Assembly: GCA_014728035.1 (NCBI GenBank)
Contig: WJMJ01000046.1
Location: forward strand, 128,001 to 192,000
Direction of reading: 5' to 3'
Origin: Promethearchaeota archaeon
Lineage (GTDB): Archaea; Asgardarchaeota; Thorarchaeia; Thorarchaeales; Thorarchaeaceae
DNA length: 64,000 bases
Below are positions 1 to 64,000 of this stretch, piece after piece; the stretch's first letter is position 1, and each line of letters opens with the position of its first letter. The notes beneath the pieces were generated by a model that was not told the origin of the DNA, did not search any database, and worked only from the letters and a program-made list of their open reading frames with translations. A program made the position numbers and the translations under genes.

Positions 1-57
1 ACGTACTCTTACCAATCGTGCTGGCTCGCGTCGTTTGAATTCTTTTTCCTCACTCAA
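1..57 (-). CDS. 5' end of a CDS running off the window (MSEEKEFKRREPARLVRVR...), possibly an RPA-type OB-fold subunit
   Basis: TTG at 57-55 with a GGTG RBS-like motif upstream; frame open to position 1; N-terminus loosely resembles archaeal RPA small subunits. Confidence 0.35.
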   Translation of the reverse strand, partial: MSEEKEFKRREPARLVRVR

Positions 58-198
58 ATCGATTCACACCGTATTGTGTATTTTCCAGAATTGCTCATCA
101 ATGATTAATTTTTCGTACCTATAAAGGCTGATATGTCTCAAACTATAAGAACTAATATGCAGAGAACTGTATCTCATACAGCACTTATTAATCCATAA

Positions 199-522
199 TC
201 AATATCGCCGCCAAGTAGAAGAACATTTCGTACATCGATAAAATTCTGTTGCACCTTCATCTCCACGACGAGTTTGAAGAGTCCAATAGTATGCTTCATT
301 ATGTCCACATTTTGGACAAGACGCCTTAGTAATAGGCATTGGAATCGAATCATCTTCGACAACAATTATTTTGTCACGAGGGGTCTTCTCAATTGGTTGG
401 GATACCATCATATCGCCTTCTGGATTTTCAATATACCCACAACTACGACATCGCAAAACTCGAGTTCCATCTTCTTTCGTAAAGGGAACCATCATTGCAC
501 CACATTCATCACAAAACTGCAT
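199..522 (-). CDS. tfs: Transcription factor S (TFS/RpoM family)
   Basis: N-terminal FCDECG Zn ribbon; C-terminal CPKC...QTRRGDE...CTKC with acidic DE hairpin. Confidence 0.95.
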   Translation of the reverse strand: MQFCDECGAMMVPFTKEDGTRVLRCRSCGYIENPEGDMMVSQPIEKTPRDKIIVVEDDSIPMPITKASCPKCGHNEAYYWTLQTRRGDEGATEFYRCTKCSSTWRRY

Positions 523-573
523 AATCGAGTCACCTCGTGTATCGCAGAGGATGATAAAGAGGTCAATTAAGGC

Positions 574-1023
574 TTACTGAACCTCTGTAAGTCGCTTAGG
601 AAATAATGTTGAAACTTTCTCAAGAAAGACTGTAAATGCGTGAGACGCGATTCTACGTTCTTCTTTCCTACTCACATCCATTGTAAGAGGTAAATGAGGC
701 ACCAAACTATCGACAATGAAAGCGATAGTTATTTTATTTTTCATCCAGAGATATGCAATAAGTGCTTCATATGCATCAGCTGCCCGGCCAGCATCAGTAC
801 GACCACTTATGTATGAATAAAAATTGGTTGAACGAATAGCATTTGCAAGAATTCGGTCTTGTACTTTTTCACCAGTCGCATGCCCTAGAACAACAGATTT
901 AGCAAGAGAATAGCACAGATTGACAACACCATCCCCAATCTGTGCTAATCCTTGGTCGGATACGATTTGACTCATATGATTGTGAAGAACCAAAGAGTCC
1001 CAAATCATTTTGCACAAACCCAA
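574..1023 (-). CDS. Archaeal RNase III-like family protein
   Basis: GLAQIGDGVVNL and ADAYEALI motifs; lies in the rpoL-tfs cluster. Confidence 0.75.
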   Translation of the reverse strand: MGLCKMIWDSLVLHNHMSQIVSDQGLAQIGDGVVNLCYSLAKSVVLGHATGEKVQDRILANAIRSTNFYSYISGRTDAGRAADAYEALIAYLWMKNKITIAFIVDSLVPHLPLTMDVSRKEERRIASHAFTVFLEKVSTLFPKRLTEVQ

Positions 1024-1034
1024 ATTGATTTCGA

Positions 1035-1325
1035 TTATTCAATACTGTGGTCTGAAACAGACTGTTCAAACTTCTTTCTAAATTCCTCGGTACGTGCTAG
1101 CATTTTTTCCAATGCATCCCGAAGAACAGTGTTGCATTGGCGCCTTTTAGTTCTAATAGTGAAGACCGGATTTGAGAGTAGAGGATGTTCAATAATATAT
1201 CCTGCAAACTCTACAGTTTCTTCTTCTAAAAGGGTCTTACGAAGAAGGTTTGGAAATGCATGTTTTTCTCCACCTATTTCAAACTTCAATTCATAACGGG
1301 TATTTTCAATGATTTTTGGTTCCAT
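1035..1325 (-). CDS. rpoL: RNA polymerase subunit Rpo11 (RpoL)
   Basis: GEKHAFPNLL, VEFAGYIIEHPL motifs; follows csl4. Confidence 0.93.
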   Translation of the reverse strand: MEPKIIENTRYELKFEIGGEKHAFPNLLRKTLLEEETVEFAGYIIEHPLLSNPVFTIRTKRRQCNTVLRDALEKMLARTEEFRKKFEQSVSDHSIE

Positions 1326-1328
1326 TTT

Positions 1329-2051
1329 TTATCGCCTCTTTCTCCGCGAACGGTCTCGACTCTTACCACGTCCTCTACCATGCCGGCTATCTCTACGGTC
1401 ACTATACCTTCGATCAGAACGAGATCTTCGTCTAGGAGCTAAATCAGGACGTGTTTCAAGTCTAAAACGTTGACCATAATCTTTTGCAACCTCACGAGTT
1501 TCTCTATTCTCGCAACGAAGACAAATAAGATTGTTATGGCTAGTTAACGTCAGTACATTACCACAACGGACACATTTACCAAGGATAACACCAAAATCCT
1601 TCCCAACTAGACTTAGTTCAGTAGGAATAGTTTGAGAGCTAATAGCTCTTGCACGGACTATATCCTGAGGCTTGAGCACATCACGCATACTCTTAACATA
1701 TCGACGAGTAACATTGCTAATATGAATTTCACCAACGAAAGGACTTAGTGCATTCTCATCATTTCGTTTTACAATACTAACTTCAGCACGTTGGTCCCAA
1801 ACATTAGTTACTTCTCCCATCAATATATCATCCTCTACGGGAAGAGATAATTTGTCATTGCCCTCAGCAGATAATACTTGGATACTTCTTTCCTTAAAAT
1901 CAATTGATACACCGCCAAAAGTTGCGGCATAGACGACGCCATCTCTTTCAAAAGTCCCTAAACTGGGGCTCAGCTCTTCAATCACACATAATTGATCCCC
2001 TGGGACCACAACATCGCCACTTTTTACATCAGCCATTCTATTCACACTCAT
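1329..2051 (-). CDS. csl4: Exosome RNA-binding subunit Csl4 with Arg/Ser-rich tail
   Basis: VVPGDQL N-domain, S1 domain (IHISNV, DIVRAR), Zn ribbon CVRC...CLRC-ETR. Confidence 0.92.
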   Translation of the reverse strand: MSVNRMADVKSGDVVVPGDQLCVIEELSPSLGTFERDGVVYAATFGGVSIDFKERSIQVLSAEGNDKLSLPVEDDILMGEVTNVWDQRAEVSIVKRNDENALSPFVGEIHISNVTRRYVKSMRDVLKPQDIVRARAISSQTIPTELSLVGKDFGVILGKCVRCGNVLTLTSHNNLICLRCENRETREVAKDYGQRFRLETRPDLAPRRRSRSDRRYSDRRDSRHGRGRGKSRDRSRRKRR

Positions 2052-2676
2052 CGGATTTTATACGGTACAAGTCAACTCGTGTCAGATGCCTTGCCTTCTT
2101 ATGAAACGAATAAAGTTTGGGAATTGGGAATTGAAAGGTTTCAATTTGAGTAACTGTTCCACCCATTTCTTCAATAGCGTTTTTCAAGAAGATTCTATTT
2201 TTTTCACCTGCAAGATGTATACTGTAAATTACTCGGGCAATGGACAATGCTGTTTCTAGAAATGCTACATCAGCACCTCGTTTTTTGACTCCGAAAGGAG
2301 GATTACACACAACTGTATCAACTGACCTTTGAAGTGTGAAAGAGGAAACATTTGCTAAAACCCAGTCCGTTAATTCTTCAATCCCGAGTGTAGAAGAATT
2401 TTGTTGAGACACCTTTAAGGCTTTGGATTGGATGTCAATTCCAAGGGAAAAAGAAGCTCCCAATAGTGCTGCCCCAAGTGCAAAGATGCCATCACCACAA
2501 CCCAAATCAACAACAAATCGATTTCTGATATCGTTGTGATCCATCTCAGCAGAATACAGAATGGACGCAACAATAGATGCAGGAGTTGGATATTGCTCGT
2601 ATCGTATTTCGTGGTCTTGAGACCTGTCTATCTGCTGCAACGCGATTTCCAAATCTCTTAGACGCATGAGAAACAC
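2038..2676 (-). CDS. METTL5-family SAM-dependent RNA methyltransferase
   Basis: YEQYPTP, VDLGCGDG, NPPFG motifs. Confidence 0.88.
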   Translation of the reverse strand: MFLMRLRDLEIALQQIDRSQDHEIRYEQYPTPASIVASILYSAEMDHNDIRNRFVVDLGCGDGIFALGAALLGASFSLGIDIQSKALKVSQQNSSTLGIEELTDWVLANVSSFTLQRSVDTVVCNPPFGVKKRGADVAFLETALSIARVIYSIHLAGEKNRIFLKNAIEEMGGTVTQIETFQFPIPKLYSFHKKARHLTRVDLYRIKSDECE

Positions 2677-2766
2677 CTTGAATATAGTCTATACGGAATT
2701 ATATCCGAATAGATGTTTTGATAAAACCACAACTAATGTATTACGTAGCTTTATCTTGTTCCATTC

Positions 2767-2797
2767 TCCAGTGGAAATGCAAGTGTTCCACTAGAAC
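2767..2797 (+). promoter_or_regulatory. ORB/mini-ORB-like Orc1/Cdc6 binding sites immediately upstream of cdc6
   Basis: TCCAGTGGAAA at 2767-2777 and degenerate TTCCACTAGAA at 2786-2796. Confidence 0.65.
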
Positions 2798-2802
2798 TAC
2801 CC

Positions 2803-4077
2803 TTGCTTTCGAATGGAGCTGAAAAGAAGTTGGAAAAACCATTAGACAAATTATTTGACAAATTTCTTCAAGGGCAAGCTATCTTTAGACAAAGAAACAC
2901 ATTACGACCAACCTACGTTCCAGAAGAATTACCGTATCGAGATGAACAGATGGGAAGGATAGGCTCGATTCTGGGACCTGCTTTGAGAGGAGCTCCTCCT
3001 TCAAACATCCTTTGTTATGGAAAGACGGGTACAGGAAAAACAGTGGTCGCAAAATACGTTCTTCAGTTATTGGTAAGCAAGGCGGAACAAAGTGGAATAA
3101 AACCACCACTAGCAGCTTTTGTAAACTGCAGAATAGTTGGGACTAACTATCGAGTATTGAAAAGGCTTTGCGATCAAATTGGAGCTACAATGCCAGATGG
3201 TTCAGAGGTCCCATTCACAGGACTACCAACTGATGAAATCAGATCAATACTCAAGAAGAAACTTGACAAAGAGCCAAGTATTCTTGTTGTTGTGCTTGAT
3301 GAAGTAGATAGTCTGGTGAAAAGGGATGTCAATCAAGGAAACGATATACTCTACAGTTTAACAAGAATGAATAGTGAGCTGGCAAATAGTAGAATTTCAA
3401 TAATAGGAATTAGTAATGACCTTAAATTTAAAGAGGTCTTAGATCCAAGAGTTCTCAGTACATTAGGAGAAGAAGAAGTAATATTTCCTCCGTACAATGC
3501 AGTTGAACTCAAGGGGATTTTGCAACAGAGAGTCAAGATTGCATTTAATGAAGGTGCAATATCGGATGAGGGTGTGATTAATCTTGTTGGCGCCCTAGCC
3601 GCACAAGAACATGGTGATGCCCGTAGAGCACTAGACCTGCTCAGAACAGCTGGAGAATTAGCAGAACGTAGAGGAGACGAAACAGTCAGTCAAGAACATG
3701 TCAGAGAGGCTCAAAAGGTAATTGAAAGAGATACCATTACGGAAACGGTCAAAACACTTCCGCTACAATCAAAAGCAGTTCTGTTTGCAGTATATGCACT
3801 TGCAAATAAAGGGAAAAGAGACATCTTCACTGGCGAATGCTACAATGTATATACAGAGATTGCCAAAGTTCTGTCAATAGATACATTGACTCAAAGACGT
3901 ATTAGTGATCTTATAAGCGAGCTTGATATGCTGGGCTTGATTAACACTACGGTGATATCAAAGGGGCGATATGGACGAACCAAAAAAATCCGGTTAGCTG
4001 TAAGTAAGCGTCAAATTGGAACAATTCTGAACGAGGACACGCGATTAGGCAAAATCTCAAAAGAACTATTGACCTAG
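2803..4077 (+). CDS. cdc6: Orc1/Cdc6 replication initiator (Orc1-1 type)
   Basis: YVPEELPYR, Walker A GKTGTGKT, VVLDEVD, GDARRALDLLR, C-terminal winged helix with GRYGRT. Confidence 0.97.
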   Translation: MLSNGAEKKLEKPLDKLFDKFLQGQAIFRQRNTLRPTYVPEELPYRDEQMGRIGSILGPALRGAPPSNILCYGKTGTGKTVVAKYVLQLLVSKAEQSGIKPPLAAFVNCRIVGTNYRVLKRLCDQIGATMPDGSEVPFTGLPTDEIRSILKKKLDKEPSILVVVLDEVDSLVKRDVNQGNDILYSLTRMNSELANSRISIIGISNDLKFKEVLDPRVLSTLGEEEVIFPPYNAVELKGILQQRVKIAFNEGAISDEGVINLVGALAAQEHGDARRALDLLRTAGELAERRGDETVSQEHVREAQKVIERDTITETVKTLPLQSKAVLFAVYALANKGKRDIFTGECYNVYTEIAKVLSIDTLTQRRISDLISELDMLGLINTTVISKGRYGRTKKIRLAVSKRQIGTILNEDTRLGKISKELLT

Positions 4078-5675
4078 ACATGCATTTCCGAGAAATCGAA
4101 AAACGGTTTGACACTAGGAAATCCGTTTCTCAAATTTAGAAACGTTACAATTCCGGGAGTAGGAATAATGCCCTGTTTTCGCATGAAATCAGTTTGTCCT
4201 TGGAAAGTTCCAGAATTAATTATCTGTACACCCCGGTAGTTATCAACTGCATTGTGATGGGCATGACCAAAATGTACGACATCGGGAGGTGTTTCAATAA
4301 CCATCCAATCTCTTGGAAGAGGAGCTAGTTCCGTTTTAGAGCCATAGAGAGGTGCAAGATGCCGTTTTCTAAGTAATTCCTTCATTGGTATTTCGGGTTG
4401 TTTGTAAGATGCGCCAGGAATATTTGTTACAAGGTCATCCAAGCTATCACCATGAGTCACCAAGATGTTGGTACCCTCAACAGAAACGATACAAGGGTCA
4501 CCCAACATGAGGATTTGGTCATTTAACTCGTACAGGGGTTCCGCAAACTCTACAGGAATCGGGGGTTTCGGAAGAGCTTGTCGACAAGCGTCATGATTGC
4601 CAGGAATACATATTATTTTGATTTTTGAGGGTATATCTCGTAATTTCTTTGCAAGAAGGCTATACTGCTCATAAAGATCCGGAACTAACAAATTCTTTTC
4701 CTGTCCGGGATAGACTCCAATTCCATCCACCATATCACCTGCAATAAACAAGTAGTGTGTTTGTTCGTTCATAGGTTTGTCAGGTTCATCAACATCCACT
4801 CCTCGTAACCAATCAATGAACTCGTTGAATGAATCCTCCAAAAACTCCTCACTACCAAAATGTAAGTCTGAAATAAATGCCGCATAGATGTCTCGTTTTG
4901 CTCTGCTGATTGTACGAGCTGTTGGAATATCCGGATAGATAATATCATCAGCAATGAGTCTTGCGTCATTATCAACAAATCCAGAAATACAAACAACTTC
5001 ATCCAACAGGAGTGCATTTCCTTTTTCGATTAAAGTTCGACCTTTGATACCAGACCTTCCCGAAGGAATGATGCAGGTTATTGACCCGTCAGAATCTTCA
5101 AGTTGAACAATGATGTTTTTTGACTGAGATTCTCTTTTGCTTGTAATCATTCCAATTGTCTTTTGACTTCCAGGGCGTTTGCCATACTTTCCTTCTCGGT
5201 ACATAGCTTTTCGTCTTTTTGCATCGCCTTTCATTTTCCGTAAAACTGCAGGAGATAATGCGGTTCTAGTATCAATCCGCTTCATGTATATCTTCTGGAT
5301 TCTTCGAAAACGATCTTGAAATAGATGCAAAAAATCTTCAGCAGTGCCACCTGAGCCAACCAAATCCGCGGTAGGATTCTTGATGATTTTCAACCTCCAT
5401 TCTGAAAATTCAATATCTGACTCCATTTCGGATTCTGATTCGGAGTCTGTATGTGTTGATCTTGTAATTCTACTCTTGCTTGGTTCTGATTTATACGCCA
5501 AAAGAAAATCTTTTGAAATAATCATGGGGCAATCAGATTGAGGGTTGTTTATGATATTCTCAATAACCTGAAGTGGTGATTCTATTGATAAAAGAAAATC
5601 TAACGCATCAGGAGATATTTGATATCCTGACATAATCAATCGTTTTAGGATAGATTGTCTGGAAAGCGTAGTCAA
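4074..5675 (-). CDS. DNA polymerase D small (exonuclease) subunit DP1
   Basis: OB fold plus calcineurin-like motifs SDLHFGS, GDMVDG, PGNHD, HGDS, RHLAP, GHAH, NSGTFQ. Confidence 0.95.
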   Translation of the reverse strand: MTTLSRQSILKRLIMSGYQISPDALDFLLSIESPLQVIENIINNPQSDCPMIISKDFLLAYKSEPSKSRITRSTHTDSESESEMESDIEFSEWRLKIIKNPTADLVGSGGTAEDFLHLFQDRFRRIQKIYMKRIDTRTALSPAVLRKMKGDAKRRKAMYREGKYGKRPGSQKTIGMITSKRESQSKNIIVQLEDSDGSITCIIPSGRSGIKGRTLIEKGNALLLDEVVCISGFVDNDARLIADDIIYPDIPTARTISRAKRDIYAAFISDLHFGSEEFLEDSFNEFIDWLRGVDVDEPDKPMNEQTHYLFIAGDMVDGIGVYPGQEKNLLVPDLYEQYSLLAKKLRDIPSKIKIICIPGNHDACRQALPKPPIPVEFAEPLYELNDQILMLGDPCIVSVEGTNILVTHGDSLDDLVTNIPGASYKQPEIPMKELLRKRHLAPLYGSKTELAPLPRDWMVIETPPDVVHFGHAHHNAVDNYRGVQIINSGTFQGQTDFMRKQGIIPTPGIVTFLNLRNGFPSVKPFFDFSEMHV

Positions 5676-5811
5676 GCACTCACCATCAATTCAAGAACAT
5701 TATCATGATTTAAACATCTGTAAACGGATAATGTGAACGCGCTTAAGGAACTATAATAAGAGCAGTACAACAAATAGGTTAGCTGTCATATAAGCGGATG
5801 GTATCCATAGA

Positions 5812-6783
5812 ATGGTAAATATCAGAAAGCTGCAGCAGACTGGCGGCAAGAATGGGAAATCATATCTAATTATCCTGCCAAAAGAGTGGATAGAACGTCA
5901 AAAACTGAAGAAAGGCACTCCGATTATGATTGCAGAAAGAGAAGATGGCTGTTTAATCATCGATCCACGACTTCCACAAACAAAAGAAACACGAAGTACA
6001 AAAATTCAGATGGAATCCAATTTGCGTTGGAGTATCACCAGCAAATATCTATTGGGATTTGATGAAATTCTTGTCGAAAGTAAAAATCCAATTACGAGTG
6101 CACAAAGACAGGAATTGAAGAAAATAATCAAGCGTTTTGTTGCATTGGAGGTAACAGATGAAAACGAAAACCAAATTGTTGTACAATGCTTGGTGGACCC
6201 GACAACCCTTCCAGTAAAAAAAGCTATGCGAAGAATGCACGTCATCGCTTCGAGGATGTTACGAGAGGCACTGAAAGCATATTTTTCAGGAAAATCAGAT
6301 ACCGCTGAAGAAGTGGTTAATCAAGACGAGGAGGTTGATAGATTATTCTTTTTAATTGTGAGAGAATTAAGATCTGCAATTCAATATTCAAAAATGTCTG
6401 AAGAAATGGGGATAACTCCAGTTGAAGCACTTGATTTACGACTAGCAACCCAATATATCGAGAGAATTGCAGATTTGGCAGTAGATATTGCTTCAAGAAC
6501 AGGGGCACAAGTTGAAACCAAATTGACAGAGCATTTACAACCTGTTGCTGACAAAGTACGAGAGATGTTATCAAAATCTGTTGCAAATTTGTTCCGATTC
6601 GATTCACAGAAAGTGGCTTGGGTCATAGAAGCAGAAAAGGAGCTCATTGATGAGATAGCTATTCTAAGAAATGAAACACTAACAAAAATCAAAGGAGATG
6701 TGCCATCGCATCTCTATGTAATAGACAGTCTTCTCAGAATTGGAGAAGCTGCAAAAGATATTGCAGACCTTGCATTACCTTAG
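5812..6783 (+). CDS. AbrB-domain/PhoU phosphate uptake regulator
   Basis: RKLQQTGG..SYLIILPKEW AbrB N-terminus; DEEVDRL and ERIAD PhoU repeats. Confidence 0.9.
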   Translation: MVNIRKLQQTGGKNGKSYLIILPKEWIERQKLKKGTPIMIAEREDGCLIIDPRLPQTKETRSTKIQMESNLRWSITSKYLLGFDEILVESKNPITSAQRQELKKIIKRFVALEVTDENENQIVVQCLVDPTTLPVKKAMRRMHVIASRMLREALKAYFSGKSDTAEEVVNQDEEVDRLFFLIVRELRSAIQYSKMSEEMGITPVEALDLRLATQYIERIADLAVDIASRTGAQVETKLTEHLQPVADKVREMLSKSVANLFRFDSQKVAWVIEAEKELIDEIAILRNETLTKIKGDVPSHLYVIDSLLRIGEAAKDIADLALP

Positions 6784-6802
6784 AAAAAAGAAGGCATAAA
6801 GA

Positions 6803-8188
6803 ATGGTAGAAAAACTATTTGGAACTAGTGGAATTAGAGGAAGTATTCAGAGTAAAGTCACAACAGATATGGCACTGAATTTGGGAAGGTCACTTGGTAC
6901 AACTCTGAAAGGTACAGGTATAGTTGGAGTAGGAACAGATGCTCGAACTTCAAAAGATATGTTGAAGAATGCTTTCATTGCTGGAATGCTCTCGACAGGA
7001 GTTAATGTAATCGACCTAGGATTTGCTCCGATGCCCGTTGTTGCAGCTCATAGTACATTCAGTCCAATAAAAACCTCGGTTATAATAACAGCAAGTCATA
7101 ATCCATCCGGAGATAATGGATTCAAGTTTTTCAAAAACGGAAGAGAATACATTAGGAGTGAAGAAAAAAATATTGAACGATGCATATCTATGGAAAAATA
7201 TCATGTCGCGAATTGGACATCGACAGGGACCGTTTCTAAGTATGATATTTATGAAAACTATATGATTCGTGCAAAACATTTCCTAAGTAAGAGAGGTGCG
7301 CAAGGAAGAGGGATGAGAGTATTGGTAGACCTCGCTAATGGAGCAGCTGTGCCATATACCCCTGTTCTTCTGAGAGAATTAGGATTTTCTGTGACTACGA
7401 TTAATGCACATCCTGATGGGCATTTCCCAGGAAGACCTGCTGAACCATCACCAAAAAATCTTGAAGATACAATGCGAATTGCAAGTACCTCGGACTTCTC
7501 TTTAACAGTATGCCACGATGGTGATGGCGACAGGCTTGCAGTAATTGACGAGGCCGGGAACTTCATAGACCAAAACAGAATCATTGCGCTTTTTGCAAGA
7601 GATGAAGTTCGCCGAAGAGATGGTGGGCTTGTTGTGGTGTCAATTGATACATCAAGCGTAATCGATGATGTGATTAAAGCAGAAGGTGGTTCAATAATAC
7701 GGGCACCCTTAGGTTCACTCCAAGAGATTTTCTCAAAGCGGAAAGAAGAGGTTGTATTTTCCTCAGAGCCATGGAAGCCAATTTTTACAGCATTTGGTTG
7801 GTGGATGGATGGTATAGTTGGAGCAGCAAGAATAACTCAGATGGTCCAAGATGAAGGAGAGGAAAGTTGTATACAACTGATGAAATCAATTCCAGAGTAT
7901 CCAATGCTTAGAGAACACATAAAATGTCCAGACAAATGCAAATCAAAATTCATGGATAGCATCAGAATTCTAATAGAGGATCAAGTTACAAACATCGAAC
8001 AAATTATCGATGTCGATGGTGTGAGGGTTGAGAGAAATGATGGCTCTTATGTCCTCATAAGGGTTTCAGGAACGGAACCTAAAGCTAGAGTGTATATTGG
8101 TGCAAAGAAAAGAGAAACTCTAGAGAAGCTTGCAGCACAAGCACGGAAAATAATGGAAACTGCACTCGAACATGCAAAAAAAGAATAG
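6803..8188 (+). CDS. Phosphohexomutase (phosphoglucosamine/phosphomannomutase family)
   Basis: LFGTSGIRG, TASHNP, DGDGDR, RVSGTEP. Confidence 0.92.
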   Translation: MVEKLFGTSGIRGSIQSKVTTDMALNLGRSLGTTLKGTGIVGVGTDARTSKDMLKNAFIAGMLSTGVNVIDLGFAPMPVVAAHSTFSPIKTSVIITASHNPSGDNGFKFFKNGREYIRSEEKNIERCISMEKYHVANWTSTGTVSKYDIYENYMIRAKHFLSKRGAQGRGMRVLVDLANGAAVPYTPVLLRELGFSVTTINAHPDGHFPGRPAEPSPKNLEDTMRIASTSDFSLTVCHDGDGDRLAVIDEAGNFIDQNRIIALFARDEVRRRDGGLVVVSIDTSSVIDDVIKAEGGSIIRAPLGSLQEIFSKRKEEVVFSSEPWKPIFTAFGWWMDGIVGAARITQMVQDEGEESCIQLMKSIPEYPMLREHIKCPDKCKSKFMDSIRILIEDQVTNIEQIIDVDGVRVERNDGSYVLIRVSGTEPKARVYIGAKKRETLEKLAAQARKIMETALEHAKKE

Positions 8189-8234
8189 AGTTGCGTCGGT
8201 AATATTAAATCGAAAGATACTATCGAATGACCAA

Positions 8235-8365
8235 GCCGAGGTATCCAAGCGGCTACGGAGACGGTCTCGAAATCTCGTACGAGATAACCGTTGCCCTTGA
8301 GGCTCGTGAGTCCTGATGTAATTCATAGACATTGGGCACGAATTCGAATCTCATCCTCGGCGCCA
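8235..8365 (+). tRNA. tRNA-Ser(CGA) with two introns: 37/38 (8272-8285, 14 nt) and 53/54 (8311-8342, 32 nt)
   Basis: Acceptor GCCGAGG/CCTCGGC-G-CCA; anticodon arm ACGGT-CTCGAA|A-ACCGT; long variable arm; T arm GTGAG|TTCGAAT-CTCAT; both inserts form BHB-type motifs. Confidence 0.92.
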
Positions 8366-8371
8366 ATTATT

Positions 8372-8713
8372 CTAGAATGTGATTATCGAATAGCCACGAT
8401 CAGAAAATGCATGTAAATTGGAGTGTCCACTAAGGTCTCCTTTCAATGATATTCCAAGGCTTTTTGCAGCTTCGGTAGCTGAAAAAGTGTCAGTACATGC
8501 CATACAAGAGTGATCAATTAGCCCTAATTCTTTAGCTTTGAAAAACAAAGGCATTTTCAGTGTCCCTTTTGAGATATCAATAAGCAATTTGGGAGACGCA
8601 CATTCTAGAACCACTGCAATCTCATTTCCGAGTTCATGGTAGTTTATTGCATTCAATAGTATATGGAATAAATGCATTTTGTTATCATTAGTAGCAAGAA
8701 ACATGAATTTCAT
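8372..8713 (-). CDS. DsrE/DsrF-like small protein
   Basis: About 113 aa alpha/beta pattern with CMAC motif and GYSIITF end. Confidence 0.65.
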   Translation of the reverse strand: MKFMFLATNDNKMHLFHILLNAINYHELGNEIAVVLECASPKLLIDISKGTLKMPLFFKAKELGLIDHSCMACTDTFSATEAAKSLGISLKGDLSGHSNLHAFSDRGYSIITF

Positions 8714-8804
8714 GGAGCTTAATACACAACTCGGAGGGATTAATCTAACGGCATCTAGTGCAGAGTAAATAGTAAATATTATTAATAAATAATATATAGT
8801 ATAT

Positions 8805-9584
8805 TTGTTGGGACTGACAGATGATAGTATAATCGGAGGAAAAATAATGAAAGAAAAAAGTCAGTCCCAAGCTACGATTTGGATTCAAGTAGCTCTAATC
8901 TATTTGAAAAGTGATAATTTGGAAAAAGCTCGAGAAGCAATAATAAGAACAACCATTGAAGAACCAGAAAATTATCTTGGATGGTATGGACTTGGATTAA
9001 TTCAGTTTGCTTCTCGGAATTTTCAACAAGCAAAATCAGCTCTCAAAAAAGCAGTTAAAATTGATACTACCAAAGGCCAACCTTGGTACATACTGGGAAG
9101 AATTGCGTTGGATGAAAACCAATTCCTTGAAGCAATAGAATATTTTGATATGGCGATTGAAAATAGAATGAGAACAATACAACTTTTTCTTGACAAAGGA
9201 ATATGTTTTGAGAAAGAAGAACAGGTTGACAAAGCGCTGAAAAATTACAGATATGCAGTTAAAATCGGTCAGTATAATGAAGAATTATTGCTGCAGCTAG
9301 GAAACTTGCTAGTCACGAGGAAAAAGTTCAATCAGGCGATAGATATCTATATGGAAGCAATTGCAATCAATCCAAAAAATGCCATTGCATGGGCAAATAT
9401 AGGATTCATTCAAATTGCAATAGGAGATATCGAAGAAGCTGAAATTTCATTCAGGCGTGCAATCACATTAGAACCAAACTGTGAAGAGGTGCAAACAGCT
9501 CTAAACGAAATACAAACAAACCTAATTGGAAAAGAGAATTCTCAAACCATGCAAGAGGATTATGAAGAAATATATGCGTTATAA
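8805..9584 (+). CDS. Tetratricopeptide-repeat protein
   Basis: Repeated W..LG...A...F..A..L.P units. Confidence 0.9.
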   Translation: MLGLTDDSIIGGKIMKEKSQSQATIWIQVALIYLKSDNLEKAREAIIRTTIEEPENYLGWYGLGLIQFASRNFQQAKSALKKAVKIDTTKGQPWYILGRIALDENQFLEAIEYFDMAIENRMRTIQLFLDKGICFEKEEQVDKALKNYRYAVKIGQYNEELLLQLGNLLVTRKKFNQAIDIYMEAIAINPKNAIAWANIGFIQIAIGDIEEAEISFRRAITLEPNCEEVQTALNEIQTNLIGKENSQTMQEDYEEIYAL

Positions 9585-9604
9585 GATCATAGCAAAAGTG
9601 AATC

Positions 9605-9721
9605 TGGTGCGGAGGGCGTGATTTGAACACGCGAACCCCTACGGGATTATCCTCTTAGAACCGAGGTCCTAAGATCTGGATCCTAAGTCCAGCGCCTTTG
9701 GCCTGGCTTGGCAACCTCCGC
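9605..9721 (-). tRNA. tRNA-Leu(TAG) with a 29-nt intron at 43/44 (9647-9675)
   Basis: GCGGAGG/CCTCCGC-A-CCA; CTGGA-CTTAGGA-TCCAG; BHB central helix ATCC/GGAT, intron helix TCTTAG/CTAAGA; removal restores variable arm TCCCGTAGGGGTTC. Confidence 0.93.
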
Positions 9722-9772
9722 CGATACTGCAACCTATTATCGGTCAAGATATAATCATTTTGGCAAGAACAT

Positions 9773-9913
9773 TCAAGTTTTTTTGGTCCAAGTATGACTA
9801 CATCGTGGACATCTGAAATGTCGGTTTACGCCACCCCCACTAATCATTTCCTTCTTTACTAGTGCAATATCATCGTATCCACATCTTGGACAGACTATTT
9901 TAGAACCAGACAT
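9773..9913 (-). CDS. Small Zn-ribbon protein (about 46 aa)
   Basis: CPRCG...CPRCSHTW; ATG at 9913 preferred to the ORF-track start. Confidence 0.65.
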   Translation of the reverse strand: MSGSKIVCPRCGYDDIALVKKEMISGGGVNRHFRCPRCSHTWTKKT

Positions 9914-10097
9914 TATTTGTAACTCCATTTCATCAAAATACAAGATACTAATATCTAGTTTATTGGTGGGGGCTAACAAGAATATAACCATGTCACAATC
10001 TTTTTATTTGACTCAAGGGATGTCGGCCAGAATCGTATCCAAGTACGAGTCAAACCCGTCTCCAGAAGCAACCCGCATCGTGAGAGTGTGATTAAAA

Positions 10098-10742
10098 ATG
10101 TCCTCGAAAGGTCGTCAAGCAGCAAGAACCCGTGATAAATGGAGAGAAAAAGCCTGGTATAATATCATAGCACCAGATTACTTTGAAAATAAACCAATTG
10201 GAGAAACTCCAGCAGGAGACCCCGCTCAAGTTGTAGGAAGAACTGTGCAACCAACACTATATGATATCACTGGAGATTTCGATAAGATTCATGTGAAATT
10301 GACATTCAAAATATTGGAAGTTTCTGGACAGGATGCAAAAACGGTCTTTCATGGTCATGAGTGGAGCTCTGATTATCTTCGAGGACTTGTCAGAAGAGGT
10401 ACAACTCGTATTGATTGGATTGGCCCCATCCTTACAAAAGACGACTTCATGATGAGAATATCAGTGATTGTATTCACCAACTCTCGAGCAAAGAGTAGCC
10501 AAAAACATTCTATAAGAAAAGGCATTGAGAAAGTCATTAAAACCCATGCAAAGAAACATTCCTTTGATGAGCTTGTTCAGAAAGTTGTTCTGGGAGATTT
10601 AGCCAGCGAAGTTTATGAAGAGGTTAAAACAATCATTCCAATCAGACAATGTGAAATAAGAAAGAGTAAAGTTCTGAAAGCACCTGAAGAAGTTAAAGCA
10701 AGAAGAGCAAGACTCAGAAGAGGCTCTGGAAAGAAAGACTAA
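10098..10742 (+). CDS. rps3ae: 30S ribosomal protein eS1 (S3Ae)
   Basis: RDKWREKAWYNIIAP, TLYDITGD, DYLRGLVRR, IIPIRQCEIRKSKVL. Confidence 0.96.
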   Translation: MSSKGRQAARTRDKWREKAWYNIIAPDYFENKPIGETPAGDPAQVVGRTVQPTLYDITGDFDKIHVKLTFKILEVSGQDAKTVFHGHEWSSDYLRGLVRRGTTRIDWIGPILTKDDFMMRISVIVFTNSRAKSSQKHSIRKGIEKVIKTHAKKHSFDELVQKVVLGDLASEVYEEVKTIIPIRQCEIRKSKVLKAPEEVKARRARLRRGSGKKD

Positions 10743-10747
10743 TTGAG

Positions 10748-10768
10748 AAGAAACCATGTTGGTTTCTT
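10748..10768. terminator. Hairpin between convergent genes, possible bidirectional terminator
   Basis: AAGAAACC-ATGTT-GGTTTCTT. Confidence 0.4.
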
Positions 10769-10769
10769 T

Positions 10770-11132
10770 TCAATCTTCATGAATAGTCCCAAGTTTATGA
10801 AGAGCTTGGAGTAAAAGAACCATAAGATTTGCAAGTTTAGTTAATTTGTCAGTATCTGTTTCCGATTCAATAATTTCGTTTAAAGACTGTAACTTCCTCA
10901 TCAATGTTTCACGTAATTTGGGAAGCATAGTTTTAACGGCGGTAGACTCTGCTTCTTCATCAGATCGTACTACAACAATACGTCGATCACAAGACGCACA
11001 ATACAAATCATCCTGAATTTTTAGAATCGGCGATCCACATTGTGGACATGACTGTGCAAGCATTGTAGCACCACGCCGAAGTAGCTCAGCCATTTTCTTA
11101 ATTGAATCGTCATTGTCAGTCATCAAGAACAC
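10770..11132 (-). CDS. UPF0148 / autoantigen p27 (SSSCA1-like) Zn-ribbon protein
   Basis: KKMAELLRRGATMLAQSCPQCGSP...YCASC. Confidence 0.88.
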   Translation of the reverse strand: MFLMTDNDDSIKKMAELLRRGATMLAQSCPQCGSPILKIQDDLYCASCDRRIVVVRSDEEAESTAVKTMLPKLRETLMRKLQSLNEIIESETDTDKLTKLANLMVLLLQALHKLGTIHED

Positions 11133-11290
11133 AGGAAAGATAGGGATAAAGTCGAATATAAGACTAGTTTGATTATCGCATGTTCAAAATGAACATGTGT
11201 ATTTTCGTTATGCCAAAACGTCTATATGGAAATTGCCATTTTGAGTCGATGTAGTTCGCACACCTTTCGTGCGTCGAGACAAATCATGAG

Positions 11291-11563
11291 GTGAGTCCAT
11301 TGGACCCCGAAACGCAGAGAAGCATCGACCAGTCCAAGTATCTGTTAAAGCAGGTATCGGAAGATTCCAATGTGCCTCGAAATATAAGACGTGCAGCAGT
11401 CGAGGCCATCGCAATCTTAGAAAAAGAAGAAGACTCTCCGGCTATACGGGCACAGAATGTCATATCCATTCTTGAAGAACCAAGTCTGGACCCGAATTGC
11501 CCAAGACAGGCAAGGACCAAGATTTGGCAGGTGTCCAGTCTGCTTGAGCCAATACGTGACTAG
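11291..11563 (+). CDS. UPF0147 family protein
   Basis: DSNVPRNIRRAA, DPNCP..ARTKIW...S.LE. Confidence 0.9.
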   Translation: MSPLDPETQRSIDQSKYLLKQVSEDSNVPRNIRRAAVEAIAILEKEEDSPAIRAQNVISILEEPSLDPNCPRQARTKIWQVSSLLEPIRD

Positions 11564-11648
11564 TACAATCTGCTCGATTTGGAGTAAATGTCACCTTCCT
11601 TGTGAAATAGTCCAAGGTAGGTGTTTGAAGTATGGCCAGTGTTGAAAT

Positions 11649-13094
11649 ATGATCAAGGCGAGAGTAAGAGGAATTTATTCACAATCGTTAACGCAAATAA
11701 TGCTGCAAAATCACTTTGACATAGTTCAACCCACAGTAGATGTTGCAAGACATTTTGGTTTGCCTGTTAAGAAAAGTATCCCGGATATTGATATCTGGGA
11801 CAGAAGTGATTTACAGGGAATAGTAGCTATTGCATACGAATCGCTATTGGACCGTCTAATAGATGTATTAAGGAGAAGACTTGGTGACGTGATTACCAGA
11901 ACTCCAAAAGTAGCAAAAAGCTCCATATACCGAGGGATTGCAGTAGGAAGAGATGAGAAAACAGGCCATACGCGAATCAATTTAGGAAAAGCATCAGGAC
12001 TACTTCCCGAAAAAAAAATGAAGCGGGGAACTCCTATAATGGTTCAAGTGAGAGCTCATGATTATGGGAGAAAAGCCCCGGTACTTTCAACTAATATCAC
12101 AGTTCCAGGACGAGCAGTAGTTTTACTTCCAGAACCAGTAGTAAGAATCAGTACAAAGATTAAGGATCCAGAAAAGAGAAAATGGCTTATTCGACTAGGC
12201 AAAAATTTACAAGAGCATACCGATAATTGGGGGATTCTTTGGAGAACTGCAGCGGAAAAACTTACTGAAAAGGAACTTCGCGAAGAAACAGACGATCTAT
12301 TGGACGCAGCTCAACAAATGCATACTCGATATTCAGAACTCGAAGAAACTGGCATATTATTTGAAGGAACAAGTAATGCGGATATCGAGTTCTCATCAGA
12401 AGTGAAAACCGCACTGGATAGAACAAGGTCCAAAATAAAACCAACTGTTTCTCAACACCATTTCTACAAAAGCGCAGGATATGCACCCTTAGTTGATCTA
12501 TCCGAATTGATAATTGAAGAGAGACCAGATGAAAGAAAGTATATCACTGCAAAATTAGAACAAATTATATCCAAAGATGCACCAAAAGTGAATGACCCTA
12601 TAAATATTGAACATGTCAAACTAGATGGCAGAAATATCATTCTATCACGAGGGCGAGTAGTCGAAGTTAATCCGAAAGGTTTAGTCTTAAGACGACAATT
12701 CCGGCATACAACAAGAAAATTGAAGATGAGTAGAGACCATCCAGATGGGACAAAAGTAGCAAGAGACGAGGGAGACTACGCAGTAACATATGTTGTAATT
12801 GGATCTCGACTATTGGTCACAAAATACTATTCAAAGAAAGGTGACTTAAAGGGCACATACGTAAACATCAATACGGGCGTCGAATTATATCCAGCTAATA
12901 ATGGACCAAGTAGAGTCCGATATATAGACCTTGAAATTGATGTGATTCAACAGACAAATGGAGATGTCAGAATAGTAGACCAACATATGCTAAAACGTGC
13001 GATTCAAAGAGGTTTTCTAACTGAAGATGTTGCAACACGAGCTTTGAAAAAAGCACAAAATGTTTACAATGATTTAATTGAGGGGAGATTGTAA
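11649..13094 (+). CDS. FAU-1 (AU-binding ribonuclease; RNase E/G-like plus DUF402)
   Basis: ARVRGIYS, WGILWRTAA, KGTYVNINT, YIDLEIDV. Confidence 0.9.
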   Translation: MIKARVRGIYSQSLTQIMLQNHFDIVQPTVDVARHFGLPVKKSIPDIDIWDRSDLQGIVAIAYESLLDRLIDVLRRRLGDVITRTPKVAKSSIYRGIAVGRDEKTGHTRINLGKASGLLPEKKMKRGTPIMVQVRAHDYGRKAPVLSTNITVPGRAVVLLPEPVVRISTKIKDPEKRKWLIRLGKNLQEHTDNWGILWRTAAEKLTEKELREETDDLLDAAQQMHTRYSELEETGILFEGTSNADIEFSSEVKTALDRTRSKIKPTVSQHHFYKSAGYAPLVDLSELIIEERPDERKYITAKLEQIISKDAPKVNDPINIEHVKLDGRNIILSRGRVVEVNPKGLVLRRQFRHTTRKLKMSRDHPDGTKVARDEGDYAVTYVVIGSRLLVTKYYSKKGDLKGTYVNINTGVELYPANNGPSRVRYIDLEIDVIQQTNGDVRIVDQHMLKRAIQRGFLTEDVATRALKKAQNVYNDLIEGRL

Positions 13095-13337
13095 ACCTTT
13101 ATCGAAGTCTTCAGATACACGAATAATCAAGTCAACAGAAGACAGAAAGTCTTCAGCTGTTGCACTTAAACTGTTAATTCCTTTATTCGATTGAATTTCA
13201 ATTACAAGTTCATTTTCTTCTACCCAAGATTGAAAATCAAGCCCTTCTGGAATAGGGTTGTTATCAGGGTCTGTGGATTGGCGTACAATCTCTGCATCGT
13301 TAGTCCGTCTGAATATAATTGTAATGCGAGCTCTCAA
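13074..13337 (-). CDS. pcc1: KEOPS subunit Pcc1
   Basis: PDN motif, size, rps15-recJ-pcc1 synteny. Confidence 0.8.
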   Translation of the reverse strand: MRARITIIFRRTNDAEIVRQSTDPDNNPIPEGLDFQSWVEENELVIEIQSNKGINSLSATAEDFLSSVDLIIRVSEDFDKGLQSPLN

Positions 13338-13343
13338 ATGAAT

Positions 13344-14675
13344 TCACTCAGATAATTCTGTAAGAATAGATAGTACTTGTGTTTTAGATTCAGGTGTTTT
13401 TTTGGATATTGCAATCGATCTATAAGATAGTGTTTTGTATTCCAGTCCTGCCTTTGCAACTTCAGAAACGATATGGCGAAATTCGAGTAGTGAGGGAGGC
13501 CATATAACTACAAGTTCAATACTAGAATCGAAAACTAAAATCCGATCGGAGTCTATGAAACTATTTTGTAGTGCGATAGTTCCAACCAGAGATAGAACAC
13601 TCGAAGTTTCATTCAGTTCTATTATAGAAATACTTCCTATTTCATTTGCATCAAAATCTTTGGACTTTAAGGCCAAATCACGAACGGTATCAATTACTTT
13701 TATTGCTTGGTCGCTATATAGGTCTAATAGTTCCCGTAGGAGTCTCGCACGATCTCCAATCCACACCCCAGTCAATAAACCAGGATGTGAATTTGCCCAA
13801 GATATTATCGAGAGTGCCTGAATTGCCGATAGACGGTACATTGGTGACTCCTCTTTTTCACTAAGAATCTTATAATCAGTTCCTGAAACCAGAGGGATAA
13901 TGTCAAGATTTACATGAGGAAGTAATTCGCTAGATAGGTTTCTAATTTGGTCGTTGTTCAACCTCATTAGAGGTTCTGTTCTATGAGAGAAGGAGATGTC
14001 TGCACCATCAAATAGTTTCTCCACAGCAATCTGATTCCCACTTATCCCCTGAATATAAGGATGAATACTTTTCAAGAATATCTCTTTCAGTGGGAGGAAA
14101 TTAACACCATAAACACGAAGTTCTTTATTTTTAGAAACAAGCCCTAATTCCAATGCGATATCTACAGCTTCACCAGCACAAATAGAAGATTCGGAGGGGT
14201 TGCCAGTTCTCAAAAGTGAGCTAATAGCAGCTAATGCAAGATCTTCTTCTTTAGCAATGAAGTGATTTCGAATTATCATGTATGATGCGCAACCCAAATC
14301 AGAGTCAGCAAGATTGATGCAGTTTATCAAGTCAGAAGAGTTATTGGGTGTTCCACCGACTGATATCAGGCTTCTATCACTTAACGCTAAAGGAGTATCA
14401 TCCACGGTTGAAACACCAATTACTATTGGATACAGATGGGGATATGAAAGAATTAGTTTTGATAAGGTGTTTGAAGAAACAATAGGTTCAACAAAGGTAA
14501 GGTGAAATCTACAGTTGGACCTAATTAGCCCCTTACATAAGATTCCGCTGGCAAGGCAAGATTCAGAGGAAGAAGAACTAACTATCAGAAAGGACGAATC
14601 CTCTTTGATATCGATACCATCTAGGGTTTCATCTATTGAAACAATAATTGGAGGCTTGTCAGGGCGCTCACTCAT
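13344..14675 (-). CDS. Degenerate RecJ/DHH-family protein
   Basis: Syntenic slot between rps15 and pcc1; conserved SIHPYIQGISGN-type segment, but DHH catalytic motifs absent. Confidence 0.6.
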   Translation of the reverse strand: MSERPDKPPIIVSIDETLDGIDIKEDSSFLIVSSSSSESCLASGILCKGLIRSNCRFHLTFVEPIVSSNTLSKLILSYPHLYPIVIGVSTVDDTPLALSDRSLISVGGTPNNSSDLINCINLADSDLGCASYMIIRNHFIAKEEDLALAAISSLLRTGNPSESSICAGEAVDIALELGLVSKNKELRVYGVNFLPLKEIFLKSIHPYIQGISGNQIAVEKLFDGADISFSHRTEPLMRLNNDQIRNLSSELLPHVNLDIIPLVSGTDYKILSEKEESPMYRLSAIQALSIISWANSHPGLLTGVWIGDRARLLRELLDLYSDQAIKVIDTVRDLALKSKDFDANEIGSISIIELNETSSVLSLVGTIALQNSFIDSDRILVFDSSIELVVIWPPSLLEFRHIVSEVAKAGLEYKTLSYRSIAISKKTPESKTQVLSILTELSE

Positions 14676-14710
14676 CGGTATAAGCGATGAGTGAAATCTA
14701 TATGATAAAC

Positions 14711-15166
14711 CTATCTAAGAAGCACAGCTGCTTGTGCTGGGCTGTATTTCCAATCTGCAGGAAGAACCCCTTTCTTTCGATAATATTTTGATAAGCGATG
14801 AATCTTGCTCTCCACAAGTTGAAGACCTCTTTTTGAAACAAAATCTTTCTTGTTTTCTTCGAGATGACGACGAATTCTAAGAGCTTTAGCAATCATATTT
14901 CTGAGGTCTTCAGGAACTCTTCTTTCAAGGTCGTTTTCTCGAATGATATCTAAAATTCGTTTACCAGTTATGACATGGACAAGAGGCACCCCATATTGAT
15001 CACGGAGAATTGTACCTATCATTGAAGGCGTATTCCCAGTTTTGGCAAGTTCAATGACTTTTTCTTCAACCCATTCTGCATCCTTATCAACCCAATCAGG
15101 AACTATCAATGTGGAGGGGCGTTTGCTTCCGGATTGTCCTTTTCTTCTTGTATGCATTCTTGCCAT
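14711..15166 (-). CDS. rps15: 30S ribosomal protein uS15
   Basis: MARMHTRRKGQSGSKRP, GTILRDQYG, LVESKIHRL; start placed at ATG 15166. Confidence 0.97.
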   Translation of the reverse strand: MARMHTRRKGQSGSKRPSTLIVPDWVDKDAEWVEEKVIELAKTGNTPSMIGTILRDQYGVPLVHVITGKRILDIIRENDLERRVPEDLRNMIAKALRIRRHLEENKKDFVSKRGLQLVESKIHRLSKYYRKKGVLPADWKYSPAQAAVLLR

Positions 15167-15259
15167 TTTTATTGCCTCGGAATAAATGTCTAGTACGAGT
15201 CTTTTGGAACGCGTATCAGTAGAGATATAAACATTACTTTGTGGAGTATTGTTCACAGT

Positions 15260-15907
15260 TTAGTGATAGCGTCCTCGCTCTCGAATGGCATTCATTCGTG
15301 CGATAATTAGATTGGAATCGCTGCCATAATTAGAAGAATATCCATCAAGTATAGATTGGTTCATTATTTCTTGATGTTTCCAGTGAGTTGTTTCAATAGC
15401 CCGATTGACTAAATGTAGGTCAGTCCCTTTCATCTCAATAGTGGCATTTCGTTCAGAAAGCCCGAAGTCAATAAGCCACATTTTATCAAATTCATCAAGG
15501 ATAACATTACTTGTTGTGGGATCTCCGTGAATAGTATCGCCCTTATGTAATTCCGCTAATAGATACCCAAAAGTTTTGCATAGTTGTGCAAGTTTTTCGT
15601 TTGTGAGTGACTCGACTAAATTCTTCAAGGATTCGCCTCTAATGAAATCCATCAAAATAGAGCTTGTTTGAACATCAATCCAATATACAGAAGGCGTGGG
15701 AACACCAAGTGTTCGAGCAAAAGTAAGCATTCGTGATTCTCGAACAGTACGGCTAATACGAAGCATTCTATCAATTGGAGTAATTAGATATGATTTACAA
15801 GGACGTACTTTTAGAATAACTTCTTTATTAGACCAGTAGCCATGAAAGATGGTGGATTCTGCCCCTAAAGCAAGAACATCCCAAGGGACCACTAAATATC
15901 CCTCCAA
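15260..15907 (-). CDS. bud32: KEOPS kinase Bud32
   Basis: GAES, IHGDPTTSN, IDFGLS, C-terminal RGRY. Confidence 0.95.
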   Translation of the reverse strand: MEGYLVVPWDVLALGAESTIFHGYWSNKEVILKVRPCKSYLITPIDRMLRISRTVRESRMLTFARTLGVPTPSVYWIDVQTSSILMDFIRGESLKNLVESLTNEKLAQLCKTFGYLLAELHKGDTIHGDPTTSNVILDEFDKMWLIDFGLSERNATIEMKGTDLHLVNRAIETTHWKHQEIMNQSILDGYSSNYGSDSNLIIARMNAIRERGRYH

Positions 15908-16884
15908 ATGATATCTTGTTCATCGGTACGCCATTTGGGCAATACACTAGATTCATTGATTGTAACCGAGTCACCAGCCCTATGTTGTAAGAGACCGGTC
16001 CATGCAATCATCGCACCCTGGTCTCCTGCAAGAGTAGGAGTAACACGATGAAAACTTGCATCGTGTCTTTTCGCCATACCTTCAAGAATAGCAGTTAACC
16101 GATTATTTTTAGCTACTCCTCCAGTAAGAAGTACCTCATTTTTTTTGGTATGTGCTAGTGCACGTTCACTAACTTCAGCTAACATACTAAATGCGGTTTC
16201 TTGGATGCTGTAACAGATGCTAGAGAGAGAAACACCTTCTGAGTGAAGACGGCGCGCTGCAGTAAGCATTCCAGAATAACTTAGGTCCATTCCTTTTACA
16301 GAATAAGGTAATTCATAATAATCAGACACCTCGGATGCAGCTTCTTCAATTTTTGGGCCTGCGGGAAAACGCATACCAATACTACGACCAAAAGTATCAA
16401 GCATATTTCCCAATGCAATATCAAGTGTTTCTCCAAAAGTTCGAAAACGACCACCTGAAAATGCAATAGTTTGGGTATTGCCACCAGACACATAGACTGT
16501 AACAGGGTCTCGAAAACCAGAATCCAAGCATCCAATTTCAATATGAGCTACACAATGATTCACACCAACCAATGGTACATTCAATTTTATGGCAATGGTA
16601 CGAGCTATCGTCGCAGTTGTTCTTAGACAAGGACCAAGACCAGGGCCCCTTGAGAACGAAACAATATCAATTTCATTCGGAGAAACACCTGATGTCTTAA
16701 TAGCCTCGCGAATTATTTGTGGGCCCAGCTCAGAGTGATGACGACTTGCCTCTCGTGGATGAATCCCACCTTCTGAAGGAGTCAACATATCCCAGACATT
16801 AGACAGGATCACCCCATCTTCAGACACGATTCCTGCACCAAATGAGTGTGCAGTGCCTTCTATACCTAGCGAGATAAGAGTCAT
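15892..16884 (-). CDS. kae1: KEOPS t6A synthase Kae1
   Basis: GIEGTAH, GGIHPREA, VNHCVAHIE, VSGGNT, DQGAMIA. Confidence 0.97.
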   Translation of the reverse strand: MTLISLGIEGTAHSFGAGIVSEDGVILSNVWDMLTPSEGGIHPREASRHHSELGPQIIREAIKTSGVSPNEIDIVSFSRGPGLGPCLRTTATIARTIAIKLNVPLVGVNHCVAHIEIGCLDSGFRDPVTVYVSGGNTQTIAFSGGRFRTFGETLDIALGNMLDTFGRSIGMRFPAGPKIEEAASEVSDYYELPYSVKGMDLSYSGMLTAARRLHSEGVSLSSICYSIQETAFSMLAEVSERALAHTKKNEVLLTGGVAKNNRLTAILEGMAKRHDASFHRVTPTLAGDQGAMIAWTGLLQHRAGDSVTINESSVLPKWRTDEQDIIWRDI

Positions 16885-16992
16885 TATCTTTCACCAAAGA
16901 CCTATGATGCATGTTACTTAATATTGCTGGAAAATATGCCCTCTGCAAAGGTTTAAATTCCATCCAATGAGGCACAGAGATGAGGCGATTCA

Positions 16993-17220
16993 TTGTCCGA
17001 AAAGATGCCGATAAAAGCTCTTGAAGCAGCACTAAATGATGTAATTTCGATTAAGTTGAAAGACCAGAGGATATTCAGAGGACGCCTCACAAGATGTGAC
17101 GTTTACATGAACCTTACTCTTGCAGATGCAGAAGAGATTGAAGAAGATCAAGTCAGAGCCAAATATGGGCAGCTTTTACTTCGAGGAAACAATATATTGT
17201 GGATTCAAATTCCAGAGTGA
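16993..17220 (+). CDS. Sm-like protein (SmAP/LSm)
   Basis: Sm1 GRL..CDVYMNLTL and Sm2 LRGNNI. Confidence 0.93.
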   Translation: MSEKMPIKALEAALNDVISIKLKDQRIFRGRLTRCDVYMNLTLADAEEIEEDQVRAKYGQLLLRGNNILWIQIPE

Positions 17221-17224
17221 AAGA

Positions 17225-19273
17225 TTACCTACTATCAATTCCATCTCTACGATAACGTTCTACTAACTCAATAAGAGCTTCCTCGCCTTTTTGGCGGGCT
17301 CGTTCCTTGGTTTCATCAACAAAATCTTTCATTTGTTGTTCGAATTTTGAACGGTTAATAAATGCGAATTCATCTATTCGACGCAACTCAACACAATCTG
17401 CATCAATGACAGGAATAATAGCACGAATAAGTTCTTCACGTGAGAGATGAGAGATGGGTGTATCAACAATAACAGCACGAATTTCGTTCTCTATCAGAAT
17501 ACGTGCTGTTTGAGGGCCCCCGCCAGATGCATCCTCAAATAGAATAATATCACCGGATTTCAATGGAGAAACTTTTCTTGTAAACTCTTCAATACTTTCT
17601 CTAGTGAAATGAGGAATTGATTTCACAGCAATCATATCTCCACGCATTTCTAGGCGTCTAACACCTCTTAGTTGAGATAGTCGTTTCTTCAGTTTTCCAA
17701 GACGTTTTCGTAGTCTTTTGTTTTCTTTCTTAGATTTTCTTAGTTGGTCTTTTTGCTTAACCAGTTCGCGATCAAGTTTTATTTTCCAATAATTCTCTTT
17801 CTGAACAATCTCAAGACTACGGGATAGCTCACTCTCTCGGAACCGGAGAAATTCGACAAGTCTTTTCGAGTCCTCTAATTTCTCTTTAAGAGTTTCATTC
17901 TCAGACTTCAGCAAACTATATTGCTCTTTTAAAGAATCGAATCTTTCAGGAGTTAACGCAACTGGTTCTTCTTCAACAATAGTTTCTGACGATTCTTCAA
18001 CAGGTTCGGCTGCTTGTTCAATAAGTTGAGAAATAGCATCGTCTATTGATGTTCCCTTTACAACAAGCGCCTTCAGATGAGTTCTATCGACTGCAATTTG
18101 TTCCTCACGTACTTTTCTATCAATCTGATTTAGCTTTGAAAGTATGCTGCGATATGCATAGACCGCGGCGGTAAGGGCATCTCTTTCATGTGCATTCCGA
18201 ACCCGAGTTTCTTCAGCGTATTCTCTTGCAATTTGTTGCTTTTCAGAAACAGGTATATCACGGTGAGGGGTATAGATATCAGTATTGATAGTACTAGCTA
18301 TTTTTTTCAATAGACTTGGTGCTTTTTGAACATCAGACGCGACTAAAATTGGAATTCCCTCTTGGTAAACCATACGAATGATGTCAGCACGTGTTAGGTG
18401 TTTCTTACTTGTGATTTTGTGAATTTTTCCATAGAGAGTTAAAAGACAAATCGCGGCAGTAGTACCTGGATCAATACCCAGTATGAAATATTTTGCACGA
18501 GAATGAATTGGAGATGGTTTGGGTTCAAGAGGCAAAAATTCTGTACGTTTTCGAACTGGAGATACAATTACTCGAAAATCACGTCCACGTGATGGTTCAA
18601 CAAGACCCCTAATAGCTGGAAGAGGAGCATACGCTACTATTCTGGATCGTGAATAACCAAAATCAGCTTCTCTTACAGCAACATCATATTCTATCTCTGC
18701 ACCTTTTAAGGTTGATTCGATATGACGAGTCATTTGTTGAATACGCGAGTGCATTTTTCGCCTATAACGATTAACACTTTGCCCACCACGCCCTAACTTT
18801 CTACCTCGAACTACCTTAATTTCAGTTTGCCCACTAAAACATTCAATGGTATACCCAACACCTAAAGCTGCCAATTCTGCAGCAAGTCTGGCGGATTCAA
18901 GGGGTGTAGGTTTGCCTTGGACTTTTAATTTATACTTGCGAGCAAGACGCTTCAGGGGAACCTGTTTGGGAGGCACTCCAGTTACTTGAACAATTCGTGT
19001 TTCATGTGGCAATCTATCCACAAAAGAAAACAATGATTTACTATCTGGAACTATTTCAAAGATATTGTCTGTACAAAGCCATTTGGGTTCAAACTCATTT
19101 ACACGGCGTATCAATGCATTACGAGAGATATTGGAATACTCATTTAGCACAACACCATCAAGCATAACCACACACGCATATTTTGCAGGTTTTTGAGACC
19201 GTATACTATGTGATGGGAGAATATCAAACCCCATAATGAATTCGCGATCATCGCCCATAGGCTCTGCACTCAA
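17225..19273 (-). CDS. DUF460-domain coiled-coil protein
   Basis: GGQSVNRYRR, ILGIDPGTT, NAHERDAL, long coiled coil. Confidence 0.88.
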   Translation of the reverse strand: MSAEPMGDDREFIMGFDILPSHSIRSQKPAKYACVVMLDGVVLNEYSNISRNALIRRVNEFEPKWLCTDNIFEIVPDSKSLFSFVDRLPHETRIVQVTGVPPKQVPLKRLARKYKLKVQGKPTPLESARLAAELAALGVGYTIECFSGQTEIKVVRGRKLGRGGQSVNRYRRKMHSRIQQMTRHIESTLKGAEIEYDVAVREADFGYSRSRIVAYAPLPAIRGLVEPSRGRDFRVIVSPVRKRTEFLPLEPKPSPIHSRAKYFILGIDPGTTAAICLLTLYGKIHKITSKKHLTRADIIRMVYQEGIPILVASDVQKAPSLLKKIASTINTDIYTPHRDIPVSEKQQIAREYAEETRVRNAHERDALTAAVYAYRSILSKLNQIDRKVREEQIAVDRTHLKALVVKGTSIDDAISQLIEQAAEPVEESSETIVEEEPVALTPERFDSLKEQYSLLKSENETLKEKLEDSKRLVEFLRFRESELSRSLEIVQKENYWKIKLDRELVKQKDQLRKSKKENKRLRKRLGKLKKRLSQLRGVRRLEMRGDMIAVKSIPHFTRESIEEFTRKVSPLKSGDIILFEDASGGGPQTARILIENEIRAVIVDTPISHLSREELIRAIIPVIDADCVELRRIDEFAFINRSKFEQQMKDFVDETKERARQKGEEALIELVERYRRDGIDSR

Positions 19274-19362
19274 TACAGAAATGAAAATAATTGCTATAAG
19301 CCTTGAGATTAAGTCAGAAATACTACTAGCATCCTAAAACAACAAGTATAATAAAGAGTCAC

Positions 19363-19680
19363 TTGAACAACTCCCCACACTCTTGCGAGGTGCGATATTT
19401 GTCAGAAACAATTGAAATAAGCAACGACGATGCCATAATACGCCTTGGACGTGCCTTATCATCTAAGACACGCCTAAAGATACTAAGACTGCTGCTTGAG
19501 GAAGAAAAAGATGTGACACGAGTCGCACGACACCTCGGGGGCACTGAAGCAAATGCAAGTGCACAAATCAAGATCTTGCAGGAAACAGACCTACTAGATT
19601 GCAGATATGAGCCGGGTCAACATGGACTCAAGAAAATATCTTCAACAAAAGTCAAAAAGATAATAATTAGTTTTGAATAA
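19363..19680 (+). CDS. ArsR-family HTH regulator
   Basis: RALSSKTRLKILRLL...ANASAQIKILQE...PGQHG. Confidence 0.85.
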   Translation: MNNSPHSCEVRYLSETIEISNDDAIIRLGRALSSKTRLKILRLLLEEEKDVTRVARHLGGTEANASAQIKILQETDLLDCRYEPGQHGLKKISSTKVKKIIISFE

Positions 19681-19693
19681 TCAAAATTATGAT

Positions 19694-19714
19694 GCTGAGC
19701 AATCAATGCTCAGC
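19694..19714. terminator. Hairpin between convergent genes
   Basis: GCTGAGCA-ATCAA-TGCTCAGC. Confidence 0.4.
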
Positions 19715-19725
19715 GATTTTTAATT

Positions 19726-20349
19726 CTATTCAGAAGAAAATCTGCCATCAGCTGAAAGATGTGCTTTCCATCGTTTTATCCTTCGCAATATATTATCTCG
19801 TTCTTCATCACGAATTCCACGCTTTCCTCTAGCTTTTAGGAATTTTAAAACAACATCCATATCACGAGATACTTTTTCATTTGGATGCTCATCCGTGATA
19901 AGGTATTCTTTTGCAGCGAGAAGGTATTCTGCTATTATTTCAGCGGGAGCCTCTCCAGTATTAAGTTCATGAGAGATTGGATCCAATAAACGAGCTACTC
20001 GAGCCGCTGCTACTGTCGCTGTATCAGGTTTGGAGACCTTCTCTACAGGAGCCCTATCCTCTTCATCCAAGGGAGAAACATCTGATGGCTTTTCTGGAGT
20101 GGGGTCTGCAGAGGATTTGGGAATGGAGTCCTCAGTAGGGGTTGCCGCTATTGGTTTTGGAGTGTCTTCAGCAGGAGAGGAACGAATGATTTCAGAAAAA
20201 AGGGCCTCGGGTTTTATAGAAGGAGGCAATTTGATATCAGCTTCATCCAATCTTCTTCGTAATTCTCGTAACTGATCAAATAACTCAACTAGTCCAGACT
20301 GCATTGATTCTATGATTTGTAAAATTTCAGTCAGATTATCTTTTGACAC
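19726..20349 (-). CDS. Hypothetical protein (coiled coil, Pro/acidic linker, helical C-domain)
   Basis: 207-aa ORF co-directional with herA. Confidence 0.7.
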   Translation of the reverse strand: MSKDNLTEILQIIESMQSGLVELFDQLRELRRRLDEADIKLPPSIKPEALFSEIIRSSPAEDTPKPIAATPTEDSIPKSSADPTPEKPSDVSPLDEEDRAPVEKVSKPDTATVAAARVARLLDPISHELNTGEAPAEIIAEYLLAAKEYLITDEHPNEKVSRDMDVVLKFLKARGKRGIRDEERDNILRRIKRWKAHLSADGRFSSE

Positions 20350-20420
20350 TATAACAGAACCCCAGATTCTTTTTCAAGCTCAATTGGAGCGTGTATTCTT
20401 ATCAGCATTTTGGACATTGT

Positions 20421-21929
20421 CTATTTTTCAGCTCGTAACAATGCATCAGACAGAGATTTAGCTTTTCCAGATGGCTCAAAATATCGTTTTCTTATTTTTA
20501 CAAAAGTTGGTACTGAAACAGTTTCGCCGACAAAAAGTGATTCTCCAACCTCCAAGGTAGTGATTGCATCCAATGCAGCTCTATCAATGCCCTCACTGCT
20601 TCTTCCGATATGATCCAAATCATATGGATTAGTACACCGGAAAATAGCTTGATTACTACACTGACTCAGAACAGTTGTAGAAAGCTTGACAGGACGTTGA
20701 GAAATCAAACATAAAAGTGCAAAGAATTTTCGACCTTCTCGTGCAATGGTTTCAATACGACTTTTTGGAAGAGCTAAATCATGTCGACTCTCAGGACAAA
20801 ACTGATGAGCTTCTTCAAGAACTAATAGAAAAGGAGGAATAGATTCTCTTCGCCGAAGATAGAGTAGCTCGTTAGCCAAATGAGCTACCACAATTTGCTT
20901 TTTTCTAAGGCTAATGAAATCGCTGAGGTCTATGATTGTTAACCTACCAGGTTGTACAATTGACTTAATATCTGGAACTGCCTCCTTCCCAAATAATCGT
21001 GTTTCTTCTAGATTATAGAGCCAGCCAATCAGTGCATCGCGAGTGTTACCTTTGATAGTGTCATCATCTCGTATATAGTCAATCAATTCCTTCAGAGAAT
21101 AACCATCCTTATAGAAAGATTGAATTTCGGATAATACCCGCTTTAGTTCTCTTTTTTGTACGGTACTCATATCCGAAACAAGAGACCCAATGCCTTCTGC
21201 TGTCATCGAATTAACCGGGATTTGTAGATGAGCCCCACGGATATGCTCAACATCAACTATCGAGCTTTCGGTTTTGGTAAGAGGCTCAATGTCTTTTAGA
21301 TATCTGTACTCACCATGAACATCTATTAAGACAATTGCAATCCGTCCCTGCTTCTTTGTACGTGTAAGTAATTCTTCAAGCAAAACTGAAACAAAGTAGG
21401 ACTTGCCAGCCCCACTCATAGCGAGAATAGCAAGATGTTTTGACAATAATCTATCGATACTGGGAGTAAATGCAAGATTGTGATGACCTAAAGAACCGAG
21501 ATTTAAGCCGTTATTGGGATCTAGTCTGAGAAATTGGGATAGTACTGATGCATCAACCTGTCGAACTACAGAACCAGGTGACACTGCGAAATATGGACGA
21601 ACCGGTCGATTGTTTGCCCATAGCCCAACCACACGTGCAGAAGCAACCGTGTATTGCCATCGATCGGTTGGAAAAATTGAACGAAGGGGTTCTCCACGTG
21701 ATTGATATTCCCTAACAGCTTCTGCATGTTGATAGTATCTATTAGTACGAATTAAATCTTGAACCCGAGATATTACCTCTCCTGCAGGAGTTACAACTGA
21801 TACAAATTCACCCCTTTTAACAATTATTTCATTGGAAACTCCCTCTAGAACAAAAGAAAATTCCATGACATTTGGCGTGCCATTTTCACAAACCACGGTT
21901 CCAAGACGATTATGAGTGTCAGATACCAT
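20421..21929 (-). CDS. herA: HerA helicase/translocase
   Basis: HAS barrel N-terminus, HLAILAMSGAGKS, LEEAHQFCP, IAREGRKF, ISQRP. Confidence 0.93.
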   Translation of the reverse strand: MVSDTHNRLGTVVCENGTPNVMEFSFVLEGVSNEIIVKRGEFVSVVTPAGEVISRVQDLIRTNRYYQHAEAVREYQSRGEPLRSIFPTDRWQYTVASARVVGLWANNRPVRPYFAVSPGSVVRQVDASVLSQFLRLDPNNGLNLGSLGHHNLAFTPSIDRLLSKHLAILAMSGAGKSYFVSVLLEELLTRTKKQGRIAIVLIDVHGEYRYLKDIEPLTKTESSIVDVEHIRGAHLQIPVNSMTAEGIGSLVSDMSTVQKRELKRVLSEIQSFYKDGYSLKELIDYIRDDDTIKGNTRDALIGWLYNLEETRLFGKEAVPDIKSIVQPGRLTIIDLSDFISLRKKQIVVAHLANELLYLRRRESIPPFLLVLEEAHQFCPESRHDLALPKSRIETIAREGRKFFALLCLISQRPVKLSTTVLSQCSNQAIFRCTNPYDLDHIGRSSEGIDRAALDAITTLEVGESLFVGETVSVPTFVKIRKRYFEPSGKAKSLSDALLRAEK

Positions 21930-21935
21930 ATTGGA

Positions 21936-23099
21936 TTAACCCCCAAAAGGATTTCTAGACCGACGCTTTTCAAGTGTTGCATAAGTTAAACCAGATAGCG
22001 CCATTAGTCTATCAATAATTAACTGAGTTTCATTCAAACTTATCTTCGCTCGGGCATCTGCCTCTAAAATAGGAGATGGGATGCCATATTCAGGATGTTG
22101 CCACGAAAGAGGTAATATGGCAGCAAGAGCTTTGTCAATTTTACTTGAAACATTGACTTCATTATCTTTTACCAGTATTTCAACCCGTAGTGGTAAATCA
22201 TCTCTTGCTGTTTTCAGATAGGTTACCCAAATTGAAGACGCCCAATCAGTCAAGTCTTTAGGTACAGAATTAGGAGTTTGAGTAAACTCAACAGAGTATC
22301 TGAATGCAAAAGTTCGTTCAGCTTCCTCTAAAAAGGTGTCAAGTAAATCACAGTCCCTAGAAATTTTCAATAACCACCTATAGTCAATACCATGCATTTT
22401 ATCAAAAACGGAGGGTTTTCGGATGATGTGTGGAAGGACATCACCCAGCATGTTGACAATTCTAGCAGATCTGCTATCTTTGACTATACCAACCAATGTG
22501 GTTTTTTTCTTTGTTGCAGTAGAATATAATTGTCGATATAAGGCTAAAACTTGTTCATATTTCTCATAAACCAATGAGCCAGAAGGAGGACGATCTTTTG
22601 GATGGTAGAAAAGAGACCCATCAATAAGAATCAAATCAGTATGAAACTCTTCAAGGACTGCAAGAGTCACACGTAGTTCTGTGGCAATTCTTTCAAGTGA
22701 CGCTAGCTGATCTAATTCGGTACTTGAAAGTGTTAACATAATGGGACGGACAGTTGGTTCTGGAAAAGCATCAGGATAAAAATCAACTGTTGGGCCTTCG
22801 GACGACTGAAAGCTGAACACAACCGCAACTCCACGAGTTAGAAGTAAATCCATTGAACGGAAACGGCGACGAACTAATCCACCATCAACACCAGCAATTC
22901 GAAGCCCTGAAAGTGGTGTTGGTTGAATGGATTTGATAAAATCAAATTCGTCAGTGCTTTTGGCAAGTAATGGAAATCTGTTTAGTTCAATTTCGCCTTT
23001 TATTTCTCTTAGGACAGAACCAAAACGAGACCTTGTAGATTCGATTCGCTCAATCTCTTCCACAAGTAAAGACAACATTCGATCAAGATTCTTATCCAT
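21936..23099 (-). CDS. nurA: NurA nuclease
   Basis: AGVDGG, LIDGSL, VGIVKDS, YGIPSPILEAD; adjacent to herA. Confidence 0.9.
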   Translation of the reverse strand: MDKNLDRMLSLLVEEIERIESTRSRFGSVLREIKGEIELNRFPLLAKSTDEFDFIKSIQPTPLSGLRIAGVDGGLVRRRFRSMDLLLTRGVAVVFSFQSSEGPTVDFYPDAFPEPTVRPIMLTLSSTELDQLASLERIATELRVTLAVLEEFHTDLILIDGSLFYHPKDRPPSGSLVYEKYEQVLALYRQLYSTATKKKTTLVGIVKDSRSARIVNMLGDVLPHIIRKPSVFDKMHGIDYRWLLKISRDCDLLDTFLEEAERTFAFRYSVEFTQTPNSVPKDLTDWASSIWVTYLKTARDDLPLRVEILVKDNEVNVSSKIDKALAAILPLSWQHPEYGIPSPILEADARAKISLNETQLIIDRLMALSGLTYATLEKRRSRNPFGG

Positions 23100-24804
23100 C
23101 AGTCCTCACACTTCTATATTTCATTGCTGCCCTTATTAGACCCAAGTATAATGGATGTGGACTACCTGGACGAGAGAGAAATTCTGGATGAAATTGCACA
23201 CCAATCCAGAAGGGATGCTTCGGTATCTCAATAGCATTAATGATAGTATCGGATTCATCGAGTGCAGAAACAACTAAACCTTTTTCATGCATTTTACTGA
23301 TATATCGGTCAATTAAATGAAAACGATGCCTAAATCTTTCGAAAGTTTCAGTTGCTCCATAGATGCTATGAAGTTTTGTACCTTCCTTAATAATAACTTT
23401 CTGACCACCCAAACGCATTGTTCCTCCCTTATTTTCAATTATTTTTTGTTCATCCATCAAATCAACAACGGGATAGAGACTGTCATCGTTCACTTCGGTA
23501 GTATGAGCATCTTTCCATTTCATAATCTTCCTTGCAAAAGCAACTGTTCCCAGCTGACCACCATAACAAATTCCAAGAAATGGGATCTTTGAACTCAGTG
23601 TAACCGCCGCGGCACTGATCATTCCCTCAACACCACGAGCTCCAAAACCAGGTGTGAGAAGTACTCCATCAACATCCTTCAAATCTTCTGTCAAGCAAGA
23701 TTCATCACACCGTTCATCAGTTTCAATCCATTTGATTTTTATTTTCACACCACAGGCTGCTCCTGCATGAGAGAGAGCTTCATTGATGCTTTTGTAAGAA
23801 TCACTGAGGAGGGTGTATTTCCCTGGCATTGCAATAGTAATTGTGCCTTTTGTACTTTCAAACGATTCAACAATTTCTGCCCATTTTCTTGTATCAGGTT
23901 CATGATCTGTAAGATTGAAATGGCGTGTGAGAATAGAACCCAATTTCTGTTCTTCAAAGTATAAAGGAAGGCGATAAATCACAGGGATATCAGGATTAGA
24001 AATAACATTATCTTCTGAAACATTACAAAACAAAGCAACTTTAGCTGTAGCTGAAGGAGTTAGTTGTTTCTCTGCACGGCAAACAACTATATCAGGCTGC
24101 AACCCAAGACCTTGTAGTGTACGAACACTATGTTGCGTTGGTTTTGTCTTAAATTCTCCCACGGACTTCATGTATGGAACCAATGTGACATGTACAAATG
24201 CAACATTCTGACGCCCGATTTCAAGTGCCAATTGACGAACTGCCTCAAGGAAAGGCATAGCTTCTATGTCACCGACAGTGCCACCAATTTCTACAAGCAA
24301 TACGTCAGGACGAGGTGTTTTTTCAATTAATTCCCAAATTCGCTGTTTTATTTTATCAGTGATATGAGGTATTATTTGAACGGTTCTGCCTAAAAAACTC
24401 CCTTTCCTTTCACCCAAAATTACCGAGATATAGATTTGCCCCGATGTGATATTATGAGAGGGGTGGGCGTTCATTCCCGTAAATCTTTCATATGTTCCAA
24501 AATCCAAATCTATTTCTGATATTGTAAAATCTAAATCACCTGCAGGTCTGAAGTTCCATGCTTGTTCAGTAACAAAAACTTCACCGTGTTCTATTGGATT
24601 CAATGTGCCAGGGTCAATATTTAGATATGGATCTATTTTCACAATACGTACACTATATCCCCGAAATTGAAAGAGCTTTGCAAGAGATGCAGTTGTCACG
24701 CCTTTACCAATACCAGACAGTACGCCTCCAGTCACAAACACCAAACGAGTTGATTCGGTTTTTTCATTCAATAGCAGCAACACCAGACCAAGATATCTGG
24801 ACAC
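23092..24804 (-). CDS. pyrG: CTP synthase
   Basis: VTGGVLSGIGKG, KTKPTQHSV, GICYG, QFHPEF. Confidence 0.97.
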   Translation of the reverse strand: MSRYLGLVLLLLNEKTESTRLVFVTGGVLSGIGKGVTTASLAKLFQFRGYSVRIVKIDPYLNIDPGTLNPIEHGEVFVTEQAWNFRPAGDLDFTISEIDLDFGTYERFTGMNAHPSHNITSGQIYISVILGERKGSFLGRTVQIIPHITDKIKQRIWELIEKTPRPDVLLVEIGGTVGDIEAMPFLEAVRQLALEIGRQNVAFVHVTLVPYMKSVGEFKTKPTQHSVRTLQGLGLQPDIVVCRAEKQLTPSATAKVALFCNVSEDNVISNPDIPVIYRLPLYFEEQKLGSILTRHFNLTDHEPDTRKWAEIVESFESTKGTITIAMPGKYTLLSDSYKSINEALSHAGAACGVKIKIKWIETDERCDESCLTEDLKDVDGVLLTPGFGARGVEGMISAAAVTLSSKIPFLGICYGGQLGTVAFARKIMKWKDAHTTEVNDDSLYPVVDLMDEQKIIENKGGTMRLGGQKVIIKEGTKLHSIYGATETFERFRHRFHLIDRYISKMHEKGLVVSALDESDTIINAIEIPKHPFWIGVQFHPEFLSRPGSPHPLYLGLIRAAMKYRSVRTDG

Positions 24805-24862
24805 ATCCAGAATTTATTGCTGGAAGATATGAATCATGTATAAGTGATTCGTTATCTTCCAT

Positions 24863-25450
24863 TCATCCAGTAGCTTGAGCTAAAACACTAGCTCTAAGAG
24901 AGTCTTGGAAAATTAGCTGGAAAGCTTCCATAATCATATTCCCCTCTTTAGCTATACTTTTGAAAATAGGGATCGAATCAGGTAAGCGAAGATAGGATCT
25001 AAATCGAGTCTCATCAATTGCATTTGGTAAATCTTGTTTGTTTAAACAAACAGCAATAGGAAGTGACGTGTCTTCTTCGGAAAGCATCGAAAGTAACTCA
25101 TTCCAGCTTTGCAGGTTCTCTTCCAGAAGATTGTCTTGTGAATCAGCAACGAAGATGATGCCATCCGTTCCAACTAAAACAACCTCTCGAGTAGAACGGT
25201 AGAAATCCTGTCCGGTTGCAGACCAGATATGTGCATTCACCATCCAGCTATTCCCAAGTGGAATTGGAATAGTACCGAAATCACAAAACATGGTTCTACC
25301 AACAGTATTCTCAATTGATGTCAGCCGATCACTGAAATCTAATGCTGAGAATAACCATTGAATGGATGTTGTTTTTCCACTCATGGCCGGTCCAAAGAAC
25401 ACAATTTTCACATTGACTGTTTTATTGCCATAATCTATTATCAAACTCAT
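24863..25450 (-). CDS. MglA-like small GTPase
   Basis: G1 GPAMSGKTT, G2 RTMFCDF, G3 ATGQ, G4 NKQD, G5 SIA. Confidence 0.9.
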   Translation of the reverse strand: MSLIIDYGNKTVNVKIVFFGPAMSGKTTSIQWLFSALDFSDRLTSIENTVGRTMFCDFGTIPIPLGNSWMVNAHIWSATGQDFYRSTREVVLVGTDGIIFVADSQDNLLEENLQSWNELLSMLSEEDTSLPIAVCLNKQDLPNAIDETRFRSYLRLPDSIPIFKSIAKEGNMIMEAFQLIFQDSLRASVLAQATG

Positions 25451-25462
25451 AACCTCCTAATT

Positions 25463-26380
25463 TCATGTACCCCACATGCTATCAACCCAAGCACCAAGCC
25501 CAGATAAGGTGCCATTTTTTACACAGTCTGAAAAATCTTCATGCCACTCAGCTCGAATGAACTGAATCAAATCAGATACAGTGCCACCTTTCCAACCAAT
25601 AGTTTCGAAAAGGTTTCGCTCTGTCAAAGATGTGGAAGTACCAAGTTCTCGTGCAAGACGAATTCTTGAAAGAAGAGTAACAGCTCTTCTTGCAGCATGC
25701 ACATAATTGTTAATTTCTTCTACGAATACATCACGAGTTAATTTTTCAGCTTCATCATCAAGATTTAGAACCACTTTGGTTATATGTTCAGAATTTTCAA
25801 TATCACGTAAAGATTTTCTTAGTAATCTTCTAATTCGTTCAAGAGATTGATTTTTTCGTTCCAAAATTTTTGATACAATATTCTTCTCGACATCCAAAGA
25901 CCTAGCAATAGAACTAATCAATGAAAACGAGAAATCAGAGGGGGACATAATTCTCAAGATTCCACAATTTCCGGATTCGGCTACTTTTTCAGTAATGGAA
26001 CTCAGTGTTTCCGAATTTATTTCCATGCCCAAAGACTTGGAACCAAGAGGAACTGAAATAACCCAGCTTGAAAAGGTGTTAATTCTTTCCAGCGCTAAAC
26101 GAAGATTGGACGAAAGACAACAAACAACAGTACGATTTACTTCATAATTGTGCTTTTCTTCTTCCAAAACGGATACGATATCATTTTCAGTCGTGAAATC
26201 ACGCCAGAAGACTAGTTTATGCCGGTGAGAGCAAAGTGATGATAGGCTCTCTGTGAGATCATCAACCAACTCGATATCTTCACCAACAACTAGAACAGGA
26301 ATTCGAGATAAGATCGTATTCAGAAGAAGGTGAAACTCCGAATTCATGATCTCAATTAGATTCAATATAGAATAAGTCAT
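25463..26380 (-). CDS. Hypothetical protein, putative DENN-like domain
   Basis: N-terminal FHLLLNTILSRIPVLVVGEDIELVDDLTESL resembles the core-DENN first helix/strand; located between Roadblock and GTPase genes. Confidence 0.45.
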   Translation of the reverse strand: MTYSILNLIEIMNSEFHLLLNTILSRIPVLVVGEDIELVDDLTESLSSLCSHRHKLVFWRDFTTENDIVSVLEEEKHNYEVNRTVVCCLSSNLRLALERINTFSSWVISVPLGSKSLGMEINSETLSSITEKVAESGNCGILRIMSPSDFSFSLISSIARSLDVEKNIVSKILERKNQSLERIRRLLRKSLRDIENSEHITKVVLNLDDEAEKLTRDVFVEEINNYVHAARRAVTLLSRIRLARELGTSTSLTERNLFETIGWKGGTVSDLIQFIRAEWHEDFSDCVKNGTLSGLGAWVDSMWGT

Positions 26381-27324
26381 TTATCGCGCCCCACCATTAA
26401 CAGGCTTTTTCCAGGCCCACCAGAAAGCAATAGATCCTTCAATTCTTCCGGAACAGATGGTTTTGTCAGTGATGCATTCTCCAATAATTGTCTTGACTCC
26501 TCAATGTAATGCTTGAGAAGTAAACGCATTAACCCTAATTTCTGGCTGTCCTTATCAACATAAAGACTGAAGACGCCATTGGGCACTGCATAAATGAAAT
26601 GACGCATATTGTCTGTTTCACAAAGAACTGTTTGGAGAGAACTATTACGAAGAGTTCGGATTACTCGTTCAGAAGCATCATGAAGGGCGAAAGACATGGC
26701 TGCTAAACGGTCATCGGTAAAGCCATCAAGTGAAACTCTAACACCACCACTTAGAGCAAGAAAAACAGTGGAGATATTTGGGATACTATCATGGACCTGA
26801 CGAAGAAGAGACCTTAAACTTAACGCACGCGACCTATCTAATGATACAATAGAACGTTTTAGTGAGTACTGGGTTGTATCAATTTCAGAAACAGAAAATC
26901 CTTGAAGCACTTTCTGGGTTTCATCAGAACTGAATGAACGAAGTGGCGGAAGGTTCCCTTCTAGATGTTGTTTCAAAAGGAATGAAACACGAGACAAATT
27001 ATCTTTCATTTCAATGAACAATGCAGCGAGGTTAACACGTGGTGCAGTCGTAACGGCAAGAAAGTAATTCGAGTCTTTAGGTAAAGATGCTAAGAATACT
27101 TTTGATGTTTCTGATTCCATAAGAAGATATTTGAAATTCCCATGGATTAATCGCGCAACTCCAAATATTGCACATGTGGAGGATGCAACCGCAAAGACCT
27201 CATCCTTACTGAACCACACTCCAGCACTTGCAACAGGTAAGCCATCTTTTTGAATCAGAACTACATTTTCAACGCCAGTTATGTTCTTAATCTTTTGAAG
27301 AGTTTCATTCAACTCGTCGGTCAT
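26377..27324 (-). CDS. Tandem Roadblock/LC7 (MglB-like) domain protein
   Basis: ITGVENVVLIQKDGLPVAS and a second repeat IPNISTVFLALSGGV...RLAAMSFAL. Confidence 0.82.
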   Translation of the reverse strand: MTDELNETLQKIKNITGVENVVLIQKDGLPVASAGVWFSKDEVFAVASSTCAIFGVARLIHGNFKYLLMESETSKVFLASLPKDSNYFLAVTTAPRVNLAALFIEMKDNLSRVSFLLKQHLEGNLPPLRSFSSDETQKVLQGFSVSEIDTTQYSLKRSIVSLDRSRALSLRSLLRQVHDSIPNISTVFLALSGGVRVSLDGFTDDRLAAMSFALHDASERVIRTLRNSSLQTVLCETDNMRHFIYAVPNGVFSLYVDKDSQKLGLMRLLLKHYIEESRQLLENASLTKPSVPEELKDLLLSGGPGKSLLMVGRDK

Positions 27325-27405
27325 TCATTCAGCCTCGAACCGATATGGTCCGTAGTATGATTAAGACTCTCAATATATAATCCCCACACAGATTTGAGAG
27401 GACAA

Positions 27406-28698
27406 TTACATATGAATAAGAGCTGCATCTGGAACTTCTTGAAAAATTTCTCGTGAGGCCTTACCTACCTTTTTCCTAAATGGTTCACGAGTATACACTC
27501 GGATTACGTCAAGGTAAACTTTCATCATTTCTGCTATATTGGAGAGATCTGATAGATTTCTAGTGATTTTTTTACCTTCTATGATTTCGTAAATACTTAT
27601 TTCCATTGGATCCATTTGATGCGGATTATATGGGACAGAAGGAAGTGTAGGAACATCAACAATGACTTCCTCAGGAGGCACATCAGCTGATTCTGCAATC
27701 TCGTCTTGAATGCTCTCTCTAACTCTTTTCTTTGTTAGAAGTTTTGATACAAAACGGTCTTGAGTATGTAGAACTTTCTCAAAGGATGATTTGTATAATT
27801 TTCGGGAGTCAAGCAAGTTAACCATTTTTACAGCCTCTTGAGCATCCTCAGAAATAGAAGAATCAAGATCTCTTATTTGTGAAAAGAGAGACATATCATC
27901 TAACTCCAGAAAGTGATCAGGCTCAGAAAAGCTAGTTAATCCTAATTCACTATCAGCCGCATTCATCAAATGTACTAGCATAACTTCTACACTTCTGACA
28001 GTTTTATGATAATAAACATTTAGAAACATTTCATAACGAGCAACTAAGAATGACTCCAACGCCCCTCTTGCATTTATATCAAATTCAAGAGTACCAGTAT
28101 CAGAAACTTCGAGACTATTGATTAAACGATGGATATCGACGAGTCCGTAATTAACCCCACAATAAAAAGAGTCGCGAATTAGATAGTCCATCTTATCAGC
28201 ATCTACTTGACCAGCAACAATCCCACTTGTGATTATATCATTGGGTTCAATCACACGCCCCCTAACAAGGTGAGATATACGATTCTTTGAAACACCACCA
28301 TCCCCAAGAATATCTCCTACTACACTATTTAGTATAAGCCACTCAGTTACATCTTCATGATTCCAACCTCTATGTTCGATTAAACATTCTTCGAATACAT
28401 GACTAAATGGACCATGGCCTAAATCATGAAGAAGAGCAGCTAATCGGATATCTTGCAAATCGTCTTCATCTAATCCAATCTGTGGCAACAACCGTTCACC
28501 AAGAAGCCCAGCTAGATATAGTGCACCAATACAATGACCAAATCTACTGTGTTCTGCGGTGGGATACACAAAATGGCCTCCAGACAGTTGCCGAACTCGG
28601 CGTAATCGTTGATATGGTTCAGAGTCAATTATTTTCATTTCAATAGGAGTAAGATGAATAAATCCATGTACCGGATCATTAATTTCAATGGTGGTCAT
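27406..28698 (-). CDS. HD-domain dNTP triphosphohydrolase (SAMHD1/YdhJ-like)
   Basis: DPVHG, QRLRRVRQL, HSRFGH, LLHDLGHGPFSH, DADKMDY. Confidence 0.92.
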   Translation of the reverse strand: MTTIEINDPVHGFIHLTPIEMKIIDSEPYQRLRRVRQLSGGHFVYPTAEHSRFGHCIGALYLAGLLGERLLPQIGLDEDDLQDIRLAALLHDLGHGPFSHVFEECLIEHRGWNHEDVTEWLILNSVVGDILGDGGVSKNRISHLVRGRVIEPNDIITSGIVAGQVDADKMDYLIRDSFYCGVNYGLVDIHRLINSLEVSDTGTLEFDINARGALESFLVARYEMFLNVYYHKTVRSVEVMLVHLMNAADSELGLTSFSEPDHFLELDDMSLFSQIRDLDSSISEDAQEAVKMVNLLDSRKLYKSSFEKVLHTQDRFVSKLLTKKRVRESIQDEIAESADVPPEEVIVDVPTLPSVPYNPHQMDPMEISIYEIIEGKKITRNLSDLSNIAEMMKVYLDVIRVYTREPFRKKVGKASREIFQEVPDAALIHM

Positions 28699-28712
28699 TA
28701 TTATACCCCAAT

Positions 28713-29456
28713 CTATACTTGTGGCTCAAAGCTCCTTAATTTTTTTACTAGAAGCTCTGCGGTTTTCAACTCGGATACACAAAGTGGAAGATGTATACTA
28801 TCAGCAATTTTAACAGCTAATGGGTCTAATTCTTTAACACCTTGTAACACAACAACAGCGGGTTTTACAGCCAAGGAGGTTCCTATCTGACTGGCTTTTA
28901 TTGCAACCATTGGAGACCTCCCCGAACTGACATTTGTCAGAATAGCAGCCCTCTGAGTTGTGCCTCCATAAAGACGTAAAAGCTGCTGTGGAGTTAGAGA
29001 AACTATCGCATTTACACTGTCCAGTGCGGTAAACCCATAAATGTCACGGTCTAAAAGGGATCGATGTGTTAGAATTCGACAGTCTAAGCATTCAATGAGA
29101 TATCGGGCGGGTACTGGAACTCCAAATTCACGACTATCTAGAATTGCCTCTGAAGAAATTTCTGGAGCAATAAGCTTTTCCAATGCCATAGCGATTCTCC
29201 CACCTCTAGCTGCATCCATCTCAATTAGGCCTTCAACAAACCGTTTAATTGTATCTACACGAGGAGATTTTCTTCTCCCACTTTCATAATCACTAATTAC
29301 AGATGGAAAAACATCCAAATGTTTCGCTAAGTCTTTTTGAGAGATTTGGAAGCGTTCACGCCATCGTTTCATAATAGACCCAGGATTAGTTTCAGATAAA
29401 CAAATCTCACCAGCCATTTCTTCTGCTAGTCTTTGAATTGTTCCACTTTGAACCAT
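28713..29456 (-). CDS. Archaeal XRE-HTH transcriptional regulator (COG1709-like)
   Basis: AGEI..S..PG..MKRWRE.F, SVISDYESGRRKSP, SGRSPMVAIK. Confidence 0.88.
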   Translation of the reverse strand: MVQSGTIQRLAEEMAGEICLSETNPGSIMKRWRERFQISQKDLAKHLDVFPSVISDYESGRRKSPRVDTIKRFVEGLIEMDAARGGRIAMALEKLIAPEISSEAILDSREFGVPVPARYLIECLDCRILTHRSLLDRDIYGFTALDSVNAIVSLTPQQLLRLYGGTTQRAAILTNVSSGRSPMVAIKASQIGTSLAVKPAVVVLQGVKELDPLAVKIADSIHLPLCVSELKTAELLVKKLRSFEPQV

Positions 29457-29549
29457 ACCACTATTTTTGTATGTGACGCTGATAAGACTTGCGAGCTACA
29501 ACCGAAGCACTCAAAGAGTAATATGAAAATTGAAATCACGGTTCAGAAT

Positions 29550-30320
29550 ATGTTCTTCATATTTGTAATTGGTACCGCAGGTAGCGGAAAATCAGCTCTA
29601 ACAGCAGCGTTTGAAAAATGGCTGGCCACATCAGAGTTAGGTGTTACTGTCGTAAATCTTGATCCCGGAGTTGAAGACCCACCATACACCAGTGATGTGG
29701 ATATCAGAGAGTACGTTGATTATGGACAGATTATGCACGAATTTGGTCTAGGTCCAAATGGAGCTCTTGTTGCAGCACTGGATATGGCTATAAGTCATAT
29801 CGATGATCTGAAGGAAGAGATAATCGATTATGGAAGAAATTATGTATTGATAGACTGTCCGGGACAAATGGAATTATTTGCATATAGAAATTCAGGTCCT
29901 CTCCTCATATCTAGTTTGAAGGGAAATAATCCCGCCTTATCGTTATACCTATTGGATGCAAATATCGTACGAACCCCACCAGGCTACCTATCATCTATGT
30001 TATTAGGAATTTCAATAAACATTCGATTCTCATTGCCACAAATTGGTATTCTGAGTAAATCTGATTTGTTATCCGAAGAGAAAGTAAACGAAATTATTTC
30101 ATGGTCAACACAGCCATTCATTCTACAGGATGCTTTGGATATAACAGCAGAAGGAATGCTTAAGGAATATTCTTCTTCGATTTTGCGAGTGCTTGAAGAT
30201 ATTGGAAGTGGGTCATCTGTGTTGCCTATATCATCACGTCAGATGGAAGGAATGGAGATTCTATATGGGGAAATCCAGAGAATTCTTGCGGGAGGAGAAA
30301 ACTACCAAACATACGAGTAG
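29550..30320 (+). CDS. GPN-loop GTPase
   Basis: GTAGSGKS, NLDPG, GLGPNG, DCPGQME; start placed at ATG 29550. Confidence 0.95.
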   Translation: MFFIFVIGTAGSGKSALTAAFEKWLATSELGVTVVNLDPGVEDPPYTSDVDIREYVDYGQIMHEFGLGPNGALVAALDMAISHIDDLKEEIIDYGRNYVLIDCPGQMELFAYRNSGPLLISSLKGNNPALSLYLLDANIVRTPPGYLSSMLLGISINIRFSLPQIGILSKSDLLSEEKVNEIISWSTQPFILQDALDITAEGMLKEYSSSILRVLEDIGSGSSVLPISSRQMEGMEILYGEIQRILAGGENYQTYE

Positions 30321-30321
30321 G

Positions 30322-31350
30322 ATGTCCCTAATGCACGAATACTTAATTGATATTTCAGGCGAAATTCCACATCTTGGAAAAGCCGAAGTTGATTCGCTTG
30401 TTGAAAATCATGATGGGGTATATAATCTCACATGGAATGGTACAGATGGAACATTGAAAACACAAAATAATCCAATTGAATTTCTGATAGATAGAGCTGC
30501 ATACTTGAAGAGAATCGTGAAAATCCTAAACAAAATTCCACGTGATACCTTGATTGCTCATTTGATGGATAAGGATATACTATCACGAATTGCACCATTT
30601 TCAAGCTTCAGTGTAAGAACGGAGTCTAGAATAAATGACTCATCTGAAGTTCGCGAGAGAATAACAAGAAAAATTGGAGCAAAAATTAAGAGTGTTTCAG
30701 GAGCTAAGGTATGTTTGGATTATCCCGAAAGAAAGTTTCTTGTTATCATGGACTCTTCAGAAATCATCCTAGGAGAGTATTACAATTCTAGAGTTCGCCC
30801 AAAACTTAGAAAACTAAAAACTGGAATGAGAAGATACTTTCATCCCTCAATGATGAATGCTTTTTTAGCTCGATCCATGTGTAACCTCGCAGGAGTAAAA
30901 AAGGGAAATATTGTGTTGGACCCATTCTGTGGAGCTGGTGGTTTGTTATGCGAGATTGCAGATGTAGGAGCAATTCCAGTAGGCATTGATTTGAGTTGGA
31001 AATTGGTAAATGGGGCACGTCTGAATCTGGAGGAGGATAGAATTCAGAGATATGGACTAGTCCAAGGTGATGCTTTTTCAATTCCAATCGAGAGATGTGA
31101 CTGTATTGTTACGGACCCGCCCTATGGAAGGTGTAGTTCAACTAGGGGAGCTCATTCAAAGCATCTTGTAAGGAGTCTAATCGAACAAGCACCGGAAATA
31201 GTCAAGCCAACAGGAAAAATATGCATTGGAGCTAGTTCTAAAATGAATGTGGATCAGATTATTGAGGATTTCGATATATCTACAAAATATAAAATATCTA
31301 TACCAGTTCATAAAGGGCTTATTAGAGAGATATTTGTTTTTAATGTCTAG
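30322..31350 (+). CDS. THUMP-domain tRNA m2G10 methyltransferase (Trm11/TrmG10-like)
   Basis: FHPSMM..LAR, LDPFCGAGG, TDPPYGR. Confidence 0.85.
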   Translation: MSLMHEYLIDISGEIPHLGKAEVDSLVENHDGVYNLTWNGTDGTLKTQNNPIEFLIDRAAYLKRIVKILNKIPRDTLIAHLMDKDILSRIAPFSSFSVRTESRINDSSEVRERITRKIGAKIKSVSGAKVCLDYPERKFLVIMDSSEIILGEYYNSRVRPKLRKLKTGMRRYFHPSMMNAFLARSMCNLAGVKKGNIVLDPFCGAGGLLCEIADVGAIPVGIDLSWKLVNGARLNLEEDRIQRYGLVQGDAFSIPIERCDCIVTDPPYGRCSSTRGAHSKHLVRSLIEQAPEIVKPTGKICIGASSKMNVDQIIEDFDISTKYKISIPVHKGLIREIFVFNV

Positions 31351-31772
31351 TTTTGAACAATACGTCCACCTTTTGTTGGAGGAGTAAACCATTTGAGAAA
31401 TATTTCAAATCGATTCATTTCTTCAAAAAACAGCTCAACAAGTATACTTCCAAGAGGGGGGTCTTCAGCAGAATCATCCAAGATACGAAAACGTCCAACA
31501 GTAATTGCTTGTTTATCAAACTTGAAGAAAGTACTTGTTCCATTCCAGTTTTGTTCAAGTCGTTTCCGGACAGTATCAATTATTCTTAAATTATGAATCA
31601 AGTCTCTCAAAAGTTCAAGCGTTTCTTGGTCATTTGATGTATAAATTAGATAGCGAGTACCCATTATCTCCGTTATTTCAAAAGAAAGTGGAAAGAAGAT
31701 CACCTCAATGCTACTTTTGATAACTTCAACAGATTCAGTAGAGTATACGGGACAACGAACAGCATATTTCAA
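31347..31772 (-). CDS. UPF0201 RNA-binding family protein
   Basis: PVYSTES.E, RIIDTVR, FDKQA, PPLGSI, PPTKGG. Confidence 0.85.
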   Translation of the reverse strand: MKYAVRCPVYSTESVEVIKSSIEVIFFPLSFEITEIMGTRYLIYTSNDQETLELLRDLIHNLRIIDTVRKRLEQNWNGTSTFFKFDKQAITVGRFRILDDSAEDPPLGSILVELFFEEMNRFEIFLKWFTPPTKGGRIVQN

Positions 31773-31773
31773 T

Positions 31774-32313
31774 TCACAACAACTCTTTGATGGTATTGGT
31801 ACATATAATCTGAAATTTTTCAAGTGATAATTCATTGACAAGCATTATATCACTCATAGCAATTACCCCACCCAGTCCAACAGAGAGTTCCCTAATATCT
31901 CGCTCTTTGAAGGATTCCCAGTCTGTTGGGGCGTCATCGCGCTTTCTTTCTTGTAGACGATTGAATCGAGTATTAGGAGAAGCATGAACGCATACTATCT
32001 TTAGATTGTCGCAATAGGACTGGAAAACATCTATTTCAGCCAAACTTCTACAACCTTCTATTAGAATCACATCATTGTTTAATTTTAATATGGCGTCGAT
32101 ACAGTATTTGGCGACTGCTCCAGGCCCTTCCTTTTCTCTAATTTCAAGCATAGTAATACGAGTGTTCGTGGGGGTTGGTTTGAGCCCCTTTCTACAAGTA
32201 ATTTCGCGTATTATGTCACCCATTACAATAACAGGGACATCTAAATCACTTGCAGCCTTGGCAATTTCACTTTTTCCAGCACCAGGCATACCTGTAACAA
32301 CAATAAGATTCAT
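31774..32313 (-). CDS. UPF0200 P-loop nucleotide kinase (dephospho-CoA-kinase-like)
   Basis: VTGMPGAGKS, MGDIIRE, RDIRELSVG. Confidence 0.88.
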   Translation of the reverse strand: MNLIVVTGMPGAGKSEIAKAASDLDVPVIVMGDIIREITCRKGLKPTPTNTRITMLEIREKEGPGAVAKYCIDAILKLNNDVILIEGCRSLAEIDVFQSYCDNLKIVCVHASPNTRFNRLQERKRDDAPTDWESFKERDIRELSVGLGGVIAMSDIMLVNELSLEKFQIICTNTIKELL

Positions 32314-32396
32314 TTTTCTTGCCCCTTAGCTCATACGCTCTATTTGGAACGGTCAAAACCATTATGCTTTAAGAGTTCCTAATTGCTAAATATCGG

Positions 32397-32993
32397 ATGA
32401 CATCAATCGTTTTTGGAGAGCAAAAATTAATGGATAACAAATTAAGATCATTTATCAGTGTGAATATTTCGAATGAAACACTACTAGAAAGAATTATGGA
32501 CATACAAAATGCACTAGATTATACTGCAGCAAAGATTAAAAAAATAAAGCCAGAGAATATCCATTTTACATTACGCTTTCTCGGAAACACATCTGAATCA
32601 AAGCTCGCCCTAATAAAAAAAGAGCTTGAAAAAGCATCATTCAACCCATTTAGAATCATCATCGAAGGAGTTGGCGTTTTCCCCAAGGTAAATAAACCAA
32701 GAATCATCTGGGTAGGAGTTACCCATAATGCACCCCAATTTGTAGAATTGAAAGAACAAATTGACAATGGACTAAAAAATTTAGGTTATGATAAAGATAG
32801 AAAATTTATTCCACATGCTACGATAGCTAGAGTAAGATACATCAAGAAAAAAGAACTGCTTAAGCAAAATATAACACATCTTTCAGAACGTATGATAGGA
32901 GAAATGGAAATATATCAATTTTCAATGATGATTAGCACTCTCACACCAGATGGACCAATTTATAAAAAATTATGGAGTATTAGCAGTTCGTAG
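32397..32993 (+). CDS. thpR: RNA 2',3'-cyclic phosphodiesterase / 2'-5' RNA ligase
   Basis: Two HxT motifs (HFTLRFLG, PHATIAR), GPIY. Confidence 0.93.
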   Translation: MTSIVFGEQKLMDNKLRSFISVNISNETLLERIMDIQNALDYTAAKIKKIKPENIHFTLRFLGNTSESKLALIKKELEKASFNPFRIIIEGVGVFPKVNKPRIIWVGVTHNAPQFVELKEQIDNGLKNLGYDKDRKFIPHATIARVRYIKKKELLKQNITHLSERMIGEMEIYQFSMMISTLTPDGPIYKKLWSISSS

Positions 32994-33005
32994 GTCGAGG
33001 AGGAG

Positions 33006-33082
33006 TGGTGGGCCGGGGGCGACTTGAACGCCCGATCTCTTGCACCCCAAGCAAGAATCATACCAAGCTAGACTACCGACCC
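33006..33082 (-). tRNA. tRNA-Pro(GGG), intronless
   Basis: GGGTCGG/CCGGCCC-A-CCA; CTTGC-TTGGGGT-GCAAG; GGGCG-TTCAAGT-CGCCC. Confidence 0.95.
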
Positions 33083-33195
33083 GAATTCATGTATGAGGGT
33101 GATACTTGCGATAATGAAAGAGAAAATAAACGTTACCAATCACCTATGAATGTTGGAACACGTGTTCTAGTTTATAGAATGACACAGTTTATAGG

Positions 33196-34281
33196 ATGAA
33201 AACGTGTGATATACAAACAGGGATAGCAATGGTGACCAAGATAGTATATGATGAAATATTCAAGCTTCATGAGATGGCGCCAGGACACCCAGAGAATCCA
33301 CTTCGTTTAGAAGCAGCATTAGAAGGGATTAGAGAAATTAACACCATTGAGGGAGAAATTGGATTCCTTAAACCAAAGAGAGCAGAATTAGAAGATATTT
33401 ACAAAATTCATGACAAAAAGTATATTGAACATGTAAAAGATCAATCGGAAAAAGGAGGCGGATTTTTCACGCTAGATACTACATCCAATGAGCACACATA
33501 TTTAGCATCACTTTTCGCAGCTGGAGGAGGAGTATTAGCAGTTAATGAAATAGTTCGTAATTCTGTAAAGAATGCATTGGTACTTTGTCGTCCACCAGGA
33601 CATCATGCAGAGTTCGGACGAGCTTTCGGATTCTGCTTCGTTAACAATATAGCAATTGCTGCAAAATATCTAATTGATACAACAGATTGCAACAGAGTAA
33701 TGATTATAGATTATGATGCACATCATGGGAACGGAACACAGAATGCATTCTATTCAACAAATGATGTGATGTACATTGGATTACACCAAGATGGTAGAAC
33801 TCTTTTCCCTGGGACAGGATTTGTAGGAGAAATTGGAGAAGGGGACGGAAAAGGATACAACATTAATATTCCCATGATACCTACTGCAGGAGATTGGGCA
33901 TATGGAATAGCCTTTGATGAAGTGATTCAACCTATTGCAGAATCGTATAATCCAGACTTCATTCTCGTATCATCGGGATTTGATTGCCATTATCAAGACC
34001 CATTAGCTCAACTAGGACTTACATATCAAGGAATAATTAATATCAATCAAAGGCTAATAGATATCGCTGAAAAAATAGCAAGTGGAAGAATTGCATTTTT
34101 CTTAGAGGGCGGATATAATCTTGGAGTGATAAAACAAGCTAGTAAACATCTTGTAGAACAATTAGCTGGAATTCCAATTGAAAAAATTCCAGAGCAACAT
34201 CACAAAGAGAACAAACATGAAGAGAATATACAATTAATAATCCAAGAATTAAAAAAACAACTAACAGAATTATGCTTCTAA
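33196..34281 (+). CDS. Zn-dependent histone-deacetylase-family protein
   Basis: HPENPLRL, RPPGHHA, GFCFVNN, DYDAHHGNGTQ, LEGGY. Confidence 0.95.
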   Translation: MKTCDIQTGIAMVTKIVYDEIFKLHEMAPGHPENPLRLEAALEGIREINTIEGEIGFLKPKRAELEDIYKIHDKKYIEHVKDQSEKGGGFFTLDTTSNEHTYLASLFAAGGGVLAVNEIVRNSVKNALVLCRPPGHHAEFGRAFGFCFVNNIAIAAKYLIDTTDCNRVMIIDYDAHHGNGTQNAFYSTNDVMYIGLHQDGRTLFPGTGFVGEIGEGDGKGYNINIPMIPTAGDWAYGIAFDEVIQPIAESYNPDFILVSSGFDCHYQDPLAQLGLTYQGIININQRLIDIAEKIASGRIAFFLEGGYNLGVIKQASKHLVEQLAGIPIEKIPEQHHKENKHEENIQLIIQELKKQLTELCF

Positions 34282-34529
34282 TTATCTTCAAAATTTTCGT
34301 GTGTGATTCGAGTGGAATGTTCTATGTGGCATAGAAGTTCTGGACTTTCTTGAACTTAAACAACGAAACATCAAATCTCAACTGTTTCGAAATAGAAAAT
34401 ATTTCTAGGAAATCATCTTGTTGTGACAGAGGGGATTCAGTGATACTATGGTGTGTCGAAAGAGAGACAATTCTGTCATGGATAAGCACATCAAATACTC
34501 CGATTAATTTTCATCAGGTTTTCGGATTT

Positions 34530-37500
34530 TTATGGCCGCTTTATTTTTTCTCCGCCAGGATTAAAGAGGATACCTTCTGTAAGTAACTTACTTAATGCCT
34601 CTTCTGCACGTTCTTTTGAAAGACCCATTTCGCTTACTCTTTGCAATAAAGTTTCTTTCTCAATAGACGATTTTCCTTCTGCTTCAAAGGCCTTCATAGC
34701 AGCTAATATGATTTCTGATGCATTGCGTTGAGATGCACTAATAGGAGATGCAATACGATCAATATCGATTCTCTTTGTTACGGGATCAAAAGCAACCATT
34801 CGTAACGATTCTTCCATAAGATGTACCGCAGCCTGTGCGTCTTCTCGACTCACTTCAGTATTTAGTGAAACTCTTGCACGTGCTTCCGATAAGCGAACCA
34901 ATGCTTCAAGCTGCCTAGCGGTGATAGGAACAGGAGCAGCACCACCTTCAGCTCGAGACCTAAGACCTACATAAAAGGATTCTATTACTTCAGCAGCTTC
35001 AGCTGTAAGTTGAGGCGTCACATGAATATTTGCGTATCCAATGTATTTTTTCAGAAAATCGGGTTCAATAGGAGGAATTGTTTCTTTCTCTTTTGTTGTC
35101 TGCATACGGTGCATACCCAAAATGAATTTTGCTAATTCCCGGTCTTTACTTTCTTCAACAGTATCTACTAGAATCCATATGAGGTCGAATCGAGACAATA
35201 TAGTAAAAGGAAGCTTAATGTTATCTTGAATTGACAACGAGGGTTCGTATCGACCAAGAGTGGGATTTGCTGCAGCCAATATAGAGGTACGTGCATTTAG
35301 TGTAGCGACAATTCCAGCTTTAGCAATGCTAACGGTATTATGAAGAATGGTACCTTGACTGATGAAGCTGTGTTCGGGTTCAACCGTTACATCATACACG
35401 TATTCCGTGGAATATGGGCCTGCATTATCAATACGCCGTATACTTTCAATTCTTAGAAAGCTAAGAATTCCTTCAAGATGGGATTCTATTTTCTCGATTT
35501 CGGAGTCAAGTACATCCAATTCAGCTCTGATAGATCTTTTCAGTTTCTCAATAGTCTTCTCTAGTAATTCAATTGAATAGTCACCATTTTCAAGATGGTA
35601 TATGGAAGATTTACTTATACCAATCTTTTGAGCAGCTGTTTCCTGTGACCATTTGAGAATTTTTCGTAACGATTTCAAAGAGTCTGATGCATTTTCAAAA
35701 TTTTCTCCAACCTGCTTTCTTGCATTTATGATGGAATCGAGACATTTTCTAAGCATATATCTTGTAATTCCGAATCCATCTTGTATCGAACGATAGAAAT
35801 CGCAATCATGGGTAATGCCTACCCGCCTACTCAGTTGCATCAGTCTTTCACCAAAGCTTTGTAGAAAGACATCATGATGGTCGTTTCTTCTACTAGATTG
35901 TTTAATAATCTGGTCGATTCTCTCAAGACGTGAGTCCCACTCTTCAACAAATTTATCCCTGAAAAGAGGAAGAGAATTACTTCGAATGACGACCTTGTAA
36001 GAATTATTATGGGAGTCAGCCAATATTTTACTTTGTAATCCAATTCCTAGAAGAAGATCTTGATAATCGCAAGCTAATCCTGATGATGCAGTTCGATAAG
36101 ACACCTCTTCAGATTCAACAGCTCCAGCTCCTATGAAAGCAGATTTTAGAAAACTAATTATCGCCTTCTCTCCAGACTTAAAAAGCTGAGAAGGTATACG
36201 TTTCTGAGTTGAAAGATTCATTATCTCGGGAAAATTCTCAGAAAAGAAATCCATCAGTTGAACCGAAACAAAACGAATCGTACGATTCCGTTCAACATAA
36301 TCAACACTTTCAATTCCAAAAATATCTTGCATCAAATTAAGAAGATCATTCTTAATTTGGACTGAAGTTGTGGAGAATTCAATTTCATTAGTAGATTCAT
36401 CATAGCGATATCCTTCTGTAACAAAATAACCCAGAATTCGAGCCAAATTGTTCGACATACGTGCTGGTTGAATTATTGCTTCTACAGGCTTGTGAGATGC
36501 TTGAACTGCTGTCAGAATTGCCCCAGGATTGTGACCACAGGGCATTTTTCGTGGAGCAGGAACAAAAGCACCAACCATAGCATCCTCTGCAGGAATTGTT
36601 CTAACATCTCCATCCTTGTATATAAACAAGGGATGGTCTGGAGTTACGACAATCTTCCGACCATTACCAAATGCGACTTCAATGAAATAATCAGGGGCGG
36701 TATGACGGCTGACTCTATCCACTTTCACCTTTCTGACAGTAATGAAGTTGGTGGTATAAAGTTCCAAATTGAGAGAGATTGTATCAACTATCTCACAATT
36801 TACACCTTGAACAACTCTTTTAGGATGCGCATCGAACAATCTATCAACAATGGACCCAATGGGAAGCCTGCGTCCATCAGTAAGAAGAATCTCTGTCGAG
36901 GGATGGAAACTATGTTGTTCCATCGCCTCATGAATTGCAGTTCTGTCATTAGGGTCCATTTTATCAAATTCATCAATGCACGCAATACCTTGGTCAGCTA
37001 AAACTAATGCTCCAGCTTCGAGTGTCATTGAGCCGGTATCGGTATCATGGACAACAGCAGCAGTAAGTCCTGCAGCTGTGGTGCCTTTTCCAGAAGTATA
37101 CAAACTTCGTGATGCTAACTTTGCCACGAATTTTAGAATTTGGCTCTTACCTGTGCCAGGGTCTCCAATCATCAGAATATTGGAACGCCCCCTTAATCGA
37201 GTTCCATCGGGAAGAGTTTTTCCAACCCCACCAAATAGAAGTAAAGCAATTGATTCTTTTATGAATTCATGACCATGTATTGAAGGAGCAATTGAAGCGA
37301 AAATACGCTCGTGAATGTAGGGGTCCTCAGATAGCTCGTGAATCCGTTTTTCTTCTTCATCTGATATTTCCAACTGTTCATATTCTTTTTCGGTTATTTC
37401 AACTCCATTAGCTTCAATGAATACATTGAAAGTAGCTAGTTTGCCACCGCGACGAGAGAAATCAGGAGATGTTTGAAGAATTCCTGAAACCTTCACCAAA

Positions 37501-38171
37501 TCACCTGGTCTAGATATATCGACAATATCACCTTCAAGAGTAACATCAACTGATCGAGGCATTTGGCCGGGAGGTAATTCTTCAGGAGACTCCTGAATAC
37601 GTACTCTTTGCCAATCGATGAATTGAGATTCTTCTGGCAATAGTTTCATTGGAGTCTTTTTCATACAGGTTGGACACATTACAGGTTCGGAGTATCGACC
37701 ACCTTCCAGCTCATGTGACAAAGGATTAGAACAGATTCGACATTCAAACACAGCTTTAACTAGCAAGGGTTTAACTTCACTTGCACGCATCATTATTCCA
37801 CTAATACGAATCAAATGACCAATATGTCTAGAACGAATAGCTCTTAGGGGTACAGTATCAAGGTAGTTGGTTATTCGTACCTTGATAATACCCTCATCAA
37901 TACTTTCAATATAATCAGGATCTTCGATTCTTAAAATCGACACTAGTGCATTACTTATACTTCTAATAAATTCAGAGGGGGTTTCAGCAGCTTCTGTAAT
38001 AAAGATGCTATCAAAACTAGCTAAATCTTGAAAATCAACAGATAATGAGGTTTCATCATTTAAGGACATTCTCTGGACGCGATTCCAGTATGTCAAAGCA
38101 CCTTGTTCATCCGTATAGCTTCGTAGAAAATTTTGGAATCTTTCTTCCAATGAGTCTAACTCGGTCGTCAT
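34530..38171 (-). CDS. mcm: MCM replicative helicase containing a 525-aa intein
   Basis: Zn finger, GDPGTGKSQ, IDEFDKM, LSRFD, TARQLE; insert between HEAMEQH and TVSIAKAG. Confidence 0.97.
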   Translation of the reverse strand: MTTELDSLEERFQNFLRSYTDEQGALTYWNRVQRMSLNDETSLSVDFQDLASFDSIFITEAAETPSEFIRSISNALVSILRIEDPDYIESIDEGIIKVRITNYLDTVPLRAIRSRHIGHLIRISGIMMRASEVKPLLVKAVFECRICSNPLSHELEGGRYSEPVMCPTCMKKTPMKLLPEESQFIDWQRVRIQESPEELPPGQMPRSVDVTLEGDIVDISRPGDLVKVSGILQTSPDFSRRGGKLATFNVFIEANGVEITEKEYEQLEISDEEEKRIHELSEDPYIHERIFASIAPSIHGHEFIKESIALLLFGGVGKTLPDGTRLRGRSNILMIGDPGTGKSQILKFVAKLASRSLYTSGKGTTAAGLTAAVVHDTDTGSMTLEAGALVLADQGIACIDEFDKMDPNDRTAIHEAMEQHSFHPSTEILLTDGRRLPIGSIVDRLFDAHPKRVVQGVNCEIVDTISLNLELYTTNFITVRKVKVDRVSRHTAPDYFIEVAFGNGRKIVVTPDHPLFIYKDGDVRTIPAEDAMVGAFVPAPRKMPCGHNPGAILTAVQASHKPVEAIIQPARMSNNLARILGYFVTEGYRYDESTNEIEFSTTSVQIKNDLLNLMQDIFGIESVDYVERNRTIRFVSVQLMDFFSENFPEIMNLSTQKRIPSQLFKSGEKAIISFLKSAFIGAGAVESEEVSYRTASSGLACDYQDLLLGIGLQSKILADSHNNSYKVVIRSNSLPLFRDKFVEEWDSRLERIDQIIKQSSRRNDHHDVFLQSFGERLMQLSRRVGITHDCDFYRSIQDGFGITRYMLRKCLDSIINARKQVGENFENASDSLKSLRKILKWSQETAAQKIGISKSSIYHLENGDYSIELLEKTIEKLKRSIRAELDVLDSEIEKIESHLEGILSFLRIESIRRIDNAGPYSTEYVYDVTVEPEHSFISQGTILHNTVSIAKAGIVATLNARTSILAAANPTLGRYEPSLSIQDNIKLPFTILSRFDLIWILVDTVEESKDRELAKFILGMHRMQTTKEKETIPPIEPDFLKKYIGYANIHVTPQLTAEAAEVIESFYVGLRSRAEGGAAPVPITARQLEALVRLSEARARVSLNTEVSREDAQAAVHLMEESLRMVAFDPVTKRIDIDRIASPISASQRNASEIILAAMKAFEAEGKSSIEKETLLQRVSEMGLSKERAEEALSKLLTEGILFNPGGEKIKRP
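35337..36911 (-). mobile_element. Intein in MCM with LAGLIDADG endonuclease remnant and inserted XRE-HTH
   Basis: Block A SFHPSTEILL, block B TPDH, block F VYDVTV, block G ILHN followed by Thr+1. Confidence 0.93.
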
Positions 38172-38311
38172 TATTCAGAAGCCTCACTTATAGAGTTACA
38201 TTGTTATCATTTCGAGTCAATCGAAGTTCAAAGAGTGTATCTCTCATAGAGATATTAAAAACACTCTCAAGGATAACGAGTAATATCATTAAGGCAATTA
38301 AGTTCTGTGTA

Positions 38312-38881
38312 TTACTCAAGAAGTTCTTTTCGCCAATCAGAGAGAAGAGAGGTTAATTGTTCACCCAACCAACGTTCTTCCAAGGTCATTTCATTTCGCA
38401 TATCTTGTAATGCACCAGACTTTGCAATTCTCAATATTTTGGATAAGCGGGTTTGAACCAGAAAGGGGAGCATTTGCTGTGTTCTCTCAATTTCATCATA
38501 TCTTCTTTTGTCAAGAATAGTTTTGTCATTTTGTAACCTAGCTATTTTCCTGCATAATGCTTGATACAGTAAAGGAGGAATTGCCTGCATTTTATGAGGA
38601 TGCCGTTCTTCAGCACGGTGAATATTTTGAAGATTTCTTGAAGATTCATATTCATTTTGTGAATCAATTTCAATAATCTGTTCCTTTAGAAGTACTTCAA
38701 TGACCCAATTGGGAAGTTCAACCTTAGAACCGGATTTGAAAGGGCCAATAATACGACCACTGATAGTCATTTTTGGTATATCTTTTTGAAAGATACAACT
38801 TCTTACTTCATGTAAAAATTCCAACCCAAAACGATTCATTACATCTTCAGGCAAATCAACCAGTTGCATTATAGTCACCAT
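38312..38881 (-). CDS. GINS subunit (Gins23-like)
   Basis: IGPFKSGSKVELPNWV B-domain then helical A-domain (RLSKIL, MTLEERWL); directly upstream of mcm. Confidence 0.8.
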   Translation of the reverse strand: MVTIMQLVDLPEDVMNRFGLEFLHEVRSCIFQKDIPKMTISGRIIGPFKSGSKVELPNWVIEVLLKEQIIEIDSQNEYESSRNLQNIHRAEERHPHKMQAIPPLLYQALCRKIARLQNDKTILDKRRYDEIERTQQMLPFLVQTRLSKILRIAKSGALQDMRNEMTLEERWLGEQLTSLLSDWRKELLE

Positions 38882-39022
38882 TAGGATAACGAATTGATAT
38901 CAAGGTATACTCGTTTAAATATCACCATTCAAAGTTAAGCCGGAGAATCTATTAGGATTCTGATGAGGACCAGTACTAGATACCTACTATATGAAATAAA
39001 TGTGTGGATGTGAAATTATCTA

Positions 39023-39970
39023 ATGGATATAGATCTCTGGACAGAAAAATATCGCGCTCGAACGCTCAAAGATGTCTTAGGGCAAAAAGCTGCAATTGAA
39101 AGTCTAACAAAATTTGTTGAGAACAAAACAGTTCCACATTGCCTTTTTGCGGGACCACCAGGAACAGGTAAGACCACTGCAGCTATGGCAATGGCCAGAG
39201 ATTTATTTGGTGATTCTTTTGAGAGAAACTTCATGGAACTCAATGCCAGTGATGAAAGGGGAATAGATGTTGTTCGAAACCAAATAAAACGATTTGCCAG
39301 AATAAAACCAACTGAAAATGCACCCTTCAAAATACTGGTTCTAGATGAAGCAGATCACCTTACAGGAGATGCTCAACATGCACTCAGAAGAACTATGGAA
39401 ACATATGCTTCATCTTGTCGAATAATCTTGATATGCAACTATTCAAGTAGAATAATACCACCAATTCAATCAAGATGTGCAATATTCAAATTCAATAGAT
39501 TAGACAACGAAGCTATTTCAGACAGATTGGAATACATCAGCAAAAATGAAGATGTTGATATTGAAAAAGAAGCGATTGACGCAATTCTTTATTTGTCCGA
39601 AGGGGATATGCGTGCAGCAATTAATCTTTTACAAGCATCCTCATCTAGTTCAAGTAAAATTTCTGAAGGGATTGTATTTTCAATTTCGGGTAAAGCAAAT
39701 CCACAGTTAATTGAAGATATGCTTGAACTTGCTCTAACGGGCAATTACGAAAAATCCATCAGCGAAATGAAAAACCTTCTCTACAAAGTAGGTATTGCAC
39801 CCATTGACTTGGTGAGGCAAATTCATCGCCAAATAATGAGAAAAGAAATACCATCAAAACAAAGAACAACCATATTAGAGAAAATGGCGGATACGGAGTT
39901 TCGGATAACAGAAGGAGCAAATGGAGAAATTCAACTCACATCCCTACTTATCTCAATGCACGGGTTGTAG
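39023..39970 (+). CDS. rfcS: Replication factor C small subunit
   Basis: WTEKYR, GPPGTGKT, ELNASDERG, LDEAD, IQSRC. Confidence 0.96.
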   Translation: MDIDLWTEKYRARTLKDVLGQKAAIESLTKFVENKTVPHCLFAGPPGTGKTTAAMAMARDLFGDSFERNFMELNASDERGIDVVRNQIKRFARIKPTENAPFKILVLDEADHLTGDAQHALRRTMETYASSCRIILICNYSSRIIPPIQSRCAIFKFNRLDNEAISDRLEYISKNEDVDIEKEAIDAILYLSEGDMRAAINLLQASSSSSSKISEGIVFSISGKANPQLIEDMLELALTGNYEKSISEMKNLLYKVGIAPIDLVRQIHRQIMRKEIPSKQRTTILEKMADTEFRITEGANGEIQLTSLLISMHGL

Positions 39971-39973
39971 AAA

Positions 39974-41170
39974 ATGATTGATGGAATGCCTTGGCCAGAA
40001 AGATTTCGTCCGAAGTCAATTTCAGAGGTAGTTGGTAATAGACACGCGATGAAGACAATTCTTGGATGGATTGAAACATGGAAAAATGGAATACCTAAAA
40101 AGAAGGGCTTGCTTTTAGTAGGACCACCAGGTGTTGGAAAAACAGCATCAGTAATTGCAATTGCAAGCGAATTTGATGTCGAGCTTGTTGAATTCAATGC
40201 CAGTGATAAACGCAACAAAGCACACATAGAAAACCAAGTATGGATAGCTGCAACACAACATACACTCGACGACCGAATGAGAATAATATTGTTAGATGAA
40301 GTAGATGGGCTTTCAGGAACAAGTGATAGGGGTGGAGCTGGAGCAATATCCAAGGTAATTGACCAAGCAGTGCATCCAATAATCATGACTGCAAATGATC
40401 CAGACAGTTCACGCCTTAAGAAAATTACTAAGAAATCACTAGTTATCGAGTTTAGTTTTTTAGAAAAAGAAGATGTAAAAATAGTGCTACAAAGAATTCT
40501 AACCGAAGTCGCCAAAGAAGTAGCTGAGAGCGATTTAGAGCAAATCATTCAACAATCGGGAGGCGATCTGAGAGCGGCTATAGCCGATTTGCAAACTTTC
40601 ATCGAGGGAAGTAAAAATCTTACAAGAAGCTACAGCAGAGATACGCAGAGGAATATCACAGAAACTTTGCAAAGAATGTTTATGACAACCGAGATTTCTA
40701 CTGCAAAGAGAATCATTTCCGAAGGCGATATTGGATTTGAAGACTTGTTATTATGGTTAGAAGAGAATATACATCTTCACCTAAGAGATACTGTTGAGCT
40801 TGAAATGGGATTGGAAGCTCTCTCACTTGCAGATTTAACGTTGGGAAGAATAATGCAGAAACAAAGTTGGAAGCTTCTTTCTTATTTCTACGATTTAATA
40901 GCTAACGGAATTACATCAAGTCGATACAAAACACCGTACAGAAAAGTATCATATTCAAGACCATCATGGCCTCTTACAATGTGGAAAGGAGGAAGGAGAA
41001 GTAACAAGAAAAAGAAACTCTACAAACAAATAGGAAACAAATCAGGAGTTTCAAATCAAAGAGTATGGAAAACTCATGCTGAAGCCATAGATCGAATAAT
41101 TAAAAAGAATCCGAAAATGTTATCCGAATTTGCTACATGGCTCAAAGTTAAAAGGTCTGTCTTTGGATAG
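39974..41170 (+). CDS. rfcL: Replication factor C large subunit
   Basis: PWPERFRP, GPPGVGKT, NASD, LDEVDG, GDLRAAI; follows rfcS. Confidence 0.94.
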   Translation: MIDGMPWPERFRPKSISEVVGNRHAMKTILGWIETWKNGIPKKKGLLLVGPPGVGKTASVIAIASEFDVELVEFNASDKRNKAHIENQVWIAATQHTLDDRMRIILLDEVDGLSGTSDRGGAGAISKVIDQAVHPIIMTANDPDSSRLKKITKKSLVIEFSFLEKEDVKIVLQRILTEVAKEVAESDLEQIIQQSGGDLRAAIADLQTFIEGSKNLTRSYSRDTQRNITETLQRMFMTTEISTAKRIISEGDIGFEDLLLWLEENIHLHLRDTVELEMGLEALSLADLTLGRIMQKQSWKLLSYFYDLIANGITSSRYKTPYRKVSYSRPSWPLTMWKGGRRSNKKKKLYKQIGNKSGVSNQRVWKTHAEAIDRIIKKNPKMLSEFATWLKVKRSVFG

Positions 41171-41981
41171 CGGTGATTTCGCGCTTTATGAATTCCAAAG
41201 TTTCTAAAGTTCTAGTAAACCGAGAAGAATAATCGTTTAGCGTACGAAGTGCTTTTCGAATTGCATATTTACTGAGTGTGAAAATAAAGGGAACTACAGA
41301 TTCCACCAGAACTAGTGATTCCGGAGGAGAAGGTTGGATACCTCCAGGATAAATTTTATCCCCATCTAGCATTCGACTAATTGCATCACATCGTACATAA
41401 CCAGACCCGATATCTTTCAATACCGTAACAATTTTTCGAATCATTTTCCACAAAAAACTATTACCGACGAAATCAAAGGATAATGGGTTATCTCTTGAGG
41501 ATATACAGGCATTCAGCATAGTAATTGTGGTTGTACGTGGACCATCAGGTTTAGAGAGCAACCTAAAGTCATTTGTCCCAATTAACGACTGCAATTCCTT
41601 TTGAATGGAATCAAAATTAGAAAACGAATGATTTCGTATATAGTATCTGTAATGCCGATGTAAGACATCGTATCTTGGATGAAAGGTAGAAGGAATTTTT
41701 GACCGAGCCCAAATTACTATATCATCTGGGAGATATCTATTTATTTTGTCTATGTTCAAAGACGAATCGGAATCAATTCGAACAACTTGACCAATGCTAT
41801 GAACTCCACGGTCTGTTCTTCCAGCAAATTGCACAGAGGAATTGGTGAAAGGTAAACCACTCCAAGATTGCAATGCATCTACAAGATTTCCTGCAACTGT
41901 TCGGAAACCAGGTTGAATTTGAGACCCATGATACCTATTTCCAAGATAAAATAGTCGAATTAGATAGGAACTCATTGCCAA
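41148..41981 (-). CDS. truA: tRNA pseudouridine(38-40) synthase
   Basis: AGRTDRGVHS, RHYRY, FLWKMIRKIV. Confidence 0.92.
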   Translation of the reverse strand: MAMSSYLIRLFYLGNRYHGSQIQPGFRTVAGNLVDALQSWSGLPFTNSSVQFAGRTDRGVHSIGQVVRIDSDSSLNIDKINRYLPDDIVIWARSKIPSTFHPRYDVLHRHYRYYIRNHSFSNFDSIQKELQSLIGTNDFRLLSKPDGPRTTTITMLNACISSRDNPLSFDFVGNSFLWKMIRKIVTVLKDIGSGYVRCDAISRMLDGDKIYPGGIQPSPPESLVLVESVVPFIFTLSKYAIRKALRTLNDYSSRFTRTLETLEFIKREITAIQRQTF

Positions 41982-41987
41982 ATTGCC

Positions 41988-42278
41988 TCAAGACTTCCAA
42001 ATTTCAAGCAAGTTCTTAAGAGACCGAGCACGCATGTCTTCATTACGATATCTGTAAATTTTAATTCTTCCAAATATTTTTTCCTCGATTAAACCAGATT
42101 CGAGTAGGACTTCTAAATGTGATTTAGTGGTACTATGATTCAATCCAACTCTTCGACAAATCTCGGATATATTCAACTCTGTTTTATGTGCCAGTTCTTT
42201 AAGAATTTTAATTCTCCCTTTTGATGAAAGTAATTCTTCAATAGGAATACGTGATTCGAATTCGGATTCATCTTTAAT
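41988..42278 (-). CDS. Small ArsR-like winged-helix protein, probably with a non-ATG (ATT) start
   Basis: Frame is open 34 codons upstream of the track start (IEELLSSKGRIKILKELAHKTELNISEI...); GGAGG 8 nt before ATT at 42278. Confidence 0.75.
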   Translation of the reverse strand: MKDESEFESRIPIEELLSSKGRIKILKELAHKTELNISEICRRVGLNHSTTKSHLEVLLESGLIEEKIFGRIKIYRYRNEDMRARSLKNLLEIWKS

Positions 42279-43506
42279 GAGAATTGCCTCCTTCAGTTAG
42301 TAGGTCTTGAATGAATTGTTCCAGTTTGTCTGCGGGAATCTCAGAAAGTCCAATCAATGTTGTTTGCCCTCTTTGACCAGTACTGGATTTCTTTGTATCC
42401 AATATATCGTGAGCTGTTAAATCTTGAACCCATTCCCAAACTTGAGTATGTGCACGTGCTTCTGTTTTATATTCTTCACAAACAGGATGGTACTCATCCT
42501 CAACCTCACCCATTGTTACATAAGCTGCTCGTGCTTCTTTCAGCCGTCTAGCTGTAGCAAGAAGCAATAGCTTATGATGGAAAGGAAGAGTTGTAAAAAC
42601 TTCGTTGATTAGTTCCGGATGGGTATCAGCTTTTGCACGACGAACATAATCAGGAATTACAATGTTGTTTTGTTCATGATCTGCTTGTTTTCCTGCACGC
42701 CATAACAACTCTATTGCATATCTTGCATCACCACGTTCTGCAGCAATATCAGAAATAACATGCACTGTATCATCCAAAACAGTTTTTTTTTCAAACGCCA
42801 TTTCAATTCTATCATATAAAATATCCATTAATTCAGCGGCATTGTATTTCTCAAAACGTAAAATATTCCGTTGTAATGTACTTAACGTGCTAGAGTCAAA
42901 TAATTCATCACTAAGAGGAATGTTTCGTCCAATTCCAATCATTGAAACTCTTTGAGGTGCATTTAACCGATCATCCATTAGACGAGTTAAATCGTATATT
43001 ATATCCACACCTTTGTTCCTGATGAAATAATCCAACTCATCTAGCACAAGTATTAGAAAACGATCTTCCATATCAAGAACTTCAACTATTAATTGAAGTA
43101 TCTCTTCTGGAGAATGACCACGTCTTGGGAATTTTGGTCTAAACTCACGCAAAATCCTAAGAAAAACAAGATACGTACTCTTGTTAACTCTACAATTTAT
43201 GTGAATTTTATGAAGTCGAATATTTCTTCTATCCGCTGCTTGAATCAATTGCTCTGTGAATTTTTTTGTGACTGCAGTTTTGCCAGTTCCAACTGAACCT
43301 TCAATGATGAATTTTTGACTTGTTCTACCAGGTGAAGAAATAAGGCTCTTAAAAGATTGAGCTAAAATCCGCAATTCTTCATCCCGATGATGTAGCCTTT
43401 CAGGAACATAATCAATAGACAGGAAATGCTCTGATTTAAATACACTGTCCTTACCTAATTCATCCTCAACAAAGTCCCGAGTCATCACTCTCGTGAATAT
43501 TGGCAT
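42274..43506 (-). CDS. cdc6: Second Orc1/Cdc6 paralogue
   Basis: DYVPERLHHR, GSVGTGKT, LDELD, GDARYAIELL, GQRGQTT wing. Confidence 0.95.
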   Translation of the reverse strand: MPIFTRVMTRDFVEDELGKDSVFKSEHFLSIDYVPERLHHRDEELRILAQSFKSLISSPGRTSQKFIIEGSVGTGKTAVTKKFTEQLIQAADRRNIRLHKIHINCRVNKSTYLVFLRILREFRPKFPRRGHSPEEILQLIVEVLDMEDRFLILVLDELDYFIRNKGVDIIYDLTRLMDDRLNAPQRVSMIGIGRNIPLSDELFDSSTLSTLQRNILRFEKYNAAELMDILYDRIEMAFEKKTVLDDTVHVISDIAAERGDARYAIELLWRAGKQADHEQNNIVIPDYVRRAKADTHPELINEVFTTLPFHHKLLLLATARRLKEARAAYVTMGEVEDEYHPVCEEYKTEARAHTQVWEWVQDLTAHDILDTKKSSTGQRGQTTLIGLSEIPADKLEQFIQDLLTEGGNSH

Positions 43507-43695
43507 ACTTTTAACTTAAAAGGATTATGTGGTTGTTCATTTAAACAGATATTCGGAGAGGGGGTGCCCGAAAGTATTGTTGGCGAGCTCCTTACTCAAG
43601 ATCTCTATCATCATCATAAAGATTCAAAGGGGTCATATCAGTCATCGCTCGCCAAGTAATAAGAGAAGATTTTGTCCTTAAGTATACCTAAAAGA

Positions 43696-43798
43696 TGCGA
43701 GCGCCGGGATTCGAATTCCCGCGATTTCACAAAGTGCAAAATCGTCCCGGGTCAAAAGCTTGGGAAGCTTCCGTCCTAACCAACTAGACTACGCTCGC
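43696..43798 (-). tRNA. tRNA-Gly(CCC) with a 30-nt intron at 53/54 (43716-43745); CCA not encoded
   Basis: GCGAGCG/CGCTCGC-A; GAAGC-TTCCCAA-GCTTT; CCGGG|TTCGAAT-CCCGG; BHB central helix CCCG/CGGG. Confidence 0.93.
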
Positions 43799-43897
43799 TC
43801 AACGAATTCTGAAAATTTTATCAAGATAAGATTATCGGATAGAGATATTAAATGACTGCATCTTAATGCTTATCTTCACATTTTAGAATCAAAATTT

Positions 43898-45037
43898 GTG
43901 TGGCAGATCATGGCTCAAAATTCAGTCGATATCAACTTCTGGCAAGGAAATCAAGCATGTGCAGAAGCAGCACTAAAAGCAGGATGTGAATTTTTCGCAG
44001 GATATCCTATCACACCAGCTTCGGAAATCGCAGAAATTATGGCAGAGAAATTGCCAACTGATGTTGGGACCTACATCCAAATGGAAGATGAAATAGGAGC
44101 AATTTCTGCAGTTATTGGAGCTTCATGGGGAGGTAAATTGTCAATGACTGCAACATCTGGACCTGGTTTTAGTCTTATGCAAGAAAATATTGGTTATGCA
44201 ATTATGACTGAAACACCTTGTGTCATTGTAAACGTGCAAAGAGCTGGGCCAAGTACCGGACAAGCAACAAAAGCAGCTCAAGGAGATATAATGCAAACAA
44301 GATGGGGTACTCATGGAGACCATAGTAGCATTGTCCTTGCCCCAAATTCGGCACAAGAAACCTTTGAGTTAACAATCCGTGCTTTTGAAATATCAGAAAG
44401 ATTACGGCATCCAGTTATTTTGTTATCAGATGAAATAGTAGCTCATACTCGTGAGAAGGTAATTACTTGCAAATCAGACAAGTATAAGGTAAAACGTAAA
44501 TATACTCGAAAAGGAGACAATCCATACTCCACTGTTGAAAACGGACATATTCTAATGCCAAAATTTGGAGAGGACCAAAATCTACTGATTACTGGTTCAA
44601 CTCATGATGATTTTGGTTTCAGAAAAACGTCAGATCCAAATGCACATGATTCTTTGGTCAGAAGAATTGTTAGAAAAGTTGATGCATCATCAGAATACCT
44701 CACTGATTTTGTAACGAATGGCCCTGAAGAAGCAGAATGGGGGATTATTTCTTTCGGTTGTACATCACGATCTGTTGAAGAAGTTATGATACAAGATGAC
44801 ACTAACTCGATCAAATCTTTAAGATTGAGAACCATTTGGCCATTCCCAGATGTGACAATTAGAGAATTCTCAGACTCTGTTGAAAGAATCTTAGTTCCTG
44901 AGCTAAATCTTGGGCAATTATCGCTTGAAGTATCTCGTGTTGTGTCTAAATCAAAAGATGTTGTGCAATTCAATAAAATTGGAGGTGGACTAATGATTGA
45001 GCCAGAAGAGATATTAAAAACATTAGAATCTTCTTGA
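43898..45037 (+). CDS. 2-oxoacid:ferredoxin oxidoreductase alpha subunit
   Basis: AGYPITPASE, QMEDE, ATSGPG, QRAGPSTG, ELNLGQ. Confidence 0.93.
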   Translation: MWQIMAQNSVDINFWQGNQACAEAALKAGCEFFAGYPITPASEIAEIMAEKLPTDVGTYIQMEDEIGAISAVIGASWGGKLSMTATSGPGFSLMQENIGYAIMTETPCVIVNVQRAGPSTGQATKAAQGDIMQTRWGTHGDHSSIVLAPNSAQETFELTIRAFEISERLRHPVILLSDEIVAHTREKVITCKSDKYKVKRKYTRKGDNPYSTVENGHILMPKFGEDQNLLITGSTHDDFGFRKTSDPNAHDSLVRRIVRKVDASSEYLTDFVTNGPEEAEWGIISFGCTSRSVEEVMIQDDTNSIKSLRLRTIWPFPDVTIREFSDSVERILVPELNLGQLSLEVSRVVSKSKDVVQFNKIGGGLMIEPEEILKTLESS

Positions 45038-47310
45038 TCAATCAACGTATAATTGGCATCATTATCAGAAGATTCTACTTTCAGAATCATTTGTGTTTTC
45101 ATCCAAATAGTCAAATCACATGTATAATTTACAGAATAGTAGTTAGTCTTGTTAAAGATAAAAGTGATAGTGTGGATGCCAGGATATATAATAGAGGGAA
45201 GGTCAATTCCTTCCAAAGATGAAATAGAAATATTGTGTGCTGCATAAATCGATGATTCGAAATCATCAATGTAGATTAGAACAGATGTATAAGATATCTC
45301 AACATCAAGATCATCAAAAAGAAGGCATGATAAATTTAGCATTTCACTATAAAATGCTGTAGAAACCTCAACAGAAGCATTCAATTTTCCAAATATATAG
45401 TATTCGATAGTAAAGTCATTATAAAACACATAGGATTGATTTACAGGAGATATAGTAATAGTATGTAGCCCAATAGGCGTGTCCTGCGATGAGGGTATAT
45501 AGAGTAGAGTTGTTGTGTTAAAGGGAATTGTTGTGAACATACTGATTGCCGAGTCTTCATCAATCAATGAGAAATTGATACTGTTATAGTTCCAGAAAGA
45601 TGAATGTACAGAAAATAAAAGAGTCCAGTTACTACTCCTTTCAATAGTATATACAGAACTTGATACATTCAAGTAAATTGGACATCTCAAAAAAAATTGT
45701 AATTCTTTAGTTGTATTCATTTGAAATAGTATTGAATTACCTCGAACAAGGAGAAAGTAACATATTTCAGTACTCGAAATTTCTGGAATGCGCCACCTAA
45801 GAGATACATACCCATTAAAAGAAATATTTTGAGTAATACATGTTTCTGATGAATCCAGAAGCAATATATCAAGATTTGATAATTTTATACCATTGGGGTC
45901 AAAAATAGCTACTTCAAGTTCCATAAATTCACCTATAACTGCAAAAGGAGTGGAATTGACATCAATATCTAACATATAACTAATATTGACTGGAGTTATA
46001 AAATCCAAACTACGATAATATTGAGATTCATTTATCTGTATCTGAAGTTCTCCTAGTCCCCAGTTATTTGGTGGAAGCGAAAATTCTATTGAAAAATAAC
46101 CAGATGAATTACTGCTTGATATGCTTTCACAAATGAGTTCTGAGTTTAGAAATAGACTTGCTTTTGCTGGAATATCTGAGATTCCATAACCTGCGATATA
46201 ATCAGATATCAAATAAGCTATTTTGTATGTTCGATTACATATTGCATCATTAAGTGGACTGTAAAATCCGTCAATAAGACGGGGATGAACAGTGACATTT
46301 GTGAAGACACTGGCCGCTTGATATGCTGAATTCTCTGCAGATATATTCAATTCATAAGATCCAGAAGTAACATTGAATGGGATAGCTGCAAAATAAGATC
46401 CATTACCAATTGAAGTGAGATAACCGATAGAGAATGAGGTATGCCAAGTTATGATACTGTCAGATAGACTCACGCCACCATAACCAACATGTTCAATCAC
46501 AACATCAACCAGGTCGTAAAACAGTCCATCTGGAGAAACCCCCATTATTTCTGTAGTACAATTAGTGATTATGAGAGAGGATTTAGGGGGTAATATCTCT
46601 AAAGTGTAATTCTTTTCATAAGGTTCAAAACAAGCAGTGCCTTCGAATAACAGATTGAGGATATATTGACCGGATGACGCGTCACTGCCCCAAGTGTTAC
46701 TTACAAATCCACTTGAATTTGTTCTGCTGAGATTTTCAAAAACGGTTGTAGATTCCGCATTATAAATTCGTAAGCTTAGGTTTTCATTTGATAGAGGTAT
46801 TGAATCATTTTCAAAGGAGTACATCCGAAAGTCAAGGGTACTATTTTCTCCATAGTTTACTGAATCAGATGAACAAAACTCCGATTCCACTTTACCTTTA
46901 GAAACATTGACACTAATTGTATCAGTGCCACCCTTAGAATAGGTATCATAAACTTCAGTAGTGAAAATAATTAACAAAGTTTCACCGTCAACACCAGGTT
47001 CAACTAGATCTGGTAATAAAGAGCATCTTGAGATAAACGTTCGTTGGTTAGGAGATGACTCGATGAAATAGGTATCATCATGAATAACAGTGCCATTGAG
47101 TACTTTCACAATAAAAGATACATAGCACCATCCAGTTTCACTAAAATCTGCTAACAAATCTGCAGTCATAGTGATGGATTCTCCTACAGAATATGCCATC
47201 TTGTCGGTTTCAAAACTAATGAACTCAAAAGACAGGGCCTGTACTGGAGAAACTAAACAGAAACATATTGATATAGACAAGATTATTGCAGCAAAGTAAT
47301 GAGGTTTCAC
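44602..47310 (-). CDS. Large secreted beta-rich (Ig-like repeat) surface protein
   Basis: Signal peptide (…VSPVQA), Ser/Thr/Asn-rich repeats such as TNSSG; last ~145 codons overlap the oxidoreductase gene antisense. Confidence 0.75.
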   Translation of the reverse strand: MKPHYFAAIILSISICFCLVSPVQALSFEFISFETDKMAYSVGESITMTADLLADFSETGWCYVSFIVKVLNGTVIHDDTYFIESSPNQRTFISRCSLLPDLVEPGVDGETLLIIFTTEVYDTYSKGGTDTISVNVSKGKVESEFCSSDSVNYGENSTLDFRMYSFENDSIPLSNENLSLRIYNAESTTVFENLSRTNSSGFVSNTWGSDASSGQYILNLLFEGTACFEPYEKNYTLEILPPKSSLIITNCTTEIMGVSPDGLFYDLVDVVIEHVGYGGVSLSDSIITWHTSFSIGYLTSIGNGSYFAAIPFNVTSGSYELNISAENSAYQAASVFTNVTVHPRLIDGFYSPLNDAICNRTYKIAYLISDYIAGYGISDIPAKASLFLNSELICESISSSNSSGYFSIEFSLPPNNWGLGELQIQINESQYYRSLDFITPVNISYMLDIDVNSTPFAVIGEFMELEVAIFDPNGIKLSNLDILLLDSSETCITQNISFNGYVSLRWRIPEISSTEICYFLLVRGNSILFQMNTTKELQFFLRCPIYLNVSSSVYTIERSSNWTLLFSVHSSFWNYNSINFSLIDEDSAISMFTTIPFNTTTLLYIPSSQDTPIGLHTITISPVNQSYVFYNDFTIEYYIFGKLNASVEVSTAFYSEMLNLSCLLFDDLDVEISYTSVLIYIDDFESSIYAAHNISISSLEGIDLPSIIYPGIHTITFIFNKTNYYSVNYTCDLTIWMKTQMILKVESSDNDANYTLIDQEDSNVFNISSGSIISPPPILLNCTTSFDLDTTRDTSSDNCPRFSSGTKILSTESENSLIVTSGNGQMVLNLKDLIELVSSCIITSSTDRDVQPKEIIPHSASSGPFVTKSVRYSDDASTFLTILLTKESCAFGSDVFLKPKSS

Positions 47311-47415
47311 CTAATCACCTAAGGGTAGTCTAAATCGGCCCTAAAAAACAGCACGTGAATGAAACGACAAGTTTTTCTACGGTATGCAAACTTTGAAAAT
47401 GGAGCGTCTTTGAAG

Positions 47416-47781
47416 ATGGCAATAAGATTGAATAGTTCAATAGTTGAAACAATAGAAGATACCGAAACTAAGAAACTGAAACTGATTAAAATAAGAGATA
47501 AAGAAGTAGACGCATCCATTGAACTTGAACTTCCAAAGGCATTATCAGATACATTTCAGATAAAGGAGGAAGTTAGTGTTGTTATTGATAGTGAAGAGAT
47601 TCCAAAAGGAGAAAGTGCAAGATTATACGGAGAGGGCACGATTTTCAAAATGAAACACGAAGAGCCATTTGAGGTTGTTGCAACATTAGGGGGACTACGA
47701 CTTATCATTGAAATTACTAAACCAAAAAAATCGCAAACCAAAGCCTTCGAAAAACATAACTTCTTCATTGCAATAAAATGA
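47416..47781 (+). CDS. RNA polymerase subunit Rpo8 (RpoG/Rpb8-like)
   Basis: OB-fold pattern IELELP...F...E.V.V.I, GEGTIFK, TLGGLRL, FFIAI. Confidence 0.65.
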   Translation: MAIRLNSSIVETIEDTETKKLKLIKIRDKEVDASIELELPKALSDTFQIKEEVSVVIDSEEIPKGESARLYGEGTIFKMKHEEPFEVVATLGGLRLIIEITKPKKSQTKAFEKHNFFIAIK

Positions 47782-47933
47782 ACTAAGCGAATACTTTCGG
47801 TCATCCCTTTCCGTCGGGGCCGTCAGAGTTCATTCAAAGGCCTCGATTATTCACTCTATCGGATAATATGACCTCTGTAACGTACAAACATACACTGAAA
47901 GTCAGATAGGATATAATTACGGATTCTATCTGG

Positions 47934-48977
47934 GTGTGGTCTTTGTTTGAAGGAACATGCAGATCAATAAGAAATCAACCAGTAAGATGTCCAGATTGTT
48001 CTGGACAGATAGTAAGTAGCCATGGACATAAGGTGTGTTCAGAATGCGGTCTTGTTATGTCACGAGACTATGTGGACCCTACATTTCAGATGGGTGAAAA
48101 AGTAAAAGAAGGGGATCCAACAGCTTCAGTATATGGGTCTCTTGGAAAACGACTACATATTGTTGATGGGTTAGGTAGTTACATCGACTTTCATAAAACA
48201 AGATATTTTCGAGATGCTCAAGGACGAATTCTGAGAAGCAGGAGACAGAAACAGTTCAAACGACTCAAAACAGTATATAGTACACGAATAAGAATTGGCC
48301 AAGATGAAGCAAAATATAGAGCATTACGTACACTAAATCATGTATCAAAATTACTAATGATACATGAACAAGTACGTGACCGAACCGCATACATATATCA
48401 AAAAATCTTGGACGATGCTAAAGATAAGATTTCGAATAACATCCTGCTTATTGCTGTCTGCCTGTTAATGGCAGTGAGAGAGTTTAAGGATAGTGCTCCT
48501 ATAACACTTGAGGAAATAGCTGAAGTTTTCGAAAGATGTGGACATCGAGTTAGTGTTAGATCGATTGTAAGAGAAGCTCTGAGATTAAGAACAATTACTG
48601 GATACTCACCAGAAATTAGAAAACCCGAGGATTATGTGCCAAGAGTAATTTCGATGTTAGTAAACAATTCACAAGTCATTAAGAAGATTGAATCAAGAGG
48701 ATGGCAGATTATACAGTATGAAAACGTGTTGAGGAATAAAATGAACGAAATAATTGAGATGGTTCCTGCTTCAAAAAGAGGCGGTCGAAATCCGTTTATT
48801 TTTGCAGTTTCTTCAGCATATGCAGGCGACCGTATAATATCTGAAGAGTATGGAAAACGATCTGTTCTAACACAGAAATTGACTGCAAAAGCAACAGAGG
48901 TTGCAGAATACAGCATAAGAGATCATTATGGCATGATGAAGAAAATAATTGAACCACTTATGAAGGCAACACAATGA
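47934..48977 (+). CDS. Divergent transcription factor B (TFB/TFIIB) paralogue
   Basis: CPDC...CSECG Zn ribbon, two cyclin-like repeats, GRNP, TQ...A...EYSIRDHY. Confidence 0.85.
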   Translation: MWSLFEGTCRSIRNQPVRCPDCSGQIVSSHGHKVCSECGLVMSRDYVDPTFQMGEKVKEGDPTASVYGSLGKRLHIVDGLGSYIDFHKTRYFRDAQGRILRSRRQKQFKRLKTVYSTRIRIGQDEAKYRALRTLNHVSKLLMIHEQVRDRTAYIYQKILDDAKDKISNNILLIAVCLLMAVREFKDSAPITLEEIAEVFERCGHRVSVRSIVREALRLRTITGYSPEIRKPEDYVPRVISMLVNNSQVIKKIESRGWQIIQYENVLRNKMNEIIEMVPASKRGGRNPFIFAVSSAYAGDRIISEEYGKRSVLTQKLTAKATEVAEYSIRDHYGMMKKIIEPLMKATQ

Positions 48978-49138
48978 GTTAAGCTCATTTATCATAAATT
49001 GTGCCATTTCATGAAATAGGAGATTATATGCAAAAAAACATAACAAGGTGCGAAAAGAGCTCTAAAAATACAAACGCATTAAATGGTCAACTGGTCATTG
49101 GATGGCGAAGCTTGTTTTTCACCAAGAGGAGAGTATGA

Positions 49139-50791
49139 ATGGCAAAAAGAAACAATCAATTTCTAAAGATTATATGTCATCCTGAGCGCTGCCATAGTTG
49201 CGAAAATGCTGAAGACCAAATTTGTGCAAAGCAAAGATATGCTGAGAAATCATCAAAGCTCGTAATAATCGAAGCAACCAGAGGCATAATTCATTTCATT
49301 GACTCGAAAAAGAAGATTCCAAATGATTTGCCTTGGAAATCTTCTGGTTGGATAACAGTATTCATTGGTAAAGATTATGCAAATAGTTTGTCTAATGATC
49401 AAATTATTGACTTGTATGTAATTGAGCCCTATGTGGTAATATTTACTCAGAAGGAACAAAAAAAATACTTCAAAGCATATCCATTTCTACAAACTACATT
49501 AGAACGAGCTTTATTCGAAGAGTTATCCAGCCGGATCGAAATGCAAACTTGTAAATTAATAGAAAGAACCACATTAGATAATAAAATAAAGCAGATAAAA
49601 AACAAAGTATTAACTGAGATATCAGAATATGTTCCAGAAATGACCAGTGATGTAAGAAACCGTATTGCTCTACTGATCGCCCATAAATCAACTGTTTTAG
49701 AAAAAATGATACCAATCATTTTAGATGAGAAAGTTGAAGAAATATTCCTAGATCAACCAGATTCAAACATCTATTTCGACCATGGGGAATGGGGGAGATG
49801 CGAATCATTCATTTCCGTAAATAAAAGTGATGCCAAACGAATTGTTACAATGATACGAGCTATTAGTAACTATCATTTGGATAGAACAAATCCATCGCTC
49901 AAGTCAGATATTCATTTCTTGGGAACCAATTTGCGCTTCTCGGTAGCGCTGCCGCCGCTTAGTTCTCGTGGTCTAAACCTGGAAATTCGTCGAGCAAGGA
50001 AGATTCCATTTTCAGTAAAAGACCTTATTCTAAATGGAACATTGACAAAAGAAGCAGCGATCGTTCTAATAATAGCAATGAATCTAAGATATAATATCAC
50101 AATAACAGGCGCACCTGGTTCAGGAAAAACTACACTTATGAATGCACTGGATATGACAACACCCGATATTTGGAGAAAAGTCTACATTGAAGATGCAATA
50201 GAAAGCAGGACAATTGAGGGGCACCATCAAATAAGAATTAGAGTGGATCCATTTGATGAAAGAAGTGGAATTTTGGATAAAGAGTCAGAAATAGTGAAAA
50301 CCCTGCATAGATCTCCAGACTACTTAATCCTAGGAGAAATACAAACTGCAGAACACACCAAAGCTCTATTTCACGCGATGGCAGCTGGTCTTAGAAGTAT
50401 CCAAACAACACATAGCAGATCAGCATCCAATCTAATTACAAGATGGAAAAACAATCATGGAGTGAATTTGTCGAATCTTGCACTTATGGACCTAATTGTA
50501 ACTATGGATCGCCCGAATCCAGGAAAATCTTTTCGATTTGTTTCGGAAATCGTAGAAGTGAAGAGGAAAATTAATTCCCAAGGAATTTTGGTATTTGCAG
50601 GGCTAAATACAATATATGATAACGAAAGAGGAATTATTGAACTGGCAAATGAGGAATCATATTTTGAACAAATAATGAAATTAAAATCAATCGAGGAAAT
50701 TCACAAAATTTTAGAAATATGCCAGATAAATGAAGATAATTCATACCTATTTAGATTTCTCTCATCACAAATTGACAGACATCAGCAGTAA
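49139..50791 (+). CDS. Type II/IV secretion / pilus assembly ATPase (CpaF/VirB11 family)
   Basis: GAPGSGKTT, Asp box IEDAIE, PDYLILGE, His box TTHS; Cys-rich N-terminus. Confidence 0.9.
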   Translation: MAKRNNQFLKIICHPERCHSCENAEDQICAKQRYAEKSSKLVIIEATRGIIHFIDSKKKIPNDLPWKSSGWITVFIGKDYANSLSNDQIIDLYVIEPYVVIFTQKEQKKYFKAYPFLQTTLERALFEELSSRIEMQTCKLIERTTLDNKIKQIKNKVLTEISEYVPEMTSDVRNRIALLIAHKSTVLEKMIPIILDEKVEEIFLDQPDSNIYFDHGEWGRCESFISVNKSDAKRIVTMIRAISNYHLDRTNPSLKSDIHFLGTNLRFSVALPPLSSRGLNLEIRRARKIPFSVKDLILNGTLTKEAAIVLIIAMNLRYNITITGAPGSGKTTLMNALDMTTPDIWRKVYIEDAIESRTIEGHHQIRIRVDPFDERSGILDKESEIVKTLHRSPDYLILGEIQTAEHTKALFHAMAAGLRSIQTTHSRSASNLITRWKNNHGVNLSNLALMDLIVTMDRPNPGKSFRFVSEIVEVKRKINSQGILVFAGLNTIYDNERGIIELANEESYFEQIMKLKSIEEIHKILEICQINEDNSYLFRFLSSQIDRHQQ

Positions 50792-50858
50792 CTCGCTTCA
50801 GTTTTTTTACGGGTTTAAATGTTCAGAGAAAAACACACATGTATCAGAGGGATAAACC

Positions 50859-51059
50859 ATGACAAAAGAAATTATTAAAGATGAAATGGGTGGTCCACTT
50901 GTTGAGGAAAGTCTTCTTCTAGGTTTAGCAGTTGTAACAATTTCTATCGTAATAGCGGTAATATTACAGGCAACTGGTTGGGCACAAGAAGTTATTACAG
51001 GATTAGTGGATATGCTCGAAAATAGCTGGAATAACCTGAATCAGCTTTTTGTGCCATAA
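50859..51059 (+). CDS. Flp-like type IV pilin (class III signal peptide)
   Basis: KDEMG|GPLVEE followed by a hydrophobic helix; Glu at +5; 66 aa; directly after the ATPase. Confidence 0.75.
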   Translation: MTKEIIKDEMGGPLVEESLLLGLAVVTISIVIAVILQATGWAQEVITGLVDMLENSWNNLNQLFVP

Positions 51060-51169
51060 AGATAATGAGCAATCGTTATAGTAATCTACAGCTATATCGT
51101 TGTTAAAAACCGCCCGAAACCCTTATTTGGAAATAGACTGGTTCTGAACCGCTCCGGACTGGTGCATCT

Positions 51170-51273
51170 GCTCCGGTAGATCCGTAATCAATTTATGGAG
51201 CCGAGTGTAGTCCGGCCCAGCATGAAGGACTCTCGATCCTTCGACCCGGGTTCGAATCCCGGCCGGAGCACCA
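51170..51273 (+). tRNA. tRNA-Glu(CTC) with a 26-nt intron at 10/11 (51180-51205)
   Basis: GCTCCGG/CCGGAGC-A-CCA; AAGGA-CTCTCGA-TCCTT; CCGGG-TTCGAAT-CCCGG; BHB central helix CGGT/GCCG, bulges AG|A and AG|T, intron helix TCCGTAA/TTATGGA. Confidence 0.9.
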
Positions 51274-51282
51274 ATCTTGTTT

Positions 51283-53250
51283 TTAGCTTAGTAAATATTT
51301 TCGCCTGAAGAACGGAATACATACTATTAGTGTGGATATTGAACTTGTTATAAAAATCCCCGGAAGGCCAATTCCTTGTGATGCTAATATCTCATCATGA
51401 CTTATACAAATTGCTACAATGCCAGTTTTATTTAAGAATCTACTATTTTCTTCGATTTCGTATTTCAAAATATAACAACCAGAGGTGTTGGGCATAGGAA
51501 TAACAATATGTAAATATCCATCAGAATTAGATACAACGGAATGAGATATATTTAGCCATTCATAGGTGAACCCCATATTTTCTGCAGCAACACCATTCAA
51601 ACCAATTAGTGAAAAATCTAGATGAATTTGTTGCAAGGGACAACTTGTGAATCTATCTATCAATAGTACTGTTAAGGGAACCTGTTCGCATATATTTATC
51701 GAATATATGAAGCACACCGGAGTTTCATATCTAGTTTCATTCCCATCATATTGTATTACGTACTGATATTTTCCAGTTTCAGAAGGACAGGTGATATCAA
51801 ATGAAGCTAAACCATTAACGGTGGTGTAAATGGACATAAGAACTGAACTTTCCAGTAATACATATAATACACAATGTGAAAGAGGATGTGTTTCATTAAT
51901 AATAGTGAACTCAAAGTGGATAACCTGACGAGGGAAGGCATATCCATCGATGGATGAATTTATTAAAGTAATAGTAGGCCTTGACCAGATTGTTGCGATA
52001 TATGAAACTGATTGATTGACAAACTGATTCTGAATCAATATAGCAAATTTTCTAAGCCCTTTTTTCCCTACTATTTCAAATCTGAAAGCAGCAGAAATGT
52101 TAGAAAGAGAATCAATTGGATAGTGAAAAATATCTAAAGATAAGTCATGAATAACCACATTCAGATCATAAAGAGTACGATTAAAAATATCTGAAACTGT
52201 CACATTAATTGATACAAGTTCATTCAATATATAGGAAGAGTTGGTACTGATAACTGCAAGAGGTGATGAGAGGATTATTGAGTGTTTTGTAGTTACAGTA
52301 TTATAACGTGAGTTACCATCAAAAACAATAGCAAGAGAATGATTGAACAGTTCAAAGGATTCATCAAATTCTAGAAAGAAATCAATGAACCCACTTTCAT
52401 TTGTTTGTTGAATCTCATATACTTCATAATCTATCAATATGGTAATGGGTACTCCTGCAATGGGAGAATCAAATGAAGCAAGTTGGAAATGGAATGATGA
52501 TGAATCATTCAGAGATGCATGAATGATTTCAGAATAATTGGAATGAAATTGAGTTTCCAATTTATGAATCTCAAAAGTATAAAGGGAACTACTTGAGGAA
52601 TAGAAACGATTCGAATCATCATGCACGGTTATTAGAAGTTGGTTATCACCCAAGCTAAAAACATCTAATTCACATTTAATACGAAAAGAAGTCGATCCAT
52701 TTTGGTTAGTTGTCGATGTATCAAGAATTGTATCTTCAAAAAATACTGATACATTCACATCACCTAATGTGAAACCAGAATCATCGAATACAGATACATC
52801 TAGTTGCATAAAATCATCAGGAACATAAATCGAAGCGTTAGCTTCGATATTAGCAGTGGTGGATGAATATAATTCAAAGAAGTAAAATTGAACTGAAGGA
52901 TAAAGATATTCAGACTGATTTCCTCTGAAGGTGGCATTCAAAAGAGTGGGGCCTAATGAATGAGTGTATGGAATTGTCCACTCAATACAAGCATAGCCTG
53001 TTTCATCTGTAATACTAAAACCTAACAAAGTATTCTCAGTTTCATCATAAAACTGGATTTTTTGATTAGGAACAGGATCTCCATAGGTACCATTTTGAAG
53101 CAAAGTCACCCCAAAAGACAAAGTATCACCACGTTCATAGATATCTGTATTATCTGCCGAAACATCAGAAATTGTGAAAAATAAGAAACAGCATATGAAA
53201 CAGAAAAATAAGAGAGGTGGTGATATTTTGTTCAACGATATACACTCCAA
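51283..53250 (-). CDS. Membrane-anchored Ig-like repeat surface protein
   Basis: Signal peptide; repeated T(D/N)xxG motifs; C-terminal TM helix followed by RRK. Confidence 0.8.
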   Translation of the reverse strand: MECISLNKISPPLLFFCFICCFLFFTISDVSADNTDIYERGDTLSFGVTLLQNGTYGDPVPNQKIQFYDETENTLLGFSITDETGYACIEWTIPYTHSLGPTLLNATFRGNQSEYLYPSVQFYFFELYSSTTANIEANASIYVPDDFMQLDVSVFDDSGFTLGDVNVSVFFEDTILDTSTTNQNGSTSFRIKCELDVFSLGDNQLLITVHDDSNRFYSSSSSLYTFEIHKLETQFHSNYSEIIHASLNDSSSFHFQLASFDSPIAGVPITILIDYEVYEIQQTNESGFIDFFLEFDESFELFNHSLAIVFDGNSRYNTVTTKHSIILSSPLAVISTNSSYILNELVSINVTVSDIFNRTLYDLNVVIHDLSLDIFHYPIDSLSNISAAFRFEIVGKKGLRKFAILIQNQFVNQSVSYIATIWSRPTITLINSSIDGYAFPRQVIHFEFTIINETHPLSHCVLYVLLESSVLMSIYTTVNGLASFDITCPSETGKYQYVIQYDGNETRYETPVCFIYSINICEQVPLTVLLIDRFTSCPLQQIHLDFSLIGLNGVAAENMGFTYEWLNISHSVVSNSDGYLHIVIPMPNTSGCYILKYEIEENSRFLNKTGIVAICISHDEILASQGIGLPGIFITSSISTLIVCIPFFRRKYLLS

Positions 53251-53482
53251 ATATCTAGTAATAGTAATTTCAGAACGACTTGAATCATTTCAAGAATAAT
53301 ATCAGATTTGACATATTTAAGGTCCAATCTCAATTAGAATAGAAGCCAAATCAGAAATTGCTAATGAGTTAGCACCAGAATTCAACGATTGAATGAAGTA
53401 TTCAATTTCAAGTGGTGTTCATATGGGTTTGAATGAACATAAGATTGAGCTCCTAAATGGAAAAAATTACGGTGAATAGTGG

Positions 53483-56400
53483 GTGCAACCTTTGAAATGG
53501 CAAGATTTCACAAAAGATGCTATAGCTCAAAAAATTAGTAGAAATCAGATACAAAAGATATGGTTTTTCTGTTTTATTATTTCATGTGTGTATTTCATCA
53601 TTGGATACCTCTTGCCACTTGTTGTCGAGGATTTTATGTTTATACTGCCAGGGAAAAATCTGATTGAGTATGGTATCTACAGTATACCCGTCATAATATC
53701 AACTCTTTACGCGTACTTGACCATATCTGAAGAGGATATCATCCACAAAATTGATGGGCCCTATCAAACTATTCAAGTTGGAAATAGTTTCGTCTTGACA
53801 CAATGCTTTGAAATTCAGACGGTTTCAAGTAATTTAGAAAGTACTATAGAACCAACATCCAAATACGAAACATCAATGCTTCTTGCCCTAAGGGCAGGTA
53901 TGGACCAGAATGTAAGTATGGCATATGAAACAGGTGTTTTTCAAGGAACTCCTTTTATCAGGTTAGCAATCTCAGTAGTAGGTAAGAATATAGATGAGCT
54001 AAAACAATTTCTCAGAAGAGAAGCGATACGATCTGAAGCAATAATAATTTCTTCCATAGAAGGAGCTAGTCTCAGACTGCTAGAAAATATTGAATTAGAT
54101 GATGCACTATCACAGTTTACCAATACTGAAAATGCCATTATTGATGAGCCTGAATTAATTAAGACAAGTATGATATCAATAAAAGGAAATCCCAAGATAA
54201 ATCCAACATTACAATCAACACAAATTGACAAATTCCTTTCTACTGCTCTTAAACAGCAATATTCTGTTTGTCTTACAACAGTATTTTCAAGAGCTGAATC
54301 AGGTAAAGAAAAAAAGAAACTCGAATCTAAATATAAAAAGATAAGGACAAAAGAAAAAGAGAAAGAAGACTCTTTAACGGATTATGCAGAAAAACAACGA
54401 ATTTTGAAACAGTATGAAAAAGTTCAAAATGACTCTGGATGGTTTGATACTTCAACATATATTCTATTCAGAGAAAGCTTAGACAAAATAGATTCGCTCC
54501 AGCAAGCAGTAAAGGGAATCGTATTATCTATATGGGGAGGCACGAATGAAATCGAACTATCAGAAAAGAATATTGGGACTAAGACTAAAATTCAGCTGCA
54601 ATCAAGAAGACATATCAAGAAGTACAAATTACATGTTACGGAATTAGCAGCTTTTGTGAATCTGCCAATTCAGCCACTTCCTGTAATTTCTTCAATACCA
54701 AAACCCACTTTTTCTGTCCCATCGAAAGAAAGTGTGGATAATGAACTTGTTATCGGAAAAATGATTTTTGAAGACAAACCAATAGGATCTGTTGGTCTAA
54801 AAGAGAACTGGCTTAGAGAACACCTTGCTGTTCTTGGAGCAACTGGAACTGGGAAAACCACCTTAGTGAGGAAACTAATTCACGAAATTAGTACTAAGAC
54901 AAATATTCCCTGGTGGATATTTGATGTGAAAGGTTCCGAATATGCAGATTTAGCTAAAGAAGATCCAAATGGAGTTGTGATTCGTCCAGGACTTGATGAA
55001 ACTTTTACCCTTCATCTTCTGAATCCAAGGAGTAAAGATATTCAACAGGAAAGTCATACAACATTTTTGATACTGAGAGAATTGCTAAGAGAAAGAAATA
55101 GCTCATCAGAACTTTCTCCAGCCATGGAGAGGGTGTTAAGAGAATCTATAATTGAATTAGCAGAAAAAGAAAACCTAGCCAAATCTGTAGAGAATCTTGT
55201 AGAGATAATAAAAAAGAATGCAACTGATAATAGAACAGGAGATCTAACTAAAGACGCACTACTGAATAGACTTGAAATATTATTGAGAGATCCCTTGGGT
55301 ACAATTCTAAGTGGTGGGAAAGGTGCGATTGATATAGAGAATCTCCTTGACAGAAGAGTAGTTTTTGATTTACGATATGTTTCCAGAAAGGGAGGAATGG
55401 ATGCTGCTAGATTATTGTACAATCTTGTTGCTAAAAAGATATTTGACGTTTCAATGAAAAGAGGTATTACTCCAAAAGTACATCATATTGTTGTTCTAGA
55501 AGAGGCTAGTAACCTTGTTCCAGAAAGTTATACTCGAAGCTCTGCAGCTGATGTAACAACTGGGGAGTCCATGGTGCTTCTTCAAAGAGCAACTGGTCAA
55601 GGAGTCATAGTTGTATCAACTAGGCCAAATATATCATCTAACATTTTAGCAAATACAGCAACAAAGATAACGTTCAGATTGCCATATGATAGCTCTATTG
55701 GTGGAAGGTTTTTGGCATTGGAGGAGCTACAAGAAAAATATCTTCGCACCATGCAAAGAGGAAGAGCAATAGCAATATTCCCAGGAACGGAAGCTTTCGA
55801 AATAGCAACGGAAAAACCATCGGACATGATTTCAATATTTGATCAAGATACAGAATCTAAGGATCAAATACGAATTGAAACACATCATTATGAGTCAAGT
55901 GTTCAGGATAAAGAAGAATCTACATCGATATATGATAGGTTTGGAAACATCGCAAATCATATTGTTGCATTTCTTGCATCTAATAAAATGGCAACAGAGG
56001 AGGGGATAATAGGTCACATCGAATCATTAGAGATGAATATTAGTAAAGAAGATGTAAGAGAAATCATTTGGGAACTGATATCTCTTGGGACGATTCAGAG
56101 AGAATCCATATCACTTGTTGGAGGAGGTTTCATTTTCTGTTTGCCAAACTGCGGGAAAGATTCAGTTAAACAAGTTATAGTAGACTACATTGTATCAAAG
56201 CTTACGGAAATAGACGAAGAAATAGATTATCAAACTATGAACGGAAATCCTACTCTAGTAGTTAATAAGACAGGTATAGCTATATTTCCAGAACATATCA
56301 AGGCATCCGAATTAAATCAGATAATGGAGAACATATCAGAAATTTTGAATAACCATACTTCATATCATAGCTTGATTGTGATTGTCAGAGGTAGTGTGGC

Positions 56401-57187
56401 AGCCGCTGAATTGAGAGAGTTAATAGAAAATAGTGAAAGCCATGAAGATGTGTCTGTAATTCCTGCATTCCCTTCATCAATTGATCAAATGCTAAAAACC
56501 CATGTTCAAGAGTCAAGACCTGCAACCGTTACGAAGAAAGCCTCAAAAAGTCAATATATTCCTTCAAAGGATTCACAAATAATAGCTCCTGAAAGAGCAG
56601 AAACAAAAAACAAAAGAACACAGTTAAAAATATGGAAAGACTTGGTTCTTAAATTTGTTAAGATATCTGATGGTAGTATTGAATGGAACAACTTGCTAGA
56701 ATTTATAGAAACTACGGCTATTCAATCGCATAACAAAAGGTCAATTCCATTAGATATCGAAATGGGAACAAAATGTTTGAAAGAGTTACTAGCAGACGAA
56801 GAGCTTATTGCAATTCGTATAGGTGAATATACAACAATTAACGGCTATTCGCCTGGTTTGTGGGTGCTTGGTGCAAATCAAATTATGAAAATCAAAGAAC
56901 ATGTAATTCAAGACATCCAAAAACATCTTTTGAAAAAGTCAAATAAAATTGGATTGGCCCATGAATCATATGATATCTGTGATGGTACGACTTCATATAT
57001 CATTTTACCTTCACAGAAACAACTTTCAGAAATTTCAAATTGTGAAAAAGAGGTGAAATGTGAAGTCTGTGGTGCTACAAAAATAATATGTATAGTTGCA
57101 GCTTCTGAATATATTGATGAAAGGTTGTTGAAAAAAGAAAATATTCAGATTCGAACTATTGAAGAAGGGATAACTATACTGACATAA
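53483..57187 (+). CDS. Membrane-anchored HerA/VirB4-like ATPase with long C-terminal extension
   Basis: Two N-terminal TM helices, HLAVLGATGTGKT, IFDVKG.EY, VVLEEA, STRP, NTATKITF. Confidence 0.85.
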   Translation: MQPLKWQDFTKDAIAQKISRNQIQKIWFFCFIISCVYFIIGYLLPLVVEDFMFILPGKNLIEYGIYSIPVIISTLYAYLTISEEDIIHKIDGPYQTIQVGNSFVLTQCFEIQTVSSNLESTIEPTSKYETSMLLALRAGMDQNVSMAYETGVFQGTPFIRLAISVVGKNIDELKQFLRREAIRSEAIIISSIEGASLRLLENIELDDALSQFTNTENAIIDEPELIKTSMISIKGNPKINPTLQSTQIDKFLSTALKQQYSVCLTTVFSRAESGKEKKKLESKYKKIRTKEKEKEDSLTDYAEKQRILKQYEKVQNDSGWFDTSTYILFRESLDKIDSLQQAVKGIVLSIWGGTNEIELSEKNIGTKTKIQLQSRRHIKKYKLHVTELAAFVNLPIQPLPVISSIPKPTFSVPSKESVDNELVIGKMIFEDKPIGSVGLKENWLREHLAVLGATGTGKTTLVRKLIHEISTKTNIPWWIFDVKGSEYADLAKEDPNGVVIRPGLDETFTLHLLNPRSKDIQQESHTTFLILRELLRERNSSSELSPAMERVLRESIIELAEKENLAKSVENLVEIIKKNATDNRTGDLTKDALLNRLEILLRDPLGTILSGGKGAIDIENLLDRRVVFDLRYVSRKGGMDAARLLYNLVAKKIFDVSMKRGITPKVHHIVVLEEASNLVPESYTRSSAADVTTGESMVLLQRATGQGVIVVSTRPNISSNILANTATKITFRLPYDSSIGGRFLALEELQEKYLRTMQRGRAIAIFPGTEAFEIATEKPSDMISIFDQDTESKDQIRIETHHYESSVQDKEESTSIYDRFGNIANHIVAFLASNKMATEEGIIGHIESLEMNISKEDVREIIWELISLGTIQRESISLVGGGFIFCLPNCGKDSVKQVIVDYIVSKLTEIDEEIDYQTMNGNPTLVVNKTGIAIFPEHIKASELNQIMENISEILNNHTSYHSLIVIVRGSVAAAELRELIENSESHEDVSVIPAFPSSIDQMLKTHVQESRPATVTKKASKSQYIPSKDSQIIAPERAETKNKRTQLKIWKDLVLKFVKISDGSIEWNNLLEFIETTAIQSHNKRSIPLDIEMGTKCLKELLADEELIAIRIGEYTTINGYSPGLWVLGANQIMKIKEHVIQDIQKHLLKKSNKIGLAHESYDICDGTTSYIILPSQKQLSEISNCEKEVKCEVCGATKIICIVAASEYIDERLLKKENIQIRTIEEGITILT

Positions 57188-57190
57188 AGA

Positions 57191-58000
57191 TTATAGCTCG
57201 ATTATGGTACATTTTGTATCCTTACCGGATAATAGAGATTTTAATCTTCCAGGAACAAGCAAATTGAATATTATGGTTCTAGAATTCTTAGAAATATGAA
57301 CAAGTTCCTGAATCTTTCTAAGCATACCTCCAGTGACATCTTTAGATTTAGAAGGTCCAACCATTGATAGAACTTGCTCGAGATTGAATCTTTCGATTTT
57401 GGGAATGAATGTGGCGGAGGGGTTTTCTTTAGGATCTTCAATAAAAATACCATCAACATCAGTACCAACAAAAATTGAATCTATTGGCAACTTCTTTGTA
57501 ATCTCAGCAATTATTGTATCTCCACTAAGAATAGCACTTCCTTTCGAGAGGTCGTAACAGACATCTCCATGGATAAGAACGTTGCACCCGGATTCAAGGA
57601 TTTTCAAAATAATGTCTACTGGGAAGGAAAGAGGAACTCCATCTTGTAACATTACAAAATTGAAAGGAGAAACAACTACTGAAGGAATGCCGAGTGAATT
57701 AAAGATGGATTCAACATCTAAGGAGAGAATAGTCATATTATGACGAATAAGTGGAATTCCAGAAAGTAAAGTAGACTTGGAAGTACTGGAATCATTATAT
57801 CCAAATTTGTGAGCTGCTTGATGCCCATGAGCACCCCCACCAAGAACAAAAATCATAGGATTTGAAATATGAGTTATTTCAGTGGCAATCTGTCTAATAA
57901 TTTCACGATTTGATTTGGGCGGTGATTGATTCTTGTACGTAATAACAGACCCACCAAGTTTTACCATACTATAGGAATTCATCGCAAACCAAGATTGCAA
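57191..58000 (-). CDS. Isopentenyl phosphate kinase
   Basis: KLGGSVIT.K, GGGAHGH, HGD, ILSGD, DVTGGM. Confidence 0.9.
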   Translation of the reverse strand: MQSWFAMNSYSMVKLGGSVITYKNQSPPKSNREIIRQIATEITHISNPMIFVLGGGAHGHQAAHKFGYNDSSTSKSTLLSGIPLIRHNMTILSLDVESIFNSLGIPSVVVSPFNFVMLQDGVPLSFPVDIILKILESGCNVLIHGDVCYDLSKGSAILSGDTIIAEITKKLPIDSIFVGTDVDGIFIEDPKENPSATFIPKIERFNLEQVLSMVGPSKSKDVTGGMLRKIQELVHISKNSRTIIFNLLVPGRLKSLLSGKDTKCTIIEL

Positions 58001-58133
58001 AACAGATAAAGGGCTATTAACCTATTTATGGAAGACATCTAAATCTGAATGGAAATATATCAGTCACAAGATAACCTTTTTATCCATATTTAGATTCACC
58101 TGAATGAACAGCCCAGCCAGAAGGGATTGCAAT

Positions 58134-58445
58134 ATGACACAGAGAGCCAGAATTCGTCTTTCAAGTACTAGTACAGAACATCTAGATGGAGTATGCAATC
58201 AAATCAAACGTATAACACGAAAAACAGGTGTACGTATGTCAGGACCAATCCCACTTCCTACTCGTAGAATGGTCATTCCTACAAGGAAAACACCATGTGG
58301 TGATGGATCACAATCCTGGGACAAATGGGAGATGCGAGTTCACAAAAGACTCATTGATATCGATGCAGACGAGCGTGCAATACGTCAGATTATGCGTGTA
58401 AGAATACCAGACTCTGTTTACATTGAAATTGAACTTACAGGATAA
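58134..58445 (+). CDS. rps10: 30S ribosomal protein uS10
   Basis: [29 protein letters not shown]; start placed at ATG 58134. Confidence 0.97.
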
Positions 58446-58515
58446 AAGAAAAAGCACAAACCATTTGTGCATAGAATCCTATTTCTTTCTGTAATATCAT
58501 GAGGAGTCATATCCT

Positions 58516-60339
58516 GTGTGTGGAATTATAGCAGTAATACAGAAGAAAGGACAAGTTGCCCCATTTCTTCATCAAGCATTGAAACGTCTAGAATATAGAG
58601 GATATGATTCTGTAGGAATCACAACTATCAGTGAAGATCAACTCTTCACAAAGAAAGACAAAGGAAAAATCGATGAGGTCCATAAGAAACTTAACTTAGA
58701 TAATTTACCAGGTAGTATAGGAATCGGACACACAAGATGGGCAACACATGGAATTCCTTCTTTATATAATTCACATCCACATTTTGATTGTTATGAAAAA
58801 ATAGCTGTGGTTCACAATGGAGTGATAGACAACTTTTTGGAGCTTAGAAAGAAGCTTCTGAAGAAAGGTCATACCTTTGGCTCTGAAACTGATACCGAAG
58901 TCATTCCCCATATGATAGAAGATGAGATGAAATCAGGGAGTTCCTTAAAAGAAGCAATCAAAAATGTAACTGAGCGAATAGAGGGAACATATGCAATAGT
59001 TGCTATGTCAATTCACGAACCAGACAAAATTATCTGTACGAGAAATGGAAATCCATTAGTAATAGGAAAAAAGGAAGGTACATCATATGTGTCATCTGAT
59101 ATTCCAGCATTTCTTCCAATGACGAACAGTATGATTCTACTGTTAGATGGTGAAATTGCTACATTGACAACTGACGATGTAAGAATTGAGAAGCTATCTG
59201 ATGGCAGTGTTATCGAAAGAGATACTATCAAGATTAGCTGGACAGCAAGTCAAGCCCAGAAAGGTGGATTTCCACACTTCATGCTGAAAGAAATCCATGA
59301 ACAACCAGACGCAATCAAACAAACACTACGAATTAGACCTGAAATGTTTGTAAAAGCAGCAAATACAATTCAAGAAGCAAATCGAGTGTATTTTCTTGCA
59401 ATGGGAACCTCGGGACATTCCGCAATGGCCGGAAGGTATATGTTTGCCTCATCCTCAGGAATTGTACCTTCATTTGAACTAGCAAGTGATTTTACAGATA
59501 TCATGTATGACTCTATTTCAGAAGATGATTGTATTATTGCCATTACTCAATCAGGTGAAACAACTGATACGATAACTTCAGTAAAATATGCAAAAGAACA
59601 TGGGGCAAAAATTATTGCTATAACAAATGTAGTTGGTAGTTCGATTACGAGAATTGCAGATCATACTATAATAACACAAGCGGGACCAGAAATAGGAGTA
59701 GCGGCAACAAAAACATTGATGGTGCAGTTGGCTGCACTGGCACAGTTATCAATTCATACTGGACAAATAACCGAGTTTCGAACAAATGAATTTCTTATGA
59801 GAATGAGAGAAAACTTAGAGGAAGTTCCAGATAAAATATCAAATATAATTGCTATCGAGGAAGAAAAAGCAAGAAGACTGGCAAGGATATACTATAACAA
59901 ACCCAGCTTTCTATTCTTGGGTCGGGGCATATCAATCTCAACTGCATTTGAAGGAGCATTAAAGCTAAAGGAGATATCTTATAATCATGCGGAAGGTTAT
60001 TCGGCAGGAGAATCAAAACATGGTCCAATAGCACTTGTTGAGAAAGGATATCCAGTTATATTTGTTGCACCCAAAGATAGTACACATGGACGGATTATTG
60101 GAAATGTGATGGAAATGAAGTCACGTGGTGCTGAAATTATCTCGGTAATAGAGGAGAGTGATTCAGATTTGCTTGAACTTTCAGATCATGCTTTCCAAAT
60201 ACCATCAGGAATTAGACACGAGTTCTCACCTATGGCATACGTTGTACCATTACAGCTCTTCAGTTACTATATGGCAAGAAGAAATGGATATGATCCAGAC
60301 AAACCAAGAAACCTTGCAAAATCAGTCACAGTTCTTTGA
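58516..60339 (+). CDS. glmS: Glutamine-fructose-6-phosphate aminotransferase
   Basis: MCGI, LEYRGYDS, GHTRWATHG, QSGET, PRNLAKSVT. Confidence 0.97.
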   Translation: MCGIIAVIQKKGQVAPFLHQALKRLEYRGYDSVGITTISEDQLFTKKDKGKIDEVHKKLNLDNLPGSIGIGHTRWATHGIPSLYNSHPHFDCYEKIAVVHNGVIDNFLELRKKLLKKGHTFGSETDTEVIPHMIEDEMKSGSSLKEAIKNVTERIEGTYAIVAMSIHEPDKIICTRNGNPLVIGKKEGTSYVSSDIPAFLPMTNSMILLLDGEIATLTTDDVRIEKLSDGSVIERDTIKISWTASQAQKGGFPHFMLKEIHEQPDAIKQTLRIRPEMFVKAANTIQEANRVYFLAMGTSGHSAMAGRYMFASSSGIVPSFELASDFTDIMYDSISEDDCIIAITQSGETTDTITSVKYAKEHGAKIIAITNVVGSSITRIADHTIITQAGPEIGVAATKTLMVQLAALAQLSIHTGQITEFRTNEFLMRMRENLEEVPDKISNIIAIEEEKARRLARIYYNKPSFLFLGRGISISTAFEGALKLKEISYNHAEGYSAGESKHGPIALVEKGYPVIFVAPKDSTHGRIIGNVMEMKSRGAEIISVIEESDSDLLELSDHAFQIPSGIRHEFSPMAYVVPLQLFSYYMARRNGYDPDKPRNLAKSVTVL

Positions 60340-60373
60340 CGAGTTTATATTCTAAGGCTCGAAAAAGTAGTTA

Positions 60374-60631
60374 GTGGAGCTAATGCAATTAATTCAACTA
60401 TTAAGTCCTTTAACAGATTTTGTCAATCTAATCACAGGCTATTTCATTGAAATTTGGGATTTTCTTATATTTATTGGAAGTGTTTCAGCAGTAATGGTGG
60501 TATTATCAGGAGCGATATTGTGGTTCACAAATTTCAATGAAAAGAAAGGGAAAGGTCTGGTATTTAGCGGAATTCTATTAGCACTCGTTGTCGAATATTT
60601 CATTCTGTATCCACCAGAGTTTCTAATCTGA
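60374..60631 (+). CDS. Small two-helix membrane protein, VirB2/TrbC/CedA1-pilin-like
   Basis: Hydrophobic helix ending SGAILW, short basic loop EKKGK, second helix LVFSGILLAL. Confidence 0.5.
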   Translation: MELMQLIQLLSPLTDFVNLITGYFIEIWDFLIFIGSVSAVMVVLSGAILWFTNFNEKKGKGLVFSGILLALVVEYFILYPPEFLI

Positions 60632-61843
60632 TCAAATTAATTGCTCTCCAATTAAAATTAGAGTGTCCATCAACTTATCGATATCAGTAATGGAATTATA
60701 ACAATGGAGGGAAATCTGAATAATCCCTTCAGGATTAAGTGATCTAATAAGTGGATGAGCACACAATAGACCACTACGAACATAGATGTTGGATTCATCC
60801 AGAAATAGAGCCACATCATGACAATTAATCGAGTTATCAGAACCAATGCTAAGACCAAATATTGTTCGTGTGTCATAATGGGAACCGTACATGTTCACAA
60901 TATCAGTTTCATCTATTCGATTGGTCAGGTGATTTCTCAAATGAGACATATGTTCAAAGAACCCATTCTTTCGGAGGAAATCAGAGTATTCTAGTCCAGC
61001 TCCAAGACCAATAATCCCTGGAACATTTAAGATTCCAGTTTCGAATTTGTCTGGTTGAAGTGCGACATCAAAAGAACCAAGTCTAACATCAGAAACACTA
61101 GAACCACCAAGAATACCGGGATATATTTCTCGGCCTAGCTCTGAATCTATGCATTGTATTACAACACCAGGAGGACCAAAGAAACCAATATTCCCAGAAA
61201 ACAAACAAATATCTGCACCAAACGAAGACAAGGGTTTTTTAGTAAAACCAATCGATTGGGTCAGGTCTGAAATCAGTACTGCATTGAAATCACGAGTCAT
61301 TCGTGATACCATATCAACAGGGTTGGGATTCCCAGTACCCAACATAACATGAGACAAAGCAACTATTCCAGTACTATCATCAATTTTCTCATATAATGAA
61401 TCTAATTCTATTTCTCCAAATTCATTTACGCGAACAAAATCAACTTCGAGCTTCAGTATTTTTGCCAGATGCATCAGTGGAACAGAAATCGAATTTTCTT
61501 CCCCTTCTGAAATAATGATTTTCTTCTTTCGATTTCCAATCCAATCAAATCCTAAGCAAAACGAAGTGATAGATGATGCAATGGAATTATTAAATGAAAT
61601 TCGGGATGAATCAATATCCAATAATTCAGCAAGTTTCATTCGAGTACTTTCAACTTGGTTCCCACCCTGTACAGCTAAAGAATAGGCTCCACGTCTAGTT
61701 GAAATTACGGTATTTTTTAGAAAGTTACTTACAGAATCAGCAACAATATCAGGAACCAAGGTAGTACTTGCTGAGTCAAAGAAGGCCAAAGATGGATTGT
61801 TACGTAATATCGAAAAATCGGATCGGATATCAAGCTCGCTCAT
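60632..61843 (-). CDS. SufS/cysteine-desulfurase-like class V PLP-fold protein lacking the PLP lysine
   Basis: IRSDF, FFDSAST, FETG, RSGLLCAHP present; the expected SGHK motif reads SGNI. Confidence 0.8.
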   Translation of the reverse strand: MSELDIRSDFSILRNNPSLAFFDSASTTLVPDIVADSVSNFLKNTVISTRRGAYSLAVQGGNQVESTRMKLAELLDIDSSRISFNNSIASSITSFCLGFDWIGNRKKKIIISEGEENSISVPLMHLAKILKLEVDFVRVNEFGEIELDSLYEKIDDSTGIVALSHVMLGTGNPNPVDMVSRMTRDFNAVLISDLTQSIGFTKKPLSSFGADICLFSGNIGFFGPPGVVIQCIDSELGREIYPGILGGSSVSDVRLGSFDVALQPDKFETGILNVPGIIGLGAGLEYSDFLRKNGFFEHMSHLRNHLTNRIDETDIVNMYGSHYDTRTIFGLSIGSDNSINCHDVALFLDESNIYVRSGLLCAHPLIRSLNPEGIIQISLHCYNSITDIDKLMDTLILIGEQLI

Positions 61844-61896
61844 AATACTGCACTCGTAAGTATGTTATTCGATTTCTTTTAATACAAATATATAAT

Positions 61897-62913
61897 TTGA
61901 TATTTCTGATTGTCTTGTTTAAGAATATAGTTGAAAGTTATTTAATAACAACAAAGGATAAACTAATTTTTGAAGTCAAAGGAGTTTTGCATCCTTCAGA
62001 ACGAATAATCGCATATCTGAGATATGTTCCAATAGACATAGGCAAAAACAAAGCTTCAACAACAAAATATAGAAAAATAGTTCACTTGCCAGAAAGAACA
62101 GCATTTTTGAAAAAGCACTACCCAGAATATATATGGTATCACAAAAAAACAAGAAGACAATACCAATCAGTACCATATGAATACATACAAGCTGTTCATA
62201 ATCCAAAAACATTTCTGAAACATCTTAGATTAAAACCATCAAGAAACAATACAGATGAAAAAATAGTTCAGCTAACGGATTTACTAGTTCATGTATCAGG
62301 GATAAATTATGAAGATATTGGCATAACTGGGTCTCATCTGGTGTATCTTTCAAATAATGAATCAGATATTGACCTCACGATATTTGGTAAAGAAGCATGT
62401 TTACAATTCTACAATTCAATTGATAAGATATTCACTTACGAGGATATTCAAGCTTATGAGGATAAAGCATTAGAACAACATGTCAAATTCAGATGGCCTA
62501 AACTAGAAAGATATCAAACAAAGCTTCAAGAAATTGAAAAACAAAAGAAACTCCAAGGGTTCTTCAAAGATAAAGAATTCTTTATCAGGTTGGTTATGAA
62601 TCCTGAAGATATACCATATCAATTTGATGATTTTGAGATCATCTCACTGGGAAGGATAGAAACAACATTACAAATTCAAGACCACCAGAAGGCAATATTC
62701 ACTCCAACAGAATACGAAATAGTACCAACAGAACCTGAAATTTCAAAGGTAATCAGTTATCGGAGTAGATTTTGTGAACAGGTAAGGAAGGGTCAGTATG
62801 TCAAAGCTTACGGAAGATTAGAAAGAGTATTGAATTTGGATAACAACATAACATCATACCAATTAGTTTTGGGAGAATCTAATGAAGATTACTTGATACC
62901 AATTGAAAAATAA
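61897..62913 (+). CDS. Predicted pol-beta-type nucleotidyltransferase (COG1665-like)
   Basis: AYLRYVP, IGITGS...SDIDL, C-terminal OB-like GRLE. Confidence 0.8.
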   Translation: MIFLIVLFKNIVESYLITTKDKLIFEVKGVLHPSERIIAYLRYVPIDIGKNKASTTKYRKIVHLPERTAFLKKHYPEYIWYHKKTRRQYQSVPYEYIQAVHNPKTFLKHLRLKPSRNNTDEKIVQLTDLLVHVSGINYEDIGITGSHLVYLSNNESDIDLTIFGKEACLQFYNSIDKIFTYEDIQAYEDKALEQHVKFRWPKLERYQTKLQEIEKQKKLQGFFKDKEFFIRLVMNPEDIPYQFDDFEIISLGRIETTLQIQDHQKAIFTPTEYEIVPTEPEISKVISYRSRFCEQVRKGQYVKAYGRLERVLNLDNNITSYQLVLGESNEDYLIPIEK

Positions 62914-62958
62914 CAGAAAACATCAATTCGCACCATTAACAAAGATTCACAAATCAAT

Positions 62959-63376
62959 ATTGTGAATGGCGCCTTATTTGTGAACCATCAAAAATAAAAA
63001 GACCCCATAACCCTCAAAAACTTATTTTCTGTAATTTAAAAGCCGGTTACCATTGTGAACAAAGACACCCCTTTGTTTCCAGTGGAAAAACGGTTAAAGA
63101 GATATGATACAGTGTATAATGTATTCACAAAATACATAATACTGTGAAGACCTAACAGAATGGAGAAAAGCATTATTATTGAAAATAGAGCAATATAAGA
63201 GCCCCATTATAAATATTAATGATTAATATCGCATATTTACTGATAAAAAGATAGAACTAGCCACAACATAGCTATGTACGAATTATCAGGCCAATACCCT
63301 CATACAGCGTATTGACATATTCACACTTATTAGCAAACAAATAGTAAGTCATTGTGAATGAAGAATTATTTGTGAA
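62959..63376 (+). repeat. Direct repeat ATTGTGAATG-N5-TTATTTGTGAA (62959-62984 and 63351-63376) plus scattered TGTGAA/TTCACA half-sites
   Basis: 21 of 21 non-spacer positions identical between the copies; 9 hexamer copies counted in about 430 bp. Confidence 0.85.
63068..63088 (-). promoter_or_regulatory. Origin recognition box (ORB) in an AT-rich intergenic region; candidate oriC
   Basis: Minus strand TTTCCACTGGAAACAAAGGGG: ORB dyad plus G-string. Confidence 0.75.
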
Positions 63377-63394
63377 TAGTGCTAGGTGAACTCT

Positions 63395-64000
63395 GTGACT
63401 GATGAAGGAAAAACAAATTATGTGTATGAATTTACCTATAATTCAGGTCCAGGTCTCAGAGAGATATTTCAATGTAAATATGTGCAACCAGATGAAGCTC
63501 TTAATAGATTTCGCAAAATACTTGCACTTACCGAAAAACCATTCGACTTCAAAATATCAATCTTTGATGAGTCTACAAGGGAAGAATCAAGCTTTCAGGT
63601 AAAAGGAAGTGTAGAAGAAATGTTTCAGAAATTCAAGGTATTTCTTGAAACAAGTACGGGATATGTATTTTCGGTAGTATCTACAGACGAGATGTATCAG
63701 GATATAGAAGTAGAAGAATATGATATAGATACCATGAGTAATTTTGATAAAATGCAAATGATAATCTATGCGTCTTTTAAACATGGAAAATTTTCATCTC
63801 TTGATGTTACAGAGATATATGAAGACACCTTCAAAGAGGACCTTCCAAAAAGTACTGCATCAACATACCTCAAAAGAATGTGGGAAGATGGTAAGGGACA
63901 TCTTGAACGTCACGGTAATCGAACAGGATACACATATCGCTTAAGAACAGAAATGCCTGAAGTTCAAAGAGAGGTAGATCGAGCAGATGAGATACTTGCA
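63395..64000 (+). CDS. Winged-helix protein, 3' truncated by the window end (not in the ORF track)
   Basis: GTG start after AGGTGA RBS; 202 open codons; C-terminal FSSLDVTEIYEDTFKEDLPKSTASTYLKRMWEDG...RHGNRTGYTYRL wHTH pattern. Confidence 0.8.
   Translation, partial: MTDEGKTNYVYEFTYNSGPGLREIFQCKYVQPDEALNRFRKILALTEKPFDFKISIFDESTREESSFQVKGSVEEMFQKFKVFLETSTGYVFSVVSTDEMYQDIEVEEYDIDTMSNFDKMQMIIYASFKHGKFSSLDVTEIYEDTFKEDLPKSTASTYLKRMWEDGKGHLERHGNRTGYTYRLRTEMPEVQREVDRADEILA

Follow-up and report, generated by a model that had tools for sequence, protein, structure and literature searches.

The intergenic gap at positions 62914-63385 of the window, 472 bp long with 31.8% GC, is in our reading the upstream control module of a conserved, origin-linked winged-helix (wHTH) gene of Asgard archaea. 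Together with this gene, the gap would form the left flank of the chromosomal origin (oriC), with initiation itself taking place elsewhere. We assign this reading a probability of about 0.6. The window is the whole 64,000-nucleotide stretch that was analyzed (C9:128001-192000), taken from the genome of a Thorarchaeon, 4.33 Mb in 173 contigs. Judged by the sequence comparisons described below, the ORB and box array of the gap are real and conserved, and belong to a chromosomal origin locus.

The mechanism that we propose is as follows. Orc1-1, encoded 60 kb away, would bind the single origin recognition box of the gap (ORB-a). The TGTGAA/TTCACA boxes would be bound by a dimer of a PadR/BlaI-like wHTH protein, which is most likely encoded by the adjacent gene, although Orc1-2 or another factor could bind them instead. 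Two of the boxes bracket a TATA-like element, CTTATT(T/A), about 60 bp ahead of the wHTH start codon, and boxes around such an element are in the classic position of an archaeal repressor; by bracketing the TATA-like element and start site of its own gene, this pair would allow the protein to regulate its own synthesis. Unwinding and helicase loading would occur not in the gap but at a pair of inverted ORBs 4.1 kb downstream, and ORB-a, coupled to that origin, would serve for regulation or titration in a manner that depends on Orc1. What the analysis shows directly is the layout of the sequence and its conservation, the phylum-wide linkage to Orc1-1 and to ORBs, and the skew switch at the core; the identity of the box-binding protein, the autoregulation and the role of ORB-a are points that we infer.

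Sequence and conservation of the intergenic module

The features of the gap are listed in Table 1, together with the Orc1 genes of the window and the ORBs found downstream. ORB-a carries both the dyad core and the G-string of an archaeal Orc1/Cdc6-type origin (ORB origin). Its 13-mer core, TTCCASTGGAAAC, occurs once in the 4.33-Mb genome, and a genome-wide scan for the exact ORB core with a correctly spaced G-string returned, besides ORB-a, only C25:206510. A search for an inverted partner inside the gap found none, leaving a single ORB there.

Table 1 Features of the origin locus and of the Orc1 genes. Positions are those of the window unless L001 (C9:188001-208000) is named.
Feature	Position	Strand	Details
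Mini-ORBs (two), without G-strings	2766..2797		Between TATA-like TTTATC and the Orc1-1 start; upstream gap of ~130 bp
Orc1-1 (Orc1/Cdc6 initiator)	2803..4077	+	TIGR02928, 422 bits; 60.6 kb from the wHTH gene
Orc1-2 paralogue, matched region	42331..43443	-	TIGR02928, 302 bits; Cdc6_C, 72.7 bits; about 20 kb from the gap
Distal box block	62945..62985	+	ATTCACAA-N7-TTGTGAAT, GGCGCC, then TTGTGAAC; sequence and family alignment
Box beside ORB-a	63053..63060	+	TTGTGAAC, 6 bp off the G-string side of ORB-a; sequence
ORB-a, full origin recognition box including G-string	63065..63087	-	Minus strand TTCCACTGGAAACAAAGGGGTGT; at 63068-63087, plus strand CCCCTTTGTTTCCAGTGGAA, minus-strand read TTCCACTGGAAACAAAGGGG
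Inverted box pair	63123..63149		ATTCACAA-N12-TGTGAAG; sequence; ATTCACA ... GTGAAT kept in the alignment
Variable segment of fixed length, separating the box blocks	63150..63318		Length comparison across family loci
Putative promoter/operator of the wHTH gene	63319..63359	+	ATTCACAC, TATA-like CTTATTA, then TTGTGAAT ~27 bp downstream; promoter call inferred from position alone
Extra TTATTTGTGAA half-repeat, private to this genome	63366..63376	+	Missing from the same-genus orthologous region
wHTH gene (P0001, 219 aa)	63386..64000, continuing past the window end to C9:192045	+	GTG start at 63386; alternative GTG at 63395
Core ORB ACACCCCCTCATTTCCACTAGAA	L001 7151-7173		Same orientation as ORB-a
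Core ORB TTCTACAGGAAATAAAGGGG	L001 7298-7317		Inverted

The boxes are 7-8 bp long, occur in both orientations and at irregular spacing, and number about nine over 430 bp. Nine TGTGAA/TTCACA hexamers were counted in the gap, as compared to 0.35 predicted from the genome rate (Poisson P = 1.7e-10 per window, with about 1.5e-6 such windows expected genome-wide). When the longer form TGTGAAT/ATTCACA is considered, the cluster is the densest in the 4.33-Mb genome, with six occurrences against three in the next best. Larger arrangements of the same elements are a bipartite repeat, ATTGTGAATG-N5-TTATTTGTGAA, present at 62959-62984 and again at 63351-63376, and ATTCACAA-N7-TTGTGAAT at 62945-62967.

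To follow the module across the Thorarchaeia family, upstream regions were aligned for 12 and then for 21 orthologous loci from many genera. The alignments present short, near-invariant blocks, separated by unconstrained spacers of constant length, in the order TTCACA ... TGTGAATGGCGCC-N4-TTGTGAAT; TGTGAAT-N5-ACACCCCTtcGTTTCCAnTGGAA (a box and then the ORB); ATTCACAA ... GTGAAT; the variable segment; ATTCACATACTCACACTTATTTG; and a last TTGTGAAT, about 32 bp ahead of the wHTH start codon. The first bipartite copy, TGTGAATGGCGCC-N4-TTGTGAAT, is near-invariant over the 21 aligned loci with only occasional single-base changes, and ATTCACATACTCACACTTATTTG and the TTGTGAAT block at -32 are common to several genera. 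The juxtaposition TGTGAAT-N5-7-(A)CCCC is kept in the family and is also found at loci L024 and L031. In all 22 family loci considered, an ORB lies about 300-350 bp upstream of the orthologous gene; it matches CCCC-N4-TTTCCAnTGGA exactly in 20 of them and with one or two mismatches in the other two.

The length of the variable segment is itself conserved (of 14 family loci, 12 have 162 bp and two have 154 bp). Its mean GC content is 37%, as compared to 42% for the loci as a whole, and reaches 47% in other genera, so that it should not be taken for a conserved AT-rich unwinding element. The fixed 162-bp spacing suggests a higher-order nucleoprotein structure that goes beyond simple operator logic, a point that speaks against our reading.

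The ORB, the two bipartite copies, the inverted pair and the nine hexamers had all been called in the original prediction, and each was recovered at its predicted position. The near-consensus ORB proved to be genuine and full, including its G-string, and is recognizable in all 22 family loci; the genome-wide scan for ORBs and box density was likewise in agreement, as were the ORB, boxes and spacing kept upstream of the single-copy orthologues in those loci. The duplicated bipartite repeat held only in part. Both copies are present and the first is conserved, but the second half of the promoter-proximal copy (TTATTTGTGAA, 63366-63376) is absent from a same-genus relative and is private to this genome.

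The winged-helix gene and its Orc1 neighborhood

The wHTH gene is found as a single copy in 21 of 24 family genomes, with 61-89% identity; the single-contig family genome G041 gave no match to it. All database relatives of its product, P0001, are annotated as 'hypothetical protein' of Candidatus Thorarchaeota. When the P0001 sequence was compared with Pfam, NCBIfam and the PDB, no significant family emerged, only weak BlaI/CopY-type signals. Penicillinase_R scored 13 bits, below its curated cut-off of 22.6, and was matched weakly by 16 of 44 members of the protein family (best 2.8e-6). In an AF2 model (pLDDT 85), residues 12-91 form two beta-beta-alpha units, which a linker joins to a wHTH at residues 119-186, and the chain ends in a long helix. 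When compared by VIA-align, the C-terminal 100 residues superpose on PadR-like regulators, with Z scores of 9.0 to both PadR-like TA0346 (3elk_B, 97 residues) and 7wjp_A of Listeria (96 residues). Tied just under these matches are many other wHTH proteins, as well as the winged helices of Cdc6/ORC. A Foldseek search of the model against the PDB returned generic wHTH rows only (E ~1e-3 to 1e-2). A match to the fold of the Cdt1 C-terminal domain is one among many such tied rows, and the Pfam and NCBIfam results for P0001 and its relatives include no Cdt1 family. A complex prediction for Orc1-1 with the wHTH protein scored 0.00 and carries no weight either way.

The model thus combines a wHTH with the C-terminal dimerisation helix of PadR/BlaI-like regulators. 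With the autoregulated repressors of the PadR and BlaI/MecI/CopY groups, the system shares this order of wHTH and long C-terminal helix, as well as inverted-repeat operators over the gene's own putative promoter. It differs from them in several respects: the sequence matches of P0001 fall below Pfam thresholds, an extra N-terminal beta-beta-alpha domain is present and is duplicated in Thorarchaeia, the boxes, about nine of them, extend over 430 bp, and the linkage of the gene to oriC and Orc1-1 is fixed.

This linkage was followed in a sample of 151 Asgard genomes, in 116 of which a profile of the protein family finds the wHTH gene. In other Asgard families, the homologue is shorter (142-179 aa) and lies directly beside an Orc1/Cdc6 gene, in divergent or tandem orientation. 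One ORB is found in the gap shared by the two genes, in the same orientation relative to the homologue as ORB-a, and an inverted ORB pair, 180-200 bp apart, is found on the other side, downstream. A conserved ORF of about 97 aa (with no Pfam match in this genome), IorA and HypF lie alongside. The Orc1-1 of the window is 51-62% identical to the Orc1 that adjoins the homologue in these families, whereas Orc1-2 is only about 30% identical. Outside the Thorarchaeia family, the distance between the wHTH gene and Orc1-1 is below 1 kb in 35 genomes and 1-6.2 kb in 19, and the two are on different contigs in 20. An orc1/cdc6 gene adjacent to the origin, which is expected of an ORB origin and present in those 35 genomes, is missing here: all 14 same-contig pairs of the Thorarchaeia family are separated by 55-153 kb, with distances near 60 kb in most cases. 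Given the adjacency in other families, separation from cdc6 is a derived trait of the Thorarchaeia family. In terms of gene order, the wHTH gene is a phylum-wide neighbor of Orc1-1.

The boxes are shared beyond the family as well. Upstream of the homologue, TGTGAA/TTCACA ranks first among hexamers at 10 further loci from nine other families (f2, f6, f8, f12, f13, f15, f21, f22 and f23), and (T)GGCGC(C/T) is often found near TGTGAA in other families, with an adjacent ORB. In family f7, GTTAACA occurs 9-14 times in place of TGTGAA and the recognition helix reads SV(V/I)STYL instead of ST(A/I/V)STYL. This covariation of helix and box suggests that the wHTH protein reads the boxes, although it comes from one lineage only and f12 is mixed.

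The Orc1 genes of the window have upstream regions of their own. No ORB was seen upstream of Orc1-2. Upstream of Orc1-1, GTAATACGTAG-TTTATC followed by two ORB cores is kept in 20 family genomes, and these mini-ORBs are probably a site of autoregulation and not an origin. As an origin, this upstream gap was rejected in view of its length (~130 bp) and of mini-ORBs that lack G-strings and lie at the start site. The presence of mini-ORBs in the Orc1-1 promoter does imply that Orc1-dependent transcriptional control is already in use in the family.

This last point bears on an explanation by which the module is purely transcriptional, with ORB-a being an operator for Orc1-1, the wHTH protein being an ordinary autoregulated repressor and its position at oriC reflecting no more than inherited gene order. 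Such an explanation would account for the use of Orc1 as a transcriptional regulator in the family, for the boxes that bracket the TATA-like element, for a fold typical of common repressors and for an origin core that lacks boxes (see below). It accounts less well for the linkage of gene, ORB and Orc1, which persists in at least 14 Asgard families, and for the fact that in Thorarchaeia, where orc1-1 and the origin have separated, the wHTH gene stays with the origin and not with orc1-1. The protein is, in addition, single-copy and strongly conserved (up to 89% identity in the family), and ORB-a retains its G-string. A purely transcriptional role is not obvious for an ORB that is placed about 300 bp ahead of the gene and at a distance from its putative promoter. 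We therefore consider this explanation unlikely and favor a control module that is coupled to the origin.

Strand composition and the putative origin core downstream

Beyond the window end, the neighbors of the wHTH gene resemble those in other families, with a 99-aa ORF (L001 6815-7114) followed by IorA and HypF; an insertion of two saccharopine-dehydrogenase genes separates the wHTH gene from the origin core. This core, an ORB-spacer-ORB arrangement, lies between the 99-aa ORF and IorA at C9:195151-195317, 4.1 kb from ORB-a and 3.2 kb past the window end, and has a spacer of 124 bp with 23% GC. Both core ORBs carry one or two mismatches in this genome and were therefore missed by the exact search. 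In relatives, the ORB pair is near consensus, and the spacer is 121-129 bp long with a mean GC content of 31%, as compared to 43% for the loci. Two inverted ORBs around an AT-rich unwinding element are thus absent from the gap but present 4.1 kb downstream, and C9:195151-195317 is, by its sequence organization, the canonical ORB-DUE-ORB of the origin. No conserved TGTGAA boxes were found at the core in the family loci; it is flanked by a different palindrome, GAACACGTGTTC.

The GC skew of C9 alone is noisy and not decisive, and the A-T skew was used as it gives a clean replichore signal, with most large contigs of this genome keeping one A-T skew sign throughout. The peak of cumulative A-T skew, C9:195,569, lies about 250 bp away from the inverted core ORB and about 4 kb from the gap. 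In a same-genus genome (G001:C2), the cumulative sum reaches its maximum beside the ORB pair, at 376,746; when 200 kb on each side was divided into 10-kb bins, all 20 bins left of 378 kb were positive and 19 of the 20 bins to the right were negative. For another genus (G016:C40), the maximum at 133,859 falls on the ORB pair, and GC skew flips there too. The switch in strand composition is therefore found at the ORB pair, with A-T peaks within about 0.3-1.5 kb of it in three genomes from two genera, although in G002 the A-T switch is unclear and nothing more than a local change in GC is seen. In a closed 1.42-Mb genome of another family, the cumulative GC-skew maximum (626,157) lies beside the orc1/wHTH/ORB locus at 622-625.5 kb. 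There is no A-T switch at Orc1-1 (442 kb in G001). The second full ORB, C25:206510, was not taken as a major origin, since no skew switch is found there.

It should be noted that skew alone separates neither an origin from a terminus nor the core from the gap. Genes pointing away from the locus make up 61% in the genome analyzed here (G000) and 57% in G001 (61%, 57%, 55% and 54% over four sets), with no bias in G016. This modest excess of outward genes, together with the ORBs and the linkage to Orc1-1 elsewhere, favors an origin over a terminus. The polarity of the skew should also be considered: the leading strand has T>A but C>=G, unlike the bacterial convention, and use of the bacterial GC-skew convention may misplace Asgard origins.

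The proximity of gap and core raises the question of whether the gap itself could fire as an origin, its AT-rich part being unwound and the site being used jointly by Orc1, bound to the ORB, and by a WhiP-like wHTH initiator on iteron-like boxes. A full and conserved ORB directly beside a box, a box cluster that is unique in the genome and the fixed 162-bp spacing would all be in line with such an origin, as would a skew switch within about 4 kb, given that skew does not separate the two sites. The ORB of the gap, however, is alone and has no inverted partner, the segment between the box blocks is not AT-rich in other genera (37% against 42%, up to 47%), and a conserved ORB-DUE-ORB lies 4.1 kb away, within 0.3 kb of the cumulative skew peak in this genome. 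The protein, moreover, has a single wHTH and no similarity to Cdt1 or WhiP, and the origin used by WhiP has no ORBs (PMC4010727). As its single ORB is unpaired and a conserved AT-rich element is lacking, the gap is probably not the firing site, and we regard firing from it as distinctly improbable. An iteron-type replicon, with a Rep protein and iterons, was rejected separately, as the boxes are irregular and in both orientations and P0001 matches no Rep family in Pfam or NCBIfam. Of the 'cdc6-unlinked origin' that had been predicted for the gap, the unlinked origin stands, as the locus belongs to an origin about 60 kb from orc1 and the compositional switch maps to it; the switch is placed at the core, about 4 kb from the gap.

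That the gap is a structured non-coding RNA, a mobile-element remnant or a set of chance repeats, as a long, conserved intergenic region with inverted repeats might suggest, is very improbable, since Rfam gave no match in the gap at gathering or permissive thresholds (none above E = 1), 339 columns gave -10.4 kcal/mol in RNAalifold and a covariation term of -0.28, with pairs that join invariant boxes only and a double change in one of 22 pairs, single-copy synteny across the phylum led us to reject a mobile element, and the Poisson figure and genome-wide ranking exclude chance. Lacking both RNAalifold covariation and an Rfam match, the blocks are read as protein-binding sites and not as RNA, as our preferred reading of a control module would have it.

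Known origins and significance

The closest experimental parallels to the locus are Sulfolobus oriC1 with its UBP motif and oriC3 with WhiP, and the locus differs from both. Sulfolobus oriC1 depends on Orc1-1 and comprises ORB1-3 and a DUE; within the DUE is an accessory motif, ucm, that is recognized by UBP, a protein with more than 300 sites in the genome (PMC12141716). Shared features are ORBs with a dyad core and G-string, two inverted ORBs around an AT-rich spacer, a third ORB to one side and an extra non-ORB motif for a non-initiator DNA-binding protein, a putative one in our case. Here, in contrast, 4.1 kb and one or more genes separate the third ORB from the core, TGTGAA clusters at this one locus only and is absent from the spacer, and the origin lies 60 kb from orc1-1 in the Thorarchaeia family. 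ORB-a may nonetheless be a working part of the origin, as a third ORB like that of oriC1.

WhiP is related to Cdt1 and has tandem winged helices (PMC3607249), and its origin, Sulfolobus oriC3, contains neither ORBs nor mini-ORBs (PMC4010727). In common with oriC3, a winged-helix gene adjoins an origin that is not beside orc1/cdc6, and repeats lie near or within the gene. Neither tandem winged helices nor an ORB-free origin is found here, in contrast. The protein combines one PadR/BlaI-like wHTH with a beta-beta-alpha domain and has no Cdt1 similarity, and the locus holds three ORBs. The original prediction was right in calling the adjacent gene's product a winged-helix protein, in agreement with the AF2 model, and the boxes around the putative TATA and start site fit the autoregulation that it proposed. 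Its analogy to WhiP fails, given the single wHTH with its beta-beta-alpha N-domain and the ORBs at this locus, and the gene is no lineage-specific, 'dedicated' initiator but neighbors Orc1-1 throughout the phylum.

In Haloarcula hispanica, oriC2 has a separate ORB-rich region, downstream of the cdc6 gene, that was tested genetically (PMC3936714). The two systems share an ORB sequence that lies off the origin core, across a gene, and a proposed titration of the initiator. The present case differs in having a single ORB, within an array of a second motif and upstream of the wHTH gene, and in being known from sequence alone. ORB-a may act in replication, whether as a third ORB, through looping or through titration of the initiator as at Haloarcula oriC2 (PMC3936714), or it may act in transcription only.

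A wider role for the protein can also be considered. More than a repressor, it could be an origin factor throughout the Asgard phylum: seated on the box array beside ORB-a and its Orc1, it would build a nucleoprotein complex of fixed geometry, and this complex would license or restrain the loading of Orc1-1 and MCM at the ORB-DUE-ORB nearby. The constant 162-bp spacing is consistent with a wHTH/Orc1 complex of this type, and we put the idea forward tentatively, as possible but doubtful.

Asgard archaea are the closest prokaryotic relatives of eukaryotes, and neither the architecture of an Asgard origin nor this protein family was described in the literature that we searched. In one study of a closed Asgard genome, the origin was picked from skew alone (PMC9246712). 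The locus described here provides a sequence-defined, phylum-conserved architecture for oriC, composed of an outlying ORB, a wHTH gene with its own box array and an ORB-DUE-ORB core. For reconstitution in vitro, it offers specific DNA fragments to be combined with three proteins: Orc1-1, Orc1-2 and the wHTH protein. As the Thorarchaeia origin has parted from orc1-1 yet keeps the wHTH gene, the family offers a natural experiment on what an Asgard origin requires in cis.

Elements within and around the proposed origin core

The ORB-DUE-ORB core, an inverted ORB pair around an AT-rich spacer (C9:195151-195317) that we take as the oriC core, has the palindrome (T)TAGAACACGTGTTCTAA on either side, with a further copy found about 30 bp upstream of a 99-aa ORF, and all three positions are kept throughout the Thorarchaeaceae relatives. 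Just 11 copies of its exact 12-mer, GAACACGTGTTC, are found genome-wide. A further regulator probably binds this palindrome at the origin. The spacer between the two core ORBs carries conserved motifs (L033-L056). Some genera have them as AAAATGGAGATAA ... TATTTATAC, and other genera show the reverse-complement form (TTATCTCCATTTT). It looks as if the core as a whole, ORBs and DUE together, had been flipped with respect to its flanking genes.

The 99-aa ORF, for which no Pfam match was found, is the immediate neighbour of the ORB pair in 23 of 24 genomes of the family, and the same arrangement recurs in at least three further Asgard families. Besides the winged-helix (wHTH) gene P0001, this ORF is the second conserved gene next to the origin. 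In other Asgard families, the wHTH gene is followed by a TrmB-like HTH gene of about 92 aa and then by the ORB pair; in the genome studied here, G000, no such TrmB-like gene was seen in the stretch that separates the wHTH gene from the core.

Locations of the features considered (L001, the locus C9:188001-208000 of G000; other L numbers, further loci)
Feature	Location	Remarks
Palindrome (T)TAGAACACGTGTTCTAA	L001 7112-7129, 7331-7346, 7370-7388 (C9:195112-195388)	also in L033-L056
99-aa ORF	L001 6815-7114 (C9:194815-195114)	N-terminal LYVYDV...; also L034-L061
TrmB-like HTH gene	L027 2400-2678; L142 2006-2284	other Asgard families
Two saccharopine-dehydrogenase genes	L001 4060-6713	minus strand; between wHTH gene and core in G000
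Orc1-1 promoter	window 2740-2800; L102-L120	conserved in 20 family genomes
Second full ORB, TTCCACTGGAAGTGAAGGGG, with adjoining elements	G000 C25:206300-206535 (L121)	

Upstream regions of the wHTH and Orc1-1 genes

Upstream of the wHTH gene, box blocks 3 and 4 are separated by a segment of variable sequence (window 63150-63318). Its length is exactly 162 bp in 12 of 14 loci, which come from different genera, and 154 bp in the other two. A constant length combined with a variable sequence suggests that the segment is constrained geometrically, for instance by looping or wrapping. The Orc1-1 promoter presents, in order, GTAATACGTAG, a TATA-like TTTATC, two ORB cores without G-strings and a GGAG ribosome-binding site, a layout that looks like autorepression of the initiator.

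The second ORB, skew polarity and the wHTH family

Next to the full ORB on C25 lie an AT-rich stretch of about 75 bp, the TTAGAACACGTGTTCTAA palindrome also present at the oriC core and a GACGTTTC tandem. No A-T skew switch was found at this ORB, the A-T skew being negative along all of C25. The site could represent an origin that is dormant or minor, or else an Orc1 regulatory site.

By bacterial convention, the cumulative GC-skew maximum marks the terminus. In G026, a closed 1.42-Mb Asgard genome scanned over C1:423001-823000 (L143-L162), this maximum lies at 626,157, adjoining the orc1/wHTH/ORB-pair locus. A published Odinarchaeum origin was placed at a cumulative GC-skew minimum (PMC9246712). 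The skew polarity of Asgard genomes may therefore be inverted relative to that convention.

The nearest protein-language-model neighbours of P0001 (atlas clusters) include hypothetical proteins of 166-167 aa labelled Nitrososphaerota and Bathyarchaeota, and the family may reach outside Asgard.
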